Shown piece after piece: positions 1 to 64,000 of a stretch of DNA of 64,000 bases (positions are counted from its first letter, which is position 1; the number at the start of each line of letters is the position of its first letter). The translations under genes and the position numbers were made by a program. The stretch is from Candidatus Woykebacteria bacterium RBG_13_40_15 (GTDB taxonomy: Bacteria; Patescibacteriota; Microgenomatia; Woykebacterales; RBG-16-39-9b): NCBI GenBank assembly GCA_001816655.1, contig MHCP01000030.1, forward strand, positions 69,623 through 133,622, read 5' to 3'. Below the pieces are notes generated by a model. That model saw only the letters and a list, made by a program, of their open reading frames with translations, was not told the DNA's origin and made no database searches.

Positions 1-811
1 CAGGAACTGAAGTTTTGGTCTGATCTCTAACAACAATAAAACCTTTATTATCCAACTCTACTTGCCCTTTTAGGAAGCCTGTGGCTGGATTGTGTCCAAT
101 GGCAATAAACAAACCATCAATCCTTAAATCTTCTTCTTTCTGTGATTTTAAATTTCTTATCTTCACGCCTTCAACTTTACTCTCGCCTAAAATTTCTTCA
201 ACAACACTATCAAAAATAACTTTAATATTTTTGGTTTCGAAGACTCTATCTTGATTTTGGGCGAAAGCATCAAGCCCGCTACCTCTATGGATTAAAACAA
301 CCTCGCTTGCAATTTTAGATAGATAAGTCGCTTCCTTAGTAGCAGTATCCCCACCTCCAACTATTGCTACTTTTTTACCTTTAAAAAATGGGCCGTCGCA
401 AATGGAACAAGCGGAAACTCCTTGTCCAATAAGTCTCTGTTCGCTTTCCAAACCAAGCCAATTAGCGGCTGAGCCTGTCGCTACGATTAAACTTTTTGAT
501 TTGTATTCTTTTTCTTTTGTAAAAACTTTGAAGGGCCTTCCCGACAAATCGACTTTTATTGCTTCTTCACAAACTATTTTCGCTCCCAAGATCTCTGCTT
601 GTTTTTTAGTTTTCACCATCAATTCTGCGCCAGAAATACCTCCCGGAAACCCAGGAAAATCTTCCACCTTTGGGGCCATTGTAATTTGCCCACCAGGTTT
701 GCTGCCTTCAAAAACAATAAAATCCAGATCGCTTCTTGCAGCATAAATTGCTGCAGTTAAACCTGCCGGTCCGCCGCCGATAATAATGATATCAAAGGTT
801 TTGTTTTCCAT
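1..811 (-). CDS. trxB: thioredoxin-disulfide reductase, partial (C-terminus runs past the window start)
   Basis: Reverse-strand translation starts MENKTFDIIIIGGGPAGLTAAIYAARS (FAD GxGxxG), then a CSICDG redox CxxC and a second Rossmann motif VAIVGGGDTA. Missing from the supplied ORF track because it is truncated by the window edge. Confidence 0.85.
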   Translation of the reverse strand, partial: MENKTFDIIIIGGGPAGLTAAIYAARSDLDFIVFEGSKPGGQITMAPKVEDFPGFPGGISGAELMVKTKKQAEILGAKIVCEEAIKVDLSGRPFKVFTKEKEYKSKSLIVATGSAANWLGLESEQRLIGQGVSACSICDGPFFKGKKVAIVGGGDTATKEATYLSKIASEVVLIHRGSGLDAFAQNQDRVFETKNIKVIFDSVVEEILGESKVEGVKIRNLKSQKEEDLRIDGLFIAIGHNPATGFLKGQVELDNKGFIVVRDQTKTSVP

Positions 812-834
812 GAGAATAATAATACCACAAAAAC

Positions 835-1896
835 TTAAGCAAGCCTGGAAAGTTGTTCTTTAAAGAAATCTACATTTGGAATAGGCCCGGGGTTTGTATC
901 ATAAATGGCCGCTAGGTAGAAACTTACCCAAGAGGAAAAAATTATTGCCTCAAATGCACCGGTCTGTCGATCTTTCCCGGAAAGTTTGTAAGTAACATAT
1001 TCAAACCCTTTATTTGTTAAAAGATCTTTTGTTACCGCGTAGCGTTTATGAATTTTTTGGTCGTAATTATCAGTTTCCAAAAAAACAAATTTAATTACTT
1101 CTTTCAAGCTATCTGGAAACGAAATCCCTTCTAACAAATGGTGATTCGCTTCCGGTATTAGAAAATAATTTGAGAAAACTTTAGCATTTTCATTCAGATC
1201 GTTAGCAAAAATAGGGGCATTACCTGCTAAGAATTCTGAGGCAAAAATAACTGGGATTTTGCCGTTTAGCGCAGTTGCCAATGCTTTTGCGGCGTTTTTT
1301 TCTACAGGTATTTCTGGGCCAAGTTGCATTTTTTCAATTGAATTCAAGACTTTTTCTAAATCTTGGTCTGTAAAATTCAAAAACCCCAATTTTGCAAAGA
1401 CCCCCAAAGTAGCCCCAATAGAATAGCCCAACCCAAGTCTTGGTTTTCCTGATGGATTGTATTTTGAACCAAACTGGTAAAAAGGTAGGCTTTTCTGCTT
1501 TAGCTCTTCAACTAGCTTCCCTCCCGAGGATATCCCCAATATTTTTGCTTCCCTTTTCTGACCATCGGAAAAGGCCGACAGTGTTTCTTCCGTATCGCCA
1601 GAGTAACTAGAAACGACTAACAGGGTATTTCCTTTCACAAATGTCGGCAGGAAATAATCGTTTACAATTTGAAGTGGTAAGGAAAGATCGAAAACACTGC
1701 GAACAAAATGCGCACCTAAGCAGCTGCCGCCCATACCAGCAACTACAATATTTTTTACATTTCGATACTCTAGAGGAATTTCAACTAATCTTAGCTCTTG
1801 CCAAGCTGTTTTTAATTGATCTCCGAAAGATTTTATCGATTCTACCACATTATTGCTGTCGAGTTTTTTTATCTCTTCAACATCGTCTAGTGTCAT
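835..1896 (-). CDS. bifunctional phosphoglucose/phosphomannose isomerase (SIS domain, archaeal-type PGI/PMI)
   Basis: 353 aa. SIS-like VVAGMGGSCLGAHFV and SSYSGDTEETL motifs. Lies in a glycolytic gene context. Confidence 0.6.
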   Translation of the reverse strand: MTLDDVEEIKKLDSNNVVESIKSFGDQLKTAWQELRLVEIPLEYRNVKNIVVAGMGGSCLGAHFVRSVFDLSLPLQIVNDYFLPTFVKGNTLLVVSSYSGDTEETLSAFSDGQKREAKILGISSGGKLVEELKQKSLPFYQFGSKYNPSGKPRLGLGYSIGATLGVFAKLGFLNFTDQDLEKVLNSIEKMQLGPEIPVEKNAAKALATALNGKIPVIFASEFLAGNAPIFANDLNENAKVFSNYFLIPEANHHLLEGISFPDSLKEVIKFVFLETDNYDQKIHKRYAVTKDLLTNKGFEYVTYKLSGKDRQTGAFEAIIFSSWVSFYLAAIYDTNPGPIPNVDFFKEQLSRLA

Positions 1897-1923
1897 AATT
1901 CACCCTTTTGTTGACTCTACCAT

Positions 1924-3186
1924 TTAAATCTTGCGGACGTCAAACCAACCCTCAAGCAAATGTTGAATAATTACCCCTTCCAGCTTATCAACGCTAAAGT
2001 AACTCATGAATATTTTGTTCCAAAGCGCTTCTCTAAAATGGTAATAATACCTATCTTTAAAATTCTTATTGTTCATAACGTTCATTATATTGTCCATAAA
2101 ATTGAAGTTAACCAAATCTTGCTCACCACTAGAATTTGGTAACCACAGGGCTAGATAATTTGTATGCTCCCAAATCTTAAAATCCAAATTTGGCTTCATT
2201 TTCCCAATCTTGAAAAAGGTGTGAGAGGCACCGCGGTGATAAAGAGCTTCTGGATTGACATGCGCTGTCCCAAGGCGAGGGTCCTCCGGACTATATTTAT
2301 ACAAATAACGCTGGATTATTAGCCATTTATTTGGATCATTATGCGATAAAGAAATATCAGGCACATCACAACGGAGAGCTGAGACCATTTTTTTACCAAA
2401 GAGAGGCTGTTCAATTTGGTGCTTAAAATATCCGGAATAAGTAAGTATTTCGTCAATGTAATGATTCGTCATCACAAACATATAAAGAGTGGCTGCTTCG
2501 GTAATGTTGTCTTTTGGAATTACGAATATTACCCCAAGCTCTTTCAGATGACTCATTGAGTGTAACTTTTCTTTAAGAAACCTTTCTGCAAGCTGCTCCC
2601 ATTTGCTTCTGTCCAAAACTCGTATCTCAATTGGTCTTTCCTCAAAATCATCCTTTGAAAGTCTTCTGTAGGCTGCTATATACGTGGCATTCATCCAGTC
2701 AGAAGGTTCTGCAAACCGAAGAGCTGCATAGATTTCAAAAAGATCCTCATTTTCCAACATTTTATCAACTGACGGATACCCCAAATTCTCCAGAATATTC
2801 TTTGGGGGGTTTTCGCGCATTAGCCTTTCAGCAACATTCCTCTTTATAAAAAAGCCCGTCCGATCTTGATGCAAGGCTAGAGCTGCAGACATTAAATTAT
2901 AACAACCTTTACTCTCTAAGTAACTAGGGTGGCCCAAGGCCTCAAACATCTGTTTATCCAGCTTTCGTACACACTCCTTAATCGTTGTGTAGAGCTCTTC
3001 TGCTTTTGGATAGGTAAGACCGAGCCCTGTTAATATTCTTCCAGCTTTTTCATGGTTTTCTTCGTAAAACCGCTCCAGAACCTGCTTTTTGTCAGTTATT
3101 TTCTCTAGCGCGTCAATGTTTCGTGAGAAAATATCGGGATCAATATTTAATTGAGTTGAAAAAAATTCAGCTACTGTACTTTTCAT
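1924..3186 (-). CDS. hypothetical protein (420 aa) embedded in the sugar-metabolism cluster
   Basis: Long clean ORF, same strand as and tightly spaced with flanking metabolic genes. I recognise no motif. Confidence 0.5.
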   Translation of the reverse strand: MKSTVAEFFSTQLNIDPDIFSRNIDALEKITDKKQVLERFYEENHEKAGRILTGLGLTYPKAEELYTTIKECVRKLDKQMFEALGHPSYLESKGCYNLMSAALALHQDRTGFFIKRNVAERLMRENPPKNILENLGYPSVDKMLENEDLFEIYAALRFAEPSDWMNATYIAAYRRLSKDDFEERPIEIRVLDRSKWEQLAERFLKEKLHSMSHLKELGVIFVIPKDNITEAATLYMFVMTNHYIDEILTYSGYFKHQIEQPLFGKKMVSALRCDVPDISLSHNDPNKWLIIQRYLYKYSPEDPRLGTAHVNPEALYHRGASHTFFKIGKMKPNLDFKIWEHTNYLALWLPNSSGEQDLVNFNFMDNIMNVMNNKNFKDRYYYHFREALWNKIFMSYFSVDKLEGVIIQHLLEGWFDVRKI

Positions 3187-3272
3187 TTCTCTAGCCCACT
3201 TCAGTGGTCGCAGTATTCGAGAGTACCAAAATCATTAAGCGATTAGCGAAAATTATTTTGTTACAAAGAATA

Positions 3273-4253
3273 CTATTTGACCTTTTGCTTACTAATTGGT
3301 AATTTTTCCCTGAACGGTCTTTCTCCCAAACGCAGTATCCCTTTCTTTGCTCCGAAGAAACTAACGACGGACGATGAGTTATCAATAGCAAGTTCTAGGG
3401 CACCTTCAATATTTTCGTATTTTATTAACCCAACAATAAAGCCGGATGCGAAAGCATCACCTGCCCCAGTGCGATCAACAGCGCTATTACTATGTGTGCC
3501 AATGTGATAAAAATAGTTGCCGTCACAAGCCGTAGCTCCATTTTCCCCGTCTGTAACCACTCCAATCCCGGCAGCTAAAAGACAAGTTCTGTGGGTCAAC
3601 TTTTCTTTATCATCGAATGAAATACCTGTGAGTTCGCTAGCCTCTTCTCTATTCATTATAACAACATCCGCTTTAGCAAAAATTGGCCTAAGAACCCGAA
3701 GACCACTTTCTAGTTCCCCACCTCCGGGAATCAAGGCAACCTTAGTTCCCTTTTCTTTTGCTTCTTTCACCAGAGAGTTCAAAAGCTTGATATTTCCACC
3801 AAGACTAGTAATAACAAGCCACTTTGAATCTAGGCTCTTTGGAAAATCTTCTTCGCAAAAGTCCCCACTTGCACCTCTGAAAACAAGGATAGTTCGCTCA
3901 CCATTTTTTACAACGAGAATAATCGAATAGCCAGTGTAGTTTTCTCTATCTTTAATAACAAATTCGGTACTGACACCATCTTTTTCTAATGACTCGGCCA
4001 CAGCCTTACCTCCGGGATCATCTCCAACTCGGCAAATGCAAGCTGTATTTAATTTTTGTCTTGCGAAAGTAACTGCGGTATTTGTCGCTCCTCCACCTGT
4101 TTCAAAAATAAGCTCCTCAACATTTAATTTACTGCCAAGAGGAAGAGGTAAATTAAAACCAGTTGGGGAAGAGCGGTCACGCTTAGGTTTAAACTCTTTT
4201 GATTTTAAGAAGACGTCTCTTGTTGCAGAACCTACAGTTATTACATCAAACAT
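3273..4253 (-). CDS. PfkB-family carbohydrate kinase (ribokinase-like)
   Basis: N-terminal GGGATN and C-terminal DRTGAGDAFASGF signature motifs of ribokinase/PfkB. Confidence 0.8.
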   Translation of the reverse strand: MFDVITVGSATRDVFLKSKEFKPKRDRSSPTGFNLPLPLGSKLNVEELIFETGGGATNTAVTFARQKLNTACICRVGDDPGGKAVAESLEKDGVSTEFVIKDRENYTGYSIILVVKNGERTILVFRGASGDFCEEDFPKSLDSKWLVITSLGGNIKLLNSLVKEAKEKGTKVALIPGGGELESGLRVLRPIFAKADVVIMNREEASELTGISFDDKEKLTHRTCLLAAGIGVVTDGENGATACDGNYFYHIGTHSNSAVDRTGAGDAFASGFIVGLIKYENIEGALELAIDNSSSVVSFFGAKKGILRLGERPFREKLPISKQKVK

Positions 4254-4338
4254 TGGACAGATAAACCTTTCAAAATAAGTATAGCATTCTCCGTAACCAA
4301 ATTCTTTCCCTAATCGTTCAAGTAGATCGCTTTGCGTT

Positions 4339-4407
4339 CTGCGACCATTTCATGGACTAAATTTGGGTACTCTCAAATGCTGCGACCACTTTGTGGACTA
4401 AAATAGA
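4339..4407. promoter_or_regulatory. two adjacent copies of a dyad motif GCGACCAY-TTY-RTGGAC TAAA (CCAC-N3-GTGG core) in the pfkB upstream region
   Basis: Read directly: ctgcgaccatttcatggactaaa at 4339-4361 and ctgcgaccactttgtggactaaa at 4378-4400. A third, inverted copy lies at 5270-5300. Confidence 0.35.
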
Positions 4408-4541
4408 TGTGCTCAATTTGTGAAGAAGAAACTAAAAAACTTTGTCCTCACTCAATCAAAATTAACCATTAGGATAGCGGATTTCTACCATTCAGACTTT
4501 CTTTTTTTGGTATAATATGAACATATAGACTCCGAAAGGCG

Positions 4542-5174
4542 GTGAAACTTATGAAAAGATCTGCCAGCTTTTTATTAGCGTTCTTACTTCTAGCTTTCCC
4601 ATCCACTGTTTTTGCTGTGAGCGAGCAAGATAGTCAAGTCCAAAATCAAACTCAAACTTCAACCCAAAACCAGGGTGATGACCAACAAATCCAGACCCAA
4701 ACACAGGAGCAGGAATCCCTAAAGGCTACCTCTAGCGCTAACCAAAACAAAAACCAAACTGCTCAGCAAAACATGGAAAGGGTTCAGGAACGCTTTCAAG
4801 CCCTTCTTCAAATCCAAACTTCAGGCAGTGTTGGTGACCAGGTAAGAGTACAGGCACGAGCACAAATCCAAACTCAGGAGCAAATTAGAGAACAGCTAAA
4901 TAAAGTTGAGGCTAGAAAAGGGTTAATTAAATTCTTAATTGGCCCTCATTATCCTGGCCTAGAAAACCTAAAAGAGCAGCTTGAGCAAAACCAGCTAAGA
5001 ATAATGCAGCTTTATCAACTGCATAGCCAGATCCAAAATCAAGGTGACAAAACGGCTATCCAGTCAGCGATAGAAGCTTTGATTCAGGAAAATACTAGCC
5101 TTCAAGATAAGATCAACGAACAGGATAAATCCTTTAGTTTGTTAGGTTGGTTGCTCAAATTATTCGTTCGCTAG
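4542..5174 (+). CDS. secreted Gln-rich coiled-coil protein (signal peptide), unknown function
   Basis: N-terminal MKLMKRSASFLLAFLLLAFPSTVFA signal-like segment, then a Q/T/N-rich low-complexity region and heptad-like repeats. RBS aaaggcgg lies upstream. Confidence 0.55.
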   Translation: MKLMKRSASFLLAFLLLAFPSTVFAVSEQDSQVQNQTQTSTQNQGDDQQIQTQTQEQESLKATSSANQNKNQTAQQNMERVQERFQALLQIQTSGSVGDQVRVQARAQIQTQEQIREQLNKVEARKGLIKFLIGPHYPGLENLKEQLEQNQLRIMQLYQLHSQIQNQGDKTAIQSAIEALIQENTSLQDKINEQDKSFSLLGWLLKLFVR

Positions 5175-5190
5175 AATCGGCTGTTTTATT

Positions 5191-5293
5191 CGACAACCTT
5201 ACCGGCGGAAACGAATATGTCGATCTTGTGTTCGAAAACTGACTGAATTGCGGAGATAACATCTGGCATTAGTTTTAGCCCACGAAGTGGTCG
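5191..5293 (-). repeat. degenerate copy (about 70% nucleotide identity) of the last ~27 codons plus stop of fba; frame kept (MPDVISAIQSVFEHKIDIFVSAGKVVE*)
   Basis: Aligned by eye to 5414-5520: shared ccttaccg, cgaatatgtc, tgaattgcggagataacatctggcat versus tgaatcgcacttataacggttggcat. Confidence 0.5.
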
Positions 5294-5329
5294 CAAACTT
5301 ATGCGGACTCAGTTTTTCCAGCCGACCCA

Positions 5330-5413
5330 AAAATTTCAATTTTGCGCTCTACAACGGCTTGGATCGATGTTATAACGGTCGGCATAAGTTTTAGGAGCGG
5401 TAGCGACGCAAGA
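5330..5413 (-). repeat. second degenerate tandem copy of the fba 3' end; frame kept (MPTVITSIQAVVERKIEIFGSAGKTESA*)
   Basis: ttttgcgctctacaacggcttggatcgatgttataacggtcggcataagtttt versus ttttatgctcaacaacctcttgaatcgcacttataacggttggcataatttta in the real gene. Confidence 0.5.
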
Positions 5414-6286
5414 TTATGCGTAATTAGCCTTACCGACTGAGCCGAATATGTCTATTTTATGCTCAACAACCTCTTGAATCGCACTTATAACGGTTGGCAT
5501 AATTTTATAAACCGCGTATTCTTCCGGTTTTTCACTCAAAACTTTTTCCGTAGTGTCTCTAAAAGCTTGCCGCAGTTCCGTATTGATGTTAACTTTTACA
5601 ATTCCCCCAACTTTTATTGCTTCCTTCACCTGTTCATCGGAAATTCCGCTCCCCCCGTGCATTGATAGGAAAGTGCCTGGAAGAGCTGCTCTTATTTTTT
5701 TCAAAAGATCGAAATCAACCTGTTTTTCCTGCCCCTCAAAAATCCCATGATAGTTGCCAAAAAATGCAGCGAAAATGTCTATTCCTGTCTCCTCAACAAA
5801 TTCTTTTGCCTTCTCTGGGTTAGTTAAAGCTTTTTTTATCTCATCTTGCGACAATTTTCCGCTATGTACCCCCGAAGAGCCAGCGATATGATCTATTTCA
5901 CCTTCGACAGTAAGTCCCTTAGCGTGGACTTTTGGAACAACTTCTTTGGCAATTTTCAAATTTTCCTCGTAAGGCAACTTGGAACCATCAAAATGAACCA
6001 TATCAAAGCCAGCTTTAATTGCCTTTTCAATACCAGCCTTATCCGGGCAATGATCCAAATTTATAAGAATTGTTGCACCTTCCTCCCTCGCGTTGTCAAC
6101 AAGATCAACAATGTTATTTACACCAACAAACTTTTCTTCTCCAGAAGAAAATTCCATAATAACCGGTGCTTTTTTGTTTTTTGCGGCTGCCAAAACTCCC
6201 TTGAAAATTTCAAGATTATCAATATTAAAAGCCCCCAGGGCAAAACCTTCTGCTTCAGCTTTTGCTAACCATTTTTGAGCGTTCAT
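5414..6286 (-). CDS. fba: class II fructose-bisphosphate aldolase
   Basis: 290 aa. Class II FBA/tagatose-bisphosphate aldolase hallmarks: GAFNIDNLE at the N-terminus, DHCPD, SMHGGSG. Confidence 0.85.
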   Translation of the reverse strand: MNAQKWLAKAEAEGFALGAFNIDNLEIFKGVLAAAKNKKAPVIMEFSSGEEKFVGVNNIVDLVDNAREEGATILINLDHCPDKAGIEKAIKAGFDMVHFDGSKLPYEENLKIAKEVVPKVHAKGLTVEGEIDHIAGSSGVHSGKLSQDEIKKALTNPEKAKEFVEETGIDIFAAFFGNYHGIFEGQEKQVDFDLLKKIRAALPGTFLSMHGGSGISDEQVKEAIKVGGIVKVNINTELRQAFRDTTEKVLSEKPEEYAVYKIMPTVISAIQEVVEHKIDIFGSVGKANYA

Positions 6287-7266
6287 GACGTGCCTTTTCT
6301 TTTTAAAACTGTCCTTACGGCCTCCTTAATATCTTTTACACCCATCCCATACTTGTCCAGTAACTCTCTCGGATGTCCAGACTCACCAAATGTATCTTTT
6401 ACCCCAATTCTTTCAATTGGAACAGGATAGCTCTCAGCTAAAACCTCGGCTACTGCTCCACCAAGACCACCATCTATTTGGTGTTCCTCCACTGTAACAA
6501 TTGCGCCTGTTTCTTTAGCCGCTTTTGCAATTCCAAGCTTGTCAATTGGTTTCACCGTATGGTTGTTGATAACTTGCACGCTAATTCCCTCTTTTTCTAG
6601 TTCTTTTGCAGCCAAAAGGCAGTAGTAAACCAATGGGCCACAAGCAATAATGGTTACATCTTTTCCTTCTCTGAAAATTTCCGCTTGGCCGAATTTAAAA
6701 GGTGTTGCCTCTGTTGTAATTACTGCAGTTTTTCCCCGGGCAAAGCGAAGATAAAGCGGGCCTTTGTGCTCTGCAACATAAACAGCTGCTTTTCTAGTCT
6801 CGATGTAATCACACGGAACAACCACAGCCATATTCGGCAAAACTCTCGCTATCGCAATATCTTCCAAAGCTTGATGAGTTGCTCCATCACCACCAACACT
6901 GATTCCAGCGTGAGAGCCAACTATTTTTACATTCGCTTTTGAATAACAAACGCTGACTCTAATTTGATCCCAGGTTCTTCCAGGAGCAAAAACTGCCAGA
7001 GACGAGGCGAAAGGAATTTTCCCGTTTAAAGCAAGCCCTGCTGCAATTCCAATCATGTTTTGCTCGGCAATACCACACTCAAAAAACCTCTCAGGAAATT
7101 TTTCCGCGAAAGAATCTACGCGGGTTGATTGCTTAAGGTCTGCGCTCAATGCAACAACATCCGGGTTTTTCCCAGCCTCAAGTAAACCTTCCCCATAACC
7201 ATCCCGCATCGAAATTTTCTCGATGTCGGAATCAAAAATTTTTGAATTTAGGACAGTTTCCCTCAT
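6283..7266 (-). CDS. tkt: transketolase, C-terminal (pyrimidine-binding) subunit of a split transketolase
   Basis: 327 aa, FECGIAEQNMIGIAAGLA... and GGDGATHQALEDIA motifs. Overlaps fba by 4 nt. Confidence 0.85.
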   Translation of the reverse strand: MRETVLNSKIFDSDIEKISMRDGYGEGLLEAGKNPDVVALSADLKQSTRVDSFAEKFPERFFECGIAEQNMIGIAAGLALNGKIPFASSLAVFAPGRTWDQIRVSVCYSKANVKIVGSHAGISVGGDGATHQALEDIAIARVLPNMAVVVPCDYIETRKAAVYVAEHKGPLYLRFARGKTAVITTEATPFKFGQAEIFREGKDVTIIACGPLVYYCLLAAKELEKEGISVQVINNHTVKPIDKLGIAKAAKETGAIVTVEEHQIDGGLGGAVAEVLAESYPVPIERIGVKDTFGESGHPRELLDKYGMGVKDIKEAVRTVLKRKGTS

Positions 7267-7820
7267 TTATTCGCCTTGGCCGCCACATTTAGGTACCTTC
7301 TAGTCACCAAAACCAATCCAATCAGTACAACAACTAATTCCAAAAAGAGCCACCTCTTATCAACCGCGGTCATTCCCCGGCCGGCACCATAAAGGATCGT
7401 GAAAATTCCACCAAAGACAAGCCCTGGCCCTACTGGTCCCATCGCCTCACTAAGAAACAATGCCCCACCAGCAAGCGCAACAAAACCAATTATTGTAATT
7501 GGAATAAAGACGTTGCGATTATACGTCTCATTTTCTTTCTGGAAATCCTTGTTGCATTTATCCATCTCGGCTTGTTGATCTTCAGTCGGTCCGTCCTTGC
7601 CAAAGTTTCTCTGCATAATTGATTCGCAGTTTTCGCTCATTTGTGGAGAAGGGTAAAAAGCCTCTATTCCAAGGCCGACCATCAACGGAAAAACTACTGC
7701 AATCGCCAACCCAAGTCCCATTTTGACAACTGTATTCATTATGTCCTCACCTCCTTTGCTAGCGCTAAAGACTGCAATAATAATTAGTACCAGAACCCCT
7801 ATACCTGCTAAGCCTATCAT
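7263..7820 (-). CDS. small multi-pass membrane protein inserted between the two transketolase halves
   Basis: 185 aa with four hydrophobic segments. 4-nt overlap with tkt-C. Confidence 0.5.
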   Translation of the reverse strand: MIGLAGIGVLVLIIIAVFSASKGGEDIMNTVVKMGLGLAIAVVFPLMVGLGIEAFYPSPQMSENCESIMQRNFGKDGPTEDQQAEMDKCNKDFQKENETYNRNVFIPITIIGFVALAGGALFLSEAMGPVGPGLVFGGIFTILYGAGRGMTAVDKRWLFLELVVVLIGLVLVTRRYLNVAAKANK

Positions 7821-7850
7821 TTTATTTTAGCCAACGCAAAAATTGTAAAG

Positions 7851-8741
7851 TCACTCATGTTCGCTCACAATTTTTCCTTTCAAAGTCCGTAATTCATGCA
7901 AAGCTTTTTTGGCTTGTTCGGGACTTGGAAATTTTCCATGCCAAGAAGGATCGGCTTCCATAAAATCAACCCCTTTTCCTGGAATCGTATGGGCAATTAT
8001 AACACTTGGCTTTTCTAAAATTGCCTGAGCTTGCCTACATGCATCAACAATTGCTCTAATATTGTGCCCATCAACCTCCAACACGTGCCAGCCAAATGAT
8101 TCATATTTTTCTTTTAATGGCTCGAGTGGCATAACGTCTTCTGTAAATCCATCGATTTGAATGTTGTTTCGATCAATGATGTTTGTTAAGTTGTGCAATT
8201 TATTTTTCCCCGCAAACATTACGGCTTCCCAAGTCTGACCCTCATCGTGCTCGCCGTCACTAGTTATGCAATAAACCCAATATTTTTTATTATCCAGGCG
8301 TCCTGCAAGAGTTATTCCAATTGCTTGAGACAATCCCTGACCAAGAGAGCCAGAAGTGTTTTCTACTCCAGGGAGAGATCCAAAATGAGGATGCCCTTGA
8401 AGACGGGAACCAATTCTCCGCAGAGTAAAAAGCTCTTCCATAGGAAAGTAACCACTGTGTGCTAAGGTTGCGTATAAAACTGGAGCAATGTGGCCGTTGG
8501 AAAGTACTAATCTATCACGGTCTTCAAAGTTTGGGTTTTTGGGATTGTGATCTAAAACAGAAAAATAGAGAGCGGTAAAAACATCTGCCATCCCCAAAGA
8601 ACCAGCAGAATGACCACTGCCTGCTTCAAGAAGCATTTTTATAATGTCTTCTCTTATTTCACAGGCTTTTTTCTCTAAAATTTTTAAGTGCTCCTCAGTT
8701 AACATAGTAGTGAAGATATTAACTTTCCACAACAGGTACAA
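7851..8741 (-). CDS. tkt: transketolase, N-terminal (TPP-binding) subunit
   Basis: GSGHSAGSLGMADVFTALYF and GHPHFG... motifs. The second in-frame ATG (MLTEEHL, about 8705) is the more likely start, since the first ATG overlaps rpe by 23 nt. Confidence 0.85.
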   Translation of the reverse strand: MYLLWKVNIFTTMLTEEHLKILEKKACEIREDIIKMLLEAGSGHSAGSLGMADVFTALYFSVLDHNPKNPNFEDRDRLVLSNGHIAPVLYATLAHSGYFPMEELFTLRRIGSRLQGHPHFGSLPGVENTSGSLGQGLSQAIGITLAGRLDNKKYWVYCITSDGEHDEGQTWEAVMFAGKNKLHNLTNIIDRNNIQIDGFTEDVMPLEPLKEKYESFGWHVLEVDGHNIRAIVDACRQAQAILEKPSVIIAHTIPGKGVDFMEADPSWHGKFPSPEQAKKALHELRTLKGKIVSEHE

Positions 8742-9402
8742 TTCCTTCGATATCTTCTTTCAAAATAGATAGGGCGTTTTTTATTTTTTCTTGGTAAGTT
8801 TCTCCTTTGATATTCTCGTTTTCAAAAATGAAACTACCAGCCACTAGTATATTTGCTCCAAGCTCGGCGCAACGCCGAGCAGTTCCTGGCTCAATTCCCC
8901 CATCAATTTCGACTATAATATCTGGTCGCATGGATCGAAGTTCCGTAATCTTTCCAAGAGTCCCATGGACAAAATGCTGTCTTGAAAAACCCGGGTACAC
9001 AGCTAGCAGCAGCACTGTATCAACTTTATCTATCACATGTTGCAGGCGAGAAACTGGAGTTTCCGGGTTTATTGAAAAACCGATTTGAATATCGTGGTGG
9101 CGCATATGATGAATTAAACCAATAGGATCTCGAGCACTTTCATAAGGCACTATAATTCTAGAAGCTCGGGCTTTAACAAAAGGATCAATCCAATCTTCAA
9201 TAAAATCTACCATTAGCTGAATCTCAAGTTTTTTTAATGTTCTAAAAGAGGTGACTTCTTTATATCCAATTGTCTGGTTTCTGGCAAACTTATTATCGAC
9301 GATATCAATCTGAACCCACTCTGTTAGAGGTTCAATTGCTTTAAATTTTTTATGGTAATCGGCGACAGTTCTACTTAAAATCGCTGGGATTATTTCTGCC
9401 AT
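8719..9402 (-). CDS. rpe: ribulose-phosphate 3-epimerase
   Basis: 227 aa, AEIIPAILS..., HHMRHHD..., EIDGGI motifs of Rpe. Confidence 0.85.
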   Translation of the reverse strand: MAEIIPAILSRTVADYHKKFKAIEPLTEWVQIDIVDNKFARNQTIGYKEVTSFRTLKKLEIQLMVDFIEDWIDPFVKARASRIIVPYESARDPIGLIHHMRHHDIQIGFSINPETPVSRLQHVIDKVDTVLLLAVYPGFSRQHFVHGTLGKITELRSMRPDIIVEIDGGIEPGTARRCAELGANILVAGSFIFENENIKGETYQEKIKNALSILKEDIEGIVPVVES

Positions 9403-9869
9403 AAAGCCTCGAATTCCTCAATTTTTTTAAGGCGTCTCATGTGCCTCTCTTCAGCTGAAAACTCTGTTGAAAGCCAAGCATCAACTATTCTTTCCGCCTC
9501 CTCGAGCGATAACCCGGGAATTGGAACCAGTGTTTTTCCACCTGAGAGACAGAGTACATTTGCATCGTTACGCTCACGACTCAATTGCGCAGTTGTCGGA
9601 GTCCAAGCTGCAATTGCTCTTACCCACCTAACCTTATTAGCAGCAATACACATACCCTCCGCTGATCCGCAAAACAAAATTGCTTTTGATTTTCCTTTTG
9701 ACTCTGCTACTTTCTCGGCTGCCACAAAAGCAAAATCCGGGTAATCGTCGTCTTTATTTAATACGTGAGCACCCAAATCCTCAACCTCGTAATTATTCTC
9801 TTTAAGATGGTTCTTAATTTTTTCTTTTAACTCAAATCCTGCGTGATCGGAAGCTATATAAATTTTCAT
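9390..9869 (-). CDS. rpiB: ribose-5-phosphate isomerase B
   Basis: 159 aa, MKIYIASDHAGFELKE and LFCGSAEGM motifs of the RpiB/LacAB family. Confidence 0.85.
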   Translation of the reverse strand: MKIYIASDHAGFELKEKIKNHLKENNYEVEDLGAHVLNKDDDYPDFAFVAAEKVAESKGKSKAILFCGSAEGMCIAANKVRWVRAIAAWTPTTAQLSRERNDANVLCLSGGKTLVPIPGLSLEEAERIVDAWLSTEFSAEERHMRRLKKIEEFEALWQK

Positions 9870-9875
9870 AGAGAA

Positions 9876-10886
9876 CTAATTTTTGATTTTCTTTGCCGCC
9901 AAAATTGCCATTTCAACTAACCTATGGGAATAGCCTATTTCATTGTCATACCAAGCAAAAACTTTGGCTAAATTACCCCCTATAACCTGAGTTAGCGGCA
10001 AATCAACAATAGAACTTTCTGTTCGACCGACAATATCAGAAGAGACAATTGGATCACTGCTCACAGCCAAAATCCCTTTCAAGCGGCCGCTTTTTGACGC
10101 TTCTTCCAAAACTTTGTTTATCTCCTGCGCGGTTGTTTCCTTTTTCAACAAAAATGTGAGATCAGAAAGAGAAGCAACCGGAGTTGGAACTCTAATTGCA
10201 ATCCCATCAAATTTTCCCTTAAGATCTGGGATCACCTCTGTGGTGGCAATTGCCGCTCCTGTTGAAGTGGGGACTATATTTTCCGCTGCAGCCCTCGCCC
10301 TTCGTAAATCTTTGTGCGGAGCATCTTGCAGATTTTGATCGGCTGTGTAACTATGAATCGTATTTAGAAAAGCTTTTTCTATCCCAAATTTTTCGTTTAT
10401 TACAGAGACAGGAGGAGCAATCGAATTAGTAGTACAGGAAGCGTTGTTGATAACAGGTTCACTTCCATCGTATTTATCGTGGTTTACCCCAATTAAAAAT
10501 GTTGGAGCGTCTTTTGCTGGTGCTGAAATAATCACTCTTTTTGCTCCAGCTTTAAGATGAGCAGAAGATTTCTCTTTGTCTGCGAATCTTCCTGTACATT
10601 CAAGTACCACATCAACACCCAAGTTTTTCCAGGGGAGAAGCGATGGGTCTTTCTCAGCATAAACGTGATATTTTTTATCATCGATAATTATGTCATTTTG
10701 ATCCGAGGAAATTTTTCGATGATAAATTCCGTAAGCAGTATCGTATTTTAAAAGATGGGCAAGCGTTTTAGCATCAGTCAAATCATTGATAGCGACAATT
10801 TCAACATCATCTGCGTGATTATCTAAAGCAATTTTGAAAGCACTTCGTCCTATTCTACCAAAGCCATTTATACCGATTTTTACCAT
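9876..10886 (-). CDS. gap: glyceraldehyde-3-phosphate dehydrogenase (type I)
   Basis: MVKIGINGFGRIGR NAD-binding start and the SCTTNS catalytic-Cys motif. RBS aaaggag lies 8 nt upstream. Confidence 0.9.
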   Translation of the reverse strand: MVKIGINGFGRIGRSAFKIALDNHADDVEIVAINDLTDAKTLAHLLKYDTAYGIYHRKISSDQNDIIIDDKKYHVYAEKDPSLLPWKNLGVDVVLECTGRFADKEKSSAHLKAGAKRVIISAPAKDAPTFLIGVNHDKYDGSEPVINNASCTTNSIAPPVSVINEKFGIEKAFLNTIHSYTADQNLQDAPHKDLRRARAAAENIVPTSTGAAIATTEVIPDLKGKFDGIAIRVPTPVASLSDLTFLLKKETTAQEINKVLEEASKSGRLKGILAVSSDPIVSSDIVGRTESSIVDLPLTQVIGGNLAKVFAWYDNEIGYSHRLVEMAILAAKKIKN

Positions 10887-11016
10887 ATTATTTCTCCTTT
10901 CTCTCGCAATAATAAGGAGGAATTGAACCTGGAGACACTGGCGTAAGCTAGTCTCGAAGGTTTCAATTCAATCCTATTGATGGCAACATTAAACATAATT
11001 CCTCCTTTGTTTTTAC
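10887..11016 (-). promoter_or_regulatory. structured gap leader with an SD-mimic, an anti-SD and the true SD (candidate translational switch)
   Basis: On the mRNA strand, AAGGAGGAATT, then 79 nt containing an inner hairpin, then AATTCCTCCTT (perfect 11-bp complement), then attattgcgagag, AAAGGAG and ATG. CTCCTT can pair either with the upstream mimic or with the real RBS. Confidence 0.35.
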
Positions 11017-11061
11017 TATATACAAGAAAGCTCCGTAAAGCAACACGAAATACGTCTTAAA

Positions 11062-11070
11062 TGGTATAAT
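11062..11070 (+). promoter_or_regulatory. extended -10 element (tggtataat) upstream of the P-type ATPase gene
   Basis: TGnTATAAT match 70 nt upstream of the ATG at 11141. Confidence 0.3.
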
Positions 11071-11140
11071 CGCGAGATTACATCTCGCACTTGTTTCTCT
11101 GGCGAGATATAATTTTCATGAAGGGTAATTTCCTGCCAGT

Positions 11141-13720
11141 ATGACAATTGAAATAACCAAACCCTGGAATTTAACTATTGATCAGGTTTTCAAGGCATTA
11201 CAGACTTCAAGTAATGGTCTTTTACACCATGAAGTTATAAGACGATTAAAGAGACATGGCTTAAATGACATTGAACGAGAGTCTAGGCGAGGCGCATTAA
11301 AAATCTTTTTGAGCCAATATAAAAACCCTCTAATTTTAATTCTAATTGTTGCCAGCATTCTTAGTTTTTTCATGGGTGATCGCCTAGGATCAGTTATTAT
11401 CCTCGTAATGCTTGCTGTTAACTCTCTGATGGGATTTTTCCAGGAGTACCGTTCGGAAAAAGCAGTTGAACTTCTTCGAAGAAAGGCTAGTCTAAAAACT
11501 ACTGTTATTCGAGAAGGTGTAGAACACAGAGTTGATGCAACTGACCTTGTACCTGGAGACATCGTTAAAGTTTTTCAGGGTAGTGTCATTCCAGCCGATT
11601 TACGACTTATTGAAGCAAAAAACTTATCAATCGACGAGTCAATGCTTACAGGTGAGTCAGAACCAGCTGAGAAAAGTAGCAATTTAATTAAAGTAAACCA
11701 GGAAATTCCGCAAGAATTGGAAAATATAGCCTTCATGGGTACAAATGTTGAAACTGGAAATGGGCTTGGGGTTGTTTTTGCCACTGCGGGAAATACCGAG
11801 TTTGGAAAGACAGCTCTTGCTCTTAAAGCAGCTGAGCCAGAAACAGAATTCCAAACCGGAACAAGGAAATTTGGAAATTTTCTTGTTATTGTCATTTTGT
11901 CCCTCGTAGTTTTCATATTTCTGGCAATGGTTTTTATCAAACCAGTATTTCTCGGGATTCCAGCTAATGTACTGGAAGCACTTCTTTTCTCGCTGGCTCT
12001 AGCAATTGGAATCACACCTGAGCTTTTACCAATTATTATTACCATCAATCTTTCTCAAGGTGCCATGATGATGTCCAAAAAGCACGTGATTGTAAAAAAG
12101 CTGATGGCAATAGAGGATATAGGTAACGCAGACGTATTATGTACCGATAAAACGGGTACTATTACAGAAGGAAAGATTTTTTTGGAAGACTACGTTAATT
12201 ACAATGGTTTGCAAGAACCAAAACTGCTACTTTATGGCCTACTTAGTAACACAGAGGTAGATCAGCCAGCAATCACTCACCCCCTTGAAACCGCCCTAGA
12301 CAGATTTACCCAAATGAGAAAGGAAATAACAGATGAAGCCAACTCGTTTAAAAAAATTGATACTCTGCCATTTGACTTCGAAAGAAAGCTCAACACCGTT
12401 CTAGCTAAAAATAAAGAAGGCTATTTTGTAATTTCAAAGGGGGCAACTGAAAAAATCTTAAAAACCTGTTCATCAATTTACATTGAAAAGAACCGGACGC
12501 TTTTGCTGGAAGGTTATCGAAAAATTTTACGAGAAAAATTTATTCAGCTAAGTAGTAGTGGTTTAAGAATACTGGCAGTCGCCTCGAAAAAAATTAAAGC
12601 AAAAAATAAACTCGCAAAGTCTGATGAGAAAAATCTCACATTTGAAGGTTTTCTTGTTTTCTCAGACCGACCGAAACACACAGCTCCTGAAACAATTAAA
12701 GACTTGGAGAATCTCGGTGTGCAAGTAAAAATATTAACTGGTGATAACGAATATGTCACAAAGCATATTTGCGATCAAGTAGGGATTGAAGTTAAAAACA
12801 TAATCACTGGGGAGTCGATCGATGTACTAACGGATAGTGAGTTTGCTGAGACAGTAGCTGAAGCAACTATTTTTGCAAAAGTCACTCCAGAGCATAAACT
12901 TCGGATTATTCAGGCTATAAAACAAGCTGGGCATACAGTTGCTTTTATGGGAGATGGCGCAAACGATGCCCCAGCTCTCAAAGCTGCTGATGTTGGTATC
13001 TCAGTTGACACTGCGCTTGATATCGCAAAAGAAGCGGCTGATATTATATTACTCCGAAAAGGCCTCGACGTGTTAATAGAAGCAGTAAAGGATGGGCGGA
13101 GGACTTTTGGTAATTCAATGAAATACATTTTCACAACTTCTAGCGCCAACTTCGGAAATATGATTAGTCTTGCTGGAGCTTCTATGTTTATCCGCTTTAT
13201 CCCACTTTTACCCGCTCAGGTAATATTACTAAACATTTTAAGCGATCTACCTTCTCTAGCAATTTCCACCGACAATGTAGACTCAGAGTATCTGAAAAAA
13301 CCAAAGCATTGGGATATCCATGAGATTAGTAGATTTATGGTTCCATTTGGCCTTATTAGCTCGATTTTCGATGTTACAACTTTTTTCCTTCTGTTTTACG
13401 CTATTAGTCATTTGGCCAACCATGAAAGTCTTTTCAGAACTGGGTGGTTTATCGAATCCCTACTTACTGAAATATTTGTGATTTATCTTATTAGAACAAG
13501 AAGGGCATTTTGGAATAGTCGTCCAAGCAGCGTGTTACTTATCGCAGGCCTATTATCATTTTTTGTCGGGGCAGCTTTCATCTATACTCCAATTTCTCAA
13601 ATATTCCAATTTGTCGCCCCGCCTGTGAATATCTTAATGATTATCGGATTAATCTTGGTAGCCTACCTCTGCCTCACCGAATTCGCAAAAAGGATTTACT
13701 ACAAAAAAGTCAGCATTTAA
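11141..13720 (+). CDS. P-type cation-transporting ATPase, MgtA-like (Mg2+ transporter family)
   Basis: 859 aa. DKTGTIT phosphorylation site, GDGANDAPALKAADVGISV hinge, TPELLP (PEMLP-like) in TM4, ten predicted TM segments. Confidence 0.8.
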   Translation: MTIEITKPWNLTIDQVFKALQTSSNGLLHHEVIRRLKRHGLNDIERESRRGALKIFLSQYKNPLILILIVASILSFFMGDRLGSVIILVMLAVNSLMGFFQEYRSEKAVELLRRKASLKTTVIREGVEHRVDATDLVPGDIVKVFQGSVIPADLRLIEAKNLSIDESMLTGESEPAEKSSNLIKVNQEIPQELENIAFMGTNVETGNGLGVVFATAGNTEFGKTALALKAAEPETEFQTGTRKFGNFLVIVILSLVVFIFLAMVFIKPVFLGIPANVLEALLFSLALAIGITPELLPIIITINLSQGAMMMSKKHVIVKKLMAIEDIGNADVLCTDKTGTITEGKIFLEDYVNYNGLQEPKLLLYGLLSNTEVDQPAITHPLETALDRFTQMRKEITDEANSFKKIDTLPFDFERKLNTVLAKNKEGYFVISKGATEKILKTCSSIYIEKNRTLLLEGYRKILREKFIQLSSSGLRILAVASKKIKAKNKLAKSDEKNLTFEGFLVFSDRPKHTAPETIKDLENLGVQVKILTGDNEYVTKHICDQVGIEVKNIITGESIDVLTDSEFAETVAEATIFAKVTPEHKLRIIQAIKQAGHTVAFMGDGANDAPALKAADVGISVDTALDIAKEAADIILLRKGLDVLIEAVKDGRRTFGNSMKYIFTTSSANFGNMISLAGASMFIRFIPLLPAQVILLNILSDLPSLAISTDNVDSEYLKKPKHWDIHEISRFMVPFGLISSIFDVTTFFLLFYAISHLANHESLFRTGWFIESLLTEIFVIYLIRTRRAFWNSRPSSVLLIAGLLSFFVGAAFIYTPISQIFQFVAPPVNILMIIGLILVAYLCLTEFAKRIYYKKVSI

Positions 13721-13789
13721 ATAAGGTTTGCCGAAGAAAGGCTAAGGGCGGCCTGGAAAAGGTCGCCCTTGCATAGACGTTCGCTGGAA

Positions 13790-14224
13790 CTACGACGGGA
13801 CTACCAGTAGCTGACGTGTTCGTTCGTTAGTGACGAGCCAGCTAGCCATCTCCTTTATGGCAGCTCTCTCCTGTTCACCTACTCGACTTTCATAATACCT
13901 TAGAGATTCCTCTCTAGCAGTATCGATCACGCGCATGCGGCTACTACCAGCTCGGTGTATCGTCTCAACGATACCCAACAAGATCCAGGTAAGAAACCCG
14001 CTGACCTGCTGGCAGTAAGGAAAGGCTGGGGACCGTTCGACAAAACTGAAGCCCTCAAACAGACCCGAGTATTCGTTCTCGAATTGCTCACGAAGCAGTC
14101 TTATCGCTTCCGCCCATTTCCCATCATTTAGCGTGAGATCAAGGCCTTTTGGGAGACAGAACAGAAGCATGGACAGGAATTGAAGACTCCCAATCCTGTT
14201 TCCAGTTGTGGGTGCTGTAGTCAT
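13790..14224 (-). CDS. hypothetical protein on a GC-rich islet
   Basis: 144-aa ORF. Local GC clearly above the flanks. Upstream tggtataat and RBS ggaaggaaggtg. Confidence 0.45.
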   Translation of the reverse strand: MTTAPTTGNRIGSLQFLSMLLFCLPKGLDLTLNDGKWAEAIRLLREQFENEYSGLFEGFSFVERSPAFPYCQQVSGFLTWILLGIVETIHRAGSSRMRVIDTAREESLRYYESRVGEQERAAIKEMASWLVTNERTRQLLVVPS

Positions 14225-14392
14225 CTGCTCACCTTCCTTCCGTCAGTAATACCCAACCAACGCGCTAATTATACCATAGGGTATGATTAAAGAAGAGATT
14301 ACACGTCTTGTAAAAGAATTATGGGTGTAGAAAATTTTAGTTTTCGATTTTCCCGTTGGGGGGATTTATTTCAACGGATTAGAGTAAGGGGA

Positions 14393-14959
14393 TTATTTAT
14401 TGTTAATCTCTTTTTGTCTATCATTTAATTCTCTCTCAAATATTTCTTTAGCTGTCTTTGTATAAAAAGTATTTTTGCTGCGAAATTCCCAAATTTCTCT
14501 CGGAGTTGAGCCATAAGATTTTACATCGCTGTAAAAAGATTCTTTGTATGTGTCTGATAAAGTATCGGCATCAATTAGAATTTGCTTTTCTTTCTCCTTT
14601 GGTTCTGTAAATTTGTGAGCAACAACTATGTCAACTATCCTCTCTATTTTGTCTTTGTCGTAATTTACTTTGGTAAGGAGCTCTCTAATAATTTTTGGGG
14701 CTTTTTGGATATGCTCTTGAAGGGCCTTGTTCTTTCTTTCTTCATCCTTCGCAAGTTGAAGCTTTTCCGAAACTTCTGACCAACCAACATCATGTAAAAT
14801 CGCGGCTGGGATTAAGAAGGTAGTGTCTCCTCCCTCACCAGCAATAATCTCCCTCATCGCCTTTTCCACCATTTTCGTGTGAATCAAAAAATCTTTTCTC
14901 TTTGCTTTAAAAAGAAGTGGCTCGACAAGTTTCCAAATTTCTTGATAGCTTTCTTCCAT
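14393..14959 (-). CDS. HD-domain phosphohydrolase
   Basis: 188 aa with the AAILHDVGW HD motif. Confidence 0.65.
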   Translation of the reverse strand: MEESYQEIWKLVEPLLFKAKRKDFLIHTKMVEKAMREIIAGEGGDTTFLIPAAILHDVGWSEVSEKLQLAKDEERKNKALQEHIQKAPKIIRELLTKVNYDKDKIERIVDIVVAHKFTEPKEKEKQILIDADTLSDTYKESFYSDVKSYGSTPREIWEFRSKNTFYTKTAKEIFERELNDRQKEINNK

Positions 14960-14962
14960 AAA

Positions 14963-15640
14963 CTAACTTTCGATTTTTCCGTCGCGGAGTTTAATGATTC
15001 GGCGGCAAGTCTTAGCAATTTCGGGATTGTGAGTAACAAGCACAAACGTCTGATTTTCCTTTTTATTTAGATCTTTTAAGAGAGTGATAATTTCCATTGA
15101 AGTTTGGGTATCGAGTTCGCCAGTTGGTTCATCAGCTAAAATAATTGCCGGTTTATTTACTAGGGCGCGGGCAACCGCTACTCTTTGCTGTTCTCCACCG
15201 GAAAGTTCGTTTGGTTTGTGATTTAGTCTTTTTCCAAGACCAACGTCAGTTAAAATTTCGGTTGCTTCCTTTTTGGCATTATTTTTTCTACCTGAATATT
15301 CAACCGCGAGCATTACGTTTTCCAAAGCCGTCAGAGTCGGGATAAGATTGTACCCTTGAAAAATAAAACCAATTTTTCTTCCGCGGATTTTATAAAGTCC
15401 AGAGATTTTTTCCTTGGAAATTTCTTCCCTATCAAGCCACACCTGTCCTTTTGTTGCAGTATCCAGCGCCCCCATTATATGCATCAGGGTGCTTTTTCCA
15501 GAACCTGATGGACCAATAATTGCTGTGAATTCCCCCTTTTTTATTTGCAGATTTATTCCTTGCAAAGCGCGTACAACATTTTCTTTGCTAAGATCGTAAT
15601 ATTTATGCAGTTCTTTTACTTCCAAAATTACTTCGTCCAT
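14963..15640 (-). CDS. ABC transporter ATP-binding protein (MacB/LolD-like)
   Basis: Walker [10 protein letters not shown], signature [15 protein letters not shown], Walker B ILADEPTG. Confidence 0.85.
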
Positions 15641-16813
15641 TTATTCACTCCTCAAAGCTTGAATTGGATTCAAGCGTGATGCGTACCAAGCAGGGTAAAG
15701 ACCGGCAAACGCACCAAGGAAAGTTGAAAACGCCACCGACCCAATTGCTAGTCTTGGTGTAGTCAAAAATATAATTTGGCCACTAGAAGCCGTAATTGCA
15801 TTAATAATTCGAACAGTTCCCCAGCCTAAAAGAAGGCCCATTAATCCTCCAAGTAGTCCCATTACTGCTGCTTCAAGAACAAACTCTCTTAAAATTCTAA
15901 AATTTGAAGCACCGATTGCTTTTTTGATACCGATTTCGCGAATCCTCTCAGTTACCGACATAATCATTGTATTAATAATAGAGAAACTACCAACGATTAA
16001 AGCGATAAGACCAACAGCGTAAATAATTAAATTGAAAATAGCTACTGAACTGGCAATTTGTTTTTTAAATTCATCTGGAGCTAGCGCTTTTACATCTTTC
16101 ACCTTTTCATTGATCTGCTTTGTTATCTCATTTGGATCGAAACCATCTTTAACCAAGACAGAAATAGAAGTAGCTATATCTTCTTTTTTTACAGACGACC
16201 TGAAAGCGGCTGGCAGTGTATTTAAATAAAGTTCTTGCGCATCCGGGAGATTTATTGAGATTGAATTGTCTGGGGCTGAAAAAGTTTTATCATAAACGCC
16301 TACAACCTCAAAGTCTTTCCCCTTCAGTTTAATTGTGCCCCCGACCTTTGCATTTAATTTTTTAGGCATATCCGAACCTAAAACAGCCTTTCTGATATCA
16401 TTTTTTTGAATATCTCTGCCAGTAGCAATCGTCAACATAGCCGCCGATGGGTCGTCCTTCATCTGATCTGGGTCATAACCTCCAATCGAATCGGGCACAC
16501 CAAAACTTACCCCACTTATATCGTCTTCTTTCAACATTTCGACGCTTGCGTAAGCGTTTTTCACACCTTCAATTTTTTTAATTTCGTCTATTTTTGAAAT
16601 TGAGAGAGGAGTTCCGCCAAAAAAAGACATCCCACTTTTTGCATCTTGGACCGTGATTCTTGTTCCATAATACTCAAGACCGCCTTGAACCAACTTGTTT
16701 AGTTTTTCAGCAAGAGACCCCATTACTACCAAGGCGAAGATACCAATAGCAATACCAAATATCGTCAAAGCACCGCGGATTTTTCGCCTAAAAATGTTTC
16801 GGATTATTTTCAT
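15641..16813 (-). CDS. ABC transporter permease, FtsX/MacB-type
   Basis: 390 aa. N-terminal TM, large periplasmic domain and a C-terminal 3-TM FtsX-like region. Contiguous with the ATPase gene. Confidence 0.75.
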   Translation of the reverse strand: MKIIRNIFRRKIRGALTIFGIAIGIFALVVMGSLAEKLNKLVQGGLEYYGTRITVQDAKSGMSFFGGTPLSISKIDEIKKIEGVKNAYASVEMLKEDDISGVSFGVPDSIGGYDPDQMKDDPSAAMLTIATGRDIQKNDIRKAVLGSDMPKKLNAKVGGTIKLKGKDFEVVGVYDKTFSAPDNSISINLPDAQELYLNTLPAAFRSSVKKEDIATSISVLVKDGFDPNEITKQINEKVKDVKALAPDEFKKQIASSVAIFNLIIYAVGLIALIVGSFSIINTMIMSVTERIREIGIKKAIGASNFRILREFVLEAAVMGLLGGLMGLLLGWGTVRIINAITASSGQIIFLTTPRLAIGSVAFSTFLGAFAGLYPAWYASRLNPIQALRSE

Positions 16814-16886
16814 GAGAATTAATTGTAACTAAAGTAGTGAATACTTACAAGGCTACATTGTCTTTTTAATTGGGCTAAGTAAGAAA

Positions 16887-17822
16887 TTACTGATAAGTGT
16901 CTTTCAAGATTTCACTCGGTTTATTTGGGTTGCGATAACCTCCGACAGTTGGATCATAAGAACTCAACGGTAATATAAAACTCTGCCCGGTTGATGGCGA
17001 AACTAAGTCGCTTTCCTGACCCATAATAGCATCGGAAAATTCATGCGAGGTTTTTTCTTGAGATTTGCTTCGATACTCCCAAGCTTCCATCAGAGGAGAT
17101 GAATCATTAGATAAATCAGCGGCTGTCGGCAAGCGTACCTTATCAATTCCACCAGCTTTCGAGGGATTAATAATTGTGATTGACTGAGCTACTCTCTCCA
17201 AAGTTGGTGCCCACTTACTCCATTTATCAGGTGTTGTCTGAAACGCAATTATCATTCCCATAAATTGCCCATAGCCATTTAAAACACCGGCGCTGGCTTT
17301 TGCTTTCAGGGTCTTCCCGTTTTTCTGAAACGTGAAAGTTTTAGTTTTCATTTTCCAAGTCAGGTTATTACATGGATCTTTAACCGATTCTTCGGCTGAT
17401 TCATTTTCCACCTTCATATTCGTACCGCCAACAGCCTGAACCATAAAACTAATAAAACCATCGGGAGTCTGGTAACCGTACCAACCAACCGCAACCGCTC
17501 CTGTTGCTCCAGTGTTGTTATCGGCCGGATCCATAATATCGATACCGCTTTCATTATCCGTAATAGACCAGCCCTTTGGGACTTTGGCACCAAAAACTTG
17601 TCCCTTGTAGGCAACTAATATGTAGGCAAACGATTGCGAGGATTGGGATTTTGATTGATTAGTTTGTTGGGGTTGCTCTTTGCTGGAGTTTTGGGTGGAA
17701 TTTGTGGGCTTTTTATTTATCTCTAAATAGTACAAGCCTGAACCTGATACAATTAAAACCACGGTAATTACGATGAACAAAAGTACTAATCGTTTTTTGG
17801 TTAGGCTTTTGCTTAGGTGCAT
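16887..17822 (-). CDS. membrane-anchored extracytoplasmic protein, unknown function
   Basis: 311 aa, a single N-terminal TM, then a Q/S/N-rich linker. Confidence 0.5.
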   Translation of the reverse strand: MHLSKSLTKKRLVLLFIVITVVLIVSGSGLYYLEINKKPTNSTQNSSKEQPQQTNQSKSQSSQSFAYILVAYKGQVFGAKVPKGWSITDNESGIDIMDPADNNTGATGAVAVGWYGYQTPDGFISFMVQAVGGTNMKVENESAEESVKDPCNNLTWKMKTKTFTFQKNGKTLKAKASAGVLNGYGQFMGMIIAFQTTPDKWSKWAPTLERVAQSITIINPSKAGGIDKVRLPTAADLSNDSSPLMEAWEYRSKSQEKTSHEFSDAIMGQESDLVSPSTGQSFILPLSSYDPTVGGYRNPNKPSEILKDTYQ

Positions 17823-17859
17823 CTATTTATAGTTTACAATAAATACATTTTGTTTTCAG

Positions 17860-18573
17860 TCAATCTCCCATCCTTTTTTGGACTGGTTCACTTTGAAGTT
17901 CGCGAAGGGCATCGGATGCAATCCATTTTGCAGACCTCGAATCCATCTTAGAAATTTCTTTCGCAACTTCGATTGCTTTTTTGTTTAAATTCTTGTTTCT
18001 TTTTCCAATTTGCCGAAGGGCCCAATTAACTGCTTTTTTAACATAATTTCGCTCATCGACTGCCTCTCTTTTTATTAAAGGAAAAAATCTTTCGAAGTCA
18101 GAATCTTTTAAATCTTTGTTATGAACTGAAAGACAAGCCATCAGTGTAAAGGCTGTTCTTTTTTCAAATTCAGCTTCTTTTTTAGCTAGCTCAAAAACTT
18201 TTTTATAAGCAAAGGGTGTTTTATCAAGGAGATTACTACAAACTTGGTCGCAGATATCCCAGGAATTAAAATCGGCTACCCAAGAATCAAATTGCTCTTC
18301 TGTTACTTTTTCCGGCTCATCAACTTGGCTTGCCAAATGCCTCGCTTCGTGGATTCCGCTGTCCCAAAGTCTCAGCGCTAACTCATGGTTTTTCGGAATC
18401 CCCTTTGCAATATCGCGCAAAGTATAGATTGAAATTCCAAGAGCCGCCTTTGTATTTATCCCAAACCTAGCCATTCCTTCCCTATTTTTTTGATTCGAAA
18501 GCGATTCTAACTTTAAAATAATTTCTTTATAATTCACTCTATCTCCTGATTTTATTAATAAATTAATCTTCAA
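17860..18573 (-). CDS. DNA alkylation repair enzyme (AlkC/AlkD-like HEAT-repeat glycosylase family)
   Basis: 237 aa. FNSWDICDQ motif and all-helical repeat composition typical of the family. Confidence 0.6.
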   Translation of the reverse strand: MKINLLIKSGDRVNYKEIILKLESLSNQKNREGMARFGINTKAALGISIYTLRDIAKGIPKNHELALRLWDSGIHEARHLASQVDEPEKVTEEQFDSWVADFNSWDICDQVCSNLLDKTPFAYKKVFELAKKEAEFEKRTAFTLMACLSVHNKDLKDSDFERFFPLIKREAVDERNYVKKAVNWALRQIGKRNKNLNKKAIEVAKEISKMDSRSAKWIASDALRELQSEPVQKRMGD

Positions 18574-19147
18574 AATTTAGTCTTCTTTGAATTTTCTGTA
18601 TAGTAAAACCAAGAAATTTAAGCTGTCTATCGAACTTACTAACAACATATATAACTGCTACTCCCAATAAAGCACCGGCTAGAACGTCGCTTGGGTAGTG
18701 AACTCCCGCATAAACCCTTGAAAAAGCGTAAAAACCGGCGAGAAAGAGTGCGGCGCTACCGATTTTCTTATTTGCAAAAAATATTGCCGTTGCAAGAGCG
18801 AAACCAACAGTAGCTGCATTACTTGGAAAGGAGGGATCCGTAGGCTTGTAAAAAAGTAGGTTAGTTGATAGCTCTCCAAAGGGCCGTACTCTAACAAAAA
18901 AATGGTTGCTCAAGGCTATTATTAAGCTTAGCACACCAATAGAAATACTTGCTGAAACAACCATTCTTTGACTCCTCTCTTTTACATTACTTGGTCTAAA
19001 CCAGAGATAAAGAAGGATCAAAGCAAGCGTTACAGGGACAAAATACTCATTCACTACCAATTTAACAAGATCGTCAAAAACCGGAAATTTGCCAACAAAG
19101 CTGTTGATAAATAAAAAAAGGTTTTTATCTAAACTGAGTAGATTCAT
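18563..19147 (-). CDS. PAP2-family phosphatase (undecaprenyl-diphosphatase/phosphatidate phosphatase-like)
   Basis: 194 aa membrane protein with the PAP2 motifs KPTDPSFPS and SRVYAGVHYPSDV. Confidence 0.75.
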   Translation of the reverse strand: MNLLSLDKNLFLFINSFVGKFPVFDDLVKLVVNEYFVPVTLALILLYLWFRPSNVKERSQRMVVSASISIGVLSLIIALSNHFFVRVRPFGELSTNLLFYKPTDPSFPSNAATVGFALATAIFFANKKIGSAALFLAGFYAFSRVYAGVHYPSDVLAGALLGVAVIYVVSKFDRQLKFLGFTIQKIQRRLNFED

Positions 19148-19416
19148 CTTTTATTGTAAAAATACTTTAAATACTTAGTGAGCAGAATTGAAACTAGAGA
19201 TGCAAAAGCAAAAATCAAAAAGAGCTGAGTTCCTTCTACTACGGAATGGACATTGCGATTTCTAACTGTAAAGAACCAAACGTAGGAAATAAATATAAGA
19301 ACAGCTCCAATAAAAAACCGGATTGACTTTTTGTTGGAGAAGGCAAGTTGCAGTGTCCCAAAAGTCGCCAACAAAACAAATATAAAATATTCAACAACAT
19401 ACGGATTCATTTCCAT
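19144..19416 (-). CDS. small membrane protein
   Basis: 90 aa, three hydrophobic helices, 4-nt overlap with the PAP2 gene. Confidence 0.45.
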   Translation of the reverse strand: MEMNPYVVEYFIFVLLATFGTLQLAFSNKKSIRFFIGAVLIFISYVWFFTVRNRNVHSVVEGTQLFLIFAFASLVSILLTKYLKYFYNKR

Positions 19417-19568
19417 AATTAAACCAGATTTTTCAAGATTCTACCAGATCCTCTGAAGAAAGGTCAAAGAAGGAAAGGAGTGGGCGCATGAAGAGCACGC
19501 AAGCTAGCCCGACTCAACGGTTTCTGCCCGCTGAAGCCCTCAAAGCTTCGGGTAGCAATTATTTATAG

Positions 19569-20867
19569 CTAAAGATTGGTTGATGAGTTACTTTTTTTGT
19601 TTCTAAGCTTTACAAGCCAGTAAACTAGTGAAGCTATAGCCACAATTGCAAGAATAGCTAGCAATGTATACAGCAGAAGATTTGATTTAGCTGCTGCAGC
19701 GATCAATCTTCCACTAACCGTTGCTGAAGCAGTAGCCCCATTTGCCGAAACGACGTTCAACAGAATTTTGTTCACGCCTTCTACCAAATTAATATTTGAA
19801 GAAATCTCCCCGGATTTTGTCGCGACTTTTAATTTTCCAAGGTTCCTACCGTTCAAATATGCAGACACCGTGGCGATTGGGTCGGAAACCAGTGCCTTCA
19901 GAGTAATTTTTTTCTCCTTTGTTTCAAACCCATCCTTGGGCTCTGATATTGTAATTGTAGGCGCTGCCGTAAAAGTAGAAAAGTGAGTGACATCAAATGT
20001 AAGAACTCCACTAGAATAGCTTATATTAGAGACAACTCCCCTGTCTTCTTTGCCATTGACTAGAACCCTAGGAGTTTTAACGAAAGGGAGGCTTTTCATC
20101 TTAATAGTGGCTTTTTTGTTAAGTGCCGGTAGTTTCCCAGAATCAATCGAAACGACTCCTGACTTATCAGCCTTAACATACTGATCAAGGCTTCTAAATT
20201 TATTCACTACCTCTGAAGAAGAAAGATCGACAGCTTCATTAAATTTTATAGTGTTTTTACCTGTATCTAGAGTTAGATTTTCAACTTTATTTGGGCTCGT
20301 TATTTTTTTCAGGTCAGTAGTTTCTCCGATTCTAAAAACAGCCGGTAGAGTAACATTTTGGATTTTCACCATTTGAACAATTGTTATACCACTGCTAGTA
20401 TTATTCGTAGATGGTTGCGAAGGCACCCGGTCCAAGTAGACTGTATCCGGAGGCGAGATGCTTGTTGTTATACTTGTCGTTTTAGTGATGTAACTTGATT
20501 TGGAAATTTGAACTTCGACGGTAGGTGGTAAGGTATATCCCTCTTTTAATGATCCATCAGTTACAGTTGTGTAGATTACAACACCTGATTTGACATATTG
20601 TGTAAAGCCGAAACTCGAAAAGTTAAAAGGCTCTTGGGTTAAAAGAGCTGCCGTTGCTCCCTGTAGGTAACTACCATCACTTGAATCTTTCAAATAAAAT
20701 TCAAAACAAGGGTTACATCCGGCCAAAACAGCGCCAGAGCTGTTACTAGCGATCTCTTTGGCTGCTTTTTCAGAACTAGTTTTGGCCCAAAGAGAAGTAA
20801 GATTAAGAGCAACAATCGAAATGAGTAGAGTGGAAACAAGAAAACCAAGGCGAGCTGTCTTTACCAT
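19569..20867 (-). CDS. surface/extracellular protein with an N-terminal signal anchor and a C-terminal TM anchor
   Basis: 432 aa. An S/T-rich region, a C-terminal LLLYTLLAILAIVAIASLVYWLV helix and then a basic tail. Confidence 0.55.
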   Translation of the reverse strand: MVKTARLGFLVSTLLISIVALNLTSLWAKTSSEKAAKEIASNSSGAVLAGCNPCFEFYLKDSSDGSYLQGATAALLTQEPFNFSSFGFTQYVKSGVVIYTTVTDGSLKEGYTLPPTVEVQISKSSYITKTTSITTSISPPDTVYLDRVPSQPSTNNTSSGITIVQMVKIQNVTLPAVFRIGETTDLKKITSPNKVENLTLDTGKNTIKFNEAVDLSSSEVVNKFRSLDQYVKADKSGVVSIDSGKLPALNKKATIKMKSLPFVKTPRVLVNGKEDRGVVSNISYSSGVLTFDVTHFSTFTAAPTITISEPKDGFETKEKKITLKALVSDPIATVSAYLNGRNLGKLKVATKSGEISSNINLVEGVNKILLNVVSANGATASATVSGRLIAAAAKSNLLLYTLLAILAIVAIASLVYWLVKLRNKKSNSSTNL

Positions 20868-20957
20868 ACTTTAATTTTATTTTATGGTTTGTTGCCTTGT
20901 CAATTTAAAATTGGCTGAGCACGACGGTCTAGAACCGTTCGATCCCATAGGCTCCAT

Positions 20958-21734
20958 TTATAACAAACGGCTCTCAATATATGCTATCCCAAGAGGAGAT
21001 AGTGTTACGCTTTTGTCCACTTTATCGTACTCCCATAGTCGATTTCTGTGTCCTGGTATTAAGACATCGCGTCTGTAAACACCTGAATTTGTGTGTTCTG
21101 TCCAGGATACTAAAACCTTTTCTGTTACCCGATTATTTTCCGAGTAGAGGAGTAGCAACGTTTTTTCTCTCATGGTCAATTGAGTATTTAATACTCTTTT
21201 TTTATTATTGACTTTCCAAATTGTTGGAGTTTCTCTTTCAGTCAGCACCTCGACAACGGCAGTCGCTTCTTGGGTGTCAACGTTGTGGAAAATTCTGACC
21301 AACTCAGCCATAATCCATTTGGAACAATACAGTACTACAGTAGCATCCATGTGATTTGGATCGACTTCTCCGCCCACGTGCCCTACCCCACGATTATTGC
21401 GGACCTCGTACAACGCTATCAACATTCTTGGAATTTGAATTCGCACCGACCGCGGAAATGCTGCCGGAACTCTGGAAAGAGAGTTGCAAGCGTCAACCAT
21501 GTTAGGGGGTTTGGAAGATTTCTGTGGAAATGAACCAGTTATGTGGCCGTTCAAAATGGAGTATACTACTTCACAAAACTTGCCACCATTAAGCTCGGAT
21601 GGCTCCCATCTACCTTCCCGAAAATTTACCATTATTTTGTTAAGAGCTTGTAAAAGTTCTTTGCGCAGTCTTACTGGTAGTTGGCCAAGGGCATTCTCAG
21701 GATTCATCGAAGTTGTTTTCAAGGAGTCTTTCAC
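20958..21734 (-). CDS. hypothetical protein with a HEPN-like Rx6H motif (EVRNNRGVGHVGGE), possible RNase effector
   Basis: 258 aa, last gene of a 3-gene overlapping operon. The motif was read from the translation; the family is unassigned. Confidence 0.5.
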   Translation of the reverse strand: MKDSLKTTSMNPENALGQLPVRLRKELLQALNKIMVNFREGRWEPSELNGGKFCEVVYSILNGHITGSFPQKSSKPPNMVDACNSLSRVPAAFPRSVRIQIPRMLIALYEVRNNRGVGHVGGEVDPNHMDATVVLYCSKWIMAELVRIFHNVDTQEATAVVEVLTERETPTIWKVNNKKRVLNTQLTMREKTLLLLYSENNRVTEKVLVSWTEHTNSGVYRRDVLIPGHRNRLWEYDKVDKSVTLSPLGIAYIESRLL

Positions 21735-22110
21735 CCGAATTTGTTATATACCAAGCTTTTTTATTGTCTTTTTTTTCTGAAGCTTCGGCCATATGCCCGT
21801 TTTTGACATTGATATTGACTTTGTCATTTATGTTAAGGGGTTTTTTCTCCTTGGCTTTCTCATACTCACTCCTCAGGTCATCAACGTTAAAAGATATAAA
21901 GCCTTCATTTTTTTCTAAAAAACAGCCGATCGCGAGTGTCTTTTGGACATTGTTAGTGGTTTTTTTTGAAATTAGAAATTCTTTAATACTCAATTTCTTG
22001 CTCTGACGGTGCTCAGGCAGAGTATCAAACCTCGTCTTGCTAATGGCCTGCTCTAGGATTGTTATCCTTCTTTTGAGATCTTCTAATTGCTCTTGGATAT
22101 CTTTACTCAT
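21697..22110 (-). CDS. hypothetical protein with an N-terminal coiled coil (middle gene of the module)
   Basis: 137 aa. QEQLEDLKRRITILEQAISK heptads. Overlaps its neighbours by 8 nt and 38 nt. Confidence 0.45.
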   Translation of the reverse strand: MSKDIQEQLEDLKRRITILEQAISKTRFDTLPEHRQSKKLSIKEFLISKKTTNNVQKTLAIGCFLEKNEGFISFNVDDLRSEYEKAKEKKPLNINDKVNINVKNGHMAEASEKKDNKKAWYITNSGERLLENNFDES

Positions 22111-22534
22111 CTTTTTTCAAACCTCTTTTCAGCTCGTCAGCAATCTTCGATAGCGAGTAACCAGGAATAAAATAACTCCCACCTTTTCCCATATCAACAA
22201 CTCCCTTAGATCTAAGTTGCGACAAATAAGATCTAGTAGAGTTGTAGTTAACTCCTGTTTTCTTGCTAATCTCCTTAGGCTTTTCAGGCTCATTTTCCGA
22301 AGAGATTTTCCCCGTCTCTAAAAGTGCTTTTCTGTAGAGAAGGTAAACCAAGAGCTTCAATCTTGCGTCAAGGTTGGAAAAAGCCTCCTTGAAAACCGGC
22401 CCAAGAGTCTTATTATCAATTCCGATATAATCCTTAAGAAGATTTGCTAACAATTCCCTATTAACCTCTGTGCCGTCTACAAAAAGGTATTCTAAGGGAT
22501 CATTATTAGAATTCTTAATAGTTTTTTCTGACAT
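22103..22534 (-). CDS. predicted winged-helix DNA-binding protein (first gene of the module)
   Basis: 143 aa. HTH-like ISKKTGVNYNSTRSYLSQLRSKGVV followed by GGSYFIPG. Confidence 0.45.
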   Translation of the reverse strand: MSEKTIKNSNNDPLEYLFVDGTEVNRELLANLLKDYIGIDNKTLGPVFKEAFSNLDARLKLLVYLLYRKALLETGKISSENEPEKPKEISKKTGVNYNSTRSYLSQLRSKGVVDMGKGGSYFIPGYSLSKIADELKRGLKKDE

Positions 22535-22738
22535 AGTATCTTTTTCACTATAACTATCTTTTTATTTAAAAATAGCTTCCATTAGGACTGTATCAAAAAA
22601 GATACTACCTGTCAATAGTACATTATGGATACTATGATAGGCATGAGTTTTCGGTATGAGTGTTTCAAGAAAAAACTAGTGATTTTGGAGGAAAACATGG
22701 TCTATTTAAGGAATGTGGGTCGCTAGAGGTGCGCAATC

Positions 22739-22812
22739 TGGCTGCCGGACTAGGATTCGAACCTAGATATGCAGATCCAGGGTCTGCTGTCCTACCGTTA
22801 GACGATCCGGCA
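22739..22812 (-). tRNA. tRNA, anticodon read as CUG (Gln); unusual C at position 33
   Basis: Folded by hand: acceptor TGCCGGA/TCCGGCA, D-arm GTCT-AACGGTA-GGAC, anticodon stem GCAGA/TCTGC with loop CCCTGGA, T-arm CTAGG-TTCGAAT-CCTAG, discriminator G, CCA encoded. Confidence 0.6.
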
Positions 22813-22942
22813 ATAATCCCGCCTCTCCGGCGGGTCGCTGTTGAGACGACTACCACTAGACGACCCCGCAATACTTCGACAAGCTCAGTATAAATGTAGA
22901 AGAATTTTAACAAACGGAAGGCTAAATTACAAACCTTGAGGA

Positions 22943-24208
22943 TTACTCATGAGGAACTATTGGCAAGGTAAAGGTAAATCTACTACCCCTCCCAACCTGA
23001 CTTTCGACAGAAATCTCACCACTCATTTTGTCTACTAGACTTTTTGCTAGGAAAAGTCCTAGCCCTGCTCCCCCGGCTTTTTGGATTTTACTTCCATCTG
23101 AAGAATAAAATCTCTCGAATATATACGATAGCTCTTGCTTAGCAATTCCAACCCCATTATCGGCTACCGAAACATATGCTTTACCTTCTTTTGCCCCAAC
23201 AGCGACCTTCACTTGACCAAACGGAGCTGTAAAATTCAAGGAATTTTCTACTAAAATAAGTACCACTTCTCTAATCCTTTCTTTATCTGTCTCGACAAAG
23301 ATGTTAAGAGGCGAAGGGATGAAGTTAAATGAAATATTTTTTTCTTTGGCTTCGGCTTCAACTTCTTTTAGCACTTCTTTTAGAAAGCCATTTAGCTCAA
23401 ATACCTCATTCGAAAGCCTCAACTTTCCAGTTTCTAAACGCGATACGTCAAGCAGTTCTCCAATTAGGTTGTTTAATTTCGAGCTCTGTCTAAAGGCTGC
23501 ATCGGCAAACTCTTTCGCTTTCGCATTCAGTTCTTTCCCACTTGTAAGGAATAGTTCTATATATCCTCTAATTGCCGTTATTGGGCCCCGTAGTTCGTGG
23601 GCAATTACAAAAAGGAACTCATCCTTCAATTTATTAACTGCCTTTTCTTTTTCGACTGTTGCACTCGTAGCAGCAACCTGTGCTACTTTGATTTCTCTTG
23701 ATAAGAAAAGCCCGTGGGCAAAAACTAAACTCACACCAAAATAGGTAAGTAGTGAAGAAGCAAAATCACTTGTAATGAAAACATTTGTACTGGTCGGCGG
23801 AAAAAGGATCAACTCTCCAAAAATACACATGCAGCACAAAACCCAAATAGCTATAGACTGAAGCCTATTAATAGTTACGGCAGCTGAAAAAGCAGGAAGA
23901 ATGTAAAGAAAACTAAAATAACTAGACACACCCCCACTATTGTGAACAACCAGTGTAATAATTAAAAGGTAAACCAGAAGCTCGGCTGTTTTCTTGCGTT
24001 CATATGGAATAGGAATTTTTAATTTATGCCAGAGAAAAACGAAAGCCAAAACGAAAATTAACGAAGCGATAAAAAGCCCTTTATTCAATTGTAAATCCAG
24101 GGGCGACAATGCAACAGCGATACCGGTTATAAAAAATAGCCCGACAAGAATCTCTTCAAGTCTCTCTAATCTAGAGAAAATTATTCTTCGTTTTTCCATT
24201 ATTACCAA
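22943..24208 (-). CDS. sensor histidine kinase (membrane; HisKA + HATPase_c)
   Basis: 421 aa. Multiple N-terminal TM helices, H-box IAHELRGPI, G-boxes GGAGLGL. Confidence 0.8.
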   Translation of the reverse strand: MVIMEKRRIIFSRLERLEEILVGLFFITGIAVALSPLDLQLNKGLFIASLIFVLAFVFLWHKLKIPIPYERKKTAELLVYLLIITLVVHNSGGVSSYFSFLYILPAFSAAVTINRLQSIAIWVLCCMCIFGELILFPPTSTNVFITSDFASSLLTYFGVSLVFAHGLFLSREIKVAQVAATSATVEKEKAVNKLKDEFLFVIAHELRGPITAIRGYIELFLTSGKELNAKAKEFADAAFRQSSKLNNLIGELLDVSRLETGKLRLSNEVFELNGFLKEVLKEVEAEAKEKNISFNFIPSPLNIFVETDKERIREVVLILVENSLNFTAPFGQVKVAVGAKEGKAYVSVADNGVGIAKQELSYIFERFYSSDGSKIQKAGGAGLGLFLAKSLVDKMSGEISVESQVGRGSRFTFTLPIVPHE

Positions 24209-25497
24209 CGATACCTCGGTAGTGTAAAGAAGAAGGTGCTTCCCTTACCAAATTCACTTCTCACACCAATTTCGCCTCCCATCTTTTCAACTAATTGTTT
24301 CGTAATGAAAAGTCCTAGACCGTTCCCTTTAATTGCTTTTGTTTTTTCATTTTCGGCTCTAAAGAATTTACCAAAAAGATTTTTTTGATCTTCAATGCTA
24401 ATTCCAATACCGGTATCTGAAACAGAGATTTCAGCTTTCCCTTCTCCTTTTCTAACTTCCACCACAACTCTACCCCCTTCGGGCGTATATTTAATCGCAT
24501 TACCAACCAAGTTCATTAAAACTTCTTTAAGACGATTAGCGTCAGCATTAACCGCCGTGTCTAAATCGCCTCTTTCCAGAAGCGAAATTTTTTTCGACTG
24601 TGCATCAAGGAATAAGTTTGAAAGTACTTCACTAATAACAGGGCTTAAAGAAACATCTGAAAGATTTATTTGCATAGTTCCTTTTTCGATTTGTGAAATA
24701 TCTAAAAGATCGTCTAAAAGTTTCTCTAGTCTCTCATTATTTGTCTTGATAAATTCGAGTGTTTCCCTAGCCTCCGAATCTAACTCTTGATAATAATCTT
24801 TACTTATTGTATCGATACAGCCCTTAATTGCAGCGGCGGGCTGTTTTAACTTATGTGAAATAATAAAAACGTATTCGTCTTTTAGTTTACTAAGGGTTCT
24901 CTCCTTCTCTAAGTTTTCCTCCTCTTCTTTTTGTCTTGATAGAGCCGCCTCCCCCGCTAGTGAACGGGTATAAAAAACGACTATTAATAAGCCCAACGAA
25001 TAAAGAATCGTAGAGCTCAAAGCAGCACTGGGTGCTCCACTTGAAACCCATTCAGCTAAAATTAAAATAAGCGCGGCCGAAGCAATCATAAGAGCAGCAA
25101 CAGTAGGCATACTAACAACAGCGCCGACCGTTATAACATAATAAAGTACAACCAAATATCGACTAATCTCACCACTTCCACTTGTATGGATTAAAAGTGC
25201 AACAGAAAAATTAGCCAAAAGACTGAAAATAAAATTCTTGGGTAGCCCGGAAAATCGGCGGGGAAAAAGCCTGAACCAAACGATGCAAAAAACTGCCCCA
25301 CCTACAACAAATGGATAAACAATTTTTTTATCCATTGTTTGGCCAAAAGGAACTTGTACTGAAAAAAGGGCTAGAGCTAAAGCGAGCCACGTAAAGACCT
25401 CGGACACTCGCTCGAACCTTTTATTTTGTTCAGCTGCAACAACTTTTCCAACAGACAGAAAAGAGTTTAGCCAACTCTCAGTCGGATTAGCAATCAT
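24202..25497 (-). CDS. sensor histidine kinase (second, tandem)
   Basis: 431 aa. TM-rich N-terminus, H-box IISHKLKQP, GNGLGLFI G-box. Overlaps the downstream kinase gene by 7 nt. Confidence 0.8.
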   Translation of the reverse strand: MIANPTESWLNSFLSVGKVVAAEQNKRFERVSEVFTWLALALALFSVQVPFGQTMDKKIVYPFVVGGAVFCIVWFRLFPRRFSGLPKNFIFSLLANFSVALLIHTSGSGEISRYLVVLYYVITVGAVVSMPTVAALMIASAALILILAEWVSSGAPSAALSSTILYSLGLLIVVFYTRSLAGEAALSRQKEEEENLEKERTLSKLKDEYVFIISHKLKQPAAAIKGCIDTISKDYYQELDSEARETLEFIKTNNERLEKLLDDLLDISQIEKGTMQINLSDVSLSPVISEVLSNLFLDAQSKKISLLERGDLDTAVNADANRLKEVLMNLVGNAIKYTPEGGRVVVEVRKGEGKAEISVSDTGIGISIEDQKNLFGKFFRAENEKTKAIKGNGLGLFITKQLVEKMGGEIGVRSEFGKGSTFFFTLPRYRW

Positions 25498-25544
25498 TAA
25501 CTTAATTTTAGCACGGGTGAGGGAAGATTGTTAAACAATTTTAA

Positions 25545-26933
25545 TTATTTTGAAAATAAACTCGATATTTTTTTAAGTCTTTTAACCGTTTCTTCTTTTC
25601 CTAAAACAGTTAATGTCTCAAAAAGTGGTGGGCTCACTTTGCTTCCCGTAATGGCTATTCGCAAACACATGAATAAATCCGAGGCAATCCAGCCTAATTT
25701 TTCTGATAATTTCCTTGTTTCCCCTTCCAATCTCGGTGTTCCCCAACCCAAACCTTTATAAAGTTTGGCCGCCTCCCCCAGGGCTTCCTTTGTCTCTTTT
25801 TCATTATGTCCCAAGTCCAATAATAATTTGGTGTCAACGGACGGTTCTTCGAAAAAGAGCTTTGTTTGAGCTTCAAATTCAGAAAGTTTCTTTAATCTTT
25901 CGCGAACGAGCGGCAGAACTATTTCGATTTGCTTTAAATCCCTCTTTGTATAATCTTTCAATCTGTCGGCTAACTCTTTTTCTGGTAACGAACGAATCCA
26001 CTGCCCATTAAGCCAATCCAACTTCTGAAGATCAAAGACTGGACCACTCGGATCTACTCGTGCGAAATCAAAGTTGTCAATAAATTCCTTTAATGTGAAT
26101 TTTTCTCTTTCATCTGGCATAGACCAACCCATCAAAGATAAGTAATTTAGCAAAGCCTGCGGCAAATAACCTTGTTCCTTGTACCAAATCAAAGAAACTG
26201 GGTTTTTTCTTTTTGAGATTTTGCTTTTATCAGGATTCCTTAGCAGTGGTAGATGAGCAAAAATTGGGGGTTTTAATTTGAATGCGTTATAAAGTAAAAT
26301 ATGCTTTGGTGTTGATGAAAGCCACTCTTCTGCTCTGATGACATGGCTAATTTCCATGTCGGAATCGTCAACAACAACTGCCAAGTGGTAAGTGGGCCAG
26401 CCGTCAGATTTTAAAAGTACGCTGTCATCAATATCTTTGTTTTGAAAAGTAATTTCTCCGCGAACCAGGTCTTCAAAAGAAGTTTCTCCGCTTTCTGGGA
26501 CTTTCAATCTTATTACACAATTTCCTTTTTCGATTTCTTCTTTGCTCGGAGGTTTCTGGCGGCATTTTCGATCGTATCTTGGAACTTCTTTTTTTGCCTG
26601 TTGTTCGGCTCTTACTTTTTCCAACCGCTCTGATGAACAACTGCAGTAGTAAGCCAATCCTTTGCCGACCAATTCTTTGGCTTTTTTTTGGTAAAGACTC
26701 AGTCGGTCTGACTGATGAATCGGTCCCTCATCCCAAGCAAGCCCCAGCCACGTAAGGGAATCAAGTATCTTTTCAGTCGCACCCGGAACTAACCGTGCGC
26801 GGTCTGTGTCTTCAATACGAAGAACAAATTTGCCTTTATTTTTCTTGGCAACAGCATAATTAAAAAGGGCAGTATAGGCTGTTCCAATGTGGGGATCTCC
26901 AGTAGGGGAGGGGGCGATTCTAGTTTTAACCAT
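25545..26933 (-). CDS. gltX: glutamate--tRNA ligase
   Basis: Class I HIGH motif (PSPTGDPHIGTAYTA) and a KMSKS-like KISKRK. Confidence 0.85.
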   Translation of the reverse strand: MVKTRIAPSPTGDPHIGTAYTALFNYAVAKKNKGKFVLRIEDTDRARLVPGATEKILDSLTWLGLAWDEGPIHQSDRLSLYQKKAKELVGKGLAYYCSCSSERLEKVRAEQQAKKEVPRYDRKCRQKPPSKEEIEKGNCVIRLKVPESGETSFEDLVRGEITFQNKDIDDSVLLKSDGWPTYHLAVVVDDSDMEISHVIRAEEWLSSTPKHILLYNAFKLKPPIFAHLPLLRNPDKSKISKRKNPVSLIWYKEQGYLPQALLNYLSLMGWSMPDEREKFTLKEFIDNFDFARVDPSGPVFDLQKLDWLNGQWIRSLPEKELADRLKDYTKRDLKQIEIVLPLVRERLKKLSEFEAQTKLFFEEPSVDTKLLLDLGHNEKETKEALGEAAKLYKGLGWGTPRLEGETRKLSEKLGWIASDLFMCLRIAITGSKVSPPLFETLTVLGKEETVKRLKKISSLFSK

Positions 26934-26935
26934 GG

Positions 26936-28327
26936 TTATTTTTTCTCTTCTTTTTCTATTATTTTTAGGCCAAGGTCTTTTAGTTGTTCTGGGTTGGCTT
27001 CACTTGGCGCATCCATGACAGAAGTTTGCCCACCGGAAGTGACCGGAAAAGCAATTACCTCGCGGATATTTTCTTCTCCAGCTATTACCGAAACTAACCT
27101 ATCAAAACCAACTGCAATACCCCCGTGCACAGGAGCACCATATTTATACGCAGCTAAAAGATGACCAAATTCATCATCGATTCGTTTATCGGAGTAACCC
27201 ATTACCCTCAAGGCCTGACGCTGGACTTCTGGTTCATGAATACGGATACTTCCACCGGCAACTTCGGCTCCGTTGCAAACAAGATCGTACTGCAAAGATT
27301 GCAAGTTAGCTAACTCTTTTTCTTTCATGAGGGAGTCGACAAATTCTGGTTTTGGTGCAGCAAATGGGTTATGAGCAAATGTATAACCTCCCTCATCGGT
27401 TTTTTCCAACAGCGGAAAGTCTACAACCCAAGCAAACGAAAGATCAGCCTTATTTTTATTCAAATTTGGCCTGTCTGTTTTGTATTTTTCCATTACCTCT
27501 TTATAAGTAAGAACTGGGAAAGGTTTTTTCTCAATTTTTTTCCCTATTTTTCCGACAACAAAAGTAATTAGTCTTTCAACTGCACTCATTACGTCTTCGC
27601 GTTTAACAAAAGCCATTTCAATATCTATTTGCGTGTGCTCAAATTGACGATCGGCTCGCAAATCTTCATCTCTAAAACAGCGAGCAAATTGATAATATTT
27701 TTCAATGCCGGCAATCATTAAAAGTTGTTTATATTGTTGGGGGGATTGGGCAAGAGCGTAAAATTTTCCCTTTTGCAATCTGGAGGGGACTAAAAAGTCT
27801 CGTGCTCCTTCTGGTGTTGTTTTTGACAAATAGGGGGTTTCAATTTCTGTGAAACCCTCACTGTCTAAAAATGCCCTTGCCACTTTTACAATTTGATGCC
27901 GAAGCTTCAAATTTTTTTGCAGACGAGGTCGTCTTAAATCAATATAGCGGTATTTAAATCGAATGCTTTCTTCAACGTCGTAGCCGTCTCCCTCGATAGG
28001 AATTGGTAACGCGACAGCTTTCCCAATGAGATTAATTTCTTCTGCAACTATTTCAATTTCACCAGTCTCAATTTCTTTATTAATATTTTCTGCCGGTCTC
28101 TTGTTTACAGTTCCGACAACAGAAATCACATCTTCACTTCCAAGTTTTTCCGCTACCTTGTAGGATTCTTCCTCTTTTGGAGTAACGACAACTTGAACCA
28201 AACCGGATGCGTCCCGAACATCAAAAAAGATAATTTTTCCATGATTTCTTCGTGTATTGATCCAACCAGCAATCTCAACTTTTTCACCTTGCTTTTTGCT
28301 TGCTTCGCTGATAGAGAGTCTTGCCAT
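26936..28327 (-). CDS. aspS: aspartate--tRNA ligase (short, archaeal/type-2-like form)
   Basis: 463 aa. N-terminal OB anticodon-binding domain, class II motifs FRDEDLRADRQFE and GGSIRIH...GFDRL. Confidence 0.85.
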   Translation of the reverse strand: MARLSISEASKKQGEKVEIAGWINTRRNHGKIIFFDVRDASGLVQVVVTPKEEESYKVAEKLGSEDVISVVGTVNKRPAENINKEIETGEIEIVAEEINLIGKAVALPIPIEGDGYDVEESIRFKYRYIDLRRPRLQKNLKLRHQIVKVARAFLDSEGFTEIETPYLSKTTPEGARDFLVPSRLQKGKFYALAQSPQQYKQLLMIAGIEKYYQFARCFRDEDLRADRQFEHTQIDIEMAFVKREDVMSAVERLITFVVGKIGKKIEKKPFPVLTYKEVMEKYKTDRPNLNKNKADLSFAWVVDFPLLEKTDEGGYTFAHNPFAAPKPEFVDSLMKEKELANLQSLQYDLVCNGAEVAGGSIRIHEPEVQRQALRVMGYSDKRIDDEFGHLLAAYKYGAPVHGGIAVGFDRLVSVIAGEENIREVIAFPVTSGGQTSVMDAPSEANPEQLKDLGLKIIEKEEKK

Positions 28328-28436
28328 TTGGCTTTATTTTACGCGAAGTTTATAGGTTTGTCCAGCCTTAAGGGATTGCTTTTTTACTTTAAATATGTTA
28401 TACTATAGGTTTGTGGCGTGGGTAGAAAGGAGTCTC

Positions 28437-28820
28437 ATGCGGAAGTTGAAGGGGGCAGCAGTCTGGGTTTCGTGCACGCTAGTGGTAGTTGTCGTGGTCC
28501 TGGTATTCGTCGAGCAACGGCGGTCGGACCAAGAGAACTCCATTTGGGGGTCGCTAGAAGATCTCCAAATAGCGTCGCTAACAATCCCAACACCGGCACC
28601 AAACTCGATAGTGGGGTGCTATATGGTAGAGCCCGGGGATACAATCGCTGACATCTCAGCAGAGTTCCTCGGAGACGACGACTACTACGGATGGGTTATG
28701 TTCACGAATGACCGCGATCCAATGACCGGCAGTAGTCTCATTCGACCAGGCGATCAACTCCTCATAAAGGGGGCGATTCTGAATACCGAGCGCCTAACGC
28801 CACCACCGTGCCGGCAGTAA
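28437..28820 (+). CDS. membrane-anchored LysM-domain protein on a GC-rich islet
   Basis: YMVEPGDTIADISAEFLG...LIRPGDQLLI fits the LysM pattern. RBS aaaggag 6 nt upstream. The ATG at 28437 is preferred over the longer 28395 start. Confidence 0.55.
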   Translation: MRKLKGAAVWVSCTLVVVVVVLVFVEQRRSDQENSIWGSLEDLQIASLTIPTPAPNSIVGCYMVEPGDTIADISAEFLGDDDYYGWVMFTNDRDPMTGSSLIRPGDQLLIKGAILNTERLTPPPCRQ

Positions 28821-28827
28821 CTTCAAA

Positions 28828-28868
28828 GAGCGGGGAACCAGTTGCACCGATGTAACCAGGCCCCGCTC
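28828..28868. terminator. 8-bp GC stem hairpin (GAGCGGGG...CCCCGCTC) between the convergent LysM and recJ genes
   Basis: Read directly. A T-rich run follows on the + strand. Overlaps the recJ stop codon. Confidence 0.4.
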
Positions 28869-30480
28869 AAGAATTTCTAAAGTCTTTTATTTTTAATTGC
28901 AACTTATTGTTGCCCTTCCAAGAGTCTTCATTGAGTGAGTAGACCACATCGATGGTATTTCCTTTTTCCATTTCTTTTTCTGCTAGATTGAATCCAACGC
29001 TGTCAAATACAGTCCCTTCTTTTCCATACAAATAAGCTTTTATGTGTTTTCCATCGCGCCCAACATTTCGAACACTTGCAACTTTCAGCCCTTCAGTTAG
29101 AAAAAGAGGCTCGCGGTTGCCTGACCCAAAAGGCTCAAATTCACGAACTAAATCCAATGTTTCGTGATTTAGGTCTGATTGACCTAAGCGAGTATCAATT
29201 TCGAGGGTAGGGGAAAGGCTTTTCTTTTTCAAATTTTTTTCTGCATATTCAATAATGGCTTCTTTAAAATAGGGGATCTTTTCTTTACTAATAGAAAAAC
29301 CAGCAGCCAGCTCGTGGCCACCCATATTTAGTAGATATTTTTCTGAAGATCCTATAGCTTTTACTATATCAAATCCACTTATACTCCTAGCACTTCCTTT
29401 GCAAATCTCTCCCAACTCACTTATTACAATTGCTGGGCGGTAAAATTCTTCGCTAAGTTTTCCAGCAACCAAACCAATAACTCCAGCGGGATAACTATCA
29501 TGACTAGCAAAAATAATACCATCACCAGGATCCTTTAAATTTTCCTTTGCGTATTCCAAGGATACCGATAAAGCATCTTGCCGTTGTCTGTTTACGAGCG
29601 TAAGTTTCTTTGCTAACTGGGCCGCTCTTTCTTTTTTCCTAGTAAGCAAGATACGGAGTGAATCAATCGCGTGGTCCATCCGACCTGTCGCGTTGAGCCT
29701 TGGAGCAATAATAAAACCTACTTCATACGGAGTAATTTTCTTATTTATTCCAGCTTCTTCATAAATTGCCTGTAAACCGGCTCTTTCAGTATTTATCAAA
29801 TTGTGCAGGCCATTAGCAACAATTATTCTATTATCGTTAACTAAAGGCGAAAGGTCGGCAATGGTCCCAATTGCTGCAAGCTCCAAATTTTTGAAAAGTT
29901 GTTCTTCGATATCTTTGTTGAAAGCTTCAAGTAGCTCTCTAGCTAGTATAAAGGCAATGCCCGAGCCTGAAAGTTTTTTTGTGTGGAGTAAGGCGAGGCA
30001 CTCAGGAAGTACTTTTCCTTCTTCATGGTGGTCGGTGACTATTAACTCTACTCCGAGCTTCTTGGCTAATTTTGCTTCCGCGAGTCCCCCGACCCCACAA
30101 TCAACGGTAATGATTAGCCCTGCGCCTTCTCTGGCAATTGTTTCGATTGCACTGCTGTTCAGTCCATACCCCTCTTTACCCCGGTGGGGGATATAGGGCA
30201 AAACCTTCCCACCAAGAAAATTTATTGTTTCCCAAAGGATCGCCGTAGCGGTCAGGCCATCCACATCAAAATCCCCATAGATGTAAACTAATTCCCTATT
30301 CTCTATTGCCCTCTTTATCCGATCTACGGCTTTATCAAGCCGAGGAAAAAATTTACTTGGTGGTGTTAACTTGTTCAAATGGGGTCGGAAAAACTTTTCT
30401 TCGTCCCTCACTCCCCTATTCTTGGTCAAAACTTTTCGCAAGTCTCTTCCATTACCCAAAACAGTCCAGCTTTTTTCCAT
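28867..30480 (-). CDS. recJ: single-stranded-DNA-specific exonuclease RecJ
   Basis: 537 aa. DHH motifs IYGDFDVDGLTA and TDHHEEG, plus a DHHA1-like C-terminal half. Confidence 0.8.
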   Translation of the reverse strand: MEKSWTVLGNGRDLRKVLTKNRGVRDEEKFFRPHLNKLTPPSKFFPRLDKAVDRIKRAIENRELVYIYGDFDVDGLTATAILWETINFLGGKVLPYIPHRGKEGYGLNSSAIETIAREGAGLIITVDCGVGGLAEAKLAKKLGVELIVTDHHEEGKVLPECLALLHTKKLSGSGIAFILARELLEAFNKDIEEQLFKNLELAAIGTIADLSPLVNDNRIIVANGLHNLINTERAGLQAIYEEAGINKKITPYEVGFIIAPRLNATGRMDHAIDSLRILLTRKKERAAQLAKKLTLVNRQRQDALSVSLEYAKENLKDPGDGIIFASHDSYPAGVIGLVAGKLSEEFYRPAIVISELGEICKGSARSISGFDIVKAIGSSEKYLLNMGGHELAAGFSISKEKIPYFKEAIIEYAEKNLKKKSLSPTLEIDTRLGQSDLNHETLDLVREFEPFGSGNREPLFLTEGLKVASVRNVGRDGKHIKAYLYGKEGTVFDSVGFNLAEKEMEKGNTIDVVYSLNEDSWKGNNKLQLKIKDFRNS

Positions 30481-30543
30481 AGTAGGTCGATTTTAACACA
30501 ATAATTTTTTGAAAAGACCACGTAACTTCCCTTGACAGGCAAG

Positions 30544-31902
30544 ATGCAAAGAGCTATTGTTAATATAATGCCTTTAATTAAAAATAAAATCTTCATTCTT
30601 GTACTAGTATTAATCTTTTTATTGCTAGTAGGTGTAGGAGGCTACAAGCTTTTTTCGATCTACGCCTTTAACTCTTTATCCAAACAACTAGAAACCGGAA
30701 ATAACGAGCTTTTTTCTGGGTTCAAAGAAGAAATAGCTGCTGCCAATAAAATCAACCTTAATCTTTTTGAAGCATCAAAATCTTTAGAGCCAACCAATTT
30801 TTCGAAGGAAAAAACCGACAACTATCTAAACCAAACCAAAACAGAATATAATAACTCGCTCTCTGCCTACAAAAAGGGTTTGGATGACCTAGAGTCCAAC
30901 GTCTCAAAGCTTGATAGTGCCTCTAAACTGCCTCTCTGGCTCTCAGGGGACCAGAAAAAATTTGTCTCAGACATTACTACTTCGCTAAAAGCGCACAAAG
31001 ACGCTCGGAAAGCTGACTATGATTTTTCGGTCGAGGTAAAACCAGTATTTTCCAACGTTTTGCAAATTATTAGTGACACCGGTTCATTACTTGATTACAT
31101 GCTACCCCTGCAAACTGCGAAAACAGAGCAGGAAGTTACAGCCGCTTTCACTCAAAATTTCTCTAAAGTAGCATCCCTAGAGAAATATTCAAAAGAAAGT
31201 TATAAGTTCGAGAGCCAAGATACACTTTCTACAAAATATCCAGACTCCTACAAAGCCTTTGCCGCTTTTAAAACCGTTTTTGGCCAATACTTCTTAGCAA
31301 TCAAGGGTCTCTCCCAAGGTGATATGTCCCAAGCCGCAAAACTAGAACAGATAGGAAATAGCTTTCAGCTTTCTCTAAACTCTCTGCAAAATCCGCTAGA
31401 AGAGATATCAGGGAAAGCAAAGCCTACTACAACCAAAATCAAAGACACTTACGCCGACTATGCTAAGACCTTGGATTTCTATAACGAGAACAAACTTTAT
31501 TCAAATATGCTTTCCAAGGAAAAGTGGCTAGCCCAAAACAATCAAAACAAGGCCGCCGTCTTTGCTTACGGAGTTAATTTATATCAAACTGATCTTGACA
31601 AGTATCCAGCTGATAAAACATTTTCGGATCTGGCTGCTACTTTGAAAGATAGGAACTACTTTGTCAGCGGTTTAAAATATAATGAAGCCGATTTTACTTA
31701 CAGTTCAGACGGTGACATGTATTTTAAACTTGGTTACAAGAACGAAGTTTCAGGGCAGATTGAAACATTTACCGTTGGAATAACAGAAGATGCTCAAAAA
31801 TCCCTCGGGGCTTTTAACAAAGTGGTTAAATTAAAAAGCGTTGAACTAAACTTTGGATCAGTAAACCACCTCATCAATTATATCGGCTCTTTCGCTCCGT
31901 AA
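30544..31902 (+). CDS. membrane-anchored extracytoplasmic protein, unknown function
   Basis: N-terminal TM IFILVLVLIFLLLVGVGG. The ORF track starts at a TTG at 30532; ATG 30544 or ATG 30577 is more likely. Confidence 0.5.
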   Translation: MQRAIVNIMPLIKNKIFILVLVLIFLLLVGVGGYKLFSIYAFNSLSKQLETGNNELFSGFKEEIAAANKINLNLFEASKSLEPTNFSKEKTDNYLNQTKTEYNNSLSAYKKGLDDLESNVSKLDSASKLPLWLSGDQKKFVSDITTSLKAHKDARKADYDFSVEVKPVFSNVLQIISDTGSLLDYMLPLQTAKTEQEVTAAFTQNFSKVASLEKYSKESYKFESQDTLSTKYPDSYKAFAAFKTVFGQYFLAIKGLSQGDMSQAAKLEQIGNSFQLSLNSLQNPLEEISGKAKPTTTKIKDTYADYAKTLDFYNENKLYSNMLSKEKWLAQNNQNKAAVFAYGVNLYQTDLDKYPADKTFSDLAATLKDRNYFVSGLKYNEADFTYSSDGDMYFKLGYKNEVSGQIETFTVGITEDAQKSLGAFNKVVKLKSVELNFGSVNHLINYIGSFAP

Positions 31903-32099
31903 CATTTTTGCTACTCTCAATTCAAAAAACCGCTGTTTTTATTAATGTCTTTGGATCTTGGGAGCGTTAAACCAGCAATCAGCCTGTTTATTTAATTCTA
32001 TTCTTTCCTGTCTAGCAGCGTTTAAGCCTTTAATGAGCAAAAAGGTACTTGCCAACTTTATTTAATAGTATATAATTGTAGGCAGCCTCCCTATACTAT

Positions 32100-32786
32100 A
32101 TGGCAACAGCAAAGAAAATTTCGGAAACTCAAGAAACTTCCCTAAACGATAAAAAATCTCTAACCTCTGGTTTTCTTAACTTTGGTAGTTGGAGAAAGAA
32201 TATAGCAAAAAGCTACGGTAAAAGACCAAACTTTTACAAAGGCGGCTTTGTGTTAGTCCTAATTATCGTTGTTTTAGGCACCATCCTTTGGTTCAACAAG
32301 GGACTGATTGTAGCTGGGAATGTCAATGGCCAGATTGTTACTACTCCACAGTTTTATAATAAATTAGTAAAAGCTGATGGAACAGCTGTTTTCGACTCGT
32401 TAGTTCAAGAAATTTTAATCAAACAAGAGGCTTCAAAAAAGAGAATCAAGGCCACGAAAGAAGACATTGATAAAAAAGTGGCAGAAATTGAAAAAGGTCT
32501 TGGAGGAAAAGAAAACCTTGACGTAGCTCTAACTCAAAATAACACGACCATGGAACAACTTCGCGATCAACTTGAGATTCAAATTTTGGTTGAAAAGATA
32601 TTGGCAGATCAAATAAAGATAGCAGATAGCGAAATAACAAAATATATCGCAGATAACAAAGCGACCAACCCAGATATAACTCGCGATCAAGCACAGCAAC
32701 AGGTAAAAAACCAAAAATTAAGCGATAAATTCACTACTTGGTACAACGATCTGAAAGCTAAAGCAAAAATCTACAAGTTCTTCTAA
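32100..32786 (+). CDS. SurA-N-terminal-domain-like periplasmic chaperone, membrane-anchored
   Basis: 228 aa. TM anchor, then a helical domain with the GQIVTTPQFYNKL...FDSLVQEILIKQEA pattern typical of the SurA/PpiD N-domain. Confidence 0.5.
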   Translation: MATAKKISETQETSLNDKKSLTSGFLNFGSWRKNIAKSYGKRPNFYKGGFVLVLIIVVLGTILWFNKGLIVAGNVNGQIVTTPQFYNKLVKADGTAVFDSLVQEILIKQEASKKRIKATKEDIDKKVAEIEKGLGGKENLDVALTQNNTTMEQLRDQLEIQILVEKILADQIKIADSEITKYIADNKATNPDITRDQAQQQVKNQKLSDKFTTWYNDLKAKAKIYKFF

Positions 32787-32789
32787 GCT

Positions 32790-33350
32790 CTACTTCTGGC
32801 CAACGAACTTTACGCCTTGAGACTCCATTACTATTTCCGGGTAGCCACGTCTTTCAATGTTACTCTCAGGCAGCTCGAGTCGTTTAAATAGCTCTTTTAT
32901 TTCCTCTTGCAGCTTCTCACCATCAGTTCCGATTGCTTCGACTTCTAGGTAGTTGCCAAGTTCTTCCACCTCGTCAATTTCTAGACCAAAATCCCTATAG
33001 CGGGCTGAAGTTCTTTTTTTGTGAAAAGTGAGAACACAGTTGTAGCCAAGCTTATCTAAAATTTTTTCCATTGCTTCTGCATCGCCGATTTTCGTTTCAT
33101 ATTCCTCCCAAACTCCCCTTCTATTCGTCAAACCCTTTATTGTCAGCGAATTTTCATTGGCTCTGCGGATTCTGACAACAAAAGAGCCAGGCCTCTGGGT
33201 TTCCCTTTCCTTGCCTTTGGGACGAAAATATTTATCGATTAAAGTTTGTGGTTTGCTCCATAAAACGCCAAGAGCTGCAATTTTCTTTTTGGCCTGACTG
33301 ACATCATCTAACTTTATTTTTACCTCGATTTCCCGCTCGTTCTTTTTCAT
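32790..33350 (-). CDS. CYTH-domain protein (class IV adenylate cyclase / triphosphatase-like)
   Basis: N-terminal EIEVKIKL (ExExK) and a later EID motif. 186 aa. Confidence 0.6.
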   Translation of the reverse strand: MKKNEREIEVKIKLDDVSQAKKKIAALGVLWSKPQTLIDKYFRPKGKERETQRPGSFVVRIRRANENSLTIKGLTNRRGVWEEYETKIGDAEAMEKILDKLGYNCVLTFHKKRTSARYRDFGLEIDEVEELGNYLEVEAIGTDGEKLQEEIKELFKRLELPESNIERRGYPEIVMESQGVKFVGQK

Positions 33351-33354
33351 AGCT

Positions 33355-34458
33355 TTAAATCCCCTTCCTTATTGAAATAGCAGCTAGAATTATCATCGCA
33401 ATAGCAAAGATTAACAAAATATAAATATCAAAACTAACACTTGAGAGATCCTTCCCTCTTATCATAATATCCCGAAGGGCGTTATTGGCGTAAGTAAGCG
33501 GCATCGCCCAAGAGAGCCACTGTAAAATGGTCGGCATAGATTTTATTGGGAAGATTAGGCCAGACAAAAGTCCTTGAGGAACGATCATTAAAGGGATAAA
33601 TTGAACGACCTGTAGCTCATTTTTAGCAAAAGAGGAGAGAAAAATACCTAGATTTACTGACCCCACAACCAAAAGCAGTTCAATCAAAAACACAAACCAA
33701 ATACTTCCCAGGAAATGAACATTTAAAATATAAATCGTGAAAAGCAAAACAATTACGGATTGAATAAGAGCAAAGAGGGAAAATCCCAAGAAATACCCCA
33801 AAACTAGCTCAGCATTATTGACTGGGGAAGCAAAGATTCTCTCAAAAGTCCCCTGATTCCTTTCCCGCAAAAATGAGACCGAAGTTAAAAGAAAAACAAA
33901 AAAGAACGCGAAAAAGGCAATAAAAACAGGGGCAAAATAATCAAGTGAGTTAAATTTTTCACCGCCATAAAGGTAGTAGACTTTTATTTCCGCTCCCTTT
34001 TGACTCTCAAAAAGAGCGGCCAGTTTTTGATTGATTAACCCCAATACTTGTTGAGAGCTATTTGGATCCGATCCTTCTAATTGGATAGTTATTGCTGGGG
34101 TTTTTTTATTTAAAAGGTCGGAGCTGAAATTTTTATCCAGCAAAACATACGCATCTAGCAAGTTTTCTTTCAATTCGGCTTCCGCATCGTTGAGATTTTT
34201 GATTTGCCAAACAAAGTTGTCAGTATTTTTCAATGAGTCTTCTATTTTTTGTGAAAGTTTCTGATTGCCAAGTGGGGTGTTCACCCCATTATCTTGATTT
34301 ACAAACCCAACCTCAAACACTCTTGCAGTCTTAAACAGCGCTCCTAAGATAGAGAGCAGAAGAAGCGGAACCACCACCATCAAACCAAGCGTCCGCCTGT
34401 CGTGGATAAATTGCTGAACTATTCTTTTTGCTACAGCTAGAGTTCTTTGGATATTCAT
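33355..34458 (-). CDS. ABC-2-type transporter permease
   Basis: 367 aa. N-terminal TM, an extracytoplasmic loop and six C-terminal TM helices. 4-nt overlap with the ATPase gene. Confidence 0.7.
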   Translation of the reverse strand: MNIQRTLAVAKRIVQQFIHDRRTLGLMVVVPLLLLSILGALFKTARVFEVGFVNQDNGVNTPLGNQKLSQKIEDSLKNTDNFVWQIKNLNDAEAELKENLLDAYVLLDKNFSSDLLNKKTPAITIQLEGSDPNSSQQVLGLINQKLAALFESQKGAEIKVYYLYGGEKFNSLDYFAPVFIAFFAFFFVFLLTSVSFLRERNQGTFERIFASPVNNAELVLGYFLGFSLFALIQSVIVLLFTIYILNVHFLGSIWFVFLIELLLVVGSVNLGIFLSSFAKNELQVVQFIPLMIVPQGLLSGLIFPIKSMPTILQWLSWAMPLTYANNALRDIMIRGKDLSSVSFDIYILLIFAIAMIILAAISIRKGI

Positions 34459-35177
34459 TCTCCGCCTTCCAATTTCAAAAATGCTTCCTCAATATTTTTT
34501 GTTTTTGCTTGCGATAGTATGCCTTCTATTTTTCCTTGAGCAAGAAGCTTACCGTCCCGCAAAAGTGCAAGTTCGCTGCATCTTGCTGCTTCATCCATCA
34601 CATGAGTAGATAAAACAATACTTGTTCCTTCTCTATTTAACTTCTTGAAATAATCCCAAAATTCAACTCGCAAAGAGGGATCGACACCAACAGTCGGCTC
34701 ATCTAGAAAAACCAGTTCTGGCTTATGGACTAAGCTCGTCGCTAACGAGAGGCGTTGTTTCATACCCCCACTCAATGTATTAACAGCGGACCTTTCTTTC
34801 CCTTCAAGTTTCACTAAAGATAGCAATTCTCCAATCCGTTTCTTTTTTTCTTTGGAAGAAACCCCGTAGATTGTTGCAAAGAAGTCAAGATTCTCTGCTA
34901 CTGTCAATTCCTGGTACAAAGCTGAACTTTGAGTCATGTAACCTATTTTTTCTGAACGCTCTGCCCAGGATAGTGAGTCGCTTATTACACGGATCTTTCC
35001 GGAATCTGGTTTTAACACTCCAACCAAAATTCGAATCAAGGTTGTTTTCCCCGAACCATTTGGGCCAAGAAATCCAAAGGTAATTCCCTTTTTTATTTTT
35101 AGAGAGAGGTTTTCTAGGGCGTAAATATCTGGAGGAAATTTTTTTGTAAGTCCTTCCACTTCAATAATGTCATTCAT
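34455..35177 (-). CDS. ABC transporter ATP-binding protein
   Basis: GPNGSGKTT Walker A, LSGGMKQRLSLA signature, LDEPT Walker B. Confidence 0.85.
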   Translation of the reverse strand: MNDIIEVEGLTKKFPPDIYALENLSLKIKKGITFGFLGPNGSGKTTLIRILVGVLKPDSGKIRVISDSLSWAERSEKIGYMTQSSALYQELTVAENLDFFATIYGVSSKEKKKRIGELLSLVKLEGKERSAVNTLSGGMKQRLSLATSLVHKPELVFLDEPTVGVDPSLRVEFWDYFKKLNREGTSIVLSTHVMDEAARCSELALLRDGKLLAQGKIEGILSQAKTKNIEEAFLKLEGGE

Positions 35178-35287
35178 ACAAGCAACAAAAGTGTAAGGGA
35201 GAACACTAGTGGTGTCAAGAAAATAAAATGCTCCTTAGTTTATTTATGGTATACTTGCCTCGAAAAGAAGAAAGTGAGGGCGAAAAA

Positions 35288-35551
35288 ATGAAGATCAGGA
35301 AACCCGAAAACCTGACTGAGGCTATCATCTTCGGCGTCGGATTCATTTTCTTCTACGCCTTCACGGTGACAGGCGTCGAAGTGTTGATGGAACGAAGGGC
35401 TGAATCAAAAGGCCGCTCTAAGGCTAAGCAACGTCGAGGCTGGCTTGCGATTACCTTACCAATAGCCCTAATCAAAGGGGCTTGGAAACTCGCCAGGTTT
35501 CTCTTAGGGGAAGGCAGGCGAAAGTTACGAGAAAGGGGGAAGAGTCTATGA
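35288..35551 (+). CDS. small membrane protein on a GC-rich islet
   Basis: MKIRKPENL start with RBS gaaagtgaggg. A TM segment, then a basic tail. A hairpin GGGGCcttgagcaaGCCCC lies downstream near 35718. Confidence 0.4.
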   Translation: MKIRKPENLTEAIIFGVGFIFFYAFTVTGVEVLMERRAESKGRSKAKQRRGWLAITLPIALIKGAWKLARFLLGEGRRKLRERGKSL

Positions 35552-35822
35552 CCAGCAAACGAACCGGCATGAATACGACAGAGCTTCTGATGATTCAGTC
35601 CATGAGAGGCCACAATTGGAGGCTCTGATACCCTATTCACGGCATTTGCCGCTGCAGCCGTGGGCTGCGGGATCGCTATCGACCATCCTCGCTCTCGCTA
35701 CGGAAGAAGCGGAAACCGGGGCCTTGAGCAAGCCCCCTCCTTACTTAAATGTCAAGAAAACGCTATTCCAATGCCCTCACTTTTACTGAGCAAAGTCGAA
35801 ATAAGAATTGAGAATAAATGAT

Positions 35823-36302
35823 TTAATCGGTTTTGGCGAAGAGGACGACGTAGTTTTTTCCGTAGGCTTTAGCGCAATTTGGACAAGTCGTGTAGGAAAA
35901 GTAAAGTTTGTTAATTTTTTTGCCTTTTGAGCTTACAAAACTTTCCATTTCTTTTATCCACTTTCCGGTATTTTGATATGGTCCTTCGAAAACCTTTGTC
36001 AAAAAATTACCAGATATAGTTGCCATTTGAGCGTCGGAAACATCCTTTGACACGTCAATGTAGATATCAGACCCCCAAAGAGACTTTTCATCTGTAAGCA
36101 TTAGTTGATATGGGGATTTTGCATCGGCCTTTTCAATGAGCGCCATATTCTTAACTACTTTCTGCCCCATGTTTATTGGGATATGAAGGAAACTAGTAAC
36201 GTGGTCTTTGACGAAAAGTTTATTACTCCAGTTAATTTCCTTTTCGTCCCAAGGTGCAGGATCAAAAGGCTCACAACAATCTGTTTTCTTTATATTTTCC
36301 AT
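35823..36302 (-). CDS. hypothetical protein (159 aa; CC...CPNC cysteines)
   Basis: Clean ORF, not recognised. Confidence 0.45.
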   Translation of the reverse strand: MENIKKTDCCEPFDPAPWDEKEINWSNKLFVKDHVTSFLHIPINMGQKVVKNMALIEKADAKSPYQLMLTDEKSLWGSDIYIDVSKDVSDAQMATISGNFLTKVFEGPYQNTGKWIKEMESFVSSKGKKINKLYFSYTTCPNCAKAYGKNYVVLFAKTD

Positions 36303-36375
36303 TTCGGAAGAATTATATTACCTATTCAATTTTTATTCAAGCAAGAAATGTTCTTCCAATGTTCTTACTCGTCAT

Positions 36376-36430
36376 GAGCTAGTTTGCCCTGAGTGTAATC
36401 GAAGGGAAGGAAGAATTTGAGGGTATACCT
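36376..36430 (+). repeat. copy X of a dispersed intergenic repeat (permuted/junction form)
   Basis: gagctagtttgccctgagtgtaatcgaagggaaggaagaatttgaggg matches the end plus start of copy Y (39990-40108). Confidence 0.5.
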
Positions 36431-36734
36431 AAATTGTGATGGAACGGTGCGTGAGGATATTTCCCCAGGTCATTGCTTGTTCTGCCCAAAAAAGCGTGTT
36501 TGCTGGACCTGCTTTGGCGTTTTTTTCAAGTTTTGAATACTCTAGTAAAAATCTATCAAAAGTCTTTTTAAAAGGCTGGTTAAAGGAACTTTGGTCAATA
36601 GACGATATGTAACCAGTTGTTTGATTTAAAAAGGTAATAATTCTCGTCTTTTTACCATCATAATCATCAACCGCCCAGTTGCCTATTCGGTTTAGATTCA
36701 TTGCGATATCAAGTATTTTGGCTTTATTATCCAT
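36429..36734 (-). CDS. hypothetical protein (101 aa)
   Basis: ORF 3 nt from the next gene (operon). Confidence 0.45.
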   Translation of the reverse strand: MDNKAKILDIAMNLNRIGNWAVDDYDGKKTRIITFLNQTTGYISSIDQSSFNQPFKKTFDRFLLEYSKLEKNAKAGPANTLFWAEQAMTWGNILTHRSITI

Positions 36735-36736
36735 AT

Positions 36737-37096
36737 TTAGAGAAGTAAATCTTTTACTATTTTATCAAATTTGCTTCTGACCTCTTTCGATAATATGTCA
36801 CGACTAGGGTTGTCTTGGTTTGGGCGGAGATTAATAATTGAATTGTAATCGATTTCGCGTGTTTCTAAATCAACACCGCCACCCCAAAGATCTGTTTGTT
36901 TTGATCCCTTTCCTAAAAGTTTTTGCTCTCCGTCGAAATGCCTTTCACCACCACCAGCCAAGATCTCTTTTTCAATATCAACCACCACTTTTATATAACC
37001 GTCAAAATCCTCCGCCATTTTTTTGAGTTCTTCCGGTGCAGCTTTTTTAGAAATAACAAGAAGCATAGCTTTTATTATATCTTGCCGGAAAAACAA
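36737..37096 (-). CDS. hypothetical protein (119 aa)
   Basis: ORF, operonic with 36429..36734. Confidence 0.45.
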   Translation of the reverse strand: MFFRQDIIKAMLLVISKKAAPEELKKMAEDFDGYIKVVVDIEKEILAGGGERHFDGEQKLLGKGSKQTDLWGGGVDLETREIDYNSIINLRPNQDNPSRDILSKEVRSKFDKIVKDLLL

Positions 37097-37184
37097 TAGC
37101 CAGCTTCGTAACTAAATAATTTCGCTAACCAGCCAATTATTTAGATACTCTCGCGTGCTGCGTCGAAGATCTCCTAAGAAAGCT

Positions 37185-37394
37185 TTAGGTTATTTCAAAG
37201 GTTTTGTTTTTGCTAGAAAAGCCGGAAAGAAGTTTGATAGAGCTTTTTGGAACTTCAAAATATTCTGCTAGTGCTAAGATAATCGCTTTATTTGCGGCGC
37301 CTTTTACAGGTAGTTCTTTAACGGAAACAATAAAATAGTTCTCCTCGATTTTTTCTTGATTAGAATGCGGTTTTGCCTTAACAGTGATTTTCAT
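37185..37394 (-). CDS. DUF167/YggU-like small protein
   Basis: 69 aa, KITVKAKPHSNQEKI...GAANKAI pattern. Confidence 0.45.
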   Translation of the reverse strand: MKITVKAKPHSNQEKIEENYFIVSVKELPVKGAANKAIILALAEYFEVPKSSIKLLSGFSSKNKTFEIT

Positions 37395-37436
37395 TCATTT
37401 ATTGTAGTAAAAATCGCCTTTTCCAATGTTCTCCTA

Positions 37437-37613
37437 TTATTCTTTTGGAGAAGGCTCGGACGGAGGGCTTTGATTAAAATGGCGCCCACAAATAATGCAC
37501 TTATACACTTGAGGGGTCTCGGGTTTAGCGGGTTCCGAATCAATTCCTGAAGGAGCATGAACTTTGAACACGTCTCTACTGCCGCACTGTGGGCATTTTA
37601 TACCATCTGCCAT
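37437..37613 (-). CDS. small zinc-ribbon protein (58 aa, CPQC...CIIC), missing from the ORF track (below 60 aa)
   Basis: Hand translation MADGIKCPQCGSRDVFKVHAPSGIDSEPAKPETPQVYKCIICGRHFNQSPPSEPSPKE*. The start overlaps (TAATG) a 21-aa highly basic upstream mini-ORF, MAHSQGKQRREKKKPKKDKKK. Confidence 0.45.
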   Translation of the reverse strand: MADGIKCPQCGSRDVFKVHAPSGIDSEPAKPETPQVYKCIICGRHFNQSPPSEPSPKE

Positions 37614-37726
37614 TATTTCTTTTTATCTTTCTTAGGTTTCTTTTTTTCTCTTCTTTGTTTACCTTGACTGTGAGCCATAGAGTGTAATTATATGCTCGCT
37701 AACACCAAAAGACAAGGACACTTTGT

Positions 37727-38977
37727 TTACTCAACAAAAGTTAGTGCTGTTCCCCTTTTATTTAATCGCCCAGTACGCCCGATACGATGGACGTAGTCGT
37801 CATAAGTCTCTGGAAGATCGTAGTTGATTACGTGAGAGACATTATCTATATCAAGTCCCCGACTAGCTACATCGGTAGCCAGTAATATGCTTATTTCATC
37901 ACTCTTGAAGCTTTTTAATATTTTTTGCCTTTGGGATTGCCTTTTGTTTCCATGGATAGAACCAACCCTGAAACCACGCATCGTCAATTGGCTATCCAAT
38001 TTATCAATCCCGTGCTTGGTACGGCCGAAAATCATCACTTTATCGAAACCTTCTTTATTTAAAAGGTCATGCAATTGATCCACTTTTTTACTGCGATCCA
38101 CAACTTTAATGACATCCTGTTCGATATTTTCAGGAGTATTTTGTTTTTTGACCGAGACTGTTACCGGATTGGTAACAAAGGCGGTCAGCACCTCGCGTAC
38201 TTTGGGTGGAATAGTAGCCGAAAAAAATAGTGACTGACGAGGCCTCGGAAGTAAGGAAATAAAGTATTTAACGTCGTTTATAAAACCAATGTCCACCATC
38301 AGATCTACCTCATCCAAGACAATCGTCCGAAAATCACCAAGATAGAGGTGTTTGTGATCAACTAAGTCCTTTAGTCTTCCAGGAGTACCTATAACCACGC
38401 TGGGCCGGCGGCTGAGGTCTGCAATTTGCCGGTGTATATTTGCGCCTCCAATAACAAGACTTGAATAAATACCCAATCCCTCTGCTAGGATATGCAATTC
38501 CTCATTGATCTGGCCTGCCAGTTCCCTAGTAGGGGTGACGATCAGAGCTCGCTGTCCCCTGTCTCTAGCGATTTTGTCTACTAAGGGAACTAAAAAGGCT
38601 GCTGTTTTACCAGTACCAGTCTGGGCTAGTCCGATCAGGTCGCGGCCTTCAAGAATCGGTTTAATAGCTTGATCTTGAACGGGAGTTGGGTTCTCATAGT
38701 CTTTTTTTGCAATATTTGCTTTCAAAGCGGGAACAAGATTGAAATCCTCAAATTTGTACCTTGTTTGATAATTATCTACTGAAGAGTTTCCTACCGCTTT
38801 CTTAATAAAAATACTTGTGTTCCCCTCTAGCTCACTTTTAGGACCACCAGAATACCGACTCTGGTTAGAGATACTTTTTGGATAGCTGTAACTGCCCCCA
38901 TTTCCATTTCTTTTAAATTTTCGTCCGCCAAAACCGCTCGCGCGGCCGAAGCTTGCACTATTTCGCGATCTATGCAT
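37727..38977 (-). CDS. DEAD-box ATP-dependent RNA helicase with an N-terminal RG/S-rich tail
   Basis: Q-motif, AQTGTGKTAAF, PTRELA, DEVD (DEAD variant), SAT, HRIGRTGR. Confidence 0.85.
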   Translation of the reverse strand: MHRSRNSASFGRASGFGGRKFKRNGNGGSYSYPKSISNQSRYSGGPKSELEGNTSIFIKKAVGNSSVDNYQTRYKFEDFNLVPALKANIAKKDYENPTPVQDQAIKPILEGRDLIGLAQTGTGKTAAFLVPLVDKIARDRGQRALIVTPTRELAGQINEELHILAEGLGIYSSLVIGGANIHRQIADLSRRPSVVIGTPGRLKDLVDHKHLYLGDFRTIVLDEVDLMVDIGFINDVKYFISLLPRPRQSLFFSATIPPKVREVLTAFVTNPVTVSVKKQNTPENIEQDVIKVVDRSKKVDQLHDLLNKEGFDKVMIFGRTKHGIDKLDSQLTMRGFRVGSIHGNKRQSQRQKILKSFKSDEISILLATDVASRGLDIDNVSHVINYDLPETYDDYVHRIGRTGRLNKRGTALTFVE

Positions 38978-39222
38978 GATTTTTGAATGAGAAAGACTAA
39001 GAAGAAATAGTGTTTGCAGTCAGAGCAAAAACTTTGAAATCCTAGGCCTGCCCGACAAGCCCAATGCTAGTCTAGGCGGGCGGTGAGCTAATTTCAAAGA
39101 CTCATTCACTCTGCTTCTAATGCAGAAAATAAAAGAAAATAAGTGTTTGTATAGCTCAAATTCTAATTCAAGGAGATAGTTTAACATAGCTAGAAAAATA
39201 AAGCAAGTGCTATCGGACTGTT

Positions 39223-39275
39223 GGATTTTATGGCTGATTTGATGGGATTTCAAATATTGAGCTGGACGAAATCGC
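39223..39275 (+). repeat. copy Z of the dispersed intergenic repeat (left flank of the higBA cassette)
   Basis: ggattttatggctgatttgatgggatttcaaatattgagctggacgaa matches ggattttagggctgattggatggggtttcaaacagtgagcttgaag in copy Y. Confidence 0.5.
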
Positions 39276-39295
39276 GCTAAGAAAGGGTGTTATCT

Positions 39296-39592
39296 TTATC
39301 TTGAGCTAAAATGGAGATGGACTTTAAGATCCAAAGCATCTGCCAATTTTCTAATTTGAGAGAGTGATGGGCTAGCAGTTGCTGTTTCCAAACGTGATAT
39401 AACAGCTTGTCCTGTCTTCATTCTTTTTGCAAGCTCCTCTTGCGAAATCTTCTTTTTTATGCGCGCTTCGACTATTGCCTTTACAATCTCGAACTCTGGC
39501 TGTAAATCATCATATTCTTTCCTAACCCCAGGTTTTGCAAGGAGCTTTTTTTTAAATTGTTCGTATGTTGTAAAATTTGGTCTTTTTTTCAT
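39296..39592 (-). CDS. higA: HigA-like XRE-family HTH antitoxin
   Basis: 98 aa, HTH ISQEELAKRMKTGQAVISRLE. Overlaps the upstream toxin gene by 4 nt. Confidence 0.7.
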   Translation of the reverse strand: MKKRPNFTTYEQFKKKLLAKPGVRKEYDDLQPEFEIVKAIVEARIKKKISQEELAKRMKTGQAVISRLETATASPSLSQIRKLADALDLKVHLHFSSR

Positions 39593-39888
39593 ATTTTGTA
39601 TTCTCCTAAACGCTTTTTTGCTGTTTCTATTTCGTTCTTGGGTGTCTTTTGACTTTTCTTTTTGAAAGCATTTACGACTATAATCCTAGATTTCACTTTA
39701 CCTAAAATCAGCCTAATATTTCCAGGTCGTAGTTCCCACAAATTCTTATCCAGCTTCTTTAAATATTTTCCCGGTAAGGTAAATTGATATTGATTAAATA
39801 AATCAAAATATCCAACAATCCTACCTTGATCTGTATCTGCTAAAGTTTCGACAAATTGGTTAACCCGCTTGTCAACAATTACATTCAT
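39589..39888 (-). CDS. higB: RelE/ParE-superfamily toxin, HigB/phage Gp49-like
   Basis: 99 aa. LWELRPGNIRLIL motif typical of Gp49/HigB killer proteins. Toxin lies upstream of antitoxin, the higBA order. Confidence 0.65.
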   Translation of the reverse strand: MNVIVDKRVNQFVETLADTDQGRIVGYFDLFNQYQFTLPGKYLKKLDKNLWELRPGNIRLILGKVKSRIIVVNAFKKKSQKTPKNEIETAKKRLGEYKI

Positions 39889-39989
39889 ATAAATATTATG
39901 ATAAATTTGTCATATTGTCAACTTATTATCTAGCGAAAAAATTATACCATAAAATAAATCATCGCTATTCTAATTTTCTCATTCGTCCT

Positions 39990-40108
39990 AAGCGAAGCCG
40001 AAGGAAAGTAAGAATTTGAGAATGCTTAAGGAGGGGATTTTAGGGCTGATTGGATGGGGTTTCAAACAGTGAGCTTGAAGTTTACACTGAGTGAAATCGA
40101 AGTGAACC
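39990..40108 (+). repeat. copy Y of the dispersed intergenic repeat (complete unit; right flank of the higBA cassette)
   Basis: cgaaggaaagtaagaatttgag...ggattttagggctgattggatggggtttcaaacagtgagcttgaagtttacactgagtgaaatcgaagtgaacc. Same orientation as copy Z. Confidence 0.5.
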
Positions 40109-40205
40109 TGTGTCAAGGAAAGATTGGGAGAATTCTCAATTATCAGTCCATAAAATTAATTTCCTATGTTCAGTCCCTTTAGATTGTACTGTCTCCGTGT
40201 TTTAT

Positions 40206-40505
40206 TTATCTTCCTCTTCCACGCTTTACAATTTTTGCATTTTCATTCATTACACCGAAACGGGTTCCTTCAGTGGCATCCACGGCTTGCTTAACCAGTT
40301 TATTTGGTACTGCAATATAAGGTGTTTTTGTTGACGCAGCTAGTTGTTGTTTTGCATGACCAAAAGCATTTGGATCAACTTCCACCTCAATCGCCTGAGT
40401 TTTAGTCCGAACATCCACTCCTTTGTCAGAAGTGTAATCGGTTTCTTTAATTTGGGCTATTTTGATTGCAATCTGTTTATGCTGTTTACTTTCCACAATA
40501 ATCAC
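40206..40505 (-). CDS. hypothetical protein (99 aa) between the repeat and the restriction-modification (R-M) operon
   Basis: Clean ORF, not recognised. Confidence 0.4.
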   Translation of the reverse strand: MIIVESKQHKQIAIKIAQIKETDYTSDKGVDVRTKTQAIEVEVDPNAFGHAKQQLAASTKTPYIAVPNKLVKQAVDATEGTRFGVMNENAKIVKRGRGR

Positions 40506-40682
40506 CCCCTTACGGGATAGTTTAATATTATTTAATTATTTCAAGATTTTTCCCTCTCTCCCTGAGGTCAAAAGACTACAAAAAGAAAGGCCTGTTTAAA
40601 AATCCATTGTATATATTATACTACTCAAGCGACTAATTTGGAAGATAGAATAACCTTTTTTAGCCTCAAAGTTACCCTTAAT

Positions 40683-41870
40683 TTAGGAAAAAGGTAGTTT
40701 TTGTTGATCTACCCATACTGTTTCTCGTAAATTAACTTTTTGGATATTAAAATCTATTAATGATTTATGAACTTTTTTCTTCTGTATCAAGAAAAGGAAT
40801 TCTTTATTCTGAATGTTGTGTTCGTTTTCCCCTAACCATTCATTCGTCCAAGTCATTGTTGACATAACATTTTTCTTGTAATCCATCTCCAAAATAGAAC
40901 ACGGTAAATTAAGCTCTCGTAAAATTTCCATTATAGCATCAAAGGTGGCTCTTCCATTGTTGCTATAAGACAAAACAACATATTTTGCATTAGTCTTTTT
41001 TATTAGTTCTTTAAGTGCGTTAATAACAACATATCGGCCATTTTTGTCCTTTCGAAACTCCTCAAAAATTGACCCCGCAACTATATCACTTACGTCCTCA
41101 CGTCGATTAGCCGCACCTACCACCTTTGGTTTGTCATTAAGACAGACCGATTTCCAAATATGATAGTAAGAGGCATATCGAACACGTGATGGGGGCATAA
41201 GTTCATTAGAAGAACCATATGGTGGATCATAGTAGGCTAGATCAACCTCTACTTTATCTAGGAGGTTAAAAATATCATCGCAGAAAACCCGATGATCCAT
41301 TTCATCTATTATTAACCTCGGAGCCTCCATTTTCATTACATGGTAAGCGCGGGGGGCCCATTGTTTTAAATAAGAAACGTGGTGCCCTACAGAACTATCT
41401 ACCTTATCCATTGCTAAAATTAGGCTTGTGAGAAGTACTGACTTTTCAATTTCATCTTTTGAAACCTTATCAATTTGCTCACGGATAGCATCAAGCTTCA
41501 TAGTATTATGCAACTGCCACATCTTCTTTCTACCATCTATATCTACAGCACTACCACCGTTAGGTTCTCCACCATAATGTTTCGAAAACCATCCCAACTT
41601 ACCTGGAATTTTATTCAAATTATCAATCAGGGGTAGATAGTAAGATGCTGGTTTCCTATTTAAAAGATAGCATTGCCCAAAAATTTTTGACCATACAGCA
41701 ATATCGTTTGCATAAACAGTATACCCAGCCTTTTTGAATGCTTGAGAAACTCTTGTGGTACCAGAAAAGCCGTCGAATATCGTACTAACATTTAAGGAAG
41801 CTACTAGCTTGAGTAGAATGGGAATTATCTCCCTTTTTGATCCTGTGTACTTAATACCTTCAGTTTGCAT
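40683..41870 (-). CDS. DNA N6-adenine methyltransferase, Dam/D12 class (R-M methylase)
   Basis: N-terminal KYTGSKREI (Y.GSK) and motif IV YYDPPYG. 395 aa. Confidence 0.8.
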   Translation of the reverse strand: MQTEGIKYTGSKREIIPILLKLVASLNVSTIFDGFSGTTRVSQAFKKAGYTVYANDIAVWSKIFGQCYLLNRKPASYYLPLIDNLNKIPGKLGWFSKHYGGEPNGGSAVDIDGRKKMWQLHNTMKLDAIREQIDKVSKDEIEKSVLLTSLILAMDKVDSSVGHHVSYLKQWAPRAYHVMKMEAPRLIIDEMDHRVFCDDIFNLLDKVEVDLAYYDPPYGSSNELMPPSRVRYASYYHIWKSVCLNDKPKVVGAANRREDVSDIVAGSIFEEFRKDKNGRYVVINALKELIKKTNAKYVVLSYSNNGRATFDAIMEILRELNLPCSILEMDYKKNVMSTMTWTNEWLGENEHNIQNKEFLFLIQKKKVHKSLIDFNIQKVNLRETVWVDQQKLPFS

Positions 41871-41919
41871 ATTATTATCCTTCTATCTGATTTTAGCAAA
41901 AGAAAGTATCTATTGTAAG

Positions 41920-42750
41920 TTATATTACTGATTTTTCTTTTGATTGTGGAAATAATTTTAGAATTTCTTCGTGCTTGTCTTTTGGAGAAACAAGAATTTT
42001 TGAAATTAAGTTAATAAGAGACTCATTAATTTTATAGGAACCGCTCAGTAGCTCCCGAAAGTAAGGTTTTGCATTTTCAGTATGTGTCCACAAACCTCTT
42101 TGTAGTGCATTAGCGCTTACTCCACCGTATCTTACCTCAAAAATATACTGACCTTTCTCATTATAGAATTTATATATTGGAAATGTCTGTTTAAGTCCTA
42201 GTTTCCTTGGTGGATAAAACTTGATTTGTCTAACTGATTGGTAAGCGCGAGACAAATCAAATACAACAATTTTGAAGTTTAACTGCTTTTCGTTGTAAAT
42301 TAATGGCAGAACATTCACAGCACCGAAATTCACAAAACATGGTTCGTTCAAAATAATTTTGATTTTGTTTATGTCTTTAATATCCTTGTTAGCTACCACT
42401 TTTTGTAGAAACTTAAACATCGAACTGTCTTTATTCGTTGACAGTTGCAACGGACCAGCGCCATATGTTTTTACGCTGACAGGGATTTCAGATTCAGATT
42501 GAAGGTCTTTAATCCTGATATCTTCTTCAAATTCCTTTGCTCTAAACTTTTCCTTCCCAGTGTGTCGAGCAGAAAAACCATCGACAAACTGATTGATGTA
42601 TTCCGTAAGTGCGATTTCTGCAAGATCTCCGTGTGTTTTGTTTCCTATAACTCGCATGGAGAAAACATTAGCTAGGACGCTGTAAATAATCGGTTGGTTG
42701 CCTCTAAAGCTCTCTTCAAATTTGTTTAAAAACTTATCAAATGAAGACAT
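41920..42750 (-). CDS. putative type II restriction endonuclease (assigned by position between the C and M genes)
   Basis: 276 aa. No family recognised. 3-nt gap to the C gene and 50-nt gap to the methylase. Confidence 0.45.
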   Translation of the reverse strand: MSSFDKFLNKFEESFRGNQPIIYSVLANVFSMRVIGNKTHGDLAEIALTEYINQFVDGFSARHTGKEKFRAKEFEEDIRIKDLQSESEIPVSVKTYGAGPLQLSTNKDSSMFKFLQKVVANKDIKDINKIKIILNEPCFVNFGAVNVLPLIYNEKQLNFKIVVFDLSRAYQSVRQIKFYPPRKLGLKQTFPIYKFYNEKGQYIFEVRYGGVSANALQRGLWTHTENAKPYFRELLSGSYKINESLINLISKILVSPKDKHEEILKLFPQSKEKSVI

Positions 42751-42752
42751 AT

Positions 42753-42968
42753 TTAAGAGTCTTGAAATAAGTCTGCTAATTTCAGATTAAGAGCTGTTGC
42801 TACTTTTTGTATATTCTCGAGGGTAATATTTTTCTCAGCCCTTTCTATCATTCCAATATACGTCCTATGCATGCCAGCCCGATCCGCTAACTCCTCTTGA
42901 GATATTCCAAGTTTTTTTCTTTCCGCTTTGACACGTATAGCAAAACTAAGTAGTACAGAACTTTTCAT
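42753..42968 (-). CDS. R-M controller (C) protein, XRE-family HTH
   Basis: 71 aa. LGISQEELADRAGMHRTYIGMIERAEKNITLENIQKVATALNLKLADLF matches the C-protein family pattern. Confidence 0.75.
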   Translation of the reverse strand: MKSSVLLSFAIRVKAERKKLGISQEELADRAGMHRTYIGMIERAEKNITLENIQKVATALNLKLADLFQDS

Positions 42969-43009
42969 ATCGAGTTAAGTTTATGATAATGCTAACTTTA
43001 GTTCTACAT

Positions 43010-43017
43010 ACTATAGT
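43010..43017. promoter_or_regulatory. C-box-like palindrome ACTATAGT about 42 nt upstream of the C gene, nested in GATAA...TTATC
   Basis: Perfect 8-bp palindrome read from the sequence. Resembles the GACT-N3-AGTC C-box core. Confidence 0.35.
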
Positions 43018-43221
43018 TATCGAAGGAAGAGTTGGTGGTTTATTAGATTTTGGCCTCAAAATCGATTCCGATTGATTTCTCTCTTTAGTTAGATGGAAGA
43101 TGTTAGATTGAAGACTGAAGGCGGGTTGGGAGTTGACAATAATTGGGCAGCCTACTATAATAAGTCCATAAAACTAGGGAATGATCCTAATTCAGGGTCC
43201 TCCCTATTTTTGTTAGCCTAT

Positions 43222-43497
43222 CTAGAACCAAAGCGGATTTAGAAGAGGTTCGCCAAGAGCTTTGGAAATTTTCTTAAGAGTCGCTACCGAGGGCAAAGAG
43301 TGCATTGATTCAATACGAGAAATCACCGGCTGCTTCATACCTACTTTTTTGGCAAGCTCTTCTTGCGATAAATTCTTTTTAATCCGTACTTCAATTAAAC
43401 TTTTTACCAGTTGATATTCCGGCTCCAAATCTTCGTAAGCTTTTTGGATAGCCGTATTTTTCGCCCAGCGTCTTTCAATTTTTTCGAATGGAACCAA
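43222..43497 (-). CDS. HigA-like XRE HTH antitoxin paralogue (orphan)
   Basis: 91 aa, about 45% identical to 39296..39592 (LSQEELAKKVGMKQPVISRIE). Uses a TTG start. Confidence 0.65.
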   Translation of the reverse strand: MVPFEKIERRWAKNTAIQKAYEDLEPEYQLVKSLIEVRIKKNLSQEELAKKVGMKQPVISRIESMHSLPSVATLKKISKALGEPLLNPLWF

Positions 43498-43700
43498 CTT
43501 GATTTTATTTTTTCTCCTAATAAACCCCCTTTACATACTCAAAAATTCGAGGGAATCTTATAACTTTTTTGTTATAAAGTCAACGGTCAATCAAGACAAC
43601 CCGATTTTATCGCTTTGGCAATCAGGCGTCAAATATGTAGGGAAATGGTTCGACAGGCTCACCACTGGGTTGGGAGTTGACTAAAGGTTGACAAAAAGTT
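43498..43700 (-). pseudogene. decayed HigB/Gp49-like toxin remnant upstream of the orphan HigA
   Basis: The minus-strand reading keeps ttaggagaaaaaataa (compare ttaggagaatacaaaatatga, the LGEYKI* end of higB) and gtcgaacca (compare gtcgaaact), but has multiple stops. Confidence 0.4.
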
Positions 43701-43787
43701 TACAATATATTTACAAAGACCCTGTTTCCGAATTGTCACCGTATGGTGCGCGTTCCAAGCTTACGTTTGGATAGGAAGCAGGGTCGC

Positions 43788-44411
43788 TTATTTAAACTCC
43801 CATAAATCTTCAATTTTTTTGGAGCTCTTTAATTCATTTAAATATCTCTTCTCCTTACCTGAAAATACTGAAAATATTGATCCTGCAACCATATCAGCAA
43901 GTTGAATAAGTGTGTTTTGCCTAGATTCCACAAATTTCAAATCTTTAAAAATCTTCTTACTTTTATTGTCCAATTCTCTGCTTAGATATGTGCGAAGCTG
44001 GTCTCTCAACTCCTTTTCACCTCTTTTGTCAAATTTTAATCGTGCGTTTTTTATAGAACCGCTGCTATGCTTTAAAACCTGCATAATAATGTAGTTATAA
44101 AAGTTTTCTTTGTTATTTCGAAGGTGAGAACTTCGAATATTTTGTTTGCCCGCAACAATTGCTCTAATTCGAAATTTGTATGTTTTCACTGTTTCAAAAA
44201 ATAAATCTTTAAATTTTTTATTAGTTTTATTGAATTTAAATTCGTAAAAATCAGAAACTTTCAATTTCCTCCGCAACTCCTTAATTGCAAGGGATGTTTT
44301 CTCTGCTTCTAAATCGTCGTCAAACACAACTAATGCAATAACAAAGACTTTAGTTGATCCTTTATCAATTTTGAATCCTGGGTCTCCTGAATCATCGATA
44401 AAAACAAGCAT
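43788..44411 (-). CDS. DUF3800-family protein
   Basis: 207 aa. N-terminal LVFIDDSGD and C-terminal IQLADMVAG, characteristic of DUF3800. Confidence 0.6.
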   Translation of the reverse strand: MLVFIDDSGDPGFKIDKGSTKVFVIALVVFDDDLEAEKTSLAIKELRRKLKVSDFYEFKFNKTNKKFKDLFFETVKTYKFRIRAIVAGKQNIRSSHLRNNKENFYNYIIMQVLKHSSGSIKNARLKFDKRGEKELRDQLRTYLSRELDNKSKKIFKDLKFVESRQNTLIQLADMVAGSIFSVFSGKEKRYLNELKSSKKIEDLWEFK

Positions 44412-44522
44412 GGTAAAATTTTATCGCTTTATGAATCAAGCATCAATTAAATCAGAGTTAAGAATTGGGGTTTTTGAAGGCGGGAGGATTTATTTCTTTT
44501 TCCCTTTTATTTTTGTTTCTAT

Positions 44523-44714
44523 TCACTTCAGAAGAGGTATGGCATCTCTTTCGGGTCGCTCAGCAAACTTTTTTCTCGTGCGTGCCAGTGAATCATCTAT
44601 TGCTTCGTTCGCCCAAGAAGAAAAGCTCTGTCCGGCTAGCAAGAGATTGGCTCTTAATTTAAGATAGTTTTCTTTGTTTACCATCACTGAGATTTTGTAG
44701 TTTTTGTTTTCCAT
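44523..44714 (-). CDS. ribbon-helix-helix (Arc/MetJ/CopG-like) small DNA-binding protein
   Basis: 63 aa. ISVMVNKENYLKLRANLLLAGQSFSSWANEAI fits the RHH beta-strand plus two-helix pattern. Confidence 0.45.
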   Translation of the reverse strand: MENKNYKISVMVNKENYLKLRANLLLAGQSFSSWANEAIDDSLARTRKKFAERPERDAIPLLK

Positions 44715-45223
44715 ATTTCTATAATACCCTAATTATATATTTATGTCAATATGGTTTTATGGTATCAAAGGGGACCTAAAGTATCTCTTATTTACCTCTT
44801 CTTACCGGCTTTGTGGTGGTTTTTTTGGAAAGACTTTCTACCTGCATTTCGACCATTAAAGGCATTAGAGTGTTTCCTTACTTCCTGCGGCCAGGTTGGT
44901 TTCATGCTTTTATTATACATCTTACCCAAGTAATAAATAAGGTGGCTGCCTCTCTGATACCTTGCTTATTTGAATTAAGGGTGTAGACTGAAAGCAGTGA
45001 CTGAAAACGTAAGTGATTTCATTTCCTTTCATAATGCCCATATATTAGATCCGGAACTTACCGCCAGCTTCGAGACTGTTTCAGTTTTTGCAGCAAAGAA
45101 AAATATCGCCCTTGAAGATTTATCGATCGAAAAACACAGGCTCCCTTTTATCAACTGGTGCATCGGCCTCACTATCTCCCAAGTCTAATCTTTAAGGATA
45201 ATTCAAAAGGCCTAGCTTAGTAT

Positions 45224-46243
45224 TTAGAAAATTTTTTCTCTAACCACCTCTTCGACTAGTTTACCCTTCATCCCATAACCTGGCAGTGACCAAGCCGAAT
45301 AAAATACACCGTCATAATAAGGCATCACTGTAGCCAGGTACCAGCCTGTAAAACTAGCCTGTTCCTCTTCGCTTACCTCAATTCCTGGCATAATCGCTTT
45401 ATAAAGAGCAGGCTTTTTGGTGGAAATAGCAAATTCGCCAACTATAATTGGAAGATTTAGTTTTTCGGCTGCACTAGAGGTCTCTTTGACAAAATCGGCA
45501 AATTCGAATTCTTTAAACTCTTTTAGCCACTCGGCACGATCTGGCGGAAAGAGGTCTAGCATCACTCCATCAAAATCTTTGCTTGATTCGACTCGCTGTA
45601 TCGCTGCAATTCGATTTTTAAATCGCTCACCAGAACAATCGCGATTTATACATTCGTAACATCCCCATTTGCCGTAGATTTTTCCAAAGTAAACTTTTCT
45701 AATCTCCGGCAAAATCTTTTTATGCCATTCTATCGCCCTCTCCCCACCAAAAATACAATCCGGTTCATTAAAAGGGCTAAAGTACTCGACACCATATTTT
45801 TCAGCAAATCGCGCCCACTTTATAACTTCTTTGGAATAATCATCAATTGTTTTATCAGATAGTTTAGCCGGATCATCCCCCAATGGGTTTGTCCCTTCGG
45901 GAGCTAAGTGAACTGCGATTTTTTCTTTTTTTGCAGCTTTAATCAAATGGAGAAGCATTGTCTGCTGGGCGTAATCGGTTATACCAACTGCCCAAGAAGG
46001 CACATTCACCGGCGGCCCGACCGAAACTAAATTTATATTGTCTTTTTTTATATCTGGTATGTCTTTTCCCAAAACAAAAGGCATTGCAGGACCCCAAACT
46101 CCTTTTATGTAAGTAGGATAGTTACGCTCTGTTGGAACACCGACCCAAGCGGTAGCCGTGTAATAAATAAGAAAAAGCAAAATTAATGAAAAGATTCCGA
46201 GAAGTACAGAAATTATCTTATGCTTTTTTATAAATCTGAGCAT
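45224..46243 (-). CDS. membrane-anchored glycoside hydrolase, GH5-like
   Basis: N-terminal TM. FNEPD (NEP acid/base) and VGEFA (nucleophile Glu) spaced as in GH5. Confidence 0.5.
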   Translation of the reverse strand: MLRFIKKHKIISVLLGIFSLILLFLIYYTATAWVGVPTERNYPTYIKGVWGPAMPFVLGKDIPDIKKDNINLVSVGPPVNVPSWAVGITDYAQQTMLLHLIKAAKKEKIAVHLAPEGTNPLGDDPAKLSDKTIDDYSKEVIKWARFAEKYGVEYFSPFNEPDCIFGGERAIEWHKKILPEIRKVYFGKIYGKWGCYECINRDCSGERFKNRIAAIQRVESSKDFDGVMLDLFPPDRAEWLKEFKEFEFADFVKETSSAAEKLNLPIIVGEFAISTKKPALYKAIMPGIEVSEEEQASFTGWYLATVMPYYDGVFYSAWSLPGYGMKGKLVEEVVREKIF

Positions 46244-46346
46244 AAATTTATTGATGATTTATAATAATTGTAGCAAAATGGGAATGGAAAGGGCAGGTGC
46301 GGTATCTCGTCCTTTCCATCATTAGCAATCTATGTTGTCGACGTCG

Positions 46347-46745
46347 CTACGCTGCTTCCTCCTCCACGTAGAGCGCGCAGTCCTGAACGGAAGCAACCTT
46401 GATCCGAATATGCCGAGGGTCAGTCCAGAACTCCCTGATCGCAACGATGCACCGCTTCCCTTGGTCGGTCCTTCTCTTCAGAGCGTTGTATAGCCAGGGG
46501 CAGATCAGAAAGTCTCTAAACATGGCTGAGAGAATTATGCCGTCACTAAGGCTGCGTACCCCTCCGTCTCGCAAGAACCTTGTATCTCCACAGTCGAGTT
46601 TCTTTGGAGGTACCTCGTTGATTGAGAACACCTCCACACAACGCACTGCTCCTCGTAATGCATCACCCTGTGTCCGTGCAACTGGAATCGAAATCAACCA
46701 GCTTTGGTCTATCGTCCCTTCATCGGTAAAAATGACTGTAGTCAT
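46347..46745 (-). CDS. hypothetical protein on a GC-rich islet
   Basis: 132 aa ORF, high local GC. Confidence 0.4.
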   Translation of the reverse strand: MTTVIFTDEGTIDQSWLISIPVARTQGDALRGAVRCVEVFSINEVPPKKLDCGDTRFLRDGGVRSLSDGIILSAMFRDFLICPWLYNALKRRTDQGKRCIVAIREFWTDPRHIRIKVASVQDCALYVEEEAA

Positions 46746-46879
46746 AGTTACCCTGTCTCCTCCTATTCTGTTTACCTGGCTTTAGCCGGCTTCTTCTCTT
46801 TCCTCGAACCAGATTTTAACAGATTTGGGATAAAAAATCGAAAATAAAATGCAATCTCTAGCTTTTTACTAGCTTTTAC

Positions 46880-46977
46880 ATGTAGAAAGGAAGAAAGATA
46901 GAAAGGGGGCGCAACCCTTGGGAGAATTGCGCCCCAGTGGTAGAAGGTGGCTTGCTGAAGCGTTTAGCGGCAAGCCA
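46880..46977 (-). terminator. two consecutive GC hairpins downstream of 47030..47404; the first is followed by a U-rich tract on the minus strand
   Basis: GGGGCGCAA-n12-TTGCGCCCC (46906-46935), then TGGCTTGC-n14-GCAAGCCA (46948-46977). Confidence 0.45.
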
Positions 46978-47029
46978 CTGTAGGACCAGTACCCTACGTC
47001 AATCTTCAACCCGAGTCGTAAGGATCCGA

Positions 47030-47404
47030 TTAGGCAGGGACTTTTATCGGCTCCCTACAATCAAGGTTGATTGATAGCCCCAGATCCTTGTAGTGAGCAA
47101 GAACCACCCGGCATCTATCGCTAACTCGAAGCCGCTCATCGTTGTCCCCTGGAACAACCGCATTTAGGTTGTGCCTCTCAGCATCGGGGTACGGCTCGGG
47201 TGCGTAGAAGTAGCTGAACTCGGCGTCCGGGCAGACTTGTCTTATCTCTCTTACCACCGCCCGAACATGGGACGCTATGATCCTCACTTCTCCAGGGGCC
47301 CGCTCAAGCTCCGCTCGCAGCAGTGCAACGCCTGCTTCGATTGACTGCTTCACCGCTTGATCAACCGACTCGAGGGTATCGATTGGGATCATATCAATCT
47401 TCAT
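47030..47404 (-). CDS. hypothetical protein on a GC-rich islet
   Basis: 124 aa ORF, high GC. Confidence 0.45.
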   Translation of the reverse strand: MKIDMIPIDTLESVDQAVKQSIEAGVALLRAELERAPGEVRIIASHVRAVVREIRQVCPDAEFSYFYAPEPYPDAERHNLNAVVPGDNDERLRVSDRCRVVLAHYKDLGLSINLDCREPIKVPA

Positions 47405-47528
47405 TGACCGCTCCTTCCTCGTCTGATTCCCTGCTTCTTAATTAAATTCTAACATTATCAAGTTTTTTGTTCTAGCAAGGAAAAGTTTATTTGACGCAAA
47501 AGCCTCGCGATAATAAACTTAAAGATAG

Positions 47529-48362
47529 ATGGAAACTCCTGCCCAAGTCTCAGCAACCCAACCTCCCCAACCAGAGATAACGAAATCTGGTGGTGGAAAG
47601 CGGTTACTCTTCTTTTTTATTGTTTTAGTTCTTTTAATTGGTCCTTGGGTTTTTGAATTTGGTTTACTTGATCTATTAAGGGACCAACCAAAAGATTATA
47701 TCCCACCCGTCGCCACAAAAAGCGCCAAACCTAAAGCACCCACGTTTACAAAAGAAGAACTCATAGATTCTTTTGTCAATACAGCCATTTTTGACGTAAA
47801 GGAGCAGGAGATTTGTATTACCAGATGGAATAAAGCTGTTGTCACTATTGGATTTGCTCAAGCGCCAACAGAAAACATAAAAAAATACGTAGATGAATAT
47901 GTAGAACAATTCAACAGCGTTTCAAATTCTGTAAAACTAGTGGGAATAGATCAAGGCCAAGCAGACATAACAATACAACTACTTTCTGAATCTAAGTATC
48001 TAAACGTTGCAAATACAGAAAGAACTAAAAAGGCAAGGGGTTTTGCCCGTTGGGAGTACAACAAAGGCAGTTGCGAAACCTACACTGGCGGTGCTTACTT
48101 TAATATGACTCAATTGACTGCTGCTCTGGCACAAAAAATTATAATTTGGCATGAGCTTCAACACAATATGGGGTTTTGGGGCCATTCAGAACTAAAAGCT
48201 TGTACCATTCACGGAATGGCCTGTGATTTGAAAGAGTTTGGGGAAATCGAGAAAAACTTTATTGATATGCTTTATAACAGCGGTTTGCCTCTTTGTTCAA
48301 AATCACATGCAGCAACTACTTATTTGCTAAATAATTGGCAAAAAAAGTATAATGATAATTAA
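47529..48362 (+). CDS. membrane-anchored putative zinc metallopeptidase (HELQHNMGFWGH, metzincin-like)
   Basis: 277 aa. N-terminal TM. HExxH followed by G and H. Confidence 0.5.
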   Translation: METPAQVSATQPPQPEITKSGGGKRLLFFFIVLVLLIGPWVFEFGLLDLLRDQPKDYIPPVATKSAKPKAPTFTKEELIDSFVNTAIFDVKEQEICITRWNKAVVTIGFAQAPTENIKKYVDEYVEQFNSVSNSVKLVGIDQGQADITIQLLSESKYLNVANTERTKKARGFARWEYNKGSCETYTGGAYFNMTQLTAALAQKIIIWHELQHNMGFWGHSELKACTIHGMACDLKEFGEIEKNFIDMLYNSGLPLCSKSHAATTYLLNNWQKKYNDN

Positions 48363-48370
48363 CTGCCTTA

Positions 48371-49870
48371 ATGGGTAATCAAGAGCAACAACAACCGCAA
48401 CAAACTCCAAAGCCGAAAAGCAAGAAATTACTTTGGTTTTTTCTTATTTTAATTATTTTAATAATCACCGCTGCAATTGGTTGGTTCTTATGGCAGAAAT
48501 TTGGTAATAAGGAAGCCGCCAAAGAACAGGGTTTCTCAGGAGAACTTCAAGTCCAGGCAGCCAAAATTGATAGAAACCACACTGTCACAAAAACTTTTTC
48601 CACCGCAGGCGATACAATGTCTGTACGAGCCGCCGATGGGACTCTCTACACACTCACTGTTCCACCGGACGCCTTAATCTTGCCTTCAACAATTACTATG
48701 TCTGCTTTATCCGAATCCACCGTTGCCAATTGGGACAAGGGAGCCGCCGGATATGGTGTCTTTCTAGACGGTAAGTTTTCTTTTATACGACCCGCCTACA
48801 TCACTATTCAACCCAATACCGAAATGCCAACTCTAGGAAAAACGAAGGCTGCTGATTGGGGTAGATGCACCATTGCCTCTAGAGGGTATGATCCGGAAAT
48901 TTGTGCTGGAAACAACAAGATCCCGCTTCGAGGCGGGGTGGAACCAGGAAAAGTTGTAACTTATGTTTCATCAGAAAGAAAAGAGATACTTCTTACACCA
49001 ACCATCCCGATCGGAAAAGAAAATGTCTGGAACGGTTTTGTCTTTTACCCTGGGGCATATTTTGCCGACAAGATAAATAAAACAAAGGCAGGGCAACTAG
49101 TAGATAAAATGTATGATGGGGGTAACGATTATATAAACCAAACAGAAACCCTAATGCATCTCTGGGCTCTCGGGGGAGATCTAACAAAATACAAGAGCGA
49201 GATTGAAAGATTTGCCAGAGAAAAGAGAGATTATCCACGTGAAGTCTATAAAGGTGCAATCATCGCGAAGGTCGTAAAAGACGATACTACCTATCAAAAA
49301 AGGATAGAAGACTTTAAAGGGGTGTATGAGAAAGTTTTAACTCGTAAGGGTTCATCCTTCTTACCGCTGCCACGTTACTATTCTCTCCTTAACCAACTTT
49401 TGGTGCCGAGAAAAAAAAGTGCGTCTATCTTTGCTGCTTATGCCAGTTCAGATTGGACTTGGCCTGACACCCTTCCATGGTATGACGAGGATGCTAGAGG
49501 TGATACTGGTGGAGACTCCTCTTGGGAGGACGATATGAGGGAAAGATCAGACCAAATGCTAAGGAATATTATGGGAAATAGAAATGCTTTTTGCTACGAT
49601 AAATTTCAAGCGGCTGAAGCTCTTGAGGCTCTAGGAACTTTGGATGCGGCTGATCGAGATGCTATAAATTCGATTCTTGGCCAATGCAATAAAAAGTGTG
49701 CAACACTTGAGGAGTGTGAGCGTGCTGCCGACGATGCAAAGCGTTATGGAAATTCCGATGCTCTGGCAGAAGCACTCTACCGAATAATCGCCTTTTTAGA
49801 GCAAGGGACTGATTGCAAAGCGCAAGTTAAAAAGGATCTTTCTAATTACGGCCAAAATTTTTGTCAATAA
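48371..49870 (+). CDS. membrane-anchored extracytoplasmic protein, Cys-rich C-terminus, unknown function
   Basis: 499 aa, 9 nt after the previous gene. TM LLWFFLILIILIITAAIGWFLW. Confidence 0.5.
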   Translation: MGNQEQQQPQQTPKPKSKKLLWFFLILIILIITAAIGWFLWQKFGNKEAAKEQGFSGELQVQAAKIDRNHTVTKTFSTAGDTMSVRAADGTLYTLTVPPDALILPSTITMSALSESTVANWDKGAAGYGVFLDGKFSFIRPAYITIQPNTEMPTLGKTKAADWGRCTIASRGYDPEICAGNNKIPLRGGVEPGKVVTYVSSERKEILLTPTIPIGKENVWNGFVFYPGAYFADKINKTKAGQLVDKMYDGGNDYINQTETLMHLWALGGDLTKYKSEIERFAREKRDYPREVYKGAIIAKVVKDDTTYQKRIEDFKGVYEKVLTRKGSSFLPLPRYYSLLNQLLVPRKKSASIFAAYASSDWTWPDTLPWYDEDARGDTGGDSSWEDDMRERSDQMLRNIMGNRNAFCYDKFQAAEALEALGTLDAADRDAINSILGQCNKKCATLEECERAADDAKRYGNSDALAEALYRIIAFLEQGTDCKAQVKKDLSNYGQNFCQ

Positions 49871-49885
49871 AATGAAAGGAAAATT

Positions 49886-50329
49886 ATGAAAACTTTTCTT
49901 TTGTCAATATTAGCAATTGTAGTTGTCGCCGGCCTGATAGGAAGTGGTTTTGTATTATACGAGTACGGCAAGAAACAAGGAGAGGGAAAAACTACTCCTA
50001 CTACGATAACCAAATCCGCTAGCTCTTCTGCCACTACATCCGCTACTTCCGAAGAAGACATCAATAAAATTATTCGGGAATGCGTCCTCGGAATGGCAGC
50101 GCCAGGTATCACGGATGTGTCTATTGATAAAAAATATTATTACACCGACGCTCCGAAAACCCAGTGGATAAGATTCCATGTTTCCCCGATACCGCAAGGC
50201 TCGGCAGATCCAGCTTACGGAGTTATGAAAAAAGTTTCAGGCGGAAAGTGGACCGTGGTAGATTTCGGAACAGCCGGAGTGGAAGATACTCTCCCAGCAG
50301 ATGTCAAAACAGGCCTGGAATTTGAATAG
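49886..50329 (+). CDS. small membrane-anchored protein
   Basis: 147 aa. TM, then a T/S-rich linker. Third gene of the + strand operon. Confidence 0.5.
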   Translation: MKTFLLSILAIVVVAGLIGSGFVLYEYGKKQGEGKTTPTTITKSASSSATTSATSEEDINKIIRECVLGMAAPGITDVSIDKKYYYTDAPKTQWIRFHVSPIPQGSADPAYGVMKKVSGGKWTVVDFGTAGVEDTLPADVKTGLEFE

Positions 50330-50392
50330 CTAGCCTTCAGAAATTAAAGGAGAGGGCAGGTATCGACTTGTTTTTCCCTCCCCTTGTCCTGC

Positions 50393-50758
50393 TTAGTAGA
50401 GGCCGCCGCTTGGTCTGACTGGCTTTCTTGTTGTTTGGACATAGATTGCTAGTCCTCTGTACATCCTCCAGTCAGCGGCGAGGAAGTGATTAACCCCGGC
50501 TCGCCGAAGAACCCGACACGCCCGAACGACCTCTTCGTCCCAAAGCGTGCTACTGATGGAAGCAGCCCCCGACTTCTCCCACCCTAAGAGAAAGGCGTAG
50601 GTCGAGCCGTCCAACGATATCTCTCCTGGGAAATAGGGATTGTCTAGTACCCAAACCGAACGCGATTCGAAAGAGGTTTGCCCCACCGCACCTATGGTCA
50701 GACGGCACATTTCGCCGCGAACTACTCTCAGCTGTTTTCTTCCTTCAACTGCAACCAT
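50393..50758 (-). CDS. hypothetical protein on a GC-rich islet
   Basis: Start preferred at MVAVEGRK (50758), because AAGGAGG lies 8 nt upstream. The ORF track extends it to 50776. Confidence 0.45.
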   Translation of the reverse strand: MVAVEGRKQLRVVRGEMCRLTIGAVGQTSFESRSVWVLDNPYFPGEISLDGSTYAFLLGWEKSGAASISSTLWDEEVVRACRVLRRAGVNHFLAADWRMYRGLAIYVQTTRKPVRPSGGLY

Positions 50759-50892
50759 GGTGAAAGCCTCCTTCATCGCTTTACCAAGCTACTCCCACGA
50801 CAAGGCTTTTTTATATCTCGTTTGGCGGTTTGATTTTAACATATTTGAAAGGTATTCGTCTACATTATGGGATAAAGTTACTACAGGGAGAT

Positions 50893-51333
50893 TTATTGCC
50901 TCTTATAAAAACCAACGAGTTCGGTGTGGGAGATAATATGATTAGACATTGTGTCTTCAAGTTCTTCCCGGCTCATACCGGTTGATAAATCCAACTTTGT
51001 ATCAAGAGCATAAAGGTTGAAGACGTAGTGATGAGTTCCTTGGCTTGGGCAAGGACCACCGTAACCGGTCTTTCCGAAATCATTTTTGCCCTCTACTAAA
51101 CCGGCTGGCAGCATGCCTTCTGAAATTTCTTTTGTGTCGGCCGGTATATTCCAAACTACCCAGTGAGTAAAATGGCCGCTTGGTGAATCTGGATCGACAA
51201 CTGTCAATACCAAACTTTGCGAGCCGCTAGGAATTTCTGAAAATAAAAGCGAGGGGATGATATCCTGTCCGTCACAGGTATATTTGGAAGGAATAGCTTG
51301 ATTTTGTTCAAAAGCTGTACTAGTTATCTTCAT
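50893..51333 (-). CDS. YbhB/YbcL-family phosphatidylethanolamine-binding-protein-like (PEBP) protein
   Basis: GHFTHWVVWNIP and HHYVFNLYALD motifs. The ATG at 51333 (MKITSTAF) is the likelier start; the ORF track begins at a TTG at 51393. Confidence 0.7.
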   Translation of the reverse strand: MKITSTAFEQNQAIPSKYTCDGQDIIPSLLFSEIPSGSQSLVLTVVDPDSPSGHFTHWVVWNIPADTKEISEGMLPAGLVEGKNDFGKTGYGGPCPSQGTHHYVFNLYALDTKLDLSTGMSREELEDTMSNHIISHTELVGFYKRQ

Positions 51334-51515
51334 AGATTTAGAAATCGGTATATTACCCAGTTTATTTTGCGACTTGTTTTGAGTCTTTGTCAATAGAAAT
51401 GAATCACTCTACATTCTTAAATAACAACAAGCAAGCTCTACACATCGGGAAGGGCCTGCAGCTTTTACACCCAGGCCCTTGTGACACTCCTTTCCCCCTT
51501 TTCTTATGCGAAGTC

Positions 51516-51893
51516 TTAGCTGATGTCTCTGAGGTACAAGGCCACTGCTTCGAAACTTGCCTGGCCGTCGCGCTCGGAACCCTTGGCAAGAGCAAAGACT
51601 ACACCGTGAGCACTGTTCATGCCCCGAAGAGCTTCCCACAAGTCTCGGTTGCGAAGAGGTGCGGCTAAGCGGGAGTCACCGTCATTAACTGAGAAATATC
51701 TTGTTCGTCTACTGATAACTCGATGGAACCCCCTAATCCCTTCGTAAACTTCCTTGGGAAATTGGGTCACTTTTCGGCCCATCAAAAAAACGGGCACAAT
51801 TAAGGACCCCTTCTCCCCAAGGGCAGTGATGGTTAGCCACATCTGGCTTTCAGGATCTAGACGCACTGCTTCCTTTCCCGAACTACTAGTCAT
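51516..51893 (-). CDS. hypothetical protein on a GC-rich islet
   Basis: 125-aa ORF. Overlapping plus-strand ORFs also exist here, so the strand is uncertain. Confidence 0.35.
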   Translation of the reverse strand: MTSSSGKEAVRLDPESQMWLTITALGEKGSLIVPVFLMGRKVTQFPKEVYEGIRGFHRVISRRTRYFSVNDGDSRLAAPLRNRDLWEALRGMNSAHGVVFALAKGSERDGQASFEAVALYLRDIS

Positions 51894-52036
51894 CTTTCTC
51901 CTCCTAAACGATGGTCTTGAACGCTATTTTACTATAAAAGGCCAAACATTGATTGAAAAATCAAAGTAAACAAATCAAGCGGGATTGGGGCTAGCGCCTT
52001 TTGCAAATTATAAATTTTTGGGCTTCCTCTAGAGAT

Positions 52037-52735
52037 TTATTTGAGGGTTACTGTGGAAAAAATTTGTTCGTATTCGGCTGAAGAAACAGTATTTTTTGTG
52101 TCAGTAATAACAAGGTAGTTAAACAGATAAACTTTTTGGTTGCTAGCAACAACATAACCCACTTGATCGTAGCTTTGAACACCATCGTAGGTTATTTTCA
52201 AAGTGGCTTTGCTATCTATTGTCAGCTCAGAAGTTTCTTGGAGTAAGTACCCGGAGAAAAACGTTTGATGTGAATTGTAAAAATTCGTCAAGCTTAGATT
52301 TTCCGGGTTGTTGGCAACATTAACCATAAACATCCCAAGCAACTCCTTACCAGAAGATTTTTGAAATTCGACTAATCTAAGCCAAATCTCTCCTGTTTTT
52401 GATTTTTGGGAGTTGGAATTATCATACTCATTAGTTTTCACCCATCCAACTGGGTATTTAAGAGAAAATTTACCTATTGCATCAGTGTAAAGCGTCCAAT
52501 TCTTTGTTGATTCTAGCTCATCTGTCTTTTTCGCAGAGGATGTAGATGTTTTTTTAGGACTTGGTGTAGCTACTAGTTTATTTGTAGTAGCGGCAGTATT
52601 ATCTTCTGTCTTTGTTTGGAATTGAACGTAAAACCAAATTCCAACAGCGATTAGAGTTGTAATAAGTAAAATGGGAATAACCGTAAGAATTACTTTTTTC
52701 CAGCTAATTAGCGGGACGGAAGATTTTTCAGGCAT
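52037..52735 (-). CDS. membrane-anchored extracytoplasmic protein, unknown function
   Basis: 232 aa. N-terminal TM ILTVIPILLITTLIAVGIWFYV. Confidence 0.5.
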   Translation of the reverse strand: MPEKSSVPLISWKKVILTVIPILLITTLIAVGIWFYVQFQTKTEDNTAATTNKLVATPSPKKTSTSSAKKTDELESTKNWTLYTDAIGKFSLKYPVGWVKTNEYDNSNSQKSKTGEIWLRLVEFQKSSGKELLGMFMVNVANNPENLSLTNFYNSHQTFFSGYLLQETSELTIDSKATLKITYDGVQSYDQVGYVVASNQKVYLFNYLVITDTKNTVSSAEYEQIFSTVTLK

Positions 52736-52815
52736 TAGATTTATTATATCTTTTCAAAGAAAACATACGCAAGACGTAATCTTGCTCGCTCTTATAAAAC
52801 AGCTTTGGAATGCAA

Positions 52816-53511
52816 TCAAGCATTCTTTTTGACTGACAATTCTTCTTTTACTTTGTCGTACCAGGTGCAAAATGGGCAATCTTCTGCGGGATTTGGAATT
52901 TCTTTTTCTAAAACTGATTTTGCTTTTTTTATTCTTTCATTTGTTTTTTTTGGGTCCCCATTAAGTTTTTGGATATGGATAATCATTGGAAACCCTTTGT
53001 GCAGTTCTTCTGAGTGGTCCGGGAAAAAGTAGATTAAATAACCGTAGCCAGTAACTTTTTTTCCATTTTCAGCCAAGATATAAACATAATCATCAATTTG
53101 GGATTGGTATGCTCCCAAAACTTCTTTCTCGCGCGGATCGGAACTCGCAGTTTTGAAGTCAACTGGGATGTGCTCTCCTTTCTCATCCACCAGGCATTCA
53201 TCGAGCTTTCCAAAAAACCCATATTTTTCATCGATCCGCACAAAATATTTTTCCTGAAACGGGTTTTGCAACTTCCCACCCAACTTTCCCACGACAAGTG
53301 GCGGCAGCTCCCCAAGTGGTCGGAAAATATTAAAATAATTTTTTAAAACTGTGTCGAAGCGATTTGGCAAGCGGGATACAATTCCTTCTGGCTGATAAAT
53401 TCCTCTACGGTATTGCAGCCAAAAGCATCTCGGGCAGCGCTCAAGCACTTCAACACCTGTATGGGAAAGCCAAATACGGCCATCTTTACTCATATGTTTA
53501 TGAACTACCAT
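52816..53511 (-). CDS. Cas4/RecB-like PD-(D/E)xK nuclease with a four-Cys cluster (DUF83-like)
   Basis: N-terminal CPRC and C-terminal CPFC bracket a central D...E.K-like region. 231 aa. No cas genes nearby. Confidence 0.55.
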   Translation of the reverse strand: MVVHKHMSKDGRIWLSHTGVEVLERCPRCFWLQYRRGIYQPEGIVSRLPNRFDTVLKNYFNIFRPLGELPPLVVGKLGGKLQNPFQEKYFVRIDEKYGFFGKLDECLVDEKGEHIPVDFKTASSDPREKEVLGAYQSQIDDYVYILAENGKKVTGYGYLIYFFPDHSEELHKGFPMIIHIQKLNGDPKKTNERIKKAKSVLEKEIPNPAEDCPFCTWYDKVKEELSVKKNA

Positions 53512-53651
53512 TGGTTTACACCCATGGTATCCTCAGGCTTCGCCTTCGGCGAGTACGTAATTGTTCAATTCCCCCACGGGTAGAAACCCGTGGTACTCTT
53601 GAACAATTATAGATTCTAAAGCTGTATCAAGAAGGTGTCAAGGAAGGGGTT

Positions 53652-53966
53652 TTAAACTAAATCATCTTCTGAAGGGAGAAATTTTTCATTTTCAAAAGAT
53701 TGGTTTATCTCTGGTTTAACTTGCTCTTCCTCCCTAGGATCATCAGCGAAGCGTTGAACCCTACCAATGATTCCATTTGTTAATCGCACTTTATGGCCTC
53801 TTGGGTGAAATTTCTTACTCGTCAGAACATCCTTGACAACCCCTTCAGTCAATTTACCAGATTCATAATCTTTTTTCTGGACTATTAATACTTTTTCACC
53901 GCTCTTTGGATAACGACTTCCAACTTCGTAGCTCATTTTTTGCGTCTCTCTCCCCATTCCTGCCAC
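53652..53966 (-). CDS. YwbE-like (DUF2196) small protein
   Basis: KVLIVQKKDYESGKLTEGVV...HPRGHKVRLTNGIIGRV pattern. Confidence 0.5.
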   Translation of the reverse strand: MAGMGRETQKMSYEVGSRYPKSGEKVLIVQKKDYESGKLTEGVVKDVLTSKKFHPRGHKVRLTNGIIGRVQRFADDPREEEQVKPEINQSFENEKFLPSEDDLV

Positions 53967-54829
53967 AAAACAAGCAGGGGCGCGGCATTAAAGACGGAAG
54001 AATACGTACCTGAAACTACCCCAATCAAGAGGGCTGCAGTAAACCAACGGATGTTTGCTCCACCAAAAAGTAGTACTGCCAAAAGAACCAAAACAACTGT
54101 CAGGGAAGTATTTATGGAACGATCAATCGTTTGGATTATGGAGTGATTTACTGTATCTGCAAAACTATTTCCAACTCCTTTTGATAAATTCTCTCTGATT
54201 CTATCAAAAACAACGATCGTATCGTGGACAGAAAATCCAATAATTGTAAGTAGCGCTGTAATAAATAATGCATCGATTTCAACCCCAAAGAAATGCCCAA
54301 AGATTGAAAAAATTCCAACAACTACTAACACATCATGAAGGAGTGCAACAACAGCGCAAATCCCAAACCGCCAGGAAGATGCCGGAGCTGGCACTTTACG
54401 GAAAGCTAAAGCAATATAAAGCACGATAGCTAAAGAAGCGACACCAATTGCGAGCAGCGCTTTCTTCATTAATTCCGATCCAATTGTTGGACCAATAGTT
54501 TCAATACTTACCTGCTCAACATTGCCAAATTTGTTTTGAGAGGAAGCTATAATCGATTTTCGGCTATTTTCATCCAATGGCTTTGTTCTAACCAAATATG
54601 TCTTGCTTTCAGTTGATGCAATTGAGGCTACTTCAACACCAGTCGTTTTAATAGTTTTTTCAAGATTTTCTTTAGATACAGATTGAGAAAATTTTAACTC
54701 AAGGAGGGTCCCGCCGGTAAAATCAACCCCTAGATTCAATCCCCACAGAACCAAAGCTACCAAACCAGGAATAATAACTAAAAGAGAAAAGCCAAAATAC
54801 CAAAATTTTTTGCCTGCTATGTCAATCAT
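53933..54829 (-). CDS. secF: protein translocase subunit SecF
   Basis: 298 aa. GVDFTGGT motif and six TM segments. Confidence 0.85.
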   Translation of the reverse strand: MIDIAGKKFWYFGFSLLVIIPGLVALVLWGLNLGVDFTGGTLLELKFSQSVSKENLEKTIKTTGVEVASIASTESKTYLVRTKPLDENSRKSIIASSQNKFGNVEQVSIETIGPTIGSELMKKALLAIGVASLAIVLYIALAFRKVPAPASSWRFGICAVVALLHDVLVVVGIFSIFGHFFGVEIDALFITALLTIIGFSVHDTIVVFDRIRENLSKGVGNSFADTVNHSIIQTIDRSINTSLTVVLVLLAVLLFGGANIRWFTAALLIGVVSGTYSSVFNAAPLLVLWQEWGERRKK

Positions 54830-55154
54830 TTTTACCTTCCTTTAAACTACGAATATCTTCTATTATTTCATTTTCTAAAACTTTCGCGGCGCGAGCTAAA
54901 ACTACTTCGATATTCTCGATTTTTTCTCTCAAAAACTCTATAAAAACTTCTGATGCGCCGCTTTCTAGTTGCTCTAAGAAAAGTTCCTTATCTTTCTTTT
55001 CCAGTCTTTCTAAAATTAGATCGATCAGGCGAACCTCAGCAATTTCATCTGCCATCTTTAATAACTTTTCTCTTTCTTCATTTGAAATATTAAGAGTTTG
55101 TAGCTCAAAAATAATATTTTCTTTCTTTAAGAAGGCAGTTGCAATTATACTCAT
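54822..55154 (-). CDS. hypothetical helical protein between secD and secF
   Basis: 110 aa, overlaps both neighbours. Confidence 0.45.
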   Translation of the reverse strand: MSIIATAFLKKENIIFELQTLNISNEEREKLLKMADEIAEVRLIDLILERLEKKDKELFLEQLESGASEVFIEFLREKIENIEVVLARAAKVLENEIIEDIRSLKEGKND

Positions 55155-56068
55155 AGACCATACCTCCCAAGCGGCACTTGATCAGCCGGATCATCGACAA
55201 AATACATTAATACATTTATTCCCCCGCCACGAAGCCCAAGCTCTTCCATTACCTCAGGAGAGCCACCAAAAGCTCTCCCTGTCCCAGTTTCGGGTCCTGC
55301 GTCCTCCAAGACTCCAACTACCGCCTTGCCATTTTGGGGATTTATAACAATCATTTTTCGATGTCGAAACCACTCCTTTGTAGCTGCCGAGCCCCAGTTT
55401 GGCGACAACCAAGTCTGGGCCACCAAGTAATACCTTTCCCTTTCAATGTCTTTTTCTGTTAACGCCTGCCTACTCGGCACAATGTACCCCCAAGCCCCAG
55501 GACCACCAGCCATTGAAGCGTGTGAATATCTTTTATAATCACCACTAGTTTCAAAATGGGTGAGGATATTATCTCCTGGATACCTCGTCAGATGCGATTC
55601 GTAACCTATTATCCCGCTAGTTTTGTTAAGCCGAATTCCCTGCAACTCTGATACTATTTTGATATTAAGCTCCTTACTTAACTTTTCCGTAAGAACATTT
55701 TCATCAGACATTCTAGTAGTGTTTAGAATTTTCTTTACCCTATCACTAGTATCTTTTTTTGCACTTAAAAATGCTGGAAGGTTTCCTTCCAAAAGTTCTC
55801 TATGTAATTCTTTCACTGCAGGGGCGTGTGAAATTTGAGCAGCTCCTGAGGAAACCAATACCGCACCAGCAGCAAAACTGGCTGCCAAAGTCCTCGCCCC
55901 TTTAGAAACAACATCATTAACATTTATCTTTCGACGAGCGGCCCAACTGACTACGTCTTCATGCTTTTCCTTAAATTCCGCGAGAAGGGCGCTCCTTCTC
56001 TTCTGAAATCCAGCAGCTAATACTTTAAATTGTTTGCTCTCCTTTTTTTGCCAAAAACGCAAGTCCAT
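55151..56068 (-). CDS. hypothetical protein with a C-terminal RlpA-like double-psi beta-barrel signature
   Basis: 305 aa. GKAVVGVLEDAGPETGTGRAFGGSPEVMEELGL resembles the RlpA/DPBB motif. Confidence 0.4.
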   Translation of the reverse strand: MDLRFWQKKESKQFKVLAAGFQKRRSALLAEFKEKHEDVVSWAARRKINVNDVVSKGARTLAASFAAGAVLVSSGAAQISHAPAVKELHRELLEGNLPAFLSAKKDTSDRVKKILNTTRMSDENVLTEKLSKELNIKIVSELQGIRLNKTSGIIGYESHLTRYPGDNILTHFETSGDYKRYSHASMAGGPGAWGYIVPSRQALTEKDIERERYYLVAQTWLSPNWGSAATKEWFRHRKMIVINPQNGKAVVGVLEDAGPETGTGRAFGGSPEVMEELGLRGGGINVLMYFVDDPADQVPLGRYGL

Positions 56069-56070
56069 TT

Positions 56071-57402
56071 TTAACCTCGATAAACTACTCTTAAAAGATT
56101 TCTAGTAACTGTTATTGCTGTGAGCATAGAAACCAAAATACCAATTGCGAGTGCTATTGCAAAACCACGCACCGAACCAGTACCAAACCAAAATAAAATT
56201 CCGCTGGTTATAAGTGAAGAAACATTTGAATCGCGTATAGAACTCCAAGCCCTTGTAAATCCTATTTCAATTGCCTGAATACGGTTGCGACCGGCCCGAA
56301 GCTCTTCTTTCATTCGCTCAAAGATTAAAATATTCGCATCAACAGCCATACCAATGGAAAGAATGAAACCAGCAATTCCTGCTAATGTCAGAGTAACTGG
56401 GATTATTTTAAATAACGCTAAAACAAATAAAGCATAAAGTACTAAAGCAATATCGGCCAATATACCAACCAAGCCGTAATAAATCGCCATGAAAAGAGCA
56501 ATTACAGTAAAACCAATTATCCCAGCTACTAAACTGCGATCTATAGAGGTTTTTCCTAATGTTGGTCCTAGTGTCCGCTCGGAAATTATATCGATCTTTT
56601 TTACCGGCAAGGCTCCAGCTGAGAGTTGAATAGATAGGCGTTTTGCTTCTTCTGAAGTCAAACCAGTTATAACTCCTTCTTTACCAATTTCGGTTTTTAC
56701 AATTGGAGCGGATACCGGAATGTCATCTAAAAATACTATAAGAGGCTTGCCGATTAGGCTGCGGGTAACAGCGCTAAATTTATTTGCTGATTCTGATTTT
56801 AACTCAAAACGAACAACAGGCCCTCCTTTATTTTCCGTATCCCCCTGTTGATAATCAACGGCTGCGGTTTTTAGGTCTTTGCCACTTATACCTGTTGGCT
56901 TCGTATTTTTAATTGTCGGAATTGTAGAAGTGGCGTCCGCTGGGTTGATAAATTCGCGAAATTCTAGTTTTGCAGTCTGTCCAACAAGCTGCCTAGCATT
57001 TTCAAGGTTTGTTACACCTGGCAGCTCTACAATTATTCGGTAATCTCCACCAACCTTTGAAGTTTGTATAATCGGTTCTGTAACACCAAACAAATTTATT
57101 CGGCGGTCAATTACTTCTTTTGCTGCTTCTAGAGCTTTATCGCGATCACTCTGGGCAATATCACTAACATCAGCCTTCAGGGTAAGACTTGTTCCCCCTT
57201 TCAAATCCAAACCGAGTTTTACATCGAGATCTCGTTTAAACTCAAATCCAAACACATTCCAGTCTATTTTTGGACCAGCCAAAACTGTATTTACTTTTAT
57301 GGGGCCTGCTGAGAATCTAATTGGCACATTAGGCCAATCTACTAAGACAGCCAAGCAAGTTAGCCCAACTATAGTTAATAACAGGACCCGAGGGGACTTC
57401 AT
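56071..57402 (-). CDS. secD: protein translocase subunit SecD
   Basis: 443 aa. DLKGGT motif, large periplasmic domain, six C-terminal TMs. Confidence 0.85.
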   Translation of the reverse strand: MKSPRVLLLTIVGLTCLAVLVDWPNVPIRFSAGPIKVNTVLAGPKIDWNVFGFEFKRDLDVKLGLDLKGGTSLTLKADVSDIAQSDRDKALEAAKEVIDRRINLFGVTEPIIQTSKVGGDYRIIVELPGVTNLENARQLVGQTAKLEFREFINPADATSTIPTIKNTKPTGISGKDLKTAAVDYQQGDTENKGGPVVRFELKSESANKFSAVTRSLIGKPLIVFLDDIPVSAPIVKTEIGKEGVITGLTSEEAKRLSIQLSAGALPVKKIDIISERTLGPTLGKTSIDRSLVAGIIGFTVIALFMAIYYGLVGILADIALVLYALFVLALFKIIPVTLTLAGIAGFILSIGMAVDANILIFERMKEELRAGRNRIQAIEIGFTRAWSSIRDSNVSSLITSGILFWFGTGSVRGFAIALAIGILVSMLTAITVTRNLLRVVYRG

Positions 57403-57445
57403 CGTCTAAGATTATATCGATTTGTGGTATTGGAAGCAAGCTAAT

Positions 57446-58048
57446 TCACCGAATCAATTCTTCCTCATCACCAACTAATACTACTCCAACTCTTTCCAGG
57501 ACTCTTCCCACAAAGGGGTCTTTCCTTCTTTTTCTGAAAGTAAATTCGTCCTCACTCATTACAGTATAATTTATTTCACGCCCAATAGAATCTTCCGCTT
57601 TTTTTACTAAGGCAGCTAATTGCGGTACAACTACATTTCCAACGACTAAAAGGTCTACATCGGCGGAGTTTACTGGCAAGCGCCTCAAAAAACCTGTTGA
57701 AAGAGTCGCAAATTTAATTTTCCCAAGTTTATTTCTCTCTCGAATTATATCGCCGCCAAGGCCAGAGACTTTAGAAATTAACCTGGTTAATTCTGATTGA
57801 AAGACGTAATCTTTTCTAAAACCGTAAAACTTTCTATTGGCTCTGTTTTCACTCGTCAACATCCCAGCCTTTTCCAATCGCGATAGTTCCGCTCTCACAG
57901 CATTTATTTGTTCGCCGACAGATCGCACCAATTCCCTAACGTAATAAATCTTACCGGGATTATTCAAAAATAAAGAGAGCAGCTTTGCTCTAGTTTTAGA
58001 GATAAGCAAAGGGCGCAGTTGGCTGGCAGCAAAATTTAAGTCACTCAA
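57446..58048 (-). CDS. predicted winged-helix transcriptional regulator
   Basis: 200 aa. N-terminal HTH-like KIYYVRELVRSVGEQINAVRAELSRLEKAGML. Confidence 0.45.
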   Translation of the reverse strand: MSDLNFAASQLRPLLISKTRAKLLSLFLNNPGKIYYVRELVRSVGEQINAVRAELSRLEKAGMLTSENRANRKFYGFRKDYVFQSELTRLISKVSGLGGDIIRERNKLGKIKFATLSTGFLRRLPVNSADVDLLVVGNVVVPQLAALVKKAEDSIGREINYTVMSEDEFTFRKRRKDPFVGRVLERVGVVLVGDEEELIR

Positions 58049-58085
58049 ATTTACCTCCTTAAAGCTTGGGCAGTTATAAATAATT

Positions 58086-59165
58086 CTACTTATATGAGAC
58101 GGGGGAGCCGGTAGGTACCGCCCCCACCCAAATCTGGCCTCTATTCAAACTTATTTCTTTTCCTTTATTATCGTAAAAACGGGTACGAGAAGCTCTATTG
58201 GCCTTTTTCCACTTTCCAGCAATTGCTTTCCCATCCTTGAAAACTATGACATCCCCACTGCCCTCATTTTGTATCAAAATCCTACTGTGCCCTGAGGGTT
58301 CGGGACTAATCTGAACGTATTGGACAATGATATTTTTTGCTGAAAGCCGCTCACTGTTCCCAGCGTCAAGATGTTTTTCACCACCATTACTTCGTAAATA
58401 GGTGTTTGTTGCGGGCTGGTAGACCCAGCTTACATCATAGCCATATGCACCGAGAAATCCTAAGCTTAAGGTAAATGTTTTTGGTCGCTCTTTGGGCGTT
58501 GCTTCAAAGTCAGAAAAAATCCAAGAATCAATTTTCACGGGTCCCCTAAAACCACGATCCGTTGCAACCTCACGCAGTTTTTTTGTATTTGTATAGACAT
58601 TATGAGGTGCAGCACGACTGCTTATTCTTTCATACGTAGGGCTACCGATAAAGAATTGATCTAGATCCTTAATACCGTAATCTTTCACAAGTTGCTGAGC
58701 CAAAGGGCTTCCACCAATATGGGCGTATCCAGCGCTATATTCACTTACCCAATCAAGAAAATACGGTCGATTGCTTCTGACTGGTCCTAAATTGGAATCG
58801 TTCGCTAAATAAATAGCTAGTAGTCTGGTAATTCCCCCTTCAGCCAAAGTCTCGTAAACAAGGTCGGCACGGCTTAAACCTGTTTGTGGACGAGCTTCAG
58901 TGTGATTCTCAATAACAACTGCTAAAGGCAAGTTATTACTCCAAGCTTTTGCTTCGTCTTTTGTGTAAAGCAAGCCATTTATTGGATTTGGGATATTGGC
59001 TATGACAGGCGCGTTTCTGTTTTCATAATTTCCAATTGAAGCTATCGAAACGCTTTTTTTACCGAGAACAAATCCTAGTGCACCCCAAACAAAAATATAG
59101 ACGAGCAGCAAAATTAAAACTAATATTTTTTGCTTTTTTGATAAAAGTTTAAAGTGTTTTAGCAT
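58086..59165 (-). CDS. DUF3048 (YerB-like) membrane-anchored protein
   Basis: 359 aa. ENHTEARPQTGL and NRPYFLDW, characteristic of DUF3048. Confidence 0.6.
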   Translation of the reverse strand: MLKHFKLLSKKQKILVLILLLVYIFVWGALGFVLGKKSVSIASIGNYENRNAPVIANIPNPINGLLYTKDEAKAWSNNLPLAVVIENHTEARPQTGLSRADLVYETLAEGGITRLLAIYLANDSNLGPVRSNRPYFLDWVSEYSAGYAHIGGSPLAQQLVKDYGIKDLDQFFIGSPTYERISSRAAPHNVYTNTKKLREVATDRGFRGPVKIDSWIFSDFEATPKERPKTFTLSLGFLGAYGYDVSWVYQPATNTYLRSNGGEKHLDAGNSERLSAKNIIVQYVQISPEPSGHSRILIQNEGSGDVIVFKDGKAIAGKWKKANRASRTRFYDNKGKEISLNRGQIWVGAVPTGSPVSYK

Positions 59166-59339
59166 CGATTTGGTTCAAATTGAACAATACTAGTACCCAA
59201 AAAGATACAAATTTTTTAACAAACCGTCAAGTGGTAGTTTCGAGTTGCGTACCAGTTAGCTTTGTGCTAGCATATTCAATGAATTCAGTTAGAACGTAAG
59301 CCCTGCTTATTTCTTAATTCTGAATTATTAATTAGTAAC

Positions 59340-59714
59340 ATGCCAAAAAAGACTCGTGCGGAAAAACTGGCAGCCCAGCTACGGCGACTAAAAATGCAAT
59401 CGTCTGTTAGCGGTCAGCAACCAAGCCCTATTAACCAAACAATACCGCAACCAACAGCAGAGGTTGGACAGGAAAAACCAAGAGAAGTTCCTATAACCAC
59501 AACCAAACCCGTAATTAACATTCAGCAAATTATCGAAAAAAAACAGTCTCCAAAAGACGAGTCCCAAAGATATAGTTATTCGTATGTAAAAGGCGATTTG
59601 AGGAAGATAGTTGTCCTCGCTAGCCTCGCAGTAGCAGTCGAAGTAGGGTTGAACTTGACATTACGCACAAGCTTTGCTAAGCTGATCCTACGCACGTTCG
59701 GGATCGAAATTTAG
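59340..59714 (+). CDS. hypothetical protein with a C-terminal TM
   Basis: 124 aa ORF with a Q/P-rich middle. Confidence 0.4.
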   Translation: MPKKTRAEKLAAQLRRLKMQSSVSGQQPSPINQTIPQPTAEVGQEKPREVPITTTKPVINIQQIIEKKQSPKDESQRYSYSYVKGDLRKIVVLASLAVAVEVGLNLTLRTSFAKLILRTFGIEI

Positions 59715-59802
59715 ATGAAAATCTCGAACCTTTATTTCTTTTTCGAAAGGGGGTGAACCAACCAACAGGTTGAATTTCGAAAAAAGATTCAACCTACTAT
59801 AT

Positions 59803-59943
59803 ATGGCTTCAATGTATTGCGTAAAATGCCGCGCCAAGAAAGAGGTTGCAAACCCAGAAAGCGTTACCATGAAGAATGGTAAGAAAGCTTTGCGCGGAAC
59901 ATGTCCAGACTGTGGGACAAAGATGTTCAAGATTGGTGGCTAA
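59803..59943 (+). CDS. small zinc-ribbon protein (46 aa, CVKC...CPDC), missing from the ORF track
   Basis: Hand translation MASMYCVKCRAKKEVANPESVTMKNGKKALRGTCPDCGTKMFKIGG*. A 7-bp hairpin GTTGAAT-n11-ATTCAAC lies just upstream. Confidence 0.5.
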   Translation: MASMYCVKCRAKKEVANPESVTMKNGKKALRGTCPDCGTKMFKIGG

Positions 59944-59971
59944 TTTAGTTTTTGAATTAGTTTTTACCACA

Positions 59972-60008
59972 ACGAAAAACCCCTCGAATTTCATCGGGGG
60001 TTTTTCGT
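59972..60008. terminator. intrinsic terminator, 12-bp stem ACGAAAAACCCC / GGGGGTTTTTCGT (bidirectional)
   Basis: Read directly. A U-tract follows on both strands. Confidence 0.6.
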
Positions 60009-60038
60009 TTGTTGAAAGCTAAACTGTATCTCCTAAAC

Positions 60039-60067
60039 TTGAAATCCCATAGTATTTGTGATATAAT
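60039..60067 (+). promoter_or_regulatory. near-consensus sigma70-type promoter TTGAAA-N17-TATAAT (extended TGTGaTATAAT)
   Basis: Positions 60039-44 and 60062-67. Drives the small GC-rich ORF; the RBS GAGGAGG sits at 60099-60105. Confidence 0.5.
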
Positions 60068-60111
60068 GTAGTTGCGGAAAAATTTAATGTCTACATTTGA
60101 GGAGGAGACGA

Positions 60112-60330
60112 ATGGAAGCATTAGTAAAAGGGTTAGAGGTCATCGCGGGGCTTGCGGCGTTTTATAGCCTACTCTTTGCGGCTGTCGGGGGGATGGTATC
60201 AGCAAACGCAGGAACGTATGGTATGAAGAACACGCGTGCTGAGAACGCGGCGAACCTGCTCTTAACGGTGTTCACAATAGCTCTTGTTGCCTTCCTAATC
60301 ACCTTATGGATCCAATCCTCCACAAGGTAA
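60112..60330 (+). CDS. small two-TM membrane protein on a GC-rich islet
   Basis: MEALVKGLEVIAGLAAFYSLLFAAVGG... Start at the ATG after the GGAGG RBS, rather than the TTG at 60097 used by the ORF track. Confidence 0.5.
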   Translation: MEALVKGLEVIAGLAAFYSLLFAAVGGMVSANAGTYGMKNTRAENAANLLLTVFTIALVAFLITLWIQSSTR

Positions 60331-60366
60331 CATTCTTGGAAGGAGGCGACGGAGGAGAACTGAAAG

Positions 60367-60412
60367 CCCTGCGGAAGTTGCGTTGAACGCAGCCGTAGGG
60401 TTTTTTATTTTT
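60367..60412 (+). terminator. intrinsic terminator CCCUGCGG...CCGUAGGG plus U6AU5
   Basis: 8-bp stem with one G-U wobble, then a T-run. Confidence 0.55.
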
Positions 60413-60431
60413 ATAAATTTAACTTGCCACT

Positions 60432-61250
60432 CTAGTGGATAAAATCTTCGGTTAAGGTAGCTATGTGAACTGGTTCTTCAAGAGGAGTTAAGTGACTGTG
60501 TTCTGGGATAATAATAAGTTCAGATCTCCTTATAGAACTTCTTAGTATTTTGATTCTTTCTAACGGCACGATTATATCTAATTCTCCTGCGATCAATAAT
60601 GTTTCTGCTGCAATCTTCTTGGAAAGCTCAATAAGGTCAGTTTTTAAGTAGCTAAGAGCCGATTCCACTATGACTCTCGATTTAGCCTCTTTAAGATCTT
60701 TTATTCCTGAATTTATAAGTTCTTGCTTTCTCTTATTGCTAACACCCCTAATAAGTAGTTCGCCACCAAGTTTGCTAATCAATTCATTTGCTACCCAGAT
60801 TTTCCTGTATTTCCTTGGTAAAAAGTTTGTGAGTTTGTAATAATCGGCTTCCAAATTTTCTAAGAATCCTTTTCCTGAAATTGCTGGAGAAACCAAAATT
60901 AATTTGTTAATTAGGTTTGGAAACATAGCAGCATATTGGATACCTATAGATCCACCTAAAGAGTGTCCCCACAAGTAAAAGTCTTTTAAACCTAAACTAG
61001 TGACAAAGGAATTAAGAAATAAAGCATAGTTCTTTAAACTGTGAGTTTTGTTTAAAGATTCGGAAAATCCGTAACCAGGCAGATCCAAAAGAATTACTCG
61101 GTGGTTTTCAAAGCATCTAGCAAAAGCAGTTAAGGCTTTGTGATTGCCTCTAAAACCAGGAACTGCCAATAGGGTTGGTTTTAAATGGAGGTTATAAACA
61201 TAGTAAAAAATTTTTGATTCTTCAATATTAATTTGCTTTGACACCATCAA
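60432..61250 (-). CDS. alpha/beta hydrolase (esterase/lipase-like)
   Basis: GHSLGG nucleophile elbow. 272 aa. Confidence 0.75.
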   Translation of the reverse strand: MMVSKQINIEESKIFYYVYNLHLKPTLLAVPGFRGNHKALTAFARCFENHRVILLDLPGYGFSESLNKTHSLKNYALFLNSFVTSLGLKDFYLWGHSLGGSIGIQYAAMFPNLINKLILVSPAISGKGFLENLEADYYKLTNFLPRKYRKIWVANELISKLGGELLIRGVSNKRKQELINSGIKDLKEAKSRVIVESALSYLKTDLIELSKKIAAETLLIAGELDIIVPLERIKILRSSIRRSELIIIPEHSHLTPLEEPVHIATLTEDFIH

Positions 61251-61443
61251 TTTATTATATCAAGGAAATGGAAACAAATTTCAAACCAGCTTCCAACTTG
61301 AAAAACCTATAGCATAATGGTATACTACATCCAACATAACCGCCAAACTAGCGGAAAACGTTAGACTAACGAGGAGGAAACAAGAGAAATGTCGCCAGTA
61401 CACAACGACCCGTTTCTAGGTTGGTGGCTCTGGAAACTAGAGC

Positions 61444-61981
61444 CATGGCAGGCTGGCCTGGTAGCGTTGGCGTAGTCGGTCTTTGGTTCGTCGAAGTCCT
61501 CAGACGCAGGTTCACGACACCGGACTTACCATCTTATGGGCTGTCCATTTTCAAGTGGCACTCTAACTACCTGGGGTACCCTTTTCTGGCTGTGGTAGTA
61601 GGCTCGCTAGCCTTCTACTTCAAAGAGGTAAGCACAGCAACCCCAATAAGCGGGTGGTTGTTCCCAGTCTTCTTCGTGTTGGCTCTCGCGTCGGCTGCTC
61701 TGTTCATCCGGTGGGAGGACCAGAAGAACGGAATCCGCCCTTTCACGAAGCTGAACGCCAATCGGGTTTACAACGCCCTGTTCTGGTTCGCGCCAATAGT
61801 GTACGTACTCATCACGGGGCTCGCGGTACTACTCGGTTATCGGGAAATCCCAAGCGTGGTTGCGCTCGTCGTAGTGCTCTGCCTAGCAATCTTCGCCGGA
61901 ACCCTACTTCTCGATGGCACTGGGTGGAACCCACTACGGGATGAAGTCAAACGCTCGTACCCGAAGTGGAAACTGGATTGA
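61444..61981 (+). CDS. multi-pass membrane protein on a GC-rich islet
   Basis: Five hydrophobic helices. The ORF track begins at a TTG at 61421. A Trp-rich 28-aa mini-ORF (61389..61475) overlaps the start. Confidence 0.4.
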
Positions 61982-62050
61982 CTGGAGTGGAGATCGAAAG
62001 CCTCGCGGAAGTTGCGCAAGCAGCGGAAGCGGGGCTTCTCGGTTTATTGA

Positions 62051-63571
62051 CTAATTTTCACTCTTTGCTCGGTACTGTAGGCTTTCGGCAATGTGCTGTG
62101 GTTTTATTTCTTCTGAACTTTCCAGGTCAGCTATAGTTCTAGCTACTTTCAAAACTCGATGATATGCCCTAGCGGAGAGTTGCATTTTACTGACCGCAGC
62201 TCGAAGAAGATTTAAACAGTCTTGATCAAGTTTGCAAAACTCTTTTATTTCTTTTGCACTCATTTCACTGTTGTTCGCTAGCTTTGTTCCTTTTAGTCTT
62301 TCTGTTTGTTTTTCTCTTGCTTTCTGGACTCTGCTTCTAATTCGTTCTGATGGTTCTGCTTCTTGTTCTGAAGTCAATTTTTCGATTTTCACCGCTGGAA
62401 CATCAATATGTAAATCAATCCGATCTAAAATTGGGCCAGAGAGCCTTTTGTTATAACGAGTGATTTCCCCTGGCACACAAACACATTCTTTTGTTGGCTC
62501 TCCTAAAAACCCGCAAGGGCAAGGATTGGCGGCAGCAATTAGAGTAAATTTGGCTGGGAATGATATGCTGCCAACGGCACGCGACACTGTAACCACACCG
62601 TCTTCCAGGGGCCCTCGCAAGCTTTCTAGAACCATTCTCGGAAATTCAGGAAACTCATCTAAAAATAGGACCCCTCTGTGCGATAGTGAAATTTCCCCTG
62701 GTTTTGGGTGAGTTCCTCCACCGATCAAACCAATCGCACTTGCAGAGTGGTGGGGGCTTCTAAAAGGTCTAGTTTTAACTATTGGCTCTTCTGAATTTAT
62801 CTGCCCCAAAATGGAGTAAATTTTTGTTACTTCCAAAGCCTCGTTAAATGTTAGTCTTGGTAATATTCCCGAAAAAGCCCGAGCCAGAAGGGTCTTCCCC
62901 GCACCTGGTGGTCCTTTGAGTAGCACATTGTGCCCTCCCGCCGCTGCGATCTCTAGTGCTCTTTTCGCTGTCTCCTGTCCTTTTACCTCTTTCATGTCTA
63001 CTCCATTATTTTCGCTTTGATTTAAATTAATCTCCGATTTTGGAACCGCTTTTATTACTTTGTTTCCCGACAAATGATGGAAAAGGCTTGTGACACTTTC
63101 GACTGGTATAACTTTAATCCCATCAACAATTGCTGCTTCTTTTGCGTTTATTGCTGGAACGAAAAAGTTTTTTAATTTCTTCTCTTTTACTAGCATCGCA
63201 ATAGACAACACTGCATTGGTCGAACGCAAAGTTCCGTCAAGAGAAAGCTCACCTATAAAAAGTGAATCGGCTGGGGCAACTGATAATTGGCCAGAAGCAA
63301 TTAAAATTCCAAGAGCCATAGGTAAATCAAAGCTAGGTCCTTCTTTTGGAATATCGGCCGGGGCGAGGTTTACCGTAATTCTTTTTGTGGGAAAATCTGC
63401 GCCAGCATTTTTCAGTGCAGCTCTTACTCGCTCCTTGCTCTCTTCCACGGCTTTGTCCGGGAGACCAACAATTGTGAACGATGGGAGACCTTGAGCGGCG
63501 ATATCGACTTCAACTGTGATAGGAATTGAATCGAGTCCAATGGTAGCACCAGACATCACTTTGGCAAGCAT
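62051..63571 (-). CDS. comM: YifB/ComM-family Mg-chelatase-like AAA+ ATPase
   Basis: 506 aa. N-terminal Lon-like domain, Walker A GPPGAGKT, C-terminal ChlI-type helical domain. Confidence 0.85.
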   Translation of the reverse strand: MLAKVMSGATIGLDSIPITVEVDIAAQGLPSFTIVGLPDKAVEESKERVRAALKNAGADFPTKRITVNLAPADIPKEGPSFDLPMALGILIASGQLSVAPADSLFIGELSLDGTLRSTNAVLSIAMLVKEKKLKNFFVPAINAKEAAIVDGIKVIPVESVTSLFHHLSGNKVIKAVPKSEINLNQSENNGVDMKEVKGQETAKRALEIAAAGGHNVLLKGPPGAGKTLLARAFSGILPRLTFNEALEVTKIYSILGQINSEEPIVKTRPFRSPHHSASAIGLIGGGTHPKPGEISLSHRGVLFLDEFPEFPRMVLESLRGPLEDGVVTVSRAVGSISFPAKFTLIAAANPCPCGFLGEPTKECVCVPGEITRYNKRLSGPILDRIDLHIDVPAVKIEKLTSEQEAEPSERIRSRVQKAREKQTERLKGTKLANNSEMSAKEIKEFCKLDQDCLNLLRAAVSKMQLSARAYHRVLKVARTIADLESSEEIKPQHIAESLQYRAKSEN

Positions 63572-63614
63572 ACGAGGAATTATATCCAGATTTGTAATAA
63601 AAATTCAAGGGTCT

Positions 63615-63974
63615 TTACTTTACATCTTCGTCTTTAAGCTTATTTAAACCCTCAAAATGAATTTTGTTGTCTTTAAAAACTTCCGTAACTTTATACTTTC
63701 CTTTTGTATAAACCTTATCATTTTCCAAAAAGTGGGTTGCTTCTAAAATTATAATGCTGGCTTTAGGTCGTGAGAGCCGTTGGTTACCTTTTGTTTCAAG
63801 CAAAGGAATATCTCCAAAAAGCCAATAATGCCTCTGACCACTTTTTAAAAATGAAAAAATCTTACCTGCCTTTAAATCTTCTGGAATACATTCTTCCTTT
63901 TTCCTTTTCCCGTTTTTAAATTCTGAAATGTTACGCAAAGCAAGATCTGGATTGTACTCAGTTATTATTCCCAT
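63615..63974 (-). CDS. hypothetical protein (119 aa)
   Basis: Clean ORF near the window end. Confidence 0.4.
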   Translation of the reverse strand: MGIITEYNPDLALRNISEFKNGKRKKEECIPEDLKAGKIFSFLKSGQRHYWLFGDIPLLETKGNQRLSRPKASIIILEATHFLENDKVYTKGKYKVTEVFKDNKIHFEGLNKLKDEDVK

Positions 63975-64000
63975 AACGTCCCTTATTCTACCAAAAACCG

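Follow-up and report, generated by a model that had tools for sequence, protein, structure and literature searches.

The higBA genes upstream of a DEAD-box helicase gene form an accessory type II toxin–antitoxin (TA) cassette, the innermost, helicase-proximal unit of a defence/addiction island that interrupts the helicase promoter region. The pair lies between two direct copies, Y and Z, of an intergenic repeat; judged by its motifs, this repeat is a putative promoter module that belongs to the adjacent helicase gene and has been duplicated. For the manner in which the cassette moved, we infer recombination through shared intergenic modules as the leading idea. The features discussed are numbered by position in the window, that is, the whole stretch of 64,000 nucleotides analysed here; M, P/Q and core denote modules of the repeat family.

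37727–39222, minus strand: DEAD-box helicase gene (37727–38977) with a conserved leader of about 245 nt, predicted to be transcribed from repeat copy Z.
39223–39266, minus strand: repeat copy Z (repeat search, local alignment and promoter scan).
39267–39295, minus strand: 3′ flank of higA, GATAACA...CTTAGCGCGATTTCGTCCAG.
39296–39592, minus strand: higA, antitoxin gene, 98 aa, Xre-type HTH (ORF and HTH_3).
39589–39888, minus strand: higB, toxin gene, 99 aa, Gp49/HigB-like, RelE/ParE superfamily (ORF and PF05973).
39893–39921, minus strand: candidate promoter of higBA itself, TTGACA-17-TAATAT, with the palindrome TGACAAATTTATCA, presumed to be the HigA operator (promoter scan).
39963–40024, minus strand: Y-left, running from an M motif (ATTCTCAAATTCTT...) to ...AGAATAGCG, in the conserved upstream region of the cassette.
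40035–40078, minus strand: repeat copy Y, 147 nt upstream of higB (repeat search, local alignment and promoter scan).
40079–40145, minus strand: Y-right, a degenerate M plus P module (CTTCGATTTCACTCAGTGTAAACT), upstream of core Y.
40206–40505: gene for a 99-aa protein of unassigned function, a member of the island.
39254–44764, minus strand: low-GC island of 5,511 extra bases, missing from contig L005 (synteny and junction alignment).

By sequence-level criteria, the gene pair is a genuine HigBA type II TA system, an unremarkable representative of a TA family already known. HigB matches PF05973 (E = 1.2e-15) and HigA matches HTH_3 (E = 1.1e-12), both exceeding the gathering score in Pfam, and the solved structure nearest to HigB is a 'HigB toxin' (PDB 6AF3; phmmer E = 9e-11); no NCBIfam model was reached by the two proteins. 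The order is toxin-first, with higB running from 39888 to 39589 and higA from 39592 to 39296, so that the ORFs overlap by 4 nt. The domain matches, the nearest structure and this overlap bear out the original prediction, which had called higA and higB at exactly these positions. A palindrome at 39899–39916 (TGACAAATTTATCA) overlaps the predicted higBA promoter, and this promoter/operator DNA is almost unchanged across four homologous loci. All 74 HigB homologues found carry PF05973, and every homologous locus fetched keeps the toxin upstream and has a HigA partner. Both same-strain contigs, L001 and L002, contain higB; HigB is 99% identical to A2172_03430, and the neighbouring 99-aa protein is 100% identical to the adjacent A2172_03435, both of Candidatus Woykebacteria bacterium RBG_13_40_15, a groundwater member of the Candidate Phyla Radiation (CPR) and the source of the window. 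HigB homologues of 77–81% identity were found, in unrelated contexts, in three other CPR contigs (L009, L011 and L012).

The direct repeat that had been predicted on either side of the pair is real. Proper alignment of Z with Y gave 38 identical positions out of 44 (86%), ungapped and in direct orientation (repeat search and local alignment), with a score of 58 that stands far above the mean (19) and the maximum (27) of 300 shuffles; the similarity is thus significant, and a fall below significance, which the prediction had allowed for, did not occur. Searching the whole window by nhmmer with the Y/Z repeat gave E values of 9e-5 and 3e-4. When a 12-nt gap is allowed, a weaker match runs on to about 39290 on the Z side and about 40108 on the Y side, for an identity of roughly 80% across some 55 nt. 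Of the limits first drawn for the two copies, those of Z proved right, whereas those of Y (39990–40108) were too wide, taking in sequence from the 39963–40024 part, which has no counterpart in Z. Copy Y is in fact a mosaic. Its left part, 39963–40024, resembles two further sites, W and X, with kin at W 35761–35815, at X 36383–36421 and in the higBA-flanking repeats of L009 and L012. Its right part, 40070–40106, matches X at 36375–36408, and Y-right is homologous to an element downstream of the L009 higA (window 40031–40120 against L009 6700–6785; nhmmer E = 0.0012). From 40034 on, on the cassette side of core Y, the sequence reads CCTCCTTAAGC, then M. Since Y and Z differ by 14%, either the event is old or its partners had already diverged. 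Contig L002 ends inside Z; as not one exact 31-mer is common to the two copies, that end is uninformative.

Flanking direct repeats recur around the closest homologues of the pair, each scoring well above shuffled sequence, as follows.

L012, higBA flanks: direct repeat of 51 nt, 88% identity, alignment score 73.
L011, higBA flanks: direct repeat of 109 nt, 78% identity, alignment score 98.
L009, higBA flanks: direct repeat of 30 nt, longer when a gap is allowed, alignment score 35.

With the window (score 58) included, direct repeats flank the pair at all four loci of this clade, as compared with 7 of 77 distant HigBA controls (Fisher p = 2e-4; 5.5e-4 after removal of redundant Streptococcus loci). 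The GTDB homologues of HigB, with identities of at most 47% among the matches listed, served as distant controls; at HigBA loci of intermediate distance (HigB identity 59–68%), a flanking repeat was seen in none or one of four. The L012 repeat begins at the first base past higA. In L011, a third copy of the repeat lies upstream of the preceding 207-aa gene, so that two successive units are bracketed. The content of the repeat varies from locus to locus: L012 has an M+P module, L011 a region with a terminator-like hairpin, and the window a putative promoter. A DUF433/DUF5615 TA pair that neighbours higBA in L009 is likewise flanked, by a 136-nt repeat of 92% identity that comprises a core-like promoter and the first ~30 codons of a bcp-like gene, the intact orthologue of which is present in L005. 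Because the content differs by locus, and the L009 copy includes the 5′ end of a gene, the repeats represent duplicated local sequence rather than the specific ends of an element.

In the window, the local sequence that is repeated has the features of a promoter. A consensus scan of the minus strand detected a sigma-70-type match, TTGAAA-N17-TAAAAT, in the same register in both copies (Y, 40065 to 40037; Z, 39253 to 39225), scoring 10/12 in each, and the neighbouring genes all lie on that strand. None of the six mismatches between Y and Z falls in the hexamers, and the spacers are identical at 14 of 17 positions. Downstream of Z, the helicase leader (fold z = −2.4) is kept, at about 245 nt, in L005/L006, where the helicase is 91% identical, and in L007/L008, where it is 93% identical; the helicase homologues nearest in sequence all come from Woykebacteria or Microgenomates. 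At the position of Z, L005 has a helicase promoter, TTGACA-17-TAAGAT, which aligns with the helicase-proximal (downstream) half of Z, and at all three sites of the aligned stretch where Y and Z disagree, Z has the L005 base. From this alignment, and from the L005 bases kept by Z, we infer that Z would be the resident helicase promoter and Y an additional copy.

The likeness of Y and Z could also have another cause, if both were members of a promoter family held alike by selection, for example through a regulator that binds the spacer, and flanked higBA only incidentally. This would suit the full conservation of the hexamers between the two copies and the situation in L009, where promoters resembling the core, with a comparable spacer (TCCAAnCAG), stand before genes unrelated to one another and are 77–85% alike; given these related cores, part of the Y–Z similarity could reflect functional constraint. 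Yet Y and Z also agree at 10 of 13 positions preceding the −35 element, an agreement that has no counterpart in L005, and their identity (86–88%) exceeds the cross-genome similarity of about 77%. Moreover, a shared regulator leaves unexplained why differing repeats (a terminator in L011, M+P in L012, the 5′ end of a gene in L009) surround the same cassettes. As a full account of the repeat, we consider selection rather unlikely; selection on a shared promoter type probably adds to the similarity of what we take to be a duplicated promoter module.

A coding remnant was considered separately. Both minus-strand copies read SSS[LI]FE[TI]PSNQP*, with three synonymous changes. The candidate was rejected: Y has a stop two codons upstream, the frame of the L009 core is broken by one base, and the conservation is accounted for by the promoter reading.

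Y and Z belong to a family of modular intergenic sequences, of which two further members in the window lie around a hydrolase gene.

35761–35815, minus strand: W, an M...GAATAGCG module, 8 nt past the hydrolase gene.
36375–36423, minus strand: X, an M+P module that precedes the hydrolase gene, 8 nt past a 101-aa ORF.

The hydrolase gene is thereby bracketed by W and X. Module M is ATTCTCAAATTCTT, seen as a full palindrome, TTCTCAA-N4-TTGAGAA, in L009, and module P/Q is CTTCGATTTCACTCAG or GCGCGATTTCGTCCAG; M, P/Q and the core are combined variously at Y, Z, X and W and in L009, L012 and L005. In L009, three M modules and three cores separate three TA pairs. At X, at W and at the downstream copy in L012, the M/P modules sit right after stop codons. 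Across the 64-kb window searched, the core occurs in 2 copies and the M/P modules in about 5, all of them within 35.7–40.2 kb, and in the 142 kb examined, M and the core were found only at the edges of variable segments.

This distribution bears on what kind of element the repeat may be. Short M and P modules directly past stop codons would be expected of a ubiquitous REP-, terminator- or MITE-like intergenic element that has nothing to do with mobility, the very possibility that the original prediction had set against its own reading, together with a lack of enrichment around mobile genes. What we found is a core present only twice in 64 kb and related modules that all lie at the edges of variable segments. 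Folding of Y, Z and X on both strands was no better than that of shuffled sequences (z from −0.07 to +0.92 for Y and Z), and the Y/Z repeat contains no hairpin and no terminator-like site. Searches with the pattern GGCTGATTNGATGGGNTTTCAAA gave no match in GTDB genomes or viral contigs and, in JGI metagenomes, two matches only, unrelated and due to chance; an Rfam search of 35.4–40.3 kb came back empty both at the gathering threshold and at E ≤ 1, save one chance hit. We therefore hold a REP-like element of this kind to be very improbable.

Equally remote, in our estimate, is a reading of the repeats as integron-type attC sites in an integrase-less cassette array (CALIN). TA cassettes, higBA included, are typical of chromosomal integrons; the genes here are co-oriented, as are the repeats between them, and the L011 and L009 loci look array-like. 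Against this, a regular-expression search combined with folding detected no RYYYAAC...GTTRRRY pair, whether at Y, Z, X and W or in the L009, L011 and L012 repeats, the Y/Z folds are at shuffle level, no integrase is encoded among the ORFs examined, and Z is, by its motifs, a conserved host promoter. By the features tested, the Y/Z repeat qualifies neither as an integron cassette nor as a REP element or transposon.

The cassette does not stand alone. To either side of the island, L005 and the window are collinear (tblastx and junction alignment), and in L005 a small conserved basic ORF (window 44792–44929) leads directly to the helicase promoter. In the window, the island, with a GC content of 0.352 between flanks of 0.40 and 0.43, intervenes with an RHH-like 63-aa ORF, a DUF3800 gene with a DUF3800-IX RNA, an HTH gene and a restriction–modification system, after the HTH gene comprising a type II REase and a D12 MTase, followed by the gene for the 99-aa protein, module Y and higBA. 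No circular junction of the cassette was seen, nor any site that lacks only higBA. The flanking 99-aa protein has no relative at 80–99% identity; its nearest homologue stands in a different context, beside LexA. Comparison of the cassette with plasmids and phages by blastn gave no match.

In L005, the pentamer TTTGA, with which the −35 element begins, occurs a single time; in the window it stands at either end of the island, exactly at the junctions (39249–39253 and 44765–44769). Such a pattern would fit a transposase-like or staggered-cut insertion of the island or cassette, with the repeats as target-site duplications, and the repeats at the homologous cassettes, being copies of local sequence of variable length, could be read in the same way. 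However, a Pfam scan of the 19 ORFs between 33.3 and 47.4 kb revealed no integrase and no transposase, and neither the island ends nor the cassette ends have terminal inverted repeats above shuffled controls. Duplications of 44–136 nt far exceed known transposase footprints, and the five bases of TTTGA are equally explained as microhomology at an illegitimate joint. The flank of Z points the same way. Z is itself a joint, because the sequence upstream of TTTGA is cassette-associated and that downstream is the resident promoter. Its upstream flank (CTTAGCGCGATTTCGTCCAG) agrees at 18 of 20 positions with the module after the L005 Zn-ribbon gene and at 11 of 16 with the counterpart in Y, and so was not copied from the matching part of Y; being nearer to the L005 module, it does not fit a simple target-site duplication, and the history may include several events. 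The segment after higA in the window also weakly resembles the one after higA in L009. Insertion by a transposase-like or staggered cut is, on balance, quite improbable, and we return to recombination between intergenic modules below.

The surroundings of the helicase are a hot spot, in that differing TA pairs stand beside the same helicase in relatives. Two relatives with helicases of 91–93% identity have no higBA upstream of the gene: in L007, HicAB occupies the upstream side, and in L005, a MazE–PIN pair lies between the helicase and the Zn-ribbon gene, the window site there being empty. The original prediction had suggested a small mobile or shuffled cassette in place of a fixed chromosomal locus. 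Its reading of a shuffled cassette and not a fixed locus gains support from these relatives, in which HicAB or MazE–PIN adjoins the helicase and higBA is absent upstream of it, and from the nearest HigBA homologues, which stand in unrelated contexts and, together with the window, have repeats at all four loci, far more often than the distant controls. The cassette reading is thus supported, and higBA appears, from such comparisons, to behave as a shuffled accessory cassette. The bracket around it we regard as a moderately unusual variant.

We propose an overall explanation, which we think reasonably probable, in which modules drove the entry of the higBA cassette or island at the helicase promoter, the promoter module was duplicated, and the insertion was stabilised by the TA pair. 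The incoming DNA and the resident intergenic site would each carry a representative of the module family, which comprises the M palindrome TTCTCAA-N4-TTGAGAA, P/Q and the promoter core. The most likely route would be one crossover at the resident module, with an incoming DNA that was circular or partly homologous; a homology-anchored illegitimate event is an alternative route that would also fit. Either would leave the cassette between two diverged copies, with the helicase promoter intact. Z would still drive the helicase through its long leader, and Y, left at the far side of the cassette, could read into higBA, which would have its own autoregulated promoter. Later recombination between Y and Z could delete the cassette or free it as a circle. 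Post-segregational killing is an established property of type II TA systems, and by this means the pair could stabilise itself and its neighbours.

CPR genomes are tiny and have few transposons, plasmids or integrons, yet they contain variable defence islands. The locus described here would be an example, at the level of single bases, of an island in a housekeeping promoter in which the promoter was duplicated, the essential gene stays expressed and a TA pair is bracketed. Should the case prove general, the turnover of accessory genes in CPR would be driven by short modular sequences between genes instead of dedicated recombinases, and promoter duplication would be both the price and the trace of insertion; if it does not, neither the HigBA pair nor its island is out of the ordinary. 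A bolder extension, which we judge distinctly unlikely, is that Woykebacteria and related Microgenomates possess an integrase-free cassette platform, with TA and defence arrays at a few intergenic hot spots and modular direct repeats between the units. The repeats of such a platform would be portable promoters or terminators as well as recombination substrates for the gain, loss and exchange of cassettes by transformation, amounting to a functional analogue of the integron in minimal-genome bacteria with few classical mobile elements.

Among known systems, the genes themselves are closest to characterised HigBA pairs, in which the toxin cleaves mRNA in a ribosome-dependent manner and is neutralised by the antitoxin. 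As in Streptococcus pneumoniae HigBA (PDB 6AF3) and in higBA-1 and higBA-2 of Vibrio cholerae, a RelE/ParE-fold toxin gene lies upstream of an Xre-HTH antitoxin gene, with an overlap between the two ORFs and a palindrome lying across the promoter, which here is a predicted one; unlike those, the proteins described here are known from their sequence and are distant (E = 9e-11 to 6AF3). The TA cassettes of the Vibrio superintegron are similar in that a small TA unit, presumed to stabilise the array, sits between direct repeats among co-oriented accessory genes. They differ from the present locus, in which neither an attC signature nor a hairpin was found, none of the ORFs examined encodes IntI, and the repeat is a putative host promoter. 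Acinetobacter plasmids contain pdif modules, including some with TA pairs, which are bounded by 28-bp XerC/XerD sites in inverted orientation; these modules too are small integrase-less units between short recombination sites, shuffled among replicons, whereas the repeats here are direct, longer and chromosomal.

In Microcystis aeruginosa, a ParE/ParD-like TA module lies between two identical 152-bp direct repeats with a 16-bp inverted repeat, which begin shortly past the upstream gene and recur past the toxin gene, with no recombinase reported (PMC7935541). Both there and here a TA pair is fenced by direct repeats, although the copies in the window are 86% alike, lack an inverted repeat and are putative promoter modules. 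Last, Matus-Garcia, Nijveen and van Passel (2012; PMC3575422) described putative mobile promoters, highly similar sequences that lie upstream of genes otherwise unrelated and to which no known mobile element is attached, defined by an identity of at least 80% over at least 50 nt (PMC3575422). The ungapped match between Y and Z, at 44 nt, is shorter than those 50 nt, and the duplication is linked to the insertion of a cassette; what the Y/Z repeat has in common with such promoters is a high similarity ahead of unrelated genes and promoter elements in each copy, here the consensus match TTGAAA-17-TAAAAT of both Y and Z.

The leader of the DEAD-box helicase gene (38978–39222) is kept in relatives and folds better than its shuffled versions (z = −2.4). 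Within it, a 39-nt GC-rich hairpin (39046–39084) is inserted in the window only and is missing from L005 and L007, the contigs of relatives carrying a 91–93% identical helicase. L005 also contains a MazE–PIN (VapBC-like) pair (11296–12091) between the helicase and a Zn-ribbon gene, where the window has a gap of only 113 nt (37614–37726); no direct repeat was detected flanking this pair. Directly upstream of the ancestral helicase promoter lies a small ORF common to the window and L005:

44792–44929, minus strand: very basic ORF of 45 aa (MKPTWPQEVRK...), with a counterpart at about 9630–9745 in L005

Further features lie in the 5.5 kb low-GC island that holds the higBA toxin–antitoxin (TA) cassette. 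Neighbouring the cassette is a type II restriction–modification pair (40683–41870 and 41920–42750, both minus strand). Its adenine methyltransferase is of the D12 type (PADLOC MTase_II, E = 8e-136), and its restriction enzyme matches PADLOC REase_II (E = 2e-64); the product of an HTH gene at 43222–43497 resembles control proteins. The island also contains a DUF3800 gene directly adjoining a DUF3800-IX RNA, and a gene for a 99-aa protein:

40206–40505, minus strand: gene for the 99-aa protein
43718–43789, plus strand: DUF3800-IX RNA (Rfam RF02968, 68 bits)
43788–44411, minus strand: DUF3800 gene, matching the PADLOC candidate defence family PDC-M04A

Searches of Pfam and NCBIfam gave no match for the 99-aa protein, which occurs across the Candidate Phyla Radiation (CPR) in 44 clusters. 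In L109 (3702–4818), its gene sits within a three-gene operon divergent from lexA.

Two intergenic modules of the M type, W and X, lie in one orientation on either side of a hydrolase gene (the M motif forms a full palindrome, TTCTCAA-N4-TTGAGAA, in L009):

35823–36302: hydrolase gene (PF20603), between W (35761–35815) and X (36375–36423)

The entire DUF167-to-hydrolase segment is absent from L005 at the corresponding position. Downstream of W, a GC-rich stretch (35560–35745) shows no convincing ORF and yields nothing from Rfam beyond a chance hit (E = 0.63); it could be the remains of a gene or an RNA not yet described.

In other CPR genomes (L094, 65–2179; L096, 108–6303), HigBA pairs sit within the conserved rpsL–rpsG–fusA region, with ribosomal protein S7 on one side and EF-G on the other, and L094 has two such pairs in tandem. 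Repeat-bracketed units were found in further CPR loci with HigBA homologues. In L009, a 136-nt direct repeat (4344–4479 and 5206–5341, 92% identity), made up of a promoter joined to the 5′ portion of a bcp-like peroxiredoxin gene, stands on either side of a DUF433/DUF5615 TA pair; M palindromes and promoter cores separate three consecutive TA pairs there. In L011, a repeat roughly 100 nt long that contains a terminator-like hairpin occurs three times (29–124, 864–994 and 1730–1838); its copies enclose a 207-aa gene and then higBA, an arrangement that looks like a small cassette array.
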